DNA of 42,620 nucleotides from Zoogloeaceae bacterium (lineage in GTDB: Bacteria > Pseudomonadota > Gammaproteobacteria > Burkholderiales > Rhodocyclaceae). Under the pieces are notes generated by a model that saw only the letters and a program-made list of their open reading frames with translations, made no database searches and had not been told where the DNA came from. Numbering within the stretch: the stretch's first letter is position 1; every line of letters starts with the position of its first letter. The stretch lies in the NCBI GenBank assembly GCA_031267345.1, contig JAIRZG010000162.1, forward strand, positions 1 through 42,620, read 5' to 3'. Below are positions 1 to 42,620 of this stretch, in pieces. The translations under genes and the position numbers were made by a program.

Positions 1-383
1 CCTTCCTTTGCGGCAAGGCAGCCTTGCCCATTGATGGAAATGAGGATGGATTCACGCTGGCGCAGGCCGCCCAGGGCAAAATGTCCGTAGTTATCGCCAA
101 TCTCCCACGCCGACTGGTAAAAATCCCTGCCTTTGTCATAGTTTCTGGTCAGACCAAAGCCAAAAATACGGGTCAGGAGCGCGGAGGCTTCCCTGGCGAT
201 AACATCGTCATCAAGAATCGTCCCACCGTATAGCTGGTGCATCGTGTTTTCGTGAAAGGTCAAGCGCAGGGTATCGATGACGCAGCATTCAGATTCAGCG
301 GGAAGCCGCAGCATGTGTTGGACAACCTTGCCATCTCGCATAACAAGTGAGATTTTTTCAAAAACAGGATTCTGGAAAGTCAT
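1..383 (-). CDS. Replication initiation factor, Rep_trans (RstA/Nf-phage-like), 3'-truncated by window edge
   Basis: Hand translation from ATG 383 (SD GAGGGG): MTFQNPVFEKISLVMRDGKVVQHMLRLPAESECCVIDTLRLTFH...IFGFGLTRNYDKGRDFYQSAWEIGDNYGHFALGGLRQRESILISINGQGCLAAKEG. The ID.L..TF, FY..S, GG and G.GC motifs are typical of Rep_trans N-terminal halves. Confidence 0.8.
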   Translation of the reverse strand, partial: MTFQNPVFEKISLVMRDGKVVQHMLRLPAESECCVIDTLRLTFHENTMHQLYGGTILDDDVIAREASALLTRIFGFGLTRNYDKGRDFYQSAWEIGDNYGHFALGGLRQRESILISINGQGCLAAKE

Positions 384-547
384 GGCGTCCCCTCTGATTG
401 GTTGTGGTCGACCGTTCCCCCGTGTTTACTGTGGGGGGGGTCAGTCATCGCGGCGTCGGCGCCGGTCATCCTCACAAGTTCCGTGTGACCAGCGCCGCCG
501 CCGCGAAAGTGGAAAATTATGAATTCGTCAAGTTCGCTGGCTTTCAT
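380..547 (-). CDS. Small hypothetical protein (55 aa) upstream of rep
   Basis: MKASELDEF...SEGTP*; TAAATG junction with the upstream ORF and ATGA overlap with the rep start. Confidence 0.4.
   Translation of the reverse strand: MKASELDEFIIFHFRGGGAGHTELVRMTGADAAMTDPPHSKHGGTVDHNQSEGTP
417..437 (-). other. Candidate rolling-circle origin (dso) hairpin
   Basis: Minus strand CCCCC-ACAGTAAACAC-GGGGG just upstream of rep; resembles GC-stem nick-site hairpins of Rep_trans replicons. Confidence 0.45.
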
Positions 548-649
548 TTATGACCCCGACAACTGCTGCGCAGCTATAATCACTTGCAGCATTTGATGAA
601 AGATGAAAAAACCCGATACAGCCCCCAGGATGAACATCAGAATGGGCAT
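548..649 (-). CDS. Small membrane peptide (33 aa; frame open upstream to 901)
   Basis: MPILMFILGAVSGFFIFHQMLQVIIAAQQLSGS, one hydrophobic helix; stop directly followed by the next ATG. Confidence 0.4.
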   Translation of the reverse strand: MPILMFILGAVSGFFIFHQMLQVIIAAQQLSGS

Positions 650-691
650 GAAGTAGTGGAAGGATTCACGAAACCCGAAAAGGGAAAATTC

Positions 692-886
692 ATGAACGGA
701 TTGCTTGCCTTGAGCAACATTAGCGGTAACGTCCTGATCGCGGCAGGAAGCGGCGCCATCGTCATCATTTATGGAATCCTGATTACCAGCCGCTGGCAAA
801 AGTGGTGCAGGGATACAGAACTCGCAGCACTGTTCATTGCCGCCATCATCGCCTTGGGCTGGGTGTACCTGTGCGTCAGCGCGTAG
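692..886 (+). CDS. Small two-TM membrane protein, counter-oriented within the element
   Basis: MNGLLALSNISGNVLIAAGSGAIVIIYGILITSRWQKWCRDTELAALFIAAIIALGWVYLCVSA; two hydrophobic segments; purine-rich leader. Confidence 0.5.
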   Translation: MNGLLALSNISGNVLIAAGSGAIVIIYGILITSRWQKWCRDTELAALFIAAIIALGWVYLCVSA

Positions 887-1076
887 CTGCATCATCTTCA
901 TGCCCCCCGATCACATGCCCGACATGCGGCACTACATCCGTTTGACGCATGGCCTCCACCTCAACCAATATCCATTGCGATGTCGCTACCGCAAAGTAAA
1001 ACCCGGCGCCAAACATCACTACTCCCGTCAAGGTCGGGAGAAGCTCTACAAATACATCCTTCAAATTTGTTTGCAT
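876..1076 (-). CDS. Small single-TM protein (66 aa)
   Basis: SD AAGGA before ATG 1076; TM segment LLPTLTGVVMFGAGFYFAVA. Confidence 0.5.
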   Translation of the reverse strand: MQTNLKDVFVELLPTLTGVVMFGAGFYFAVATSQWILVEVEAMRQTDVVPHVGHVIGGHEDDAATR

Positions 1077-1095
1077 TTGACATTTCCTTGACCAG

Positions 1096-1236
1096 TCATG
1101 GGTTGACCTTCTCGCAGATGAAGTTGCCCGCCGCGATCTCTTTTTCGATCTCCCAATGCAGGAGGTAGACGCCAAAAATGCTACCGGCAAGAAATGCCAG
1201 AAGGATGAGCAGAGGGAGGAGGAGAGGACGGGGCAT
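1096..1236 (-). CDS. Small single-TM protein (46 aa; alternative start 1299)
   Basis: MPRPLLLPLLILLAFLAGSIFGVYLLHW... hydrophobic helix. Confidence 0.45.
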   Translation of the reverse strand: MPRPLLLPLLILLAFLAGSIFGVYLLHWEIEKEIAAGNFICEKVNP

Positions 1237-1340
1237 CTCGCATAAAATGCTTAAGGCATGAAAGAATGGACGCTTGACGGCAGAAATTTTGAGTATCATT
1301 AAAAATTTCCTTCTGACAGGTGAGATTCATGAAAGCGCGA

Positions 1341-2339
1341 ATGAATACCTTGACAAACCTGATAATTCAAATTGCATTTATAGCTGTAGCCATTTTCCCG
1401 GCTCAAAACTCGATAGCTCATGCGGATGTGTACATTTGCATAGAAAAAGGGGAAAAAACGATCTCCACAAAACCCTGTCCCAATGCCGCAACAACGCAAA
1501 ATAATGTTCCTTCGCCAAAACAAGAACGAGCTTGGAAAGCTTTTTACAAAGCGCCTGATGAATGCAAAGGCATGAAAACAAATGTCAGCTTGATTACTCG
1601 ATGTATGGAACACAGACAACGAGAGCGGGCAAAATTTAATGTCATGTGGGACAGCGACAAGGATCAAAACATCACATCGCCTGAAGCTATCACACAGAAA
1701 CAAGCCAAAAACAGCCCATTGTCCGGCTTGACCGATCATGTTGTTGGATTGCTTATCAAAATGGGTGCATGGGTTGTTGGCGCGATCCTGCTTTATGCTT
1801 TGGCTATATTCTTGCTCAAACGATACGGAAATATTCAGAGTGGCAACCATTGGGGTAGCGGACAAAGCAAAACCGGATGGCTCGACCGACTGATCCCAAA
1901 ATACATGGACAGATTCAAGTTGCTGGACACTTGGGAAACCGATCTCTACGTCAAATTGACCAGCATAATGCCCGGCCTGATCGTATTCGCCCAAGTCAGC
2001 CTTCCACAAATGCTCTACATCAAAGGCGCTCACGCGCGGCAACAGATGCGGCAAATAGGGCATATGTCCGTGGACTTCCTCATATGCCGGAAAGACGGAA
2101 ACGACATCAAAATGATCGCCGCTATCGAACTCAACGGAGCCAGCCACACGCGAGCCGACAGGCAACAGGCGGACGCGCTCAAAGAAAAAGTGCTGGAAGA
2201 GGCCGGGATTCCATTGATCGTGTATGACGTTGAAAATATGCCGGACGCCGAGACGATCAAAAAGCATGTAGCAACCGCGCTTATCGCTCGTAAACAGTAC
2301 GAGGCCGAGCGAGACGCACGGTGCGGGAAAAACAAATAA
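1341..2339 (+). CDS. Signal peptide + DUF4124-like periplasmic domain + TM + DUF2726 domain protein
   Basis: Signal ...SIAHA|DVYICIEKGEKTISTKPCP; TM WVVGAILLYALAIFLL; DUF2726 motifs VFAQVSL, SVDFLIC, AIELNGASH, DALKEKVLEEAGIPLI. Confidence 0.8.
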   Translation: MNTLTNLIIQIAFIAVAIFPAQNSIAHADVYICIEKGEKTISTKPCPNAATTQNNVPSPKQERAWKAFYKAPDECKGMKTNVSLITRCMEHRQRERAKFNVMWDSDKDQNITSPEAITQKQAKNSPLSGLTDHVVGLLIKMGAWVVGAILLYALAIFLLKRYGNIQSGNHWGSGQSKTGWLDRLIPKYMDRFKLLDTWETDLYVKLTSIMPGLIVFAQVSLPQMLYIKGAHARQQMRQIGHMSVDFLICRKDGNDIKMIAAIELNGASHTRADRQQADALKEKVLEEAGIPLIVYDVENMPDAETIKKHVATALIARKQYEAERDARCGKNK

Positions 2340-2391
2340 AAAAGCAAAAGCCGCTTGTTTACAGGGTTTGAATTGCATTTTGACGCCATCC

Positions 2392-2458
2392 GTTAGCACG
2401 ACGCTACTTATAGCACCGTGCTAACTGCGTTGTCAACACGCTATAAAAAAAATATACT
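2392..2458. promoter_or_regulatory. Divergent promoters with palindromic operators
   Basis: TAGCAC-C-GTGCTA (2411-2423) and related TAGCACGACGCTA (2394-2406). Leftward TTGACA (2436-2431)-18-TATAAG with TG extension; rightward TTGTCA (2430-2435)-17-TATACT (2453-2458). Confidence 0.65.
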
Positions 2459-2476
2459 CAAACAGGAGGTCACATC

Positions 2477-2746
2477 ATGGAACTAAACGAGATCATCACA
2501 ACGGCAGCGCGCAGGCTGAACGTTAGCCAAAGCAAACTTGCCCAAAGAATCGGGATGCACGCGCCATCCTTGACACACGTCATAAAAAAAAGACGGCAAC
2601 TGACGGCGGAAGCGGCGATTGAACTGTCAGAACTGACAGGGATGAACGCCAAACAAGTCTGGCTTGCGGCGCAAAGATACTGGCGCGCCCGAGACGATTC
2701 GAACGTCCGACCCCTGCCTTCGGAGGGCAGTACTCTATCCAGCTGA
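2477..2746 (+). CDS. XRE/Cro-like HTH repressor; C-terminus encoded by the antisense tRNA-Arg
   Basis: SD AGGAGG; [30 protein letters not shown]; the last 21 residues ([21 protein letters not shown]) and the TGA lie inside the tRNA. Confidence 0.8.
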
Positions 2747-2757
2747 GCTACGGGCGC
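2681..2757 (-). tRNA. tRNA-Arg (anticodon CCG)
   Basis: GCGCCCGTAGCTCAGCTGGATAGAGTA CTGCC-CTCCGAA-GGCAG GGGTCGGACGTTCGAATCGTCTCGGGCGCGCCA; 77 nt with encoded CCA. Confidence 0.97.
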
Positions 2758-2868
2758 ACAGTGGGGCGCGATGATACTGGTTTTGTCGGATAGCGTCCAT
2801 TGTTTCATCTGTTTTGTGCGCTGGCGGTATAATCGCAGCTTTCCAACCTACAGATAAAGGATGCTGGC

Positions 2869-3360
2869 ATGAACCGGACTCTCTTGTATGCAATCGCGAT
2901 TGTAGTGGGCTTGTTTCTGGCGTTTGTCGCGCCTTTGGCGCTGAAGGGTGGAGCGACGCCTTCGACGGAGGACGCGGCGCAGCGCATTGCGCCAGTGGCC
3001 CGTTTTGAATTGCAGGGCGCGGCAGTAGCGGATGCGGCGGCAGGCGATGGCGCGACGGCTACGGCAGCAGTGGAAAATCCGGCGACTCCGGCAAGTCCGG
3101 AGGCTCCGGCTCCGGCGGCGAAGGATGGCGCGGGCGTTTATGCCTCGCTTTGTTTTACCTGTCATGAATACGGCGTTGCGGGCGCGCCCAAGAAGGGCGA
3201 CAAGGCGGCTTGGGCAAGTCGTCTGGCGGCGGGCGAAGACGCGCTTTATGCGACCGCCCTGAACGGCAAGGGACTCATGCTGCCCAAGGGTGGGAATCCG
3301 GCCTTGTCGGATGCGGAAGTCAAGTCTGCGGTGGATTATCTGATTGCCTCCGCGCGTTGA
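2869..3360 (+). CDS. Cytochrome c5 family protein
   Basis: CFTCH haem motif, GVAGAPKKGDKAAW, MLPKGG, N-terminal membrane anchor. Confidence 0.9.
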   Translation: MNRTLLYAIAIVVGLFLAFVAPLALKGGATPSTEDAAQRIAPVARFELQGAAVADAAAGDGATATAAVENPATPASPEAPAPAAKDGAGVYASLCFTCHEYGVAGAPKKGDKAAWASRLAAGEDALYATALNGKGLMLPKGGNPALSDAEVKSAVDYLIASAR

Positions 3361-3377
3361 ACGCGCTGAACGTCTGC

Positions 3378-3408
3378 AAGCCGTCGGAGGTTTTTCCGGC
3401 GGCTTTTT
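3378..3408 (+). terminator. Rho-independent terminator
   Basis: AAGCCGTCGGA...TCCGGCGGCTTTTT hairpin with T-tract after cytochrome c5. Confidence 0.6.
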
Positions 3409-3460
3409 CATGGTCTCTCGACAAATCCACATCAACGCGCCTCTTCTTTTAAAAATTACC

Positions 3461-4627
3461 ATGATTTTCACCCGTAGTTTTATTCTCGTCGCCCTGATCA
3501 ATTTCATGGTCATGCTGGCCTATTATCTGTTGTTCATTGTCAGCGGGCCTTACGCGCACGAAAGTTTCTGCGCCTCGCCCAGTGCCGCCGGGCTGGTGGC
3601 CGGGTTGATGCTGGTCGGCTGTCTTGCCGGACGCTTCATGATTGGCGGTATCCTGCATACCGTCGGGTTCCGGAAAATCCTGCTTGTCGGCATCGTGATC
3701 TATACGGTCAGCATGTTGCTCTACCATGTGGCGGACAACCTGCCCGCGCTGATGGGGGTGCGTTTTTTGAGTGGCGTGGGCGTGGGGTGTATCGGCGCCG
3801 TCACCACGACCCTCATCGCTTACCTCATTCCGCCGAGCCGGATTGGGCAGGGTATCGGTTATTTCAGTCTGAGCACCATCCTCGCGCTTGCGCTCGGCCC
3901 TTTTCTGGGGATATTGCTGATGCAATACCTGCCCTACCACCTCATTTTTCTGCTCTGTTCCGGTTTCGGGATGATCAGTTTTTTCACCGCGATTACCCTG
4001 AAAATTCCCCCGAACGCGACGCCGGACAATCCCCATCACGCCTCTGCTTCTCACCTGCGCAACTACCTTGATTGCGAGGTGATTCCGCTCGCGCTGGTGG
4101 TACTGCTGGTCGCAACCTGTTATGGCGCGTTGCAAGCCTTTCTCTCTTTTTATGCCCGTGAACTGGATCTGGCGCATTCCGCCAGTTTTTTCTTCCTGAT
4201 CTACGCTGTCGTCATTTTTGCGTCGCGCCCCGTTGCCGGAAAAATTTTCGATCACAAGGGGGCGAACCACATCATCTATCCGGCCTTGATCCTCACCGTC
4301 TGTGGTTTCATTCTGCTGGCTCTGACCCGGACGACGCCGATGCTTCTGCTTTCCGGCATTCTGCTGGGCGTCGGTATCGGCAATTTTCAATCCACTGCCC
4401 AAGCGGCTTCCCTGAAACGCGTTCCCAAGGCGCGGATGGGGCAGGCGACTTCCACTTTTTTCATCTTCCTTGATCTGGGCATTGGCATCGGCCCTTACCT
4501 GCTCGGCGTGGTCATTCCCCATATGGGCTACCGCAATCTGTTTTTCCTTCTTGCCGTCATCAGCGCCGTCAGCTTGCCGGCATATTACGCAGCGCATGGG
4601 AAAAAACACGGAAAAAATCAGGGGTAG
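3461..4627 (+). CDS. MFS transporter
   Basis: About 12 hydrophobic segments; GKIFDHKG motif-A-like loop; start chosen at MIFTRSF. Confidence 0.9.
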   Translation: MIFTRSFILVALINFMVMLAYYLLFIVSGPYAHESFCASPSAAGLVAGLMLVGCLAGRFMIGGILHTVGFRKILLVGIVIYTVSMLLYHVADNLPALMGVRFLSGVGVGCIGAVTTTLIAYLIPPSRIGQGIGYFSLSTILALALGPFLGILLMQYLPYHLIFLLCSGFGMISFFTAITLKIPPNATPDNPHHASASHLRNYLDCEVIPLALVVLLVATCYGALQAFLSFYARELDLAHSASFFFLIYAVVIFASRPVAGKIFDHKGANHIIYPALILTVCGFILLALTRTTPMLLLSGILLGVGIGNFQSTAQAASLKRVPKARMGQATSTFFIFLDLGIGIGPYLLGVVIPHMGYRNLFFLLAVISAVSLPAYYAAHGKKHGKNQG

Positions 4628-4810
4628 CGCGCGATTGAGGTATGACCGCAATAGTTGTTTGATTCGCTCCAGATTTGTGGAATCACCGCTTGTCGGTTGT
4701 CGGGATGCAATTGGAAAATGTGAGCAATTCATCATGGTCGTTTCGCCGCTGCATTGCTTTCCTTGCGGCATCAAGCGATGAACGCAATCCGGCGGGAATG
4801 CGAGTTTCAA

Positions 4811-4830
4811 AAATGAGTGATTACTCGCAA
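4811..4830 (+). promoter_or_regulatory. Possible Fur-box-like site
   Basis: AAATGAGTGATTACTCGCA upstream of a siderophore-interacting protein gene; imperfect match. Confidence 0.3.
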
Positions 4831-4905
4831 AATGGGCGCGTCGAACAATCTGGCGCGGGCGGCTTCTGACAAATCTCCGCGCCGCGAAAACCAAGGCGTC
4901 AAAAC

Positions 4906-5652
4906 ATGAGTTTCTTGCAATCCTTATTTACCCGCTCGCAAGTGCGCGCTACCGTTTTGCGCGCCGAAAACATCACTCCACGGATGCGTCGCCTGGCATT
5001 GGGCGGCGTGGCGATCGCCGACTGGCTGCAAGCGAACGCGGCAAGCGTCAACAAACCTGCCGCTTGGGTCAAGGTCACACTGGACGGGCGTAGCGGACGC
5101 GGCTACACCCTGCGTCGCGTCGACACGGAGGTGGGCGTTATCGATCTGGATTTCGTCCTGCACGGCGAAGGCGAAGGCAAGGGCACGGTCTCCGACTGGG
5201 CGCGGCTCACCCGACCTGGCGACGCGGTAGAAATCCAGGGGCCAAGAAACGGCGGCTTTCAGCTATTCGCAGATTCCAGATGGTTTTGGCTCGCCGCCGA
5301 CGCTACCGCGCTCCCTGCCGTCGCGCGCATTCTGGAAGTTTTGCCCGCGAATATCGAAGCGCACGTCTTTCTGGTCATCCACGACAGCGCAGAACGACAA
5401 CCGCTCAACTCGCTTGCCAGATTGCAGGTCGAATGGGGGTATTCGACCGTGCCGCAGCGTGATTGCATTCCGGCTGTTCGCCCGCTCACGCAATCTCCAG
5501 ATCTCGCCATGCCCGGTCAAGTCTGGATCGCGGGCGAAGCGGATTGGGTCAAAAGCTGGCGCGCGTTCTGGTTGAACGAGCGCCATCAAGACCGTCGCTA
5601 CGTGAACGCCAAGGGCTATTGGAAAGCAGGTGAACGCGGACATCGAGGATAA
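4906..5652 (+). CDS. Siderophore-interacting protein (ViuB/YqjH family)
   Basis: ITPRMRRL, RGYTLR, LDFVLHG, ADATALPA, VWIAGEA, KGYWK motifs. Confidence 0.9.
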   Translation: MSFLQSLFTRSQVRATVLRAENITPRMRRLALGGVAIADWLQANAASVNKPAAWVKVTLDGRSGRGYTLRRVDTEVGVIDLDFVLHGEGEGKGTVSDWARLTRPGDAVEIQGPRNGGFQLFADSRWFWLAADATALPAVARILEVLPANIEAHVFLVIHDSAERQPLNSLARLQVEWGYSTVPQRDCIPAVRPLTQSPDLAMPGQVWIAGEADWVKSWRAFWLNERHQDRRYVNAKGYWKAGERGHRG

Positions 5653-6282
5653 GCGGATAGCGCGGCGCAAACCGCGCAAGCTCCCGCGACAGTTCCGCGC
5701 CGAACACACGTTGCCGTCATTCTGGAAGCGGCGGCGCGCGTTCTGGAAACGCAGGGGTTGTCAGGACTGAACACTAATCGGGTTGCCCAGCGCGCCGGGG
5801 TCAGCATTGGTTCGCTATATCAGTATTTTCCGGGCAAGGACGCGCTGATCGTGGCGCTGATCCGGCGCGAGCGCGACGCTTTTCTTCAATAAGCGCAAAG
5901 CGCCTTGCTGGAGCCGGACGGGCAAAAGGCGCTGCGATGTTTCATTGCCGCCTCCGTGCACCAGCAATTACGCCGTCCCGGCCTCATGCGCCTGCTGGAT
6001 TTCGAGGAAAGCCGCCCCGCCATCGCCCAGGAAATCGCGGAATCCGGCGCGGCCTTCCTTGACCTGTTGCGACAAATTCTTTCCCGCGCCGACATTTCGC
6101 CGCCCACGCATATGGAGACGACCATCGCCGACCTGATCGTCATCGTGTCGGCGCTAATCAACGCGGCAGGCGAACAGGATGAAACCGACCGCCGCGACCT
6201 CGAAGGCCGGGTGGGACGGGCGGTATTCGGATATCTGGGCGTTCAGGAGCCAGAGGTCTTTTCATCAGCAACCCCGATCTGA
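5630..6282 (+). pseudogene. TetR/AcrR regulator pseudogene
   Basis: RKLPRQ.RA, then a frameshift near 5710, then ILEAAARVLETQGLSGLNTNRVAQRAGVSIGSLYQYFPGKDAL, then in-frame TAA 5890-5892, then the C-terminal domain (ORF 5905-6282). Confidence 0.85.
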
Positions 6283-6531
6283 ATTTCACTGCCGCCACCG
6301 CGCGTCAGGACAAAACGATAGCCATATGGCGTATTGCGCCATCGTTCATGGTTGGAAATGCCGCGCTGCAAGCCGTATTGCCCAATAAGCATAATATTTG
6401 GCATGACTCGCGTCGGGGTTGTTTAATGTTGTTTTGTGGCGTCAATAGCGCGCTACGATTTGTATCAAACGAGAACTCCTTTTAAAATGATCGCATTTTC
6501 CCTGAGACAAAAAACGGCGGACATTCACATC

Positions 6532-7584
6532 ATGTTGAACCGAAAGACGGAACGTGTTCCTTCAAAGCGGAAAAAATGGCTTGGGCTGGGGTTGATGGCG
6601 GGTATTGTTCTGGTGTTGGGCGTTGTTTATTTCCATTTTCAGTTTTCCGGGGCGGTGGAGCCGACAAGGGAGGTTTTGCGTAGTGAGGCGCCAGCAGCGC
6701 CCGGCGCGCATTTGGATGAGCCGTTGTCGCCCATTCGTGAACGGACGACATTGAACGCGCAGAAGGTGGCGTTGGGGAAACTCCTGTTTCATGACGCACG
6801 GCTTTCCCGTGATGGCAGCGTCAGTTGCGCCACCTGTCATGATCTGGCGACGGGCGGCGTAGATCGGCGCGCCCGTTCGCTTGGCGTGGACGGACAGGAA
6901 GGCAACATCAATGCGCCGACGGTGTATAACGCCGTCTTCAATTTCCGTCAATTCTGGGATGGACGCGCGGACTCTCTGGAAGAGCAGGCGGCAGGGCCTC
7001 TGCTCAATCCGGTGGAAATGGCGAATACTTGGGACAAGGTGCTGGCGACCCTGCGCGCGGACGCGCGGATGGTGTCGTCTTTTCGCGCCGTTTACCAGTC
7101 GGAGCCCACTGCGGCGATGGTGCAGGACGCCATTGCTGAATTCGAGCGTTCGCTGGTGACGCCTTCTCGCATGGATCGCTGGTTGCTGGGCGATATGAGC
7201 GCGCTCACGGATGAGGAACTGGAAGGGTATCGTCTTTTTCGGCGGCATGGCTGCGTGGCCTGTCATCAGGGCGAAAATGTCGGTGGCAATCTTTTTCAGC
7301 GTTTTGGCGTGATGCAGGACTACTTTGCCAACAAGGAAGCGACGGCGGCGGATCTGGGGCGTTTCAATGTGACGGGGCGCGAAGAAGACAAACATGTGTT
7401 CAAGGTGCCCAGTCTGCGGAATGTGGCGCTGACCCCGCCGTATTTCCATGACGCTTCGTCGAATTCACTGGAAGACGCGGTGGCGCGCATGGGACGTTTT
7501 CAATTGGGAGTGGATTTGTCCGGAGAGGATATTTCGTCTATCGTGCTCTTTCTACACACCTTGACCGGGGAGAAACTGCAATGA
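6532..7584 (+). CDS. Di-haem cytochrome c peroxidase (CCP_MauG family), membrane-anchored
   Basis: CATCH and CVACH; LGKLLFHDARLS, NAPTVYNA, QFWDGRA, FKVPSLRNVALTPPYFHD. Confidence 0.92.
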   Translation: MLNRKTERVPSKRKKWLGLGLMAGIVLVLGVVYFHFQFSGAVEPTREVLRSEAPAAPGAHLDEPLSPIRERTTLNAQKVALGKLLFHDARLSRDGSVSCATCHDLATGGVDRRARSLGVDGQEGNINAPTVYNAVFNFRQFWDGRADSLEEQAAGPLLNPVEMANTWDKVLATLRADARMVSSFRAVYQSEPTAAMVQDAIAEFERSLVTPSRMDRWLLGDMSALTDEELEGYRLFRRHGCVACHQGENVGGNLFQRFGVMQDYFANKEATAADLGRFNVTGREEDKHVFKVPSLRNVALTPPYFHDASSNSLEDAVARMGRFQLGVDLSGEDISSIVLFLHTLTGEKLQ

Positions 7585-10463
7585 GCCTGAAATCGGTTTG
7601 GCGCACACTTTGGCCGTGGTCGTTGCTGGTGGTGCTGGGTGGCGCGCTGTTTGTTTTTTACGTTCAGAGCAGCGTGGTTGATGACAAGGCGCGCGGTCAG
7701 GTTGAACTGGATATGCGCCAGATATTGGCGCTGGACACCCGCGTCAATCTGGACGTGTTGCGTCTGCGGCATCGCCAGTTGCAGGGTTATGATTCATTGG
7801 CGAGTTCCACCTTGCAGGTGACGAATCTGTTGCAGGGCCTGCAGACGCAGTTTGAGCAGATGGGCTTGCCGGAAGCTCTGGTTTCGACCCGTCAGGCGTG
7901 GCGCGCGAAGGAAACGGCGCTGGATGATTTCAAGCGTCAGAATACCGTGCTGGTCAATTCCCTGTATCACTTTGTCAATCTTTCGCGGCAGCTTCACGCG
8001 GCGAAAGTGGGTAATGTTGATCTGCTGAACGCCATTACCCGCGATGTGTTGGTGTTCATCAATGAACAGCAGACGGAGGACATTCCGGCCATCCTTGCCC
8101 ATCTGGAGCAACTGGAGGCGCTCGGCAAAACCTGGCCGGGCGTGACGGCGACGCGCAGCTCGCTGCTGGCGGCGCACGCGCGGCAGATTGTGAATAATCA
8201 CCTGCCGATGCAACGCTTGATGCTTGCCATTTCGCGCAATTACTTTGCGCAGGATCTGGAACTGGCCTATGGCGAATATGTCCGCGCTTACAATCAGGCG
8301 TCCGCGCAGGCGGAATATTATCGGCGGCTGATGGCGGTTTTTGCGCTGATCATGGTGGTGTCGGTGGTGCTGATTATGCTACGTTTGCAATATACGGCGC
8401 GGGAACTGGAAAGTAGCCATTCTCTGCTGGATAACATTGCCGATCATTTGGGCGAAGGTATTTTGAGCTTTGACGGCGAAGGACGGTTGAATTTCATGAA
8501 CCAGCGCGCTGAAATTTTGCTGGGCAGACAGGAAGCGGACTTGCTGGGGCGCGATCTGGCGGAAATCTGGCCACGCGAATCCCTGTCGGATTCCGCCTTC
8601 CGCGCCGCGCGCCAGTACGGGCGTTCGTTTGAGGGCGAAGAATGGTTGCGTCGCGCCAATGGCGAGCATTTTCCCGCCTTTTTCCTGGGCGGGCCGCTGC
8701 CGAACCTGGATAACACGGACGTCGCGCAGGGGTACGTGGCGTCTTTCCGCGATGTCGCCGCGCAGCATCAATCCGAGGCGCGGTTGCGGATTGCCGCCAG
8801 CGTCTTTGGCAGCCTTTCCGAAGCCATGACCATTGCCGGGCCGGATGGGCGGATTATTTCGATCAATCCGGCTTTTTCCCGGATTACCGGCTTCAGCGAG
8901 GTCGAGGCCCAGGGCAAGACGCCGGGCGAATTGCTGGGTTCCGGTCTGCATGACAAAGAATTTTTTCGCGACATGTGGCGCAACCTGAGCGAGTCTGACC
9001 GCTGGCAAGGGGAAATCATCAATCGCCGCAAGAATGGCGAAACCTATCCTGAATGGCTTTCCATTACGGTGGTGCGTAACGAGGAAGGCGATGTGGCGCA
9101 ATACATTGCGCTCTTTTCCGATATTTCCGAGCGCAAGCAGGTGGAAGCCCGCATTCATCGTTTGTCTTATCACGATCTGTTGACCGGTCTGGCCAACCGG
9201 TTGCTTTTCCAGGATCGTCTGGAAACGGCGGTGCGGCAGGCGCATCGCAGTCATCGTCCGTTGGCGGTCATCCTGTTCGATCTTGACCATTTCAAGAACA
9301 TCAATGATTCTCTGGAGCATCGCGCGGGCGACAATCTGCTGTCTGCGGTGGGGCAGCGGGTACAGACGTTATTGCATGAAGGCGATACCCTGGCGCGGCT
9401 TTCCGGCGACGAATTCGCCGTTTTGCTGCCGGATGGCATTACTTCCCACGCGGACGCCGCCAAACAGGCCAGACTTGTCATGAGCGCCTTTGCCACGCCA
9501 TTCGATCTGGAAGGGCGGGAGATTCATATCACGGTCAGTATCGGCATTGCCGTTTATCCTGCCGATGGCGAAACCTGGGAAGTCCTGCTGAAAAACGCCG
9601 ATGTGGCGTTGCATAACGCCAAAGACGCCGGACGCGCCACGTTCCGCTTTTTTCAGGAGAGCGACAACCTGCATTCGCTGGAGCGTCTGGAACTGGAAAA
9701 CGAGTTGCACCACGCCGTCCGGCGCAACGAGCTGCGTCTTTACTACCAACCGCAGGTCGATACACGCAGCGGCATGATTCACGGCGTGGAAGCGCTATGC
9801 TACTGGCAGCATCCCACACGCGGCCTGCTCATGCCCCAGGACTTCATCGGTCTGGCGGAAAATTCCAGCTATATCGAAACCCTGGGACGCTGGTGTCTGG
9901 AAAACGGTTGTCGGCAACTGGTGGAATGGCAGCGTTCCGGCCTGCCGATACAGCGGATTGCCATCAATGTTTCCGCCCACCAGTTTCGTAATCCCGGCTT
10001 TACGGAAATGGTGCTGGAAATCGTCGAGGCGACTGGCGTCAATCCGAATTGTCTGGAGCTTGAACTGACCGAATCCTCAATGATCGATGATCCGGAGCGG
10101 ATTTTCAATGTGTTTACCTGTCTGCGGAAGAAGGGTTTGCGAATTGCCATTGATGATTTCGGCACTGGCTATTCTTCGCTTTCCTATCTGGCGCGTTATC
10201 CGGTGGATGTGATTAAAATCGACAAGAGTTTTGTTGATGGCATTGTGAGCGATGGGGACCAGAATACCTTTTCTCTGGTGCAGGCGGTGGTGCTGATGGC
10301 GCATACCCTGCACATGGAAACCATTGCGGAAGGCGTGGAAAACGAAGAACAACGCCGCTGTCTGGTGGAGATGCAATGCGATCTGCTGCAAGGCTACCTT
10401 TACTCCCGTCCCTGCCTCGCCCCTGCCCTTATCGACCTGCCCTGCGTAGCCGACGACGATTGA
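7581..10463 (+). CDS. DAHL-like sensor + PAS-PAS + GGDEF-EAL c-di-GMP protein
   Basis: TM-helical periplasmic region (FKRQNTVLVNSLYHF)-TM; two PAS domains; DLLTGLANR, DLDHFKNIND, SGDEF; VEAL, ELTES, DDFGTGYSSL, AEGVE. ATGA overlap with the peroxidase. Confidence 0.92.
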   Translation: MSLKSVWRTLWPWSLLVVLGGALFVFYVQSSVVDDKARGQVELDMRQILALDTRVNLDVLRLRHRQLQGYDSLASSTLQVTNLLQGLQTQFEQMGLPEALVSTRQAWRAKETALDDFKRQNTVLVNSLYHFVNLSRQLHAAKVGNVDLLNAITRDVLVFINEQQTEDIPAILAHLEQLEALGKTWPGVTATRSSLLAAHARQIVNNHLPMQRLMLAISRNYFAQDLELAYGEYVRAYNQASAQAEYYRRLMAVFALIMVVSVVLIMLRLQYTARELESSHSLLDNIADHLGEGILSFDGEGRLNFMNQRAEILLGRQEADLLGRDLAEIWPRESLSDSAFRAARQYGRSFEGEEWLRRANGEHFPAFFLGGPLPNLDNTDVAQGYVASFRDVAAQHQSEARLRIAASVFGSLSEAMTIAGPDGRIISINPAFSRITGFSEVEAQGKTPGELLGSGLHDKEFFRDMWRNLSESDRWQGEIINRRKNGETYPEWLSITVVRNEEGDVAQYIALFSDISERKQVEARIHRLSYHDLLTGLANRLLFQDRLETAVRQAHRSHRPLAVILFDLDHFKNINDSLEHRAGDNLLSAVGQRVQTLLHEGDTLARLSGDEFAVLLPDGITSHADAAKQARLVMSAFATPFDLEGREIHITVSIGIAVYPADGETWEVLLKNADVALHNAKDAGRATFRFFQESDNLHSLERLELENELHHAVRRNELRLYYQPQVDTRSGMIHGVEALCYWQHPTRGLLMPQDFIGLAENSSYIETLGRWCLENGCRQLVEWQRSGLPIQRIAINVSAHQFRNPGFTEMVLEIVEATGVNPNCLELELTESSMIDDPERIFNVFTCLRKKGLRIAIDDFGTGYSSLSYLARYPVDVIKIDKSFVDGIVSDGDQNTFSLVQAVVLMAHTLHMETIAEGVENEEQRRCLVEMQCDLLQGYLYSRPCLAPALIDLPCVADDD

Positions 10464-10672
10464 GGTCAGGCCAGCCGGACAATCGTGATGCGCTGTGGGG
10501 ACGATGGGGATGACATCATTACAAGACGACGTTCGCCGGATTTTCGGCGGCAAGTAAGGCGGGATGCGTTTTCCTTCGGAATATTGCCCGCGCCGAAGGC
10601 GCGCATCGCCGTTCGCAAGGGCAATAGGCTATAGTGTGGCGCGTGTCGCGTGGTTTTTTCGAGTTTTGCATC

Positions 10673-12130
10673 ATGACATTTTCTTCGTTGCTCCGCTGTT
10701 TTTTGTTGACGCTGTGTCTTGTTCTGGGTGCGGCGCGATCGGCTTGGGGGCAGATCAACGAGAACGATCTGCCGGAACTGGGCGATTCCGCCAGCGCGGA
10801 ACTGAGTATGCAGACCGAGAAAAAAATCGGCCAGGAAATCATGAACGAAATCCGGCGCGACGCGATGTATCTTGACGATCCGGAAGTCGAAGCCTATTTG
10901 AACCGTCTGGGCAATCGTCTGGCTGCCGCCAGTTCCGACCCCGGCATCGGCTTTTATTTTTTTTCGGTGAATGATCCGATGATTAACGCCTTCGCCATGT
11001 TCGGCGGTTATATCGGCGTCAACAGCGGCCTGATCCTGGCGGTGCAGAGCGAATCGGAACTGGCGGGCGTATTGGCGCACGAAGTCTCGCATGTCACGCA
11101 ACGCCATCTGGCGCGCGGTATTGTCCGACAAAACCAGATTTCCACCGCCAGTCTGTTGGTAATGGCCGCCGCCATCCTGGCGGCGCATTCCAGTCCGGAC
11201 GCGGTGGGCGCAGCGATGGCGGGCGCGTCCGCTGGCGCGATACAGGCGCAACTGGGTTTTTCCCGCGACTTTGAGCGCGAAGCCGACCGCGCCGGTTTTC
11301 AGATCCTGCAAAAGGCCGGATTTGACGCGCGTGGCATGTCCGCGTTCTTTTCCCGTCTGCAACGGGCGACGCGGGTGTATGAAAACAACGCGCCGGTTTA
11401 TCTGCGTACCCACCCGTTGAGCATCGAGCGCATTTCCGACATGCAGAATCGGGAATTGAACCAGCCTTATCGGCAGGTGCCGGACAGTCTGGAATTCCAG
11501 TTGGTGCGCGCCCGTCTGCAAGCCCTGCGCGGTACGCCCGCCGAAGCGGTGGCGCATTTTCAGGCGTTGCTGACCGAACAGAAAACCCTGAATGTCGCCG
11601 TCACGCAATACGGTCTGGCGGTCGCTCATGCGCGCAAAAAGGATTGGGCGGCGGCGGAAAATATCCTGAATGCCCTACGTCAGAGCCAGAACGCTGCGCC
11701 GATGATTGATCGCCTTTACGCCGAAGCCCGCGTCCGGCGTGGCGATCTGGCGGGCGGTCTGGCGGCCTTTCGGGAGGCGTTAAGCCGCTATCCCGACGCC
11801 GTGGCGCTGGTGTACGCCTATGGCAAGGTCTTGCTGGAGAATCGGCGTTTTAGCGAGGCGCAGGCTTTTTTCGAGCAACGTCTGCGTAAAAATGCGAGCG
11901 ACGCCCGCCTGTACAGATTACAGGCGCAAGCTTACGCGGCGCTGGGCAAGATGGGACAACAACATCAGGCGCTGGCGGAAGCCTACGCGCTGGAAGGCGC
12001 GCTGCCCGCCGCCATTGAGCAGCTTGAATTGGCGCAACGCGCCGGGGACAACGATTTTTACACCAGTTCCACCATCGACGCCCGCTTGCGCCAGTTGAAA
12101 CAAAAGCAGGCGGAAGCGAAATCGCCATGA
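10673..12130 (+). CDS. bepA: M48 metalloprotease with TPRs (BepA/YfgC)
   Basis: LPELGD, INAFAMFGGYIGVNSGL, HEVSH, FSRDFEREADR, YLRTHP. Confidence 0.9.
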   Translation: MTFSSLLRCFLLTLCLVLGAARSAWGQINENDLPELGDSASAELSMQTEKKIGQEIMNEIRRDAMYLDDPEVEAYLNRLGNRLAAASSDPGIGFYFFSVNDPMINAFAMFGGYIGVNSGLILAVQSESELAGVLAHEVSHVTQRHLARGIVRQNQISTASLLVMAAAILAAHSSPDAVGAAMAGASAGAIQAQLGFSRDFEREADRAGFQILQKAGFDARGMSAFFSRLQRATRVYENNAPVYLRTHPLSIERISDMQNRELNQPYRQVPDSLEFQLVRARLQALRGTPAEAVAHFQALLTEQKTLNVAVTQYGLAVAHARKKDWAAAENILNALRQSQNAAPMIDRLYAEARVRRGDLAGGLAAFREALSRYPDAVALVYAYGKVLLENRRFSEAQAFFEQRLRKNASDARLYRLQAQAYAALGKMGQQHQALAEAYALEGALPAAIEQLELAQRAGDNDFYTSSTIDARLRQLKQKQAEAKSP

Positions 12131-12139
12131 GAATGCCAC

Positions 12140-12367
12140 ATGAAGGTTGATCACGAACTCGATGTGCGCGGGCTGAATTGCCCCTTGCCCATCCTGCGCA
12201 CCAAGAAGGCGCTGGCGGGCATGGAAAGCGGGCAAACGCTCAGGGTGCTGGCGACCGACCCCGGCGCGCGCCAGGACTTTCCCGCCTTCGCCGAACAAAG
12301 CGGCAACGCCCTGCTGACGCAAGGCGAAAACGGCGGCGTGTTCGAGTTCGTGTTGCGGCGCAGGTGA
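12140..12367 (+). CDS. tusA: Sulfurtransferase TusA/SirA family
   Basis: LDVRGLNCPLP motif, ATDPG. Confidence 0.88.
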   Translation: MKVDHELDVRGLNCPLPILRTKKALAGMESGQTLRVLATDPGARQDFPAFAEQSGNALLTQGENGGVFEFVLRRR

Positions 12368-12950
12368 GGGCGCAGCGCGTCGGCAAAAATCTTCGGATTG
12401 GTCGTCCTGTGTGACGAAAACCACGCGCCTGCTTCCTTCATGCCGGAGTGTCGTCTGTTTCTGAACGCTCCGGTTTTGCGGGGATGAACCAGCCCATCAT
12501 GAAAAATTCGATGGTCATGCGGCAGATTTTCCTGAATGCCGGACGGGGCGCGATGCCTGCGCCGGAGAAAGGAGGTTATCCGTCAGTTTTTCCAACACAT
12601 CTTCCAAAACATGGCTTGCCGCGCTTGTGGAACCATGACGCTGCGGACATTGCAAGGATCAATCTGTACGTCACGTCGGGACAAAGGCCGCCAAAGAACG
12701 GGTTATGCACAGGAATGTCACGCGCGGCGAACAGGGATTCCGTCAGCGCGGGATCGGCGGGGTTTTCGGGGCGGTGAATCGGGAGCATCATCATGGCGCG
12801 CGCAGTTTTCGGGGGCAAGGCGATTTCACGACAATTGCAAATCCGGCGAGATGCGCGTTGTGTTTGCGCTACTGCCATTTGCGGGGATGCGTTGTCACTG
12901 CCAGCAAATGTTGTTACATTTCAAGCTTCTCTGGAAATTCTGAATAACCC

Positions 12951-13018
12951 TCATTCCTGCGTAAGCAGGAATCTACAAGTCCTTGAAAACACTGGATTCC
13001 TGTTTTCGCGGGAAGGAC
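12951..13018. repeat. dRS3/REP-like paired palindromic element
   Basis: TCATTCCTGC-GTAA-GCAGGAATCTA...CTGGATTCCTGTTTTCGCGGGAAGGAC, resembling the ATTCCC-N8-GGGAAT pair pattern. Confidence 0.6.
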
Positions 13019-13099
13019 GGATTCTGGCTTGTACAGGGTTTACTTTCTGGGTTTGCCTGTGCAATTCATGACAGGTATTGTGTAATGGGAGGCGATACC

Positions 13100-13966
13100 A
13101 TGACTCGAACATTTTTTCTGCGTTGCGGCGCGTTTCTTTTCGGTCTTGCGGCGGCGGCGCTGGTTCAGGCGGCGGAGGTGGGCAAGGTGGCGCAGCTGGT
13201 TCCCGGCGCGACGCTGTTGCGTAGCGGGCAGACGCAACCCCTGCGACAAAATGCTTCAGTTCTGGATTCCGATGTAATTGCCACCGACGCCACGGGGCGG
13301 GTGCGGATTGTGTTCAATGATGACACCGCCCTGAGTTTTGGCGGCAATACCCGCATCAACCTGCGCGATTTTGTCGGCGTCAAAAAAACCGCGTTCAGCG
13401 CCCGCCTGTTGCAAAGCGCCGCGCGTTCGGCTTCCAAAACGATTAGCGCGCAGAATCCGGGCGGCTTCGGCGGCATTGACCCGACCGCCACGGCGGGCGG
13501 AGCGGGCCTGGGTGGAGGAAACGCGCCTATTCTGGTCAATGTGAAGGGAACGATTGACGCCGGTCTGGATTACGCATTTGAATTTCGGATGAATCTGGCC
13601 AAAGGCATTATTTTTCAGGGCGTGTTGGCGGATAACGGCAGCAACAGCGGCAAGGCGTATCGTCTTGCTTTTACCAAAGGCGAAGGCGAGATCGGCGCGT
13701 CCGGCTGGCGTGTGATCTTTACCGATGGCAGCGTTCAGGCGAAGGACGCCAATGGCGCGACGACGCACAAAAACTGGAAGGTCACGCTTTCCGGCTCCGA
13801 CACCCTGCATGCCCTGAAAGCCAAATCATCCAGCGGAGGCAGCGTACAAGTGACCGGCTTCAACCTGCAAGACGCAAAAGGCGCGCTGGTTCTGGAATAC
13901 AGCCTGACAGGCCGCAGCGCGCAAGCAACTTCCAGCGGCGCGGGCGGACCGCCGAAGTTCTATTGA
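13100..13966 (+). CDS. Secreted FecR-domain protein
   Basis: Signal peptide; EVGKV...DVIATDATGRVRIVFNDDTALSFGGNT FecR-like motif; SD GGAGG. Confidence 0.7.
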   Translation: MTRTFFLRCGAFLFGLAAAALVQAAEVGKVAQLVPGATLLRSGQTQPLRQNASVLDSDVIATDATGRVRIVFNDDTALSFGGNTRINLRDFVGVKKTAFSARLLQSAARSASKTISAQNPGGFGGIDPTATAGGAGLGGGNAPILVNVKGTIDAGLDYAFEFRMNLAKGIIFQGVLADNGSNSGKAYRLAFTKGEGEIGASGWRVIFTDGSVQAKDANGATTHKNWKVTLSGSDTLHALKAKSSSGGSVQVTGFNLQDAKGALVLEYSLTGRSAQATSSGAGGPPKFY

Positions 13967-14436
13967 GGTTTGGCGTCTGTTTCCTCACGGAAACGGATCG
14001 CCAGCATTTCGGCACGGGCGCAGGTTTGTCCGGCAGCGGTAAGGTCCATCGCCAGTCTGACCTTGCGACCGGAGTGTTCAAGCAGGCGGGCGCGGAGAAT
14101 GAGTTCCGTGTTTTGCGGGGTAGGGCGCAGAAAGTCGATGTTCAGGGAAGCCGTGACGTAGCGTATGAGTCGGGCGAACGGACGATCTTCGGCGCGACAG
14201 GCAAAGGCAGCGGCGGAAGCCGTGCCATGACAATCAAACAACGCCGCAATCAGGCCGCCATACACATGTTCCGGCACACCACCGCTATAGAGCGGCGCGG
14301 GTGTAAAACGGGTGAGGGTGCTGTCCGGATCGGCTTCGTCCCAAAAGGTTTTGAGCCGCAACCCCTGCGGATGGAGCCTGCCGCAGCCAAAGCAATGACT
14401 GAATTTGTCGGGGTAATAATCCTGAAAAGCCTGCAT
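13960..14436 (-). CDS. PaaI family thioesterase
   Basis: HCFGCG, VYGGLIAALFDCHG, YVTASLNIDFLRPTP. Confidence 0.88.
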   Translation of the reverse strand: MQAFQDYYPDKFSHCFGCGRLHPQGLRLKTFWDEADPDSTLTRFTPAPLYSGGVPEHVYGGLIAALFDCHGTASAAAFACRAEDRPFARLIRYVTASLNIDFLRPTPQNTELILRARLLEHSGRKVRLAMDLTAAGQTCARAEMLAIRFREETDAKPQ

Positions 14437-14811
14437 GACAACGCGCTCCCTGTAAGCAATGCGGGGATTTTAACAGGACAATCGCCTGAATGCTGTTGTA
14501 ATGATAACCAACACGTTGGATTTTATTGCGCCACGCGCAATTTAATTGCAGGAACGGCCGCTGCATTGCCGATGGCATTGAGGGTTATCGCCGTCCGCGC
14601 GTGAGCGATAATTTGTAAATAAAGTGTAACAATCTCTCGATCTGTCGATCTCCCCAGAGACTCAATAGATGAGTCTACCGCCGTCCTCGTTGGACTGTGG
14701 AGATTCGTAGTGGACGGGCTTGAAGTAAGGCTCCAGTTCGGCAGAAATCCAATTGAACCGTCTCATCAAGATGGCAGCCATGTCGTTAAGGTTCTTGATA
14801 GGATCGCTAGA

Positions 14812-14905
14812 TGTTTAGTCCCGAAATTTGATGGCATAATCTTATCCAACAGTTGGAAGGAGGTGCTGTGGGACAAGTTTTACACGGCTGCCCCCGCCCA
14901 CAGAC
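14812..14905 (+). mobile_element. IS481-family left-end remnant
   Basis: Starts with TGT; GTCCCGAAATTTGATGGCATA...GGAGG then GTG GGA CAA GTT TTA CAC GGC (MGQVLHG, a recalled IS481 transposase N-terminus), then abruptly lost. Confidence 0.6.
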
Positions 14906-14926
14906 CCGATGAACAAGGAAGCCCTC

Positions 14927-15214
14927 ATGATTAAAGTCGTCGCCAAAAACATCCTGCAAGACGGGACGAAAGACCAGGCGCTCGCCCTTCTGGAAGAAAT
15001 GGTTACCGCCACTCGCAAAGAAGATGGCTGCATTACCTACGAACTCTACGAATCGGACGGCAACCCGAACATCATTACTTTCATCGAAGAATGGGAAAGC
15101 CTTGCCAAGCTGACCGCGCACATCAACAGCGAACACTTCAAGCGCATCATCCCTGCCGTCGGAAAATTTGTCGCTGAAGACAGTCCGGTGGAAATTTACA
15201 GGCGCTTGAAGTAA
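14927..15214 (+). CDS. Putative quinol monooxygenase (ABM domain)
   Basis: TRKEDGCITYELY, FIEEWES, HINSEHF. Confidence 0.88.
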   Translation: MIKVVAKNILQDGTKDQALALLEEMVTATRKEDGCITYELYESDGNPNIITFIEEWESLAKLTAHINSEHFKRIIPAVGKFVAEDSPVEIYRRLK

Positions 15215-15226
15215 CAGGGATTACTC

Positions 15227-16327
15227 TCAAAAGACCTGTTTCACGCCAAACTGAAAGCCGCTCTGGTAACCGTTACCGGGATTGTCGGTGTCGCTGAGGG
15301 AAGCTGCCCTGGTACTGAGGAGTCCTGGCGTTTTGCGGGATTTGTCGTTATGCAGGTCAGCGATGGCGGCGTAGAAGCTGGTGCGGCGGGAAAGGGTGTA
15401 GGTGTAACCCAGCGACCATTGCCGTGCCTTGCCGCTATCGTCATGCCATGAAAGTCTGGATTGATTGTATGCCGCTTGAATCGCGTGTTTGCCGAAGGGT
15501 GCGGTCAGGCCAATCATCCAGTCTTTCAGTTTCAGGTCATTGTTGGCGACGTTCATCGCGTCATTCCATTTGTTTTCGTCATAGAAAGCGGAGAGTTTGA
15601 CTACGCCGAAATCGTAAGCGCCGCCGAGCATCCAGTTGTGGATATTCACGTTGTCGCCGTCTTCGCTTTGGATGCGATGCCAGGAAACGCCAAGGCTTAA
15701 TGCTCCGTTCGTGTAGCGCGGCACGATGTTGAGGATGCGGTAATCCCCCGCATTGCCCACGGCTTCCTGTCCTATCGCGTTGTTGGAATAGGCGACGGCG
15801 ATGCTGAGACCGGAAAAATCGGGCGTGGTGTAGAGGACAGCGTTATCCAGACGATAAGGCTCAAACAGGTTTTCTCCCCCCGTATTGGCTCCCGCCGCAA
15901 AGGTATTGCGATAGCGCCCGACGGTGCCGCCATGAAAAGGGTCAAGGTCGGAGAGGAGGTTATGAAACGGCGCATCCTGACGCCCCGCGAGCGCCGTGCC
16001 GAAAGCGCCACTCAGTCCAACGAAAGCCTGCCGCCCGAACAACCGGTCGTTTTGTTTGTGCTCGCCTGTGTCGGCGGCAAAACCGGCTTCCAGTGTCCAC
16101 AATACCTTCAGCCCGCTGCCCAAATCTTCCGCTCCCTTGAACCCGATGCGCGTACCGGAAGAAATACCGGAATCAATGGCATTCTGGCTGCCTACGCGCC
16201 GGTTAACATTGTCGCCGCGATGGCTGAACCCAACATCGACCACGCCGTAAACCTGCACGTTGGATTGAGCAAAAACAGCGCCGGATGCCAGCGCGGCCAG
16301 GACAAAGGCGACAAGTTTTCGCTGCAT
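15227..16327 (-). CDS. Gram-negative trimeric porin
   Basis: QSNVQVYGVVD, RIGFKGAEDLGSGL, FGRQAFVGLSG, YTLSRRT, C-terminal F. Confidence 0.93.
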   Translation of the reverse strand: MQRKLVAFVLAALASGAVFAQSNVQVYGVVDVGFSHRGDNVNRRVGSQNAIDSGISSGTRIGFKGAEDLGSGLKVLWTLEAGFAADTGEHKQNDRLFGRQAFVGLSGAFGTALAGRQDAPFHNLLSDLDPFHGGTVGRYRNTFAAGANTGGENLFEPYRLDNAVLYTTPDFSGLSIAVAYSNNAIGQEAVGNAGDYRILNIVPRYTNGALSLGVSWHRIQSEDGDNVNIHNWMLGGAYDFGVVKLSAFYDENKWNDAMNVANNDLKLKDWMIGLTAPFGKHAIQAAYNQSRLSWHDDSGKARQWSLGYTYTLSRRTSFYAAIADLHNDKSRKTPGLLSTRAASLSDTDNPGNGYQSGFQFGVKQVF

Positions 16328-16533
16328 GGTATTTTCCCGATGATTTTACGCGTGGGCGGACAGGGCGCTTCCCGAATGAAGACGCCGCGCGACATACAAG
16401 TAGGTTACACTATTTACGATGAATTCACGTTCAGGTTTTTATTTGTTTTGAAGACTTGCCGAAGGCTGGGGCGATGCCGACTTCTCTCCTGAAAGGCGGA
16501 ATCACTTTCCTGTGGCGCACTGCGCCGTTGATT

Positions 16534-17481
16534 TCAGATCGTCAGTCCCAGCGCGAAGCCGCCGAGGGCGACGATGCCGATTTGGATGGCGACGCCCAGT
16601 TGCGAATGCAAGGATTGGGCTTCGCGGTTGCGCAGCACGGTCAGGGCGTTTTTGTAAAAGAGCGGCAGGGCGAACAGGAACAGCCAGACCCAGAAACGCC
16701 CCTGTTGCTGTCCCCACTGCCATGCCGAAGCGGTCAGAAACAGAAGGCTCGTCGTCAGCAAAACCAGATGGTAACGTCGCGCCCATACCGCGCCCAAACG
16801 GACGGCGAGGGTAATTTTTCCGCTCAGTCGATCCTCATGCAGATCGCGTATGTTGTTGATGTTCAGCACCAGCACGCTCAACAGGCCACATGCGGTGGCG
16901 GGCAGCAGCACCGCCGCGTGAAATGTTTGCGTTTGCAGATAAAAACTGCCGCCCACGGCAACCCAGCCGAAAAAAACCAGCACCGACACATCGCCCAGAC
17001 CGTGATAGCCATAGGCATATCGTCCCAGCGTATAGGTCAGCGCCGCGAAGATGGAGACTGCGCCCAGGCCCACAAATACCAGCAAAACGTCCGGCGTCTT
17101 GCAGGCCAGATACAGGAGAACGCCGCCGCAACACAGACAGAGCGCCACCGTCAGCCAGAGGGCGCGCCGCATTTCCTCCGGCGTAATCAACCCCAACTGC
17201 ATTCCCCGTCGGGCGCCAAGCCGCCGGGGCGTATCGGCGGACTTGCTGAAATCGCCATAATCATTCGCCAGATTGGCGAGAATCTGCAACAGCGAGGCCG
17301 TCGCCAACGCCGCCCAGAACACCGCGCCGCGCCACGCCAGACCGGAAGACCAGGCCAACGCATTGCCCGTCACGATGCCGCAACAGGCCAGCGGCAGCGT
17401 CTGCAGACGCAGGGAAGCCACCCAGACGCATATCCGGTTGCGCGTTGTCAGCGGCAATGTAGGCGCATGTTTCGACATCAT
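16534..17481 (-). CDS. menA: 1,4-dihydroxy-2-naphthoate octaprenyltransferase
   Basis: RLQTLPLA, ANLANDYGD, YGYHGLGD, NINNIRD...GKITLAVRLG. Confidence 0.92.
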   Translation of the reverse strand: MMSKHAPTLPLTTRNRICVWVASLRLQTLPLACCGIVTGNALAWSSGLAWRGAVFWAALATASLLQILANLANDYGDFSKSADTPRRLGARRGMQLGLITPEEMRRALWLTVALCLCCGGVLLYLACKTPDVLLVFVGLGAVSIFAALTYTLGRYAYGYHGLGDVSVLVFFGWVAVGGSFYLQTQTFHAAVLLPATACGLLSVLVLNINNIRDLHEDRLSGKITLAVRLGAVWARRYHLVLLTTSLLFLTASAWQWGQQQGRFWVWLFLFALPLFYKNALTVLRNREAQSLHSQLGVAIQIGIVALGGFALGLTI

Positions 17482-18194
17482 AAATTTACCACTTTCGCCA
17501 GAATTTCCTTCACAAAATCCGGCATGTTTTTTCCTGCGGACTGCGCATTTTCCTTTAAATGCTCATAAGCCGAAATTTCTGCGCCCTGCCAAATCAGATC
17601 AAGCCGACGAACTTGTCGCATCACCACATGCCGACAGGATTCCGGGAATGCCCAGTAACACGTCAGACAAAGCGTTCTGTCTTTCGCGGTTTTCCAGTTC
17701 TCGCAATGTTCGCATGACCAGGATTTTGCCCGGTTTGCCGAAGCGCACAAGAGCATGAAATCTTCCACATGAAGTTCGTCAGCCTCTCCTGCTATCTCGT
17801 AAGGAATCCTGTGGTCTATCTGCAAATCCCTGTATTCCATTTCTTCCAGATAAATAAAACAGCGACAACCATATTGCGCGACCAGTTTGTCCTTGATTGC
17901 CTTGGACAATCCTGTACGTCCATCAAAACATCGAAAACGGATATTACCCATATCTTCAAAGCAATAAGCAGCAATTTTTCGTCCGTCAGGACCGGTCACG
18001 CGTATGGTTTTGAGCGGAACGCCTCTTTCCCGCGCATCACGGGCAGCGCGGGGCGGATGGTTGTAACCGTAAAGTGTTTTGAGTTCATCGGTCGTGATCT
18101 GACCGTGTTTGAGTATATGCTCAATAACTGTCCTTGGACGTTTATCCGTAATGGAAGCGCACAGATCAAGGAATACTTTTGAGTATTTTGTCAT
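17478..18194 (-). CDS. HNH type II restriction endonuclease, SphI-like
   Basis: GYNHPPRAARD, GPDGRK, LQIDHRIPY, EDFMLLCASANRAKSWSCEHCENW match my recollection of R.SphI; adjacent to an adenine methyltransferase. Confidence 0.8.
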   Translation of the reverse strand: MTKYSKVFLDLCASITDKRPRTVIEHILKHGQITTDELKTLYGYNHPPRAARDARERGVPLKTIRVTGPDGRKIAAYCFEDMGNIRFRCFDGRTGLSKAIKDKLVAQYGCRCFIYLEEMEYRDLQIDHRIPYEIAGEADELHVEDFMLLCASANRAKSWSCEHCENWKTAKDRTLCLTCYWAFPESCRHVVMRQVRRLDLIWQGAEISAYEHLKENAQSAGKNMPDFVKEILAKVVNL

Positions 18195-19120
18195 ATTGGC
18201 AAGGCAGGGGAAAACAAGGACGATGGTATCTTTTGTTGTCCTCGCGCAAGATTATGCATGTTTGCGCCCAGGTTTATTTCCTCGGCGAGTGAACGCGAAA
18301 GATAAATTGACTCCATTGTCATGGCATTGCGCCCTAGAAGCGTTGCCTGCGCAGAACGTCCCGCCTTAATTTCTACATGTGTTAAATCAAGGGCGGCAGG
18401 CAATGCCTTGCCATAATGCTGCCCGCCCAGGCGTCCATCGTAGCTCAGCAGAAAACGAATGCCGCGTTCATTGAGTTGCGTGAGCGCGTCGACAAAATCT
18501 TCAAATACGATACCGCTGAAATAACGCGCGTCCCGTTCGCCGCATACGCCCTGATAGGGCGGATCCATATAAACGACATCGGTCGGCTGGCAGTCGACCA
18601 ACACTTCATGATAATCCCGCGCCGTTACCAAAGCGCGTCCGCAAAGCAGCGTGGAAACCGCCATCAGGTTGTGACGCAAGGTTTGCGGACGCGTCCCCAA
18701 ACGGCGTTTGTCGGGGCTTTGATTAAACAGGCCATTCGCGTTGTAACGCACTGCGCCCTTGACACAACGCGCCAACAGATAAAGCAGCAAGAACGGATCG
18801 CGGGTGCGATTAAAATCCTCACGGACGCAATAATAGTGCGTCAGCGCCATTTCGGATTGATCGCGCCAAAAGGACTGATACGCATCCGCGACCTTTTCAG
18901 GGTGATGAATAATCTGCCGCAACAATTCCGCAAGCGGTTGATTGCAGTCATTCAGCCAATATCGCGCCGCGCTCCCCTTGAGCGCGCAGGCAATGGAAAG
19001 CGCCGCCGATCCCGCAAAAGGCTCAACCAGTCGCGGCATTCCGGAAGGCAGGTAGCGCAAAATCGTTGCCGCCAGAAGGCGTTTGCTACCCTGATATTGA
19101 AAGGGTTGCGGCGCTTTCAT
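18191..19120 (-). CDS. N6-adenine DNA methyltransferase (Dam/D12 class)
   Basis: PFQYQGSKR, VEPFAGSAA, VYMDPPY; start at ATG 19120 just after the ftsH stop. Confidence 0.9.
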   Translation of the reverse strand: MKAPQPFQYQGSKRLLAATILRYLPSGMPRLVEPFAGSAALSIACALKGSAARYWLNDCNQPLAELLRQIIHHPEKVADAYQSFWRDQSEMALTHYYCVREDFNRTRDPFLLLYLLARCVKGAVRYNANGLFNQSPDKRRLGTRPQTLRHNLMAVSTLLCGRALVTARDYHEVLVDCQPTDVVYMDPPYQGVCGERDARYFSGIVFEDFVDALTQLNERGIRFLLSYDGRLGGQHYGKALPAALDLTHVEIKAGRSAQATLLGRNAMTMESIYLSRSLAEEINLGANMHNLARGQQKIPSSLFSPALPI

Positions 19121-19125
19121 TGCCT

Positions 19126-21027
19126 TCACGCCGCCGCAGGCGCGTTGGGCGCGGCTTTGGGGGCGCCGTCCTTGCCGTCCTTGTCGCTTTGCGGCGCGGC
19201 TTGGCTCATGCTGGGCTTGGGCGGGCGCGGCGAGCGGTTTTCCATGATGTCGTCGATTTGTTCGGCATCCAGGGTTTCCCATTCCAGCAGCGCCCTGGTC
19301 ATGGCCTCCACCTTGTCGCGGTTGTCTTCCAGGATTTTGCGCGCCAGCGCGTATTGCTGGTCGATGATACGGCGAATTTCGGCGTCCACCCGTTGCATGG
19401 TGGCTTCGGAAACATTCTTGTGCTGAGTGACGGAACGCCCCAGAAACACCTCGCCTTCGTTTTCGCCATAGACCATCACCCCCAGATCGTCGGACATGCC
19501 ATAGCGCGTCACCATGTCGCGCGCCATCGCCGTGGCGCGTTCAAAGTCGTTGGAAGCGCCGGTGGTCATCTGGTTCATGAATACTTCTTCGGCAATGCGC
19601 CCACCGAACATCACGGCGATGCGCGACAGCAGATATTCCTTGTCATAGGCATAGCGATCCTGTTCCGGCAGTTGCATGGTCAGTCCCAGGGCGCGACCGC
19701 GCGGGATGATGGTGACTTTATGCACCGGGTCGGATTTGGGCGTCAGGCGCGCGACGACGGCGTGACCGGATTCATGATAGGCCGTGTTCAGCTTTTCTTC
19801 CTCGGTCATGACCATGGAGCGACGTTCCGCGCCCATCATGATTTTGTCCTTGGCGCGTTCAAAGTCTTCCATATCGACCAGCCGCTTGTTGCCGCGCGCG
19901 GCAAAGAGGGCGGCTTCATTCACCAGATTGGCGAGATCCGCGCCGGAAAAACCCGGTGTGCCGCGGGCGATGATGTCGGCCTTGACATCTTCATGCGCCG
20001 GAACTTTCCGCATATGCACCAGCAAAATCTGCTCGCGTCCGCGAATATCCGGCAACGGCACCACCACCTGGCGGTCAAAGCGACCGGGGCGCAACAGCGC
20101 CGGATCCAGAATGTCGGGGCGGTTGGTGGCGGCAATGACGATGATGCTGGTCTGTCCTTCGAAGCCGTCCATTTCCACCAGAAGCTGGTTCAGCGTCTGT
20201 TCGCGCTCGTCGTTGCCGCCGCCCAGACCCGCGCCGCGATGCCGCCCCACGGCGTCGATTTCGTCGATGAAAACGATGCAGGGCGCCTGCTTTTTGGCGT
20301 TCTCGAACATGTCGCGCACTCTGGCCGCGCCAACGCCGACGAACATTTCCACAAAGTCGGAGCCGGAAATGCTGGAGAACGGCACCTTGGCCTCGCCCGC
20401 GATGGCTCTGGCCAGCAGGGTTTTGCCGGTGCCGGGGTTGCCCACCAGCAACACGCCCTTGGGGATGCGTCCGCCGAGTTTCTGGAATTTGCTGGGGTCT
20501 TTCAGAAAGTCCACCAGTTCCTGCACTTCTTCCTTGGCTTCGTCGCAACCGGCGACATCGGCGAAAGTGACGGCGTTCTGGCGTTCATCCATCAGCTTGG
20601 CGCGCGACTTGCCAAAGGAAAACGCCCCACGTCCGCCGCCCTGCATCTGGCGCATGAAAAACACCCAGACGCCAATCAGCAGCAGCATGGGGAACCAGTT
20701 GATGAAGATGCTCATCAACAGCGACGGTTCTTCATCCGCCTTGACCTCGAATTTGACGTTGTATTTGAGCAGGTCGTTGATCAGCCACAGGTCACTCGCG
20801 GCAACGGTGGTGATTTGCCTGCCGTCCGTGGTGGTGGCCTTGAGCTTGTTGTTCTCGATGACGACCTTGTTGATGCGTCCGTTCCTGACTTCGGCGAGAA
20901 ACTGCGAATACTCCACCGTTTCCGTGCCCGCAGTCTGCATGGACACATTGCTGAACTGGTTGAATACCGTGATCAGCACCAGCAAAATGACTACCCACAC
21001 CAATAAACCTCTGAACATATTGTTCAA
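19126..21027 (-). CDS. ftsH: ATP-dependent zinc metalloprotease FtsH
   Basis: Two TMs, [21 protein letters not shown]. Confidence 0.98.
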
Positions 21028-21218
21028 TCTTTTCTCCTTACAACGCCCCGTCGGGCTTACGGCAAAGGTGAAATTTTAATGGCAATCCGGGATTCGGGAT
21101 CGGAAAAAATACCTGCGACAAAATCGCGGCTCCATCCGTTCTGCCTTTGCCGCAGACGAAAATCCCGTCCGCAAGGGTAAAATATCCGTTTTCCCATCAA
21201 TCCGCGCAAAGGAATCTC

Positions 21219-21710
21219 ATGGACAAGGCACAAGACGGCGCGCGTCCCTTCAAGGTGCTGGGCATTCAGCAAATCGCCATTGGCGGCGTTTCCAAGGAAA
21301 GGCTCAAGACCCTGTGGGTGGATAAGCTGGGTCTGGCGCTCACCGGAACGTTTCAAAGCGAGCGGGAAAACGTGGATGAGGACATCTGCGCCATCGGCAG
21401 CGGCCCCTTCAAGGTGGAAGTCGATCTGATGCAACCGGTGGACGCGGAAAAAAAACCTGCTGTCCATGCCACGCCCCTGAATCATGTCGGGTTGTGGATC
21501 GATGACCTGCCGCGCGCTGTGACATGGCTGACGGCAAACGGCGTGCGTTTTGCGCCCGGCGGCATCAGGAAAGGCGCGGCAGGCTTCGACATCTGTTTTT
21601 TGCACCCCAAAGGCAACGGGGAATTCCCCGTCAGCGGCGAAGGCGTGTTGATTGAACTGGTGCAAGCGCCGCCGGAAGTGATCCATGCCTTCGCCCGACT
21701 CGTCGGCTGA
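21219..21710 (+). CDS. VOC family protein (methylmalonyl-CoA epimerase/glyoxalase-like)
   Basis: [30 protein letters not shown]. Confidence 0.85.
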
Positions 21711-22974
21711 CGCCAGCCCTGCGTCTGTTCCCGCGCCGCCCGTTCCGGCGGCGGGATTAAACTTGCGCGCCACTTATCAAAAGGGGCTGCTGGCCTGGCT
21801 GAAAACGCCGGAAGAAGCGGCGGGACAGGCGGGGCTGGAAAGCATGTTGCAGGCGTTGAAAGCGCAATGCGCCGCCGTGACGCTGGACAAGGCGGCGAAT
21901 TTTGTGGCGGCTGCGGCCTTGCTGGGGGCGATTCGTGACCAGCGCCTTACCCTCCTGCCGGAATATCGGCGTCTGGCGACAAAGGTCGAACAGGCGTTCA
22001 AGAAGGACGCGCCTGACGCCACCCTGCTCGCCGCGCTGGAAGCGCCCTTGCGTCAACTGGTCACGCCCGCCGTTGCAACCGTCGAAGCCCCCGCGCATTC
22101 CCGCGATCCCCTGGCGGCCACGCTGGAAGCCACCCAGTCCATCCTGCCGCTGGTGGCGCGTCCGCGCGAGCCGCGTTTTTCCACAACGCAGCGGGCGCTC
22201 TGGGATAACGCGGTCGAAGCCATGGGTCTGGCCTGGGCCAACTGTCGCGCCGCGCCGGATGAAGTCGACTGGTCGCCGTTGCGCCAATCTCTGTTCAAGC
22301 TGCTGGATGGCGCGCTGGTGTTGGCGCATGCCGCACCCCTGCATCTGGCGGAAGCCTTGGCGGTCGCTACGGATACGCTGGAGACCACGCCGCCCACGGC
22401 GCGTCTGTTGACCACGCTGGACGCCGTACTGGAGCTTTTACAGGAAAAGGATTTTCTTGAGCACGACGCGCTGACAGCGCGGGTCGAACAATTGATTGTG
22501 CGTCTGGAACGCCGCGACGAAGGCGTGCGTTCGCGTCCGCTGGACACCCTGTTTGTCCGCGAGGCGCAAGAAGAAATCGGGCAGATGCGACGCGCGCAAT
22601 CCGCCGTGCCGCCTGACCGCGCCGCGATCGCCCAGTCTGCCCGTCATCTCCGGCAACTGGCGGAACCGCTGGATCTCGCGCCGCTGGTCTGGGCGACCTT
22701 CCGCTTTGCCCAAATCGTGCCGATCCTTGACCCGCTCTGGCTGGATCACACGCCGGGTTACGACATCCTGCAAGGCTGGATCGACTGCATGGAACGCTGG
22801 ATTCACGCCATCGACGCCGGACACGCATCCGCCTCTTCCACGCCGCCCGTGGAACTGGCGCACTGGCAGGCGCGATTGCAGGCGGGCGACAAGTTGCCGG
22901 AAAACGAATCCGCGCCCGGACCCGCGCCGGAGAACGCCGAAACCGGCGTCCTGCCCGCCGCCTCCGCAGATTGA
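21685..22974 (+). CDS. Helical protein resembling a ChpA/CheA N-terminal region with a degenerate Hpt-like bundle
   Basis: [12 protein letters not shown] and LFVREAQE motifs recall ChpA; no kinase domain. Long ORF with host-like codon usage between operon genes. Confidence 0.5.
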
Positions 22975-23351
22975 CGCGCATGTGGCTTGCGTTCCTGCGC
23001 CCCGGCGACCTAGCCTTGATGCTTCTGGTGGCGGCGGGGACGGCGTTGTGTTTTCCGCTCTTCTGGCAGGGCGGCGCGGGCGACAAGCTGGTAATCCGGC
23101 AGGAAGGCGCGTTGTTTCTGGAAGCGGACTTGCAAACGCCACGCGAGATTCGGGTTCCCGGCCCTTTGGGCGAGACGCGCATTGCGGTGGAAAAGGGACG
23201 CGCCCGCGTGGTGTCCGATCCCGGCCCGCGCCAATACTGTGTGCGCCAGGGCTGGCTTTCGCGCGCCGGAGAAATCGCCATTTGCGCGCCCAATCGCGTC
23301 AGCCTCGTCATCACTGGAAAAAATGCGCCTTATGATTCCCTCAATTATTGA
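22971..23351 (+). CDS. NusG domain II-containing protein
   Basis: N-terminal TM; VPGPLGET, PGPRQYCVRQGWL, AICAPNRV. Confidence 0.85.
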   Translation: MTRMWLAFLRPGDLALMLLVAAGTALCFPLFWQGGAGDKLVIRQEGALFLEADLQTPREIRVPGPLGETRIAVEKGRARVVSDPGPRQYCVRQGWLSRAGEIAICAPNRVSLVITGKNAPYDSLNY

Positions 23352-23865
23352 ACTCAAGGTCGACGCCGACGATCGACGTATCGCCCGCCTCGCGGCGGCG
23401 GCAGTCGGACTTTCGCTGGTGGACGCGGCGATTCCGCTGCCTTTGCCGGGGGTCAAGCCGGGTCTGGCCAATATCGTGGCGCTGCTGGCGCTGGCGCGTT
23501 ACGGCTGGAAAAGCGCGGCCTGGGTGAGCGGCCTGCGTGTGGTCGCGGGGTCGTTGCTGCTGGGACAATTCCTTGCGCCGGGATTTTTTTTGAGCCTTGC
23601 GGGCGCGATTTTCAGTCTGGCGGCGCTGGCGCTGGCGCAATACCTGCCCCGCCGCTGGTTCGGACTGGTCAGCTGGAGCCTGCTGGCGAGTTTCGCCCAT
23701 ATTGCCGGACAGGTTTTGCTGGCGCGGCTCTGGCTGATTCCGCATGATGGCGTCTTCCGCCTGACGCCGGTTTTCGCCCTCGCCGCGCTGGTCTTTGGCG
23801 TCATCAACGGCTTGATTGCCTGCCGTTTGCAACAGGAATCCGTAATGGAAAAATCCATCCCATGA
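23332..23865 (+). CDS. Gx transporter / heptaprenyl diphosphate synthase component I family membrane protein
   Basis: IPLPLPGVKPGLANIV, FFLSLAGA, FAHIAGQ. Confidence 0.85.
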   Translation: MIPSIIELKVDADDRRIARLAAAAVGLSLVDAAIPLPLPGVKPGLANIVALLALARYGWKSAAWVSGLRVVAGSLLLGQFLAPGFFLSLAGAIFSLAALALAQYLPRRWFGLVSWSLLASFAHIAGQVLLARLWLIPHDGVFRLTPVFALAALVFGVINGLIACRLQQESVMEKSIP

Positions 23866-25250
23866 GCAAAAACAAAACCGTTTACCTGTGTAGCGAATGT
23901 GGCGCGGACTCGCCCAAGTGGCAGGGGCAATGTCCGGGCTGCGGCGCGTGGAACACGCTGGTGGAAAGCGTGGCGGAAGCAAAATCCGCCGCCCATCGAC
24001 GCTTCCAGTCGTTAACGCCTGCCGTAAAAGCGCAACCGCTGGCGGAAATTGAAGCGCATGAAGCCACGCGTCTGTCGACCGGCATCCGCGAATTTGACCG
24101 TCCGTTGGGCGGCGGTCTGGTGGCGGGTGGCGTGGTGCTGATCGGCGGCGATCCCGGCATCGGCAAAAGCACCTTGCTGTTGCAAACCCTGGCGAAGCTC
24201 TCGGAACGCGTGGACGCGCTGTACATCAGCGGCGAGGAATCCGGCGAACAGGTGGCGCTGCGCGCGCGGCGACTGGGGATTTCCGCCAGCCGCCTGAAAC
24301 TCCTGACGGAAATCAATCTGGAAAAAATCCTCGCCCTGCTGAAAAGCGGGCGTCCGGAAGTAGCGGTAGTCGATTCCATCCAGACCCTGTGGTCGGAGCA
24401 ACTCAATTCCGCGCCGGGGTCGGTGGCGCAGGTGCGCGAATGCGCCGCGCAGCTTACCCGACTGGCAAAGCAGCTTGCTATCACCATCATTTTGGTCGGA
24501 CACGTCACCAAGGAAGGCGCGCTTGCCGGGCCACGCGTCCTCGAACACATCGTCGACACCGTGTTGTATTTCGAAGGCGACGCCCATTCCAGCTTTCGCC
24601 TGATTCGCGCCTTCAAGAACCGTTTTGGCGCGGTCAATGAACTGGGCGTGTTCGCCATGACCGAAACGGGACTGAAAAGCGTCGACAACCCTTCCGCGCT
24701 GTTTTTGTCGCAGCACGACCGCGATGTGCCCGGCACGGTGATACTGGTGACGCAGGAAGGCGCGCGCCCGCTGCTGGTGGAGATTCAGGCGCTGGTCGAC
24801 AGCGCGCACGGCAATCCGCGCCGCCTCACGGTCGGTCTGGACGCGCAGCGACTGGCGATGCTGCTGGCGGTGCTGCATCGCCACGCGGGCATTGCCTGTT
24901 TTGATCAGGATGTGTTCATCAACGCCGTGGGCGGCGTGCGTATCATTGAGCCTGCCGCCGACCTTGCCGTGGCGCTGGCCATCGTCTCCTCCCTGAAAAA
25001 CCGGGCGCTGCCGGACAAACTCATCGTCTTTGGCGAAGTCGGTCTGGCGGGCGAAATCCGCCCCGCGCCACGCGGTCAGGAACGCCTGAGAGAAGCCGCC
25101 AAACTCGGCTTCACCCACGCCATCATCCCCAAAGCCAATCTCCCCCGCCACCCCATTTCCGGCATCACCGTGACCGGCGTGGCGCGCATCGACGAGGCGG
25201 TAGCATGTATCGGCAGGCCCATTGCGTACGCGCCTGTCGCAAACAGTTGA
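23862..25250 (+). CDS. radA: DNA repair protein RadA/Sms
   Basis: C4 zinc finger, GDPGIGKST, KNRFG. Confidence 0.97.
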   Translation: MSKNKTVYLCSECGADSPKWQGQCPGCGAWNTLVESVAEAKSAAHRRFQSLTPAVKAQPLAEIEAHEATRLSTGIREFDRPLGGGLVAGGVVLIGGDPGIGKSTLLLQTLAKLSERVDALYISGEESGEQVALRARRLGISASRLKLLTEINLEKILALLKSGRPEVAVVDSIQTLWSEQLNSAPGSVAQVRECAAQLTRLAKQLAITIILVGHVTKEGALAGPRVLEHIVDTVLYFEGDAHSSFRLIRAFKNRFGAVNELGVFAMTETGLKSVDNPSALFLSQHDRDVPGTVILVTQEGARPLLVEIQALVDSAHGNPRRLTVGLDAQRLAMLLAVLHRHAGIACFDQDVFINAVGGVRIIEPAADLAVALAIVSSLKNRALPDKLIVFGEVGLAGEIRPAPRGQERLREAAKLGFTHAIIPKANLPRHPISGITVTGVARIDEAVACIGRPIAYAPVANS

Positions 25251-25358
25251 AAGAACTCGTTTGCATTCAGGCATTTATGACATGATATTGGAAACCCCAA
25301 GCGAATCGGGTTTACTCCCGATTTTTATCGGGAAGCGACATGACACAATTGCCCTGGA

Positions 25359-25847
25359 TCATTGAAGCGGCAACGCCGCTTTATCAACCACCCGGCGTAG
25401 CACGAAGCTGGTGTGTACGCCGCTTACGCCGGGGATGCGGGTGATGCGGTCGAGAAGCAGGGCGCGGTAGTTTTCCATGTCGGCGACCACGACTTTCAAT
25501 TGATAATCGGCGTCCTGTCCGGTAATCAGCAGGCATTCGATGATTTCGGGAATCGCCGCTACCGCCGCTTCAAAGCCCGCGAAACGCTCCGGCGTGTGCG
25601 TGTCCATCGAGATGTGAAGCAGCGCCATCAGCGCAAAGCCCAGTTTTTGCGCGTCCAGTCGGGCGTGGTAGCCGCAGATGAGGCCTGCTTCTTCCAGCGC
25701 GCGCACCCGACGCAGACAGGGCGCGGCGGAAAGGCCAATGCGCTCCGCCAGATCCTGATTGCTGATGCGGCCTTCCTGTTGCAGGATTTCCAGAATCCTG
25801 CGGTCGTAACGGTCAAGCGCGCGATCAAGCATGGGGGTTTTGGGCAT
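25359..25847 (-). CDS. Lrp/AsnC family regulator
   Basis: LDRYDRRILEILQQEGRISN, CLRRVRALE, ITGQDADY. Confidence 0.92.
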   Translation of the reverse strand: MPKTPMLDRALDRYDRRILEILQQEGRISNQDLAERIGLSAAPCLRRVRALEEAGLICGYHARLDAQKLGFALMALLHISMDTHTPERFAGFEAAVAAIPEIIECLLITGQDADYQLKVVVADMENYRALLLDRITRIPGVSGVHTSFVLRRVVDKAALPLQ

Positions 25848-25853
25848 GATCTG

Positions 25854-25929
25854 AAATTTTATTGCTTGATTGAAATGGATATCGCAATTTTATTCTTTAA
25901 TTCGTCTTTGCTACACAGAATACGCAAGC
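25854..25929 (+). repeat. Direct repeat copy 1 of the lrp/leuA intergenic sequence
   Basis: 66/76 identical (hand count, ungapped) to 27734-27809. Confidence 0.85.
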
Positions 25930-26069
25930 GTTTTCCCCACCGCTTCAGAGATGAATCTGATAGCCTTTCACATAATCGGTAACGGCGATACGCAGATTGC
26001 CGCTACTGGCGGAATGCCTGCCGATATTGTGGGCGCCGCTCCGTCAAAAAGTGTGGCCTGGCGTGAGAT

Positions 26070-26106
26070 AAAAAGTGCGCCCACGAGGGGAGAGGAAGAC
26101 GGGCGC
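26070..26106 (-). terminator. Terminator hairpin with CU-rich loop
   Basis: Minus strand GCGCCC-GTCTTCCTCTCCCCTCGT-GGGCGC-ACTTTTT. Confidence 0.55.
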
Positions 26107-26130
26107 CATACATCGCAAACGTATCAGTCA

Positions 26131-26367
26131 TCATTTTATCGCGATAACCTCGGCGGACTTGATGACTTCCTCCTTGTCATATTGCCCTTCCAGATTTTGT
26201 CGGATGCGTGTGCAATTCCAGCCGACGATCTGAAAGAGGGATTGCCGCACCTTGATGCGTTGTTCGGGGTTCGTTTGTTGCGCAGACTGGGCAAACGCAC
26301 CGACGGAAACGCCAATACACAACAGGGACAACAGGGTTATCCGGGATTTCTTGAGCAATCGTTTCAT
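26131..26367 (-). pseudogene. Truncated cytochrome c'-like gene
   Basis: SD AAGGAG, signal peptide and PEQRIKVRQSLF...W.....I of cyt c' helix A; ends at 78 aa with no C-terminal CxxCH. Confidence 0.6.
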
Positions 26368-26488
26368 GGATTCTCCTTACGTTGTAAAAAGTTGAAAATG
26401 GCGATTGGGTTGGGACGGAACCTATCTGTCCGCCATCTGCCCGAAGATTGGGCGCAATTCCATGCGTTTTGCATGAGGCCGGAAGTTT

Positions 26489-27454
26489 TTACTTGGCGCG
26501 TCCGGCAAAGCCCGCCGCGTCCAGCTTGATGCGGTAGGCTGCGCCGCGACCGACGATGTAGAGGGTTTTTTTGTCCGCTCCGGCAAAGGCCAGATTTTGC
26601 GGTTTGCGCGGTAACGCAATGACGCCCAGCGCCTCGCCCTTGGCGCTGAAAATCTCGATGCCCGCATTGCTCGCGACATACAAGCGCCCTGCGCCATCAA
26701 TCGCCAGGCCGTCCGCCCCGCTGGAAAAACTGCCGTTTTCGCCCTTGCTCCAGCCCTTCAGTCGGGCGAAGTTGCGGCGCGCGCCGATTTTGCCGTTGCT
26801 GCTCAGGTCATAGGCGAGCACATGTTCGCCCAGCGTGTTGGCGACATAGAGGATGCTTTCGTCGGGATTCAACTGGATGCCGTTGGGGCGCTCGATGCCT
26901 TCAATCACCCGTTCCAGCTTGTCGTTGCGAATCCGGTATACGCCGGGTGTGGCGCGGGGCGGATCGCCCGCTTTTTGCTCAACGCCGGGATCAGTGAAGA
27001 AAATACCGGCTTTCAGTCCGACGACCAGATCGTTGGGACGCCCGAACGGCAAACCCTGATACTGTTCCGCCAAAACCTTTGCCTTGGCGTGAGGTGCGAT
27101 GATGCCCACTTTCGGGGCGATCGTCTGTACGGAAACCAGTTCTCCGGCGGCGGTCAATCCGAGACCGTTGGAGCCGTTGGTATTTTCCAGATAGCTGGAA
27201 ATGCCGCCATCGGCGGCAATACGGGTGATGCGGTTATCCCGTGTTTCGGTGAAGATAAAACTGCCATCCGCCAGACCCAACGGCCCTTCCGTCCCCTTAA
27301 ACCCATCCTTGATGAACTCGATGCGGACGCCCGCCCGCGCCACGCAGGGGATGTCTTTTTCGATTTTGGTTTCCGCTTCCTGCGCCAGCAAGGGTTGAGC
27401 GGCAAGGCAGAACAGGACGGCGAGCCAGTGGGGAAATTTCAGAGTGGAGGACAT
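26489..27454 (-). CDS. SMP-30/gluconolactonase family protein (secreted)
   Basis: TEGP, SNGL, RPNDL, RPNGI, ADGLAID. Confidence 0.9.
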   Translation of the reverse strand: MSSTLKFPHWLAVLFCLAAQPLLAQEAETKIEKDIPCVARAGVRIEFIKDGFKGTEGPLGLADGSFIFTETRDNRITRIAADGGISSYLENTNGSNGLGLTAAGELVSVQTIAPKVGIIAPHAKAKVLAEQYQGLPFGRPNDLVVGLKAGIFFTDPGVEQKAGDPPRATPGVYRIRNDKLERVIEGIERPNGIQLNPDESILYVANTLGEHVLAYDLSSNGKIGARRNFARLKGWSKGENGSFSSGADGLAIDGAGRLYVASNAGIEIFSAKGEALGVIALPRKPQNLAFAGADKKTLYIVGRGAAYRIKLDAAGFAGRAK

Positions 27455-27733
27455 GTTGATTACGCTTTCAGGGCAAAAAGAAGCTGCCTTTTCCGCAACA
27501 AACATGCCAATAAAAATCGCGGCGCAAATCGCGCAGCGACAAGGGGTAAAGGAATCCGGCAGCGCATGACCCTGTTGCGTATGCAGCAACGTTTGGCGCT
27601 CTTGTTCCTACAGCAACCCCGCCCGTGTTGAGTTTCAAGCGGTTGTTTCCTCCGATACGGGAATGTGGGCAGACAGGCGACGCGCCCGCCGCGGTTGGCG
27701 TAGCTTCCGGCATAGTCCCAATGCACCCCGTAC

Positions 27734-27809
27734 AAATTTTATTGCTTTATTTAAATGAATATCGCAATTTTATTTTTTAATTCATCTTTTACGCACAAAA
27801 TACGCAAGC
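27734..27809 (+). repeat. Direct repeat copy 2, in the leuA upstream region
   Basis: Matches 25854-25929 at an offset of 1880 bp. Confidence 0.85.
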
Positions 27810-27869
27810 ACCTTTCCCGTCATTTTCTTTAGCATATCCTTCTGAAATCTTGACGAAAAGGAAAGCCTC

Positions 27870-29582
27870 ATGCAATCGCCCGCCACCCCCAAATACCGCC
27901 CTTTTCCGCCTGTTGGTCTCGCCAGTCGGCAATGGCCGGAAGCGCGTCTCATAGAGCCGCCCGTGTGGATGAGCACCGACCTGCGCGACGGCAATCAGGC
28001 GCTCCTTGAGCCGATGAGTCGCGCAAAGAAATTGCGCTTTTTCCGGATGCTTTGCGCGATTGGCGTCAAGGAAATCGAAGTCGCCTTTCCCGCCGCTTCG
28101 CAGATTGATTTTGATTTCGTGCGCGAACTGATTGAAGGCGGACATATTCCCGACGACGTGACGATTGAGGTGCTGACGCAGGCGCGTCCCGCCCTGATCG
28201 AGCGCACCTTTGCCGCCCTCGAAGGCGCGCGCCGCGCCATCGTGCATCTTTACACCGCCACCTCCGCGCCTTTCCGCGAAATGGTGTTCGGCATGAGCCA
28301 GACGGAACTCATCGATATGACTGTGGCTTCCGTGCGCCGCATCAAGGCGTGCGCCGCAAAAATGCCGGAGACGCGCGTCACCTTTGAATATAGTCCGGAG
28401 ACCTTCACCGCCACCGAACTCCCCTTCGCGCTGGAAATCTGCGATGCCGTCACCGCCGCTTGGGGCGCGAACGCGGAAAACAAAATCATCCTGAATCTGC
28501 CCACCACGGTGGAAATGGCGACGCCCAACATTTACGCCGACCAGATTGAATGGATGCACCGCCGCCTTGCCCGCCGCGACAGCATCGTGCTTTCCCTGCA
28601 TCCGCACAATGATCGGGGCACGGCAATTGCCGCCGCCGAACTCGGTCTCATGGCGGGGGCGGAACGGGTGGAAGGCTGTCTCTTCGGCAATGGCGAGCGT
28701 ACCGGCAATGTCGATCTCGTCACGCTGGCCCTGAATCTCTACACCCAGGGCGTGGAACCCCGCCTTGATTTTTCCGACATCAACGCCGTCGCCCGCGTCT
28801 TTGAAGCCTGTACCGATCTGCCCATCCATCCGCGCCATCCTTACGTGGGCGATCTGGTGTTCACCGCCTTTTCCGGCTCGCATCAGGACGCCATCAAAAA
28901 AGGCATGAACGCGCAACAGATCAAGGCGGGCGAACGCTGGAACGTCCCCTATCTGCCGCTCGATCCGGCGGACGTGGGACGCAACTACGATTCGCTGATC
29001 CGCGTCAACAGCCAGTCCGGCAAAGGCGGCATCGCGTATCTGATGGAATCCTCCTACGGCATTGTCATGCCACGCCGCCTGCAAGTGGAATTTTCCGGCA
29101 TCGTGCAGCAGCAGATGGACGACAGCGGCAAGGAAATGAGCGCCGCCGATCTCTGGCGGATTTTTTCCGCCGCTTATTTGGCGCATCAGCGCCCAGAGGT
29201 CGGGGATCAGACATCGGAAGAAGTTACCGACGCCTCCGCGCCGCTGGCGTACCAAGGCCATCGACTGGATGCGGATGGCAAGGGCATTGCACTGGAGGTG
29301 TTGCGTCATGGTCGACAGATGTCGTTGCGCGGACACGGCAACGGCCCCATCGACGCCGCTGTTCATGCCCTGGCGAGTGTCGGCATCGCCGCGCAGGTCA
29401 TCCACTTTGAAGAACGCGCCACCCGCGCAAGTCAGGAAGGCGAAGCGACCGCCGTCGCCTTCATGGAAATCCGTCTGACGGGCGGACAGATGGCAAGCTA
29501 CGGCGTCGGCCTGGACAACGACATCCTCACCGCTTCGCTCAAGGCGCTGGTCTCGGGCATTCGGCGGCAGATGCGTCCATGA
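27870..29582 (+). CDS. leuA: 2-isopropylmalate synthase (yeast/LeuA type 2)
   Basis: STDLRDGNQAL, FEYSPETF, LHPHNDRG, GNGERTGN, AFSGSHQDAI, GNGPIDA. Confidence 0.95.
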   Translation: MQSPATPKYRPFPPVGLASRQWPEARLIEPPVWMSTDLRDGNQALLEPMSRAKKLRFFRMLCAIGVKEIEVAFPAASQIDFDFVRELIEGGHIPDDVTIEVLTQARPALIERTFAALEGARRAIVHLYTATSAPFREMVFGMSQTELIDMTVASVRRIKACAAKMPETRVTFEYSPETFTATELPFALEICDAVTAAWGANAENKIILNLPTTVEMATPNIYADQIEWMHRRLARRDSIVLSLHPHNDRGTAIAAAELGLMAGAERVEGCLFGNGERTGNVDLVTLALNLYTQGVEPRLDFSDINAVARVFEACTDLPIHPRHPYVGDLVFTAFSGSHQDAIKKGMNAQQIKAGERWNVPYLPLDPADVGRNYDSLIRVNSQSGKGGIAYLMESSYGIVMPRRLQVEFSGIVQQQMDDSGKEMSAADLWRIFSAAYLAHQRPEVGDQTSEEVTDASAPLAYQGHRLDADGKGIALEVLRHGRQMSLRGHGNGPIDAAVHALASVGIAAQVIHFEERATRASQEGEATAVAFMEIRLTGGQMASYGVGLDNDILTASLKALVSGIRRQMRP

Positions 29583-29630
29583 TGCAAGGGGCGCTTCGCG
29601 AGAGCGCCCTTACCACTAAACGGAAGGTTC

Positions 29631-29667
29631 CCTCGTCCGCCGCCCTCTCCCGCAAGCGTGAGCAGGG
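29631..29667. repeat. Degenerate REP-like palindrome
   Basis: CCCTCTCCCGCAAGCGTGAGCAGGG resembles the CCCTCTCCCGCAAGCGGGAGAGGG REP type; lies between convergent genes. Confidence 0.4.
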
Positions 29668-29711
29668 AAAAAACATAGAACAGCGCGGCTATTTTCTTCC
29701 AGCGTAAGGCG

Positions 29712-32096
29712 CTACTTTGCGCCAGATTCCACCCAGCGTCGCCACATGCCCCGAAACGCCTGTTCCAGACTGCGCGCCATGCGGGGGGCGTCCATCAGGG
29801 GGCTGGCCTGCATCCGTTCGCGCAGGTTGGCGCGCAGGGCTTTTAAACGCGGGAGATCGCGGCTCAAGGCGACGGCGATGTCGACGTAGGCTTCCGGCGT
29901 TTCCGCGATCAGTTCGTCCAGTCCCACGTTTTTCAGGATGATGCGTCCCATGCGCGAGGCCAGCGCGTCGCCCGGCCAGGTGACAAAGGGCGCGCCCATC
30001 CAGATGGAATCGTAGCCGGTCGTGCCGCCATTGAAGGGAAAGGGATCAAGGCAGAGGTCGGCTTCGTTGTAACTGTTAAAATAAGTCTTCATCGGAGCAA
30101 GCCCCCGGATGTCCAGGCGTTCCGGCGCGATGCCATGTCGCGCGAACTGGCTTCCGATGTAGGTTTTGAGGCTTTCATCCTGTCCGCCGCGCGCGACCAG
30201 AATGAGACGGGATTCCGGCGCGCGCGTCAGAATCTCGCTCCACAAGCGGATGGCGTGTTGGCTGACCTTGCGGAAATTGTTGAGACAGGCGAAAGCAAAG
30301 GGACGCTCCAGGCGTTCGCAAGGCAAACCCGGCAAAATGGGTTCGTTCGGAATGTTGGTGCGCACCCCGTAGCAATCCGCCAGGGGCCAGGGCGTCTCGG
30401 TGCACCACGCGCCTTTTTCCAGCACCGGATCCGGCGGAATGAAAATGTAATCCATGACAGACAGGCCGCTGGTGCCGGGAAACCCCAGCCAGGTGACCTG
30501 AACGGGCGCGGGCTTGCGCGCCATGGCCAGCAGGCGATGGCCTTCCGTATTGCCGTTCAGATCGATCAGAATGTCGATGCCATCGGCGCGAATCAGGTCG
30601 GCAAGGGCGTCATCGCCAATGGCCTGCACCTCCCGCCATTTGTCGACGCTCATTTTGGCGAGGCGGGTATTGTCGTCTTCCAGCGCGGTGTTGTGATAAA
30701 GCACGACTTCCAGTTGGTGTCGATCCAGAAAGCGCAGAAAGGGAATGACAAAGGCGGCTACCGGATGCTGGCGCATGTCCGAGGTCAGCCAGCCGATTTT
30801 GAGGCGGCGTTCGGGGTCGCGATCGCGGTCGGCGAAATCATCCTGACGGCAGTATTTGCGACAGAGGCGCTCATCGTAGGCGCGCGCGACTTGCAGGATT
30901 TCGTCGGCGTCGTGTTCGGAAGAATGGATGATGGTCCACAGGTAGTTTGAATAGGCCGTGCCGGATTCCGGCGCAAGTTTCAGCGCGCGCTGGTAGTAGT
31001 TGATGGCCTCCATGCCGCGCGCCTGATCGTTACACCAACCGCCCATGTTGACCAGGGCGCTGACGTGCTTCGGGTCTTTTTGCAGGATTTTTTCCGCAGT
31101 CTCCCGCGCCAGCGCGCTTTTGCCCTGCTTGCTGTAGACCACGAACAGGCTGTTCAGGGCGTTCAGGTTGTCGGGATTGCGTTCCAGGCTCATTTCCAGA
31201 TTTTCCTGCGCGGTATCGAGATCGTAACGTTTGACAAACAGATAACCCAGTTGTTCCAGAATCCACTCTTCCGGAACGCCCATTTCGTTGGCGCGCGTCA
31301 TGGCGTCTACCGCGCCCACGGCGTCACCGCTCAGGGTGAGCATCAGCGCCAGACGGGCTTGCAGGATGTCGGAATCGGGATTTTTTTCCAGCGCCATACA
31401 GAACAACCGCGCCGCTTCGCCCCAGTTGGAACGCGCCATTTCCAGTTCCCCGACCAGTTGCAGGGTGGAAGCCTGCTGCGGCGCCAAGGCAAAAAGATGC
31501 TCTATACATTCGGTCGCTTCCGCAAGGCGATCCTTGGATAAATGCAAATGTCCGAGCGACAGCCAGGCATCGGGATAATTCGGCTCCATGCGCGTTGCCC
31601 GCTTGAAGGCGGTCAGCGCCGCGTCGACTTCGCCGATGCTCTGCGCCGCCAGTCCCAGCAGACAGAAATGCGCCGCTTTCGGGTGCGGATGGCGCACGAG
31701 TTCCTGAAGCGCCTCGTAGGCTTTGAGCCAGTTGCCCGCCGCTACATACGCGCCGCTCAGGCTCACCAGAATGCCGGTGTCTTTGGGCGACTTGCGATGC
31801 GCGGCGTTGAGGAGTTTGATGCCTTCTCCGGCGCGCTTGTCGCGCCCATAGACTTCGCCCAGACGTTGCAGATAGCGCGGCATATCCGGTTTGAGGCGCA
31901 CGGCTTCTTCCAGAAATTGCGTGGCGGTATCCGGCTGTCCGATAGCCAGCGCCACTTCGCCCAGACCGAACCAGCCGGCGTGCGCTTCCTTGTCCAACGT
32001 GACGGCTTCCTCAAAAAACGTTCCCGCCGCCGCAAAGTTTTTTTGCGCCAGCGCCTTTTTTCCTTTGTCGATGTTGCGTTTTGCTTTTGCGGACAT
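29712..32096 (-). CDS. TPR-containing O-GlcNAc transferase-like glycosyltransferase (GT41/SPINDLY)
   Basis: Many TPRs; KIGWLTSDMRQHPV, IDILIDLNG, PAPVQVTWLGFPGTSG, LDPFPFNGGTT. Confidence 0.9.
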   Translation of the reverse strand: MSAKAKRNIDKGKKALAQKNFAAAGTFFEEAVTLDKEAHAGWFGLGEVALAIGQPDTATQFLEEAVRLKPDMPRYLQRLGEVYGRDKRAGEGIKLLNAAHRKSPKDTGILVSLSGAYVAAGNWLKAYEALQELVRHPHPKAAHFCLLGLAAQSIGEVDAALTAFKRATRMEPNYPDAWLSLGHLHLSKDRLAEATECIEHLFALAPQQASTLQLVGELEMARSNWGEAARLFCMALEKNPDSDILQARLALMLTLSGDAVGAVDAMTRANEMGVPEEWILEQLGYLFVKRYDLDTAQENLEMSLERNPDNLNALNSLFVVYSKQGKSALARETAEKILQKDPKHVSALVNMGGWCNDQARGMEAINYYQRALKLAPESGTAYSNYLWTIIHSSEHDADEILQVARAYDERLCRKYCRQDDFADRDRDPERRLKIGWLTSDMRQHPVAAFVIPFLRFLDRHQLEVVLYHNTALEDDNTRLAKMSVDKWREVQAIGDDALADLIRADGIDILIDLNGNTEGHRLLAMARKPAPVQVTWLGFPGTSGLSVMDYIFIPPDPVLEKGAWCTETPWPLADCYGVRTNIPNEPILPGLPCERLERPFAFACLNNFRKVSQHAIRLWSEILTRAPESRLILVARGGQDESLKTYIGSQFARHGIAPERLDIRGLAPMKTYFNSYNEADLCLDPFPFNGGTTGYDSIWMGAPFVTWPGDALASRMGRIILKNVGLDELIAETPEAYVDIAVALSRDLPRLKALRANLRERMQASPLMDAPRMARSLEQAFRGMWRRWVESGAK

Positions 32097-32237
32097 GTCT
32101 TTCTCCAAAAGTGCGCGCAGTTTATCCGCTTTTGCCGGACGCAAGAAATTTCCGCCGGGCGGCAGGATTTGCCTTCTGCCTTTCCGCTTTTCCGGAAAAT
32201 GTTCGATGAATTGTTGATTTTAAAAGAAAATTATGTC

Positions 32238-32253
32238 TGGCACGGCTCATGCT
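32238..32253 (+). promoter_or_regulatory. Sigma54 -24/-12 promoter of flagellin
   Basis: TGGCACGGCTCATGCT with exact GG-N10-GC spacing; IHF-like AT-rich site near 32209-32222. Confidence 0.65.
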
Positions 32254-32327
32254 TTTATGCTCGCCAAGATGCCCGGTGCGTTTTCCTGTGGCGTCACGCT
32301 GATTAATTTTCTCTTGAGGAGAACGCA

Positions 32328-33152
32328 ATGCCACAAATTATCAACACCAATATTCCTTCCCTGAACGCCCAGCGCAATCTGAACGCATCCCAGGGTTCGC
32401 TGAATCTGGCCTTGCAACGCTTGTCCTCCGGTCTGCGCGTCAATAGCGCCAAGGATGACGCGGCGGGCCTGGCGATTGCCACCAACATGGATTCGCAGTC
32501 ACGCGGCATGGTGGTGGCGATGCGCAACGCCAACGACGGCATTTCGGCGGCGCAGACGGCGGAAGCAGGCTACAACGCCATCGGGCAACACTTGCAACGG
32601 ATGCGCGAACTGGCGGTGCAGGCGGCTTCCGGACAATACGACAGTGTTAACCGCAGCGCGCTGAACGACGAATACGCCGCGCTGGCAAGCGAAATAGAGC
32701 GCGTGGTGGCGGCGACCAACTTCAATGGTCAGGAATTGCTGGATGGCACGTTCTCCGTTCCCTTCCAGGTCGGCCCGACGGTTGATTCGTTCTCGCGGAT
32801 AGACCTCAACATTACGGCGCTGGAGTACAGCGAGGCAGCCCAGTACGGCGACATTACAGGCAACAATGGCGTTAATGCGACGAACGCCATGACCACGCTG
32901 GATGTCTCCATCGACGCCGTCAATCGCCATCGCGCCCAGCTCGGCGCGATTCAAAACCGTTTTGAAGCGGTGCTGGTGCAACTTTCTTCCGCGCAGGAAT
33001 CCACCGAAGCCGCCAAGAGCCGCATCATGGACGCCGACTACGCCGCCGAAACCGCCAAGCTCTCGCGCGCCCAAATTCTGCAACAGGCCGGCGTCGCCAT
33101 GCTGGCGCAGGCTAACACCTTGCCGCAGAACGTGCTCTCGCTGTTGAGATAA
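32328..33152 (+). CDS. fliC: Flagellin (short, 274 aa)
   Basis: INTNIPSLNAQRNL, RLSSGLRVNSAKDDAAGLAI, LGAIQNRF, SRIMDADYAAE, VLSLLR. Confidence 0.96.
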   Translation: MPQIINTNIPSLNAQRNLNASQGSLNLALQRLSSGLRVNSAKDDAAGLAIATNMDSQSRGMVVAMRNANDGISAAQTAEAGYNAIGQHLQRMRELAVQAASGQYDSVNRSALNDEYAALASEIERVVAATNFNGQELLDGTFSVPFQVGPTVDSFSRIDLNITALEYSEAAQYGDITGNNGVNATNAMTTLDVSIDAVNRHRAQLGAIQNRFEAVLVQLSSAQESTEAAKSRIMDADYAAETAKLSRAQILQQAGVAMLAQANTLPQNVLSLLR

Positions 33153-33180
33153 AAAGGTCAGGGGTAGCTCCCCTTTCAGG

Positions 33181-33212
33181 CCGCGCCAACAAGCTGTTGG
33201 CGCGGTTTTTTT
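33181..33212 (+). terminator. Rho-independent terminator
   Basis: CCGCGCCAACA-AGC-TGTTGGCGCGG followed by T7. Confidence 0.85.
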
Positions 33213-33263
33213 CTGCGTCCGGATTACCTGATTTCCGATCCCTGATTTATCATTACCTGCTTT

Positions 33264-34256
33264 GTGGTTACCCGGGAGACAAGCGTTTTGCCGCTCACAC
33301 AGCTTTACGCCTTGATTGGCGAGGACATGCAGGCCGTGGATGCCGTGATCCGGCGGCGGCTTTATTCCGAAGTGGCGCTGGTGCGTCAGGTGGCGGAATA
33401 CATTATCGTCGGCGGCGGCAAACGGATGCGTCCGGCCTTGGTGCTGCTGGCGGCAGGCGCGTTGGGGTACACGGGACGCCAGCGACATGAACTGGCGGCA
33501 GTGGTGGAATTCATCCATACCGCCACCCTGTTGCACGACGATGTGGTCGACGCATCCGATCTGCGGCGTGGGCGGGAGACCGCCAATACCGTGTTCGGCA
33601 ACCCCGCCAGCGTGCTGGTGGGCGATTTTCTTTATTCCCGCGCCTTTCAGATCATGGTGCAGGTGGGCAATATGAACATCATGCAGGTGTTGTCGGACGC
33701 GACCAACATCATCGCCGAAGGCGAAGTGCTGCAAATGATGAATTGCCATGACCCGGATGTGGATGAGGCGAATTATTTGCAGGTCATCCGCTACAAGACC
33801 GCCAAACTCTTCGAGGCAGCGGCGCAACTGGGGGCGATAGTGGCGGGCGCGTCGCCGGAAACAGAGCGGGGTCTGGCCGATTACGGCAGGTATCTGGGCA
33901 TGGCCTTTCAATTGGTGGACGACGTGCTCGATTATTCCGGGCAGGAAGCCGATACCGGCAAGCATCTGGGCGACGATCTGGCGGAAGGCAAGCCGACGCT
34001 GCCGCTGATTTATGTCATGCAGCACGGTACGCCGGAAGAAGCCGCCAGCGTGAAAAAAGCCATTGAAAATGGCGGACGCGATGATTTTCCCGTGGTGCTG
34101 GCGGCGATTCGTCGTTCCGGCGCGCTCGACTATACCCGGCAATGCGCGCGCAATACCGCCGAACAGGCAAGGACGGCGATTTCTCTCCTGCCGGATACAA
34201 ATTACAAAAAGACTCTGCTAGAATTAACCGTTTTCGCGGTTGAGCGCTCACACTAA
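33264..34256 (+). CDS. ispB: Octaprenyl diphosphate synthase
   Basis: GGKRMRP, LLHDDVVD, FQLVDDVLD; usual neighbour of tRNA-Pro. Confidence 0.93.
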   Translation: MVTRETSVLPLTQLYALIGEDMQAVDAVIRRRLYSEVALVRQVAEYIIVGGGKRMRPALVLLAAGALGYTGRQRHELAAVVEFIHTATLLHDDVVDASDLRRGRETANTVFGNPASVLVGDFLYSRAFQIMVQVGNMNIMQVLSDATNIIAEGEVLQMMNCHDPDVDEANYLQVIRYKTAKLFEAAAQLGAIVAGASPETERGLADYGRYLGMAFQLVDDVLDYSGQEADTGKHLGDDLAEGKPTLPLIYVMQHGTPEEAASVKKAIENGGRDDFPVVLAAIRRSGALDYTRQCARNTAEQARTAISLLPDTNYKKTLLELTVFAVERSH

Positions 34257-34265
34257 GTAAGGCTT

Positions 34266-34679
34266 TCAACCCCTCGGAGTGTAGCTCAGCCCGGTAGAGC
34301 ACTGCGTTCGGGACGCAGGGGTCGCAGGTTCGAATCCTGTCACTCCGACCAACACCTCTTTTGCGTCGTTTGACGCAAATCCCGCGATTGTTATGACAGT
34401 TGCCAGCGCAATGCTGGCGGCTTTGGCGTGTTCGACAAAAGGGAGCCAGAAGGCGCGTTTTTCGGGTTTTTTCTCGGTCGCCAGTTCGCTGGCGGCGATG
34501 ACCTCCACTGGCTCAACATTGAGTAATTGAGCAAGTTTAATGCAAGCGTCGTTTGGCAAGCCACGTCGGTTGCTTTTCGCGTCTGTTAGTGCGTTTCCTT
34601 GTAGATTCAGGTAGTTTGCAAGGGCAAAACGCCCACCTAGGTGTCCTTCGCCTATTTCAATGTAATTTTTTAGTTTCAT
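34266..34679 (-). CDS. Inovirus repressor-like HTH protein (DUF3693/RstR-like); C-terminus spans the whole antisense tRNA-Pro
   Basis: SD AGGAG; FALANYLNLQGNALTDAKSNRRGLPNDACIKLAQLL...EKRAFW; ends VGVTGFEPATPASRTQCSTGLSYTPRG with its stop in host DNA upstream of the tRNA. Confidence 0.8.
   Translation of the reverse strand: MKLKNYIEIGEGHLGGRFALANYLNLQGNALTDAKSNRRGLPNDACIKLAQLLNVEPVEVIAASELATEKKPEKRAFWLPFVEHAKAASIALATVITIAGFASNDAKEVLVGVTGFEPATPASRTQCSTGLSYTPRG
34275..34351 (+). tRNA. tRNA-Pro (anticodon CGG)
   Basis: CGGAGTGTAGCTCAGCCCGGTAGAGCA CTGCG-TTCGGGA-CGCAG GGGTCGCAGGTTCGAATCCTGTCACTCCGACCA; 77 nt. Confidence 0.97.
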
Positions 34680-34691
34680 GTGATTTTCTCC

Positions 34692-34789
34692 TTGACAGCA
34701 CACAAATCTGTGTGTTAGCGTTGTTTTGCACACAAATTTGTGTGCTGCCGTTTCTCTCAAATTCTATCGATTCGGGGGAATTTTAGCAA
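34692..34789. promoter_or_regulatory. Face-to-face promoters with two 18-bp operators
   Basis: GCACACAAATCTGTGTGT (34698-34715) and perfect palindrome GCACACAAATTTGTGTGC (34728-34745). Rightward TTGACA (34692-34697)-18-TAGCGT; leftward TTGCTA (34789-34784)-17-TAGAAT (34766-34761). Confidence 0.75.
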
Positions 34790-34848
34790 AGTTTGAGGGA
34801 AAAGACGCGATGAGCCTACTGATACAGCCAGTCAAAGACCGTCAATCG

Positions 34849-35349
34849 TCATTCTTTACCGATTGCCGCTCTAATTTCCTTCGCGCTCGGAAGTTTCCCT
34901 GCGTAGAACTCCAAGAGCTTGATTCCTGCGGTTTTCAGGGCATCGCGCTTGAATTCGTCGCTTTTCTGTCGGTCTTTGCGTTTGTGCGTCGAATCTTGCA
35001 GTTCGATGGCCATCACGGTAGAGGCGTCTTCCTGAATGACAAGGAAATCTACGCTTTTCATCCGAATTTGGTTCAAAGCACTCCAGCCACCTTTCTTGTT
35101 TTTGTCATACAGAAAGCTGCTCATCTGCACTTGGGCGAGTATCAGATACTCGGGCAGTGCTTCGATCAGACGAAGGAAGAGGGCTTGTTCGACTTGCGAC
35201 ATAACATGCTTGGGCGCGTATTCACTTTGGTTGTCAATTTCAAGGGATTGTTTGTCTGGGGACTTCTTGGCAACCAAGGTGGCAACCAAGGCAAGAAAGG
35301 CGACTGCCGCCAGTATGAGGGCAATCAGTATGACATTCGACATTTCCAT
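34849..35349 (-). CDS. N-terminally anchored DUF2726 protein
   Basis: TM VILIALILAAVAFLALVATLV; ILAQVQM, KSVDFLV, AIELQDSTH, DEFKRDALKTAGIKLL. Confidence 0.85.
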   Translation of the reverse strand: MEMSNVILIALILAAVAFLALVATLVAKKSPDKQSLEIDNQSEYAPKHVMSQVEQALFLRLIEALPEYLILAQVQMSSFLYDKNKKGGWSALNQIRMKSVDFLVIQEDASTVMAIELQDSTHKRKDRQKSDEFKRDALKTAGIKLLEFYAGKLPSAKEIRAAIGKE

Positions 35350-35468
35350 TTTGAATTTCCGGTAGTTAAGGTGCAGACATAATAACAGTGATTCAATTTG
35401 ATTACCAAGGTCATAAGTGGAAAGGAACCATGAGGGCAGATTTTCAACCACCAGAAGGAGTAGTAGCC

Positions 35469-35795
35469 ATGAGCATCAAAGTTGAAGTTAGAAGCGAGGA
35501 GTTGGACGTCAAGAGCGGTGTCAGCCAGAAGAGCGGCAAACCATATAGCATCAGGGAGCAGTCGGCGTGGGGGTTTTTCGTTGATCCGCATGGCAACCCG
35601 CACCCGTACCCGCAACGTGTGCGGTTGACGCTGGCTGATGAACAGGAGAAAGCGTATCCGTGCGGTTTGTACGAACTGGCGGATACGAGTTTTTACCCTG
35701 ACCAGTACGGGCAGATCAAGATTCGAGCGAAGTTGCAGCCGTTGCAAACCACGGCGGCGGCGGGCAAGAAGTCGGTTGTTGCGGCGGTTGCTTGA
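35469..35795 (+). CDS. Phage ssDNA-binding protein (gene V-like)
   Basis: SGVSQKSGKPYSIREQ, AYPCGLYEL..SF; SD AAGGAG. Confidence 0.9.
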   Translation: MSIKVEVRSEELDVKSGVSQKSGKPYSIREQSAWGFFVDPHGNPHPYPQRVRLTLADEQEKAYPCGLYELADTSFYPDQYGQIKIRAKLQPLQTTAAAGKKSVVAAVA

Positions 35796-35805
35796 TTCTC
35801 TGACC

Positions 35806-36093
35806 ATGAGCAATACGCATTTTCGCCGTAGTCCATATTTTGCCTGGTGGTATAGCGCCGCCAGCAATGGCGAAGATGCGCATTGCTGCAATTGCACTTT
35901 TGCTTTTGAACATCCGGCGCGTGGCGGCCTGGCTTGCCGCTTGTCGAAGTATAAAAGCGGTGTTTCGCCGCATTCATGCTGTATCAATTGGTTGGATACA
36001 GTGACAAACAGCAGTCCGCTTGATGAAATCCGCGCTTTGAACTTGAAAGCGCGGCTTGCGGCGGCGGATGGATACGCGAAGGGGCGAGCATGA
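35806..36093 (+). CDS. Cys-rich phage hypothetical protein (95 aa)
   Basis: Fills the gap between ssb and rep; ATGA overlap with rep; HCCNC...C...CC motif. Confidence 0.55.
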   Translation: MSNTHFRRSPYFAWWYSAASNGEDAHCCNCTFAFEHPARGGLACRLSKYKSGVSPHSCCINWLDTVTNSSPLDEIRALNLKARLAAADGYAKGRA

Positions 36094-37157
36094 AGACGGC
36101 TGGCTTGCTTATCGACTGGCTAACCTTACGGATACCGCTGTCTGATAAGCAACTCGGCTTTGACCTTCATCAGCGCGTCATGAATGCCAGAATGCATATT
36201 CAGTGCTTCGATAGCGAAGGCGTTAAAAAGTGGGAGAAAGCGTCATTGGATTTTGACGCCTTGCGCTCCGATACGGTCGGTCTGTGCTGGATGATGCAGG
36301 GCGATGGTGTGCAGTACTACCTTGTCATTGGTGGATCACCTGCGAGCCTGAATCATGGCTTAAACGTTTTCGGGGACTTGGACATCAGGGCAGGGGCGGA
36401 AACGCTCATCAGGGCAGCGCAAAGGGGGCTACAGGCCATTTTGCCGCCTTTGGACAGGTGGCAATGCCGTCGCATCGACATAACGGGAAATTACCTGTTG
36501 CCAGACGCATCCAGTGTCAAGCAAGCCCTGCGGATGTTGATGAATACGGATGCAGCGCGGCGCAGGGCGACCAGCGCGAAAAGAGGCGGCGATACGGTCA
36601 TGTGGAACACGACCAGCGACTTGACGAAGGGCAAGGCATATCACAAGGGCCCGCAGCTTCTCTTTTCTTGCCGTCGTCATAATCTTGACGTGACGCCGGA
36701 ACAGATTGAGATGGCGGACAGGTTGTTGAGGTTGGAGCATACGCGCGGTGCGCGTTGGTTTCGTAGAGAGGAAGAGGATGGGCGGCGCTGGCAGGATTTG
36801 ACTTCGGAGAAGCTGGAAGAATGCTATTTGGAATTTTTTGAGCGATTGGTGGAAGGCGTGGAGGTGAAGGACATGGACAGGATGACGCTTGTAGAGTTGA
36901 TACAAAACTCGAACAACATAACAGAGGGTCGCGCGGAAGCGGCTTTTACGACATACCGCAACATCAGGGCAGATGGTCTGGAAGTCGTCAAGGGCTTTAT
37001 GGCGAAGTCGACTTTTTATCGTCATCTGCGCTATTTGCGCAATGTAGGGATAACCGATTCTGATTTGTATAACAGCAATGTTTTTCCGATTCGGCCTGTA
37101 CGGATTGTGCTGGCTCAACCTGTATCCAGTTGGGAAGACATTCGGAGGGTTGCGTAA
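36090..37157 (+). CDS. Phage replication protein, gene II/X (CRI) family
   Basis: IDWLT, GSPA...GLNVFG, RIDITGNY, KAYHKGPQL, LLRLE, STFYRH. Confidence 0.9.
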   Translation: MKTAGLLIDWLTLRIPLSDKQLGFDLHQRVMNARMHIQCFDSEGVKKWEKASLDFDALRSDTVGLCWMMQGDGVQYYLVIGGSPASLNHGLNVFGDLDIRAGAETLIRAAQRGLQAILPPLDRWQCRRIDITGNYLLPDASSVKQALRMLMNTDAARRRATSAKRGGDTVMWNTTSDLTKGKAYHKGPQLLFSCRRHNLDVTPEQIEMADRLLRLEHTRGARWFRREEEDGRRWQDLTSEKLEECYLEFFERLVEGVEVKDMDRMTLVELIQNSNNITEGRAEAAFTTYRNIRADGLEVVKGFMAKSTFYRHLRYLRNVGITDSDLYNSNVFPIRPVRIVLAQPVSSWEDIRRVA

Positions 37158-37444
37158 TGGTCTGGTGCGTAAATTCTTATCATGATTTGGGCGGCGGGAA
37201 TTTTACGGGCGCTGTCCATGATGAAAGGCAAGCAATATCTGCGAATTGTGAATATGTCCTTGTTACGCCTCAAGAATATTTTTCGGCGTTGAATGGTTCA
37301 GATACGTCGAGTGATGATGATCCTGTTTTGTTTGATTCTGCTGTTGGTGGTCAGATATTCGGTTTGTTTTTTTCAATTACGGTTGGACTTTATATTTTTT
37401 CAAAGTGCATTGGTTTGGTGATAAAGGCTGTAAAGGAATTTTAG
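37157..37444 (+). CDS. Minor virion protein candidate (pVII/pIX position)
   Basis: TAATG overlap with rep; C-terminal TM; CEYVLVTPQEY motif. Confidence 0.7.
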   Translation: MVWCVNSYHDLGGGNFTGAVHDERQAISANCEYVLVTPQEYFSALNGSDTSSDDDPVLFDSAVGGQIFGLFFSITVGLYIFSKCIGLVIKAVKEF

Positions 37445-37506
37445 TAATTTGCTGTTCGGCAAATGTGCGTCAGGTCACTTTACCTGATTTTTGAGGAGTT
37501 ACAAAA

Positions 37507-37719
37507 ATGAACTTGATTAAAAAGGTTGTCGCTGGCCTTGGTGCTGCCATTGCGTCTGTATCTGCTTTTGCTGCCGGTCCCGATATGTCGACTTTGACGG
37601 ATTCGATTGATTTTGGCACAGTCACTACGGCGATTCTGGGCGCTGCTGGCGCGTTGATTGTGGTCTATATCGCCTGGAAAGGCGCAAAGATCGTTCTGTC
37701 TGCGGTCAAGGGCGGTTGA
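37507..37719 (+). CDS. Major coat protein (pVIII)
   Basis: SD GAGGAG; signal ...SAFA|AGPD, acidic N-terminus, TM, basic C-terminus. Confidence 0.92.
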   Translation: MNLIKKVVAGLGAAIASVSAFAAGPDMSTLTDSIDFGTVTTAILGAAGALIVVYIAWKGAKIVLSAVKGG

Positions 37720-37724
37720 TGTGA

Positions 37725-37776
37725 CGGTGTGGCGGCTCCCGCGCGGAATGAAATGAGCACGGAAGCCGCCACACCG
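37725..37776 (+). other. Long hairpin after the major coat gene
   Basis: 13-bp perfect stem CGGTGTGGCGGCT / AGCCGCCACACCG plus an imperfect inner stem. Confidence 0.7.
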
Positions 37777-37795
37777 AAACCTTTTAGGTGATTTC

Positions 37796-37879
37796 ATGAC
37801 TGCTAATGATTTTTGGTACTTGCTGATAGCATTTTGGGCTATCGTTTGCGCTTGGGCGGTGGTGGAGGGGTTGAAGTGA
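37796..37879 (+). CDS. 27-aa hydrophobic peptide, probable minor coat protein (below the ORF-track cutoff)
   Basis: SD TAGGTG; MTANDFWYLLIAFWAIVCAWAVVEGLK*; GTGA overlap with the pIII start. Confidence 0.7.
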   Translation: MTANDFWYLLIAFWAIVCAWAVVEGLK

Positions 37880-39519
37880 AAAATTTTCTTATCATTTTCT
37901 TTTTTGTTTTTTCGCGCTTGGCTTTTGGTCAGGCTTTGCCTGTTCCTGATCCTTCGCCTTTTCTTGTTCCTGCATCAACAGCATATTTTGCGCCTTCGGC
38001 TTATATAGCCAATGCGCCGTCTTTTACACAGCCTGGCATTGTTGCTAATTATGCGTCTAGTTATTTACAGCCTTTGCGTGGAGTTCCCGGTCTTTCGTTA
38101 GTCGGTGTTGCTGCTGGCGCTCTTTTGCTCTGGACGTTATCGGATGCTGATAAATCAAATAATGATTATCAGGTTACGCGCGTTTCTTTTAGTCCATATG
38201 ATTATCAGGGTTTTACGCTTTCTCGCGCTAATAGGGAATATAAAATTATGGAGAATCATTATCCAGATAAATGCGCGAATGGAGAATATAATTGTTCACG
38301 TTCACTTTCTCTCCCTTTAGCTGATTATTATGTTGAAATAAATGGTCGCATTGTTAAATATAATCTCATTTTGTCAAAAGAAAACGGACAATCTGTTAAT
38401 TTACGGGAAGATTCTTTTAATACATTTGATGAAATATGCACTTTTTATAAAGGTACTACGATTGGCAATGTAGATGATGAAACTTGTGCTGGTTATGTTA
38501 TTCCTGATTATTACAGGGAGCAAGGTTATACAACAGGGGCTTTTCATGCTAGTGAAGATGGAAATTATTGTCCTGTTCCGTTTACTCTTTTTACTAGCGT
38601 TGACTATATGGAGGGAATGCCTCAAGAATTTATTGATGGTGTAGTCGCGGCTTCTAATGGTTATACAATGAATGTATGTTATGTTAAAAATGTAAGAAGA
38701 TTAAGCGATGGTATTTGCGATTACGTGAATGGGAAAGGCGCTTTTTACACAGAGGATATAGATTGTAGAGCTTATTACGATGGTGGCGCGTCTGCTGCTT
38801 CTACCGTATATCGTGAAGGTCATGTCGTATCCTATGGCAAAGATACGGAAACGGGGAAAATAATTATTCATGATATATCTTCCAATGTATCGCCGGATTT
38901 AAGAAGTTATCGCTATGTTATTTCAGAGGAAACGGGAACAGGTTTACATGTTACAGAATTGGTCATTAGCACATCTGGGAAAATTGTTGCTGCGGAAAGT
39001 TTTGACATTGAGGGCGCATCTATTGCTTTGCCCTCTTCTGTTCCTGCTTCCAAGTTGGCGTCAGGTGTTTATCCTTCTGCTGAAAATTCACCTGCTGTAC
39101 GCTATAGCGCAAGTCCTGCCACGAATCCCGGCACAAATCCCGGTACTGATCCAGATCCGAATCAGAATGACAATAATGAGCCGATACAGTGGCCTGATGA
39201 TTATGCGCGGCGTGGTGAGGCGGAAGATGCGGCGGACAAAATTATTGATGCGTTTTCGGGCGAAACGGAAGCAATAGATTTAACTGCTCCCGTGGATAGT
39301 TTCAATGATAATTATTTTAGTGGTACATTCGACGGTTTGACTGCATGGCGGTTGCCGCCGCATGTAAGTCAATGTCCAACAGGTTCTTTTTCTGTTTTCG
39401 GAAATAACTACACAATAGATTCACATTGCGTACTGATGGAAAGTTATTTTAATGATTTGAGTTCGGTGATGGTGGTGTTGTTTTCGTTGCTTGCTCTGTT
39501 TATTGTTTTGAAGGCTTGA
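37876..39519 (+). CDS. Adsorption protein pIII-like
   Basis: GTG start with signal peptide ...LAFG|QAL; Cys-rich N-domain; NPGTNPGTDPDPN linker; CP...C motif and C-terminal TM. Confidence 0.85.
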   Translation: MKNFLIIFFFVFSRLAFGQALPVPDPSPFLVPASTAYFAPSAYIANAPSFTQPGIVANYASSYLQPLRGVPGLSLVGVAAGALLLWTLSDADKSNNDYQVTRVSFSPYDYQGFTLSRANREYKIMENHYPDKCANGEYNCSRSLSLPLADYYVEINGRIVKYNLILSKENGQSVNLREDSFNTFDEICTFYKGTTIGNVDDETCAGYVIPDYYREQGYTTGAFHASEDGNYCPVPFTLFTSVDYMEGMPQEFIDGVVAASNGYTMNVCYVKNVRRLSDGICDYVNGKGAFYTEDIDCRAYYDGGASAASTVYREGHVVSYGKDTETGKIIIHDISSNVSPDLRSYRYVISEETGTGLHVTELVISTSGKIVAAESFDIEGASIALPSSVPASKLASGVYPSAENSPAVRYSASPATNPGTNPGTDPDPNQNDNNEPIQWPDDYARRGEAEDAADKIIDAFSGETEAIDLTAPVDSFNDNYFSGTFDGLTAWRLPPHVSQCPTGSFSVFGNNYTIDSHCVLMESYFNDLSSVMVVLFSLLALFIVLKA

Positions 39520-39520
39520 T

Positions 39521-39820
39521 ATGGCTATTCCTTTACTTGCTCCTTTGCTTTCGTCGCTTGTTTCGTGGATTTTCCGCGAAGTTGTCGTTAAGTTTTTAAT
39601 TTTTACTGGCCTATATTTGCTCATTGCGTTTCTTGTACCTTATGCTATTGGATTTTTGCTTCCGTTTATTGGTACTGGTGATTTGACTAGTGCTTTTAAT
39701 GTGGTGTCTCCCGGTGTGTGGTTTTTTCTTGATTTTTTCCGTTTGGATTTTGGCGTTCCGCTTCTGATTTCGGCTTTTGTGGCGCGTTTCTTGATACGTC
39801 GCTTACCAGTTATAGGCTGA
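39521..39820 (+). CDS. Minor coat protein pVI-like (DUF2523)
   Basis: 99-aa hydrophobic protein ending RFLIRRLPVIG; between pIII and Zot. Confidence 0.85.
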   Translation: MAIPLLAPLLSSLVSWIFREVVVKFLIFTGLYLLIAFLVPYAIGFLLPFIGTGDLTSAFNVVSPGVWFFLDFFRLDFGVPLLISAFVARFLIRRLPVIG

Positions 39821-39824
39821 TGCA

Positions 39825-40943
39825 ATGTCTATTAAAGCTTACACAGGCCGTATGGGTAGCGGCAAAACCTATGAGGTTGTGTCGGTCGTGATCCTCGGTG
39901 CGCTGGCTAAAGGTCGGCGTGTTGTGAGCAATGTTGCAGGTCTGGATTATGACGCGATGGCGGAGCTTTTGGCGGCTGATGGCGTAGATGCGGATTGTAT
40001 CGGCTCATTGGTGCAAGTACAGCATGATCAGGTCTTGTCTCCTGACTTCTGGCGGACGGATGAAACGGAAAAGACGGGCGGCGCTGCCTTCATCTTGCCT
40101 GGTGATTTGCTTGTTCTTGATGAAGTCTGGCGTTTCTGGGAAGGGTTTGCGGACAGGAAGATGCCGCAACAGGTGATGAATTTTTTTCGGATGCATCGGC
40201 ATTTTGTCGATGCTGAATCTGGCTTTACCTGTGATGTCGCGCTCATATCGCAAGATGTCCTTGATATTGCGCGGCGGATGCGGTCAGTGATTGAGGAAAC
40301 TTATCACATGACCAAGTTAACGGCGGTGGGGGTGGCTAATCGTTATCGAGTGGATGTTCACGTCGGGGCGCGTATCACAAGAAAGCCGCTTCGGTCAATA
40401 CAAAGAGCATATGATAAACGGTATTTTCCGCTCTATTCTTCACATTCGCAAAAGGATGCCAGCGGCGCGGATGCGAAAGAGGACAACATCGACGGGCGCG
40501 GGAATGTGTTTAAAGGGTTGCTGTTCAAGGTCATTTTGCCGCTTTGCGTTCCTGTTTTTTTGTATTGTGTCTGGTCGCTTTATCGTTTTTTTAATCCTGC
40601 TGTGTCTGATGCCGCCCTTCCCTCTTCTGTCGTGAGTCAACGGCCTTCTGGTGGCCTTCCTGCGTCTTCTGTTGTTTCTGATGGTGTTTCCACGCGCTGG
40701 CGGCTGGTGGGTGTCGTGGTTGATGCTTCTGGTCGTCAGTCGTGGATGATCGCTGATGGAGCGGTAATACGTGTGCTGTACGACCCGCCAGCGGTCAAGT
40801 TTAATGGCTGGTCGATGTCGATTAAGACGCCGGAAGGTGAAATGGTCACGACGTGGAGCGGTCGCTCTTCGGCTTCCGGTCTGTCTTTGGGGAATTCATC
40901 AGGCAGTCAGGCGCCGGTCAGATATGAACGAGGAATGCCGTGA
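39825..40943 (+). CDS. zot: Zot/pI morphogenesis ATPase
   Basis: GRMGSGKT Walker A, LVLDE Walker B, MHRH, ISQD, single TM. Confidence 0.93.
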   Translation: MSIKAYTGRMGSGKTYEVVSVVILGALAKGRRVVSNVAGLDYDAMAELLAADGVDADCIGSLVQVQHDQVLSPDFWRTDETEKTGGAAFILPGDLLVLDEVWRFWEGFADRKMPQQVMNFFRMHRHFVDAESGFTCDVALISQDVLDIARRMRSVIEETYHMTKLTAVGVANRYRVDVHVGARITRKPLRSIQRAYDKRYFPLYSSHSQKDASGADAKEDNIDGRGNVFKGLLFKVILPLCVPVFLYCVWSLYRFFNPAVSDAALPSSVVSQRPSGGLPASSVVSDGVSTRWRLVGVVVDASGRQSWMIADGAVIRVLYDPPAVKFNGWSMSIKTPEGEMVTTWSGRSSASGLSLGNSSGSQAPVRYERGMP

Positions 40944-42175
40944 TGATACGTTTTATATGTTGTTTACTGTTTTCTTGTTCTGTTTATGCGCAACAAGAAG
41001 ATTTAATTTCTTTTCGCTTTCGTGATGTGCGTGTATCTGACTTGATACAGGTTGTGTACACTGATATTTTGAATCGTCCATATGTCCTTGATCCTGCTGT
41101 TGCGCATTCTACCGATTCAATAACGCTCGACCTTCCCCGTATAACTTCGGCGCAATTCGATCATCAATTACGCTTATTATTGGATTCGATGAATTATCAG
41201 ATAATGGATGTTAGCGGTATTGCATTCTTTTCTAAAAAAAAGGAAGGCGAAGAATTATTAACGCCTTTTGTTTATCGTCCATTATATCGTTCTGTTTCTT
41301 ACCTTACAGATTTAACCAGCACGATTTTTAAACGTAATAATTTTACAACACAAAGAAGTGTACAATTACCAGAGGGGGCGGTATTCAATAATGGTATTGA
41401 TACTGGAACTAATGCTTTTTCTATGATCAGTAAAGAAGATACTGACGTACTTGTATTTAATGGCACGTTGCAGGATATTGAGAAGCTGAAAAAGTTGCTT
41501 GTTGAGCTTGACAGGCCGATAAGCGAGGTGCTGGTTAAGGCGATTGTTTATGAAGTGCGAAACGATACAGTAGAAACTAATGCGGTATCTTTGGCTATCG
41601 GATTGTTAAAATCTGTTGATGGTGCCGGAATCAGGATTAACAGCATTCCAGATGCGGAAAACTCCATAAAAATTCATACGTCCAACATACAGGCGGTTTG
41701 GTCTGCTTTATCTGGTGATTCTCGCTTTAAACTTGTTTCTTCTCCCACTGTACGTATTAAAAGTGGTGGCAAAGCTCGTTTTATGGCAGGTCAGGATGTG
41801 CCGACTTTGGGAAGCGTTTCGTATCCAACGTCTGGTCAATCTGTGCAAAGTATTGACTATAAATCATCCGGTGTGATTTTAGAGCTTACTCCGGAAATTC
41901 GGGAATCTGTAATTGAGTTAAACATCAGTCAGCAAATATCAGACTTTACCAGTACATCAACGGGCGTTAATACATCTCCGACCTTGCTAAAGCGCGAGTT
42001 GAAGACATCTGTTATTGCAAATGACGATGAGATTATAATCCTCGGTGGTTTAGAAAAAACGACGGATTCAAAAATGACTGAAGGCATATCGTTCTTGCCC
42101 GCTTTTTTGCGTTCCAAAAATGATACGAACGAACGAACGGAAATAATGATGTTGCTTCATGTCAAGAGAATATAA
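40940..42175 (+). CDS. Secretin pIV (phage export channel)
   Basis: EVLVKAIVYEV, VSSPTVR, GVILELTP, IILGGL secretin motifs. Confidence 0.92.
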   Translation: MMIRFICCLLFSCSVYAQQEDLISFRFRDVRVSDLIQVVYTDILNRPYVLDPAVAHSTDSITLDLPRITSAQFDHQLRLLLDSMNYQIMDVSGIAFFSKKKEGEELLTPFVYRPLYRSVSYLTDLTSTIFKRNNFTTQRSVQLPEGAVFNNGIDTGTNAFSMISKEDTDVLVFNGTLQDIEKLKKLLVELDRPISEVLVKAIVYEVRNDTVETNAVSLAIGLLKSVDGAGIRINSIPDAENSIKIHTSNIQAVWSALSGDSRFKLVSSPTVRIKSGGKARFMAGQDVPTLGSVSYPTSGQSVQSIDYKSSGVILELTPEIRESVIELNISQQISDFTSTSTGVNTSPTLLKRELKTSVIANDDEIIILGGLEKTTDSKMTEGISFLPAFLRSKNDTNERTEIMMLLHVKRI

Positions 42176-42198
42176 AAACAGGGGATGATCCCCTGTTT
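42176..42198. terminator. Bidirectional terminator
   Basis: AAACAGGGGA-TGA-TCCCCTGTTT between convergent genes. Confidence 0.8.
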
Positions 42199-42215
42199 GA
42201 TTTGTTTTTTTGTCT

Positions 42216-42506
42216 TTATGCTCCGAACATTTTTATGAGTATTACTGCAAGGGCAACGGAACCGATGATTGCGCCGGTGTTCCATTTGATGATTTCGGCT
42301 TTTGTCTCTGCTAGCTTGATTTCAAGTTGGTTTAAGTCTTGTTTTATGCTTTTTTCCAATTCTTTCAAGTCGTGTGTTGTTGCGACTTCTGCGACTGTCA
42401 TAACGTCTTTCAAGGCGTCGCTGATCCCTTCGGCCTGTTCTGGTTTGAATCCTTTGGATTGCAGGTTTTTCACAAATTGCAGTGTGTCGAAAGTGATGGC
42501 GGTCAT
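42216..42506 (-). CDS. DUF1640/CCDC90-like coiled-coil membrane protein
   Basis: FDTLQFVKNLQSKGF..EQAE, VATTHDL, IIKW + C-terminal TM; SD CAGGAG. Confidence 0.85.
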   Translation of the reverse strand: MTAITFDTLQFVKNLQSKGFKPEQAEGISDALKDVMTVAEVATTHDLKELEKSIKQDLNQLEIKLAETKAEIIKWNTGAIIGSVALAVILIKMFGA

Positions 42507-42620
42507 GATGTTCTCCTGTGATGTGGTGAAGTCTAGCACGATCTGTACTGGTCGTGGTCGTGATGCTGGCTTGTTGCTGTTCTCCTTCGTGGTCAGGTGC
42601 TGGTTGTAAAACTTCTAGCC

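Follow-up and report, generated by a model that had tools for sequence, protein, structure and literature searches.

The window analyzed here is the whole 42,620-nucleotide stretch and constitutes the complete contig C194 of genome G000. Its right-hand part is occupied by an Inoviridae-like prophage adjoining an intact tRNA-Pro gene (Table 1). The prophage carries a Zot-like pI ATPase, a rolling-circle Rep, an ssDNA-binding protein, and small coat proteins, the genes by which this group is recognized, and open frames are retained in its core genes. Its repressor-like ORF (34679-34266) encloses the whole tRNA-Pro(CGG) on the opposite strand and terminates at a TGA (34268-34266) that lies in host DNA. 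The first-pass annotation had proposed that the repressor frame crosses all of tRNA-Pro in antisense and stops in host sequence, and this is borne out by both the translation and the tRNA coordinates. The encoded protein matches phrog_638 (E 5e-11) and the HTH group phrog_4441 (E 6e-8), a Pfam scan of it returned no match, and its top homologues carry the labels Zoogloeaceae or Rhodocyclaceae. Protein structure prediction gives residues 1-90 as a confidently modelled helical domain, followed by a coil tail. A Foldseek search with this model returned nothing at E ≤ 0.001, and its weak top rows were Cro/CI/XRE HTH domains. The hydrophobic segment encoded at 34377-34421 (residues 87-101) resembles an internal signal peptide.

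Table 1. Features of the window, with coordinates, strand, and basis or remark.
Feature	Coordinates	Strand	Basis or remark
HTH repressor-like gene, integrated form, 137 aa; phiRSS0 ORF13 homologue	34266..34679	-	translation, PHROG matches
Parts of the HTH repressor-like protein: HTH domain ~1-80, hydrophobic helix 87-101, tRNA-derived tail 110-137			
tRNA-Pro(CGG), intact, att junction	34275..34351	+	kept behind ispB in related genomes
Putative att common core, anticodon loop to tRNA 3' end	34307..34351	+	P0002 and L169; inferred for this prophage
Host-derived end of integrated repressor: last 13 codons and stop (tRNA 5' half, leader)	34266..34306	-	tail predicted disordered
Control region on upstream side of repressor: palindromes and promoter-like sites	34692..34789	.	
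Polyprenyl synthetase gene (ispB-like), host, precedes tRNA	33264..34256	+	
DUF2726 accessory gene	34849..35343	-	
Inovirus core: ssDNA-binding protein, G2P-type Rep, coat proteins, pIII-like, pVI, Zot-like pI, pIV secretin	35469..42175	+	
CCDC90-like accessory gene	42216..42539	-	contig end 42620 precedes any integrase or far att
Second HTH gene, same family, 89 aa, other element; antisense into tRNA-Arg(CCG) 2681-2757	2477..2746	+	

The left boundary of the prophage can be placed by comparison with related genomes. Of the listed matches to the ispB-tRNA segment, all but one lose similarity at the tRNA 3' end or no more than a few bases from it, the exception extending ~20 bases further, so phage DNA begins at the tRNA 3' end. 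Two of the three antisense frames across this tRNA-Pro are open, and a stop-free crossing of the tRNA is therefore unsurprising when taken alone. What goes beyond chance, as judged from sequence comparison, is the recurrence of tRNA overlap across homologous genes rather than the single crossing.

Recurrence was assessed in 81 distinct homologous genes from the fetched loci. A tRNA is overlapped by 22 of them (for 21 the best hit shows overlap with a tRNA or half of one, and L108 adds a tRNA-Lys). A further 31 have a dif-like motif at their end, as found by a regular expression that was set post hoc, has a background of 2.6% per 250 nt, and misses ends that are visibly dif-like; 24 have neither, and four are cut off. 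The tRNAs targeted are Pro(CGG), Arg(CCG), Val(CAC), Phe, Ser, and Lys, in both orientations. The first-pass annotation had named repressors that normally stop before the tRNA as one pattern speaking against its reading, and no homologue stopping short of an adjacent tRNA was found among the 81. Two repressors of genome G016 (L028 and L030) match the anticodon arm of tRNA-Val over a few bases before departing from it, and may represent integrations at secondary sites. In L046, L049, and L078, the repressor continues in frame into a 367-aa ORF that resembles, by eye, a ThiF-family host gene, a possible case of integration into a protein-coding gene.

The best homologue of the window repressor, P0002 (75% identical), offers a candidate for the natural attP form. 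It follows the antisense tRNA-Pro text in the same frame as the window repressor up to residue 124, which corresponds to the anticodon loop, and then continues with 33 different residues to a total of 157 aa, ending in -IALFA. When the 3' end of a tyrosine integrase gene on contig C140 of G000 is read in antisense, the frame matches this tail (67% over 36 aa, E 5e-10); the gene lies beside tRNA-Val, and its product belongs to PF00589. The order repressor, tRNA 3' half, back of integrase is the one expected on an excised circle, in so far as a junction can be read from one protein sequence. A protein search with the P0002 tail recovered P0002 itself only, and a scan of viral contigs for the antisense tRNA-Pro half gave 0 matches. 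At another locus, L169, the duplicated tRNA-Pro(CGG) end is 46 nt long and ends at the same anticodon loop, and no repressor runs across it. These data point to a crossover at the anticodon loop. Host DNA supplies only ~13 codons of the repressor, the 3' half of the tRNA likely being carried by the phage. The overlap is very probably genuine and the mark of an att site within the repressor gene.

The far end of the tRNA-Pro prophage was sought in the remaining contigs of G000. Neither a far att nor an integrase of this prophage was found there, and the duplicated tRNA-Pro 3' end that the first-pass annotation had expected was not recovered from G000 by blastn or by 13-mers. An 18-nt match on C116 and an ARAGORN 'tRNA-Pro' on C88 were both rejected as unrelated. 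No contig of G000 overlaps the right end of the window. In the two closest genomes this tRNA is followed by a host gene whose counterpart in G000 lies on C205, and no tRNA-Pro remnant was found beside that counterpart. The sole G000 integrase of the implied family is that of C140, for which no link to the tRNA-Pro prophage was found. The attP of this prophage is therefore drawn from its relatives. The lack of a far att in G000 and of a tRNA-Pro remnant at the C205 gene would also agree with the simple loss of a stop codon in a decaying prophage. However, tRNA-Pro is crossed in an identical frame by a G016 repressor only 33% identical to that of the window, P0002 shares this frame, no counterpart that stops short was found to the 22 tRNA-overlapping homologues, and the core genes have open frames. 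Simple stop loss is accordingly very improbable, and this reading is largely refuted by the sequences at hand. On C140 (positions 5191-6617), the tyrosine integrase gene converges on an intact tRNA-Val(CAC), and the gltX flank on C146 has a decayed tRNA-Val-like remnant, with a HigBA-like pair (named by eye) in place of a repressor; this third element (C140/C146) may have decayed.

Rebuilding attP in complete relatives extends the argument beyond P0002. In the main tRNA-type rebuild, all seven elements (six on one contig each, and G013 from two contigs joined) have a duplicated 3' part of the tRNA of 31-72 nt, exact. In all seven the free tail is changed and longer, the integrated and free lengths being 118->140, 124->185, 154->161, 118->196, 118->141, 137->184, and 139->186 aa. 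Zot-like genes were confirmed in L163, L165, L166, L033, L088 (Propionivibrio soli, a named cultured species), and L092, and a Zot-like gene could not be confirmed in L164. The tRNA-Val types vary, as the free form of G016 is shorter (112 vs. 115 aa) and that of G002 ends in -SERR. In L112 a serine resolvase accompanies a repeat of 25-28 nt. Among the dif-type rebuilds, five have a changed tail (L001, L064, L076, L099, L103) and two leave the protein unchanged (L089, L097). The rebuild of L093 was dropped because its 89% repeat is gapped and lies at a distance of 2.3 kb, and that of L108 because its repeat spans 13 nt; repeats in L046, L049, L057, and L078 were ignored as chance. The integrases of the family are short, at ~285 aa, and the repressor and integrase genes converge on attP in the complete tyrosine-integrase elements. 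In L113, an intact integrase is separated by ~4 kb of cargo, defence-like by eye, from an integrase fragment that lies beside the far att. The earlier proposal that attP sits inside the gene for the repressor and that the free tail differs thus holds in relatives, through P0002 and the rebuilt attP sites, and extends to the present prophage by inference.

The free tails share features that bear on a function. The antisense frame of the integrase seen in P0002 is used in five of the eight informative cases (P0002, L163, G013, G014, and L165), an informative case being one in which the repressor frame is known and the tail directly enters this integrase family. The other three (L166 and the tRNA-Val types of G016 and G002) use other frames. 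Frame reuse spans two tRNAs and both orientations, and four of the five frame-sharing free tails end in -LFA. The -AA end that had been suggested for the free form was not found, as none of the 13 tRNA-type free tails ends in -AA (four end in -LFA, one in -LMA, and the rest are varied); the tmRNA tag of the host ends in -FALAA. The close integrases end in -F or -L and bear no ssrA-like tag. Nonpolar residues fill the two final positions in 8 of 13 free vs. 1 of 12 integrated tails (an eye count made post hoc), and the corresponding value for the ends of random open runs is 12.6%. Synonymous identity is modestly raised in the last 25, overlapped codons of the integrase genes (0.43-0.49 vs. 0.34-0.37; permutation P 0.03-0.04). 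Integrase genes whose frame is unused (L176, L129) have the -FA end with its stop as well, so descent or DNA-level constraints on att could explain the -FA ends. The elements compared are also kin, which inflates these counts. Amphipathicity of the free tails was not above that of shuffled versions (P 0.07-0.49). Nonpolar C-termini attract proteases rather widely. For one of these, Prc, they are given as an attractant in a reference title (PMC9382460). These comparisons suggest that the nonpolar free ends, -LFA in four, may act as a degron.

Much of this would also be seen if the repressor gene overlapped the att site neutrally, its tail being free to vary. The tails do vary in length and frame, two of the three antisense frames across the tRNA are open in any case, the confident fold is limited to residues 1-90, some family members end near 94-100 aa, and two dif-type rebuilds are without change. 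Against this, the att site has remained inside the gene while the elements switched between dif and six or more tRNAs, and between tyrosine integrases of two families and a serine resolvase, when one stop codon would suffice to end the overlap, and the frame reuse and nonpolar ends likewise speak against neutrality. A neutral overlap is on balance unlikely, though it retains real weight.

In a further alternative, the switch acts at the protein level with no degron, both forms being active but in different ways. The repressor carries a signal-peptide-like hydrophobic helix, and the basic free tail could alter membrane topology, oligomer state, or targets, in line with hypothesis 1 of Yamada for phiRSS0. 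The net charge is +4 to +6 in 8 of the 9 free tails scored, and in predicted structures the P0002 tail forms a single helix (residues 121-156) whereas the integrated tail is a coil. A hydrophobic 15-mer (KD ≥ 1.5) follows the HTH in 34 of 46 homologues, including that of the window, often with PxxAxA next to it. However, the remaining 12 of 46 fall below this cut-off, and several tRNA-Arg and tRNA-Phe types have basic free tails with no hydrophobic segment by eye. Arg-rich text is expected of antisense frames of GC-rich genes, and the Arg-rich free tails may merely reflect this. Different roles for the two forms of ORF13 have been proposed (PMC3816273). The alternative is improbable by our estimate.

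The same convergent, overlapping layout in complete elements would permit control at the RNA level. On the circle, the transcripts of repressor and integrase would overlap by ~100 nt at their 3' ends and interfere, and integration would part them and set the repressor transcript against the tRNA promoter; retroregulation by sib of lambda is an analogy. Such a mechanism needs no reading frame across att, which argues against it, and we consider it quite improbable.

The reading that we prefer, a tail swap between the free and the integrated repressor, would operate as follows. In the free circle, the repressor would lose its last 13 residues and gain a tail of ~33 residues encoded antisense to the integrase gene, and this prophage should have, or have had, such an integrase beyond position 42620. 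The repressor would bind two upstream palindromes and shut off a rightward promoter. The basic tail with its nonpolar end (-LFA) would be read by a host protease, i.e., ClpXP/ClpAP, FtsH, Lon, or Prc, which would make the free form short-lived and leave the integrated form as the lasting repressor, and repression would thus not set in before integration. Precedents for this reading are BPs, phiRSS0 ORF13, and XacF1 ORF12, discussed below. The data moderately favor a functional switch of some kind in the tail swap. That it acts specifically as a stability switch, with a short-lived free form, is nearly an even question, on which we lean slightly toward doubt.

The control region contains elements that could serve such a circuit. 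Two operator-like palindromes (34698-34713 and 34729-34744) lie 30 bp apart upstream of the repressor, a TTGACA at 34692 on the plus strand overlaps the first of them, and a promoter-like site on the minus strand (34789-34761) is directed towards the repressor. Upstream palindromes, one or two and of variant sequence, were present in six of the eight repressor genes examined, the window's included (5 of 7 relatives). From one repressor to another, operator-like palindromes change along with the predicted recognition helix; the helix of the window repressor resembles that of L036, and so do its palindromes (34698-34744).

The layout is repeated in a second, prophage-like element at the left end of the window (1-2757), which comprises a Rep cut at the contig start, a DUF2726-like gene, and the 89-aa HTH gene. 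This HTH gene reads into tRNA-Arg, and 53 nt of the tRNA-Arg(CCG) junction are duplicated on another contig of the genome (G000:C117:15-67), giving a duplicated att; that contig ends 14 bases beyond. A DUF2726 gene lies directly upstream of the repressor in both elements (1935-2261 and 34849-35343).

Little is understood of how filamentous phages choose to replicate as episomes or to persist as a quiet prophage. The present set offers natural pairs of long and short repressors, operator candidates, and a candidate degron, in hosts that are not pathogens and include at least one named cultured species (L088), which makes the question directly testable. A bolder proposal, tentative and on present grounds rather doubtful, is that one inovirus repressor family carries a portable sensor of integration, namely a degradation tag written on the antisense strand of the last codons of the integrase. 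If true, the tag would be attached by excision and removed by integration, and it would have been kept in frame through changes of tRNA target and orientation. Proteobacterial ssDNA phages would then have evolved, on their own, a switch like that of mycobacteriophage BPs, with a C-degron other than -AA (-LFA). A caution for annotation is that the integration state determines which C-terminus such a prophage repressor has.

The first-pass annotation had held that such an arrangement was not described for filamentous phages, which does not stand, as an attP within a regulator gene has been published for ORF13 of phiRSS0 and ORF12 of XacF1. In the Ralstonia inovirus phiRSS0, attP(dif) lies inside ORF13, which changes from 156 to 130 aa upon integration, and a functional switch was hypothesized (Yamada 2013; PMC3816273); the layout is restated by Askora and Yamada (2015; PMC4471427). 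A test of this 2013 tail-change hypothesis was not found in the literature searched. The window repressor is homologous to ORF13 (26% over 107 aa, E 3e-13 pairwise), and phrog_638 is the best match for both proteins. The two also share the HTH, the hydrophobic segment, an att near the 3' end, a basic free tail, and a C-terminus altered on integration, the last seen here in relatives. Whereas phiRSS0 uses dif and host XerCD, the target here is tRNA-Pro, relatives encode an integrase themselves, and the free tail comes from that gene's antisense strand. ORF12 of the Xanthomonas phage XacF1 likewise has attP inside, and without ORF12 the prophage is unstable (PMC5666396). This ORF12 / Cf immunity determinant resembles the present system as a filamentous-phage regulator gene that holds attP and, in XacF1, stabilizes the prophage, but it differs in the use of dif/XerCD. 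The principle is thus already in print for filamentous phages.

Integration-dependent immunity is described for BPs, in which the switch has been put to the test, and for Clusters G, I, N, and P (PMC4557955, PMC9262239). Like BPs, the present system has attP in the repressor gene (in relatives and in the second element, and by extension in this prophage), a tRNA target, and a tyrosine integrase (seen in relatives, implied by the P0002 tail, and not found for this prophage in G000). The integrated repressor is the shorter and the free one the longer in both, BPs losing 33 residues and the P0002 free tail having 33. On the other hand, the BPs repressor and integrase genes are co-transcribed, whereas here they converge across attP in complete tyrosine-integrase elements, and both BPs proteins bear ssrA-like tags, whereas here no free tail ends in -AA and the integrases end in -F or -L. 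Here, moreover, the integrated repressor acquires 13 host-coded residues. The Pseudomonas Pf prophages (PMC7549136) and phiRSM are similar in being inoviruses with their own integrase and tRNA targets. In the account of phiRSM within PMC3816273, however, attP sits between the integrase and repressor genes and not within the repressor. The relevant passages on tRNA-integrating Pf phages (PMC7549136) and on Vibrio dif phages (PMC12715192) do not place attP in the repressor. No tRNA-integrating inovirus with attP in its repressor was found in the freely accessible literature searched. Since two defining features of BPs are lacking, the system fits best with the phiRSS0 ORF13 arrangement, as a version of it that uses a tRNA and the phage's own integrase. 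Its additions to that arrangement are the range of targets, a free form seen in nature, and a tail encoded on the strand opposite the integrase.
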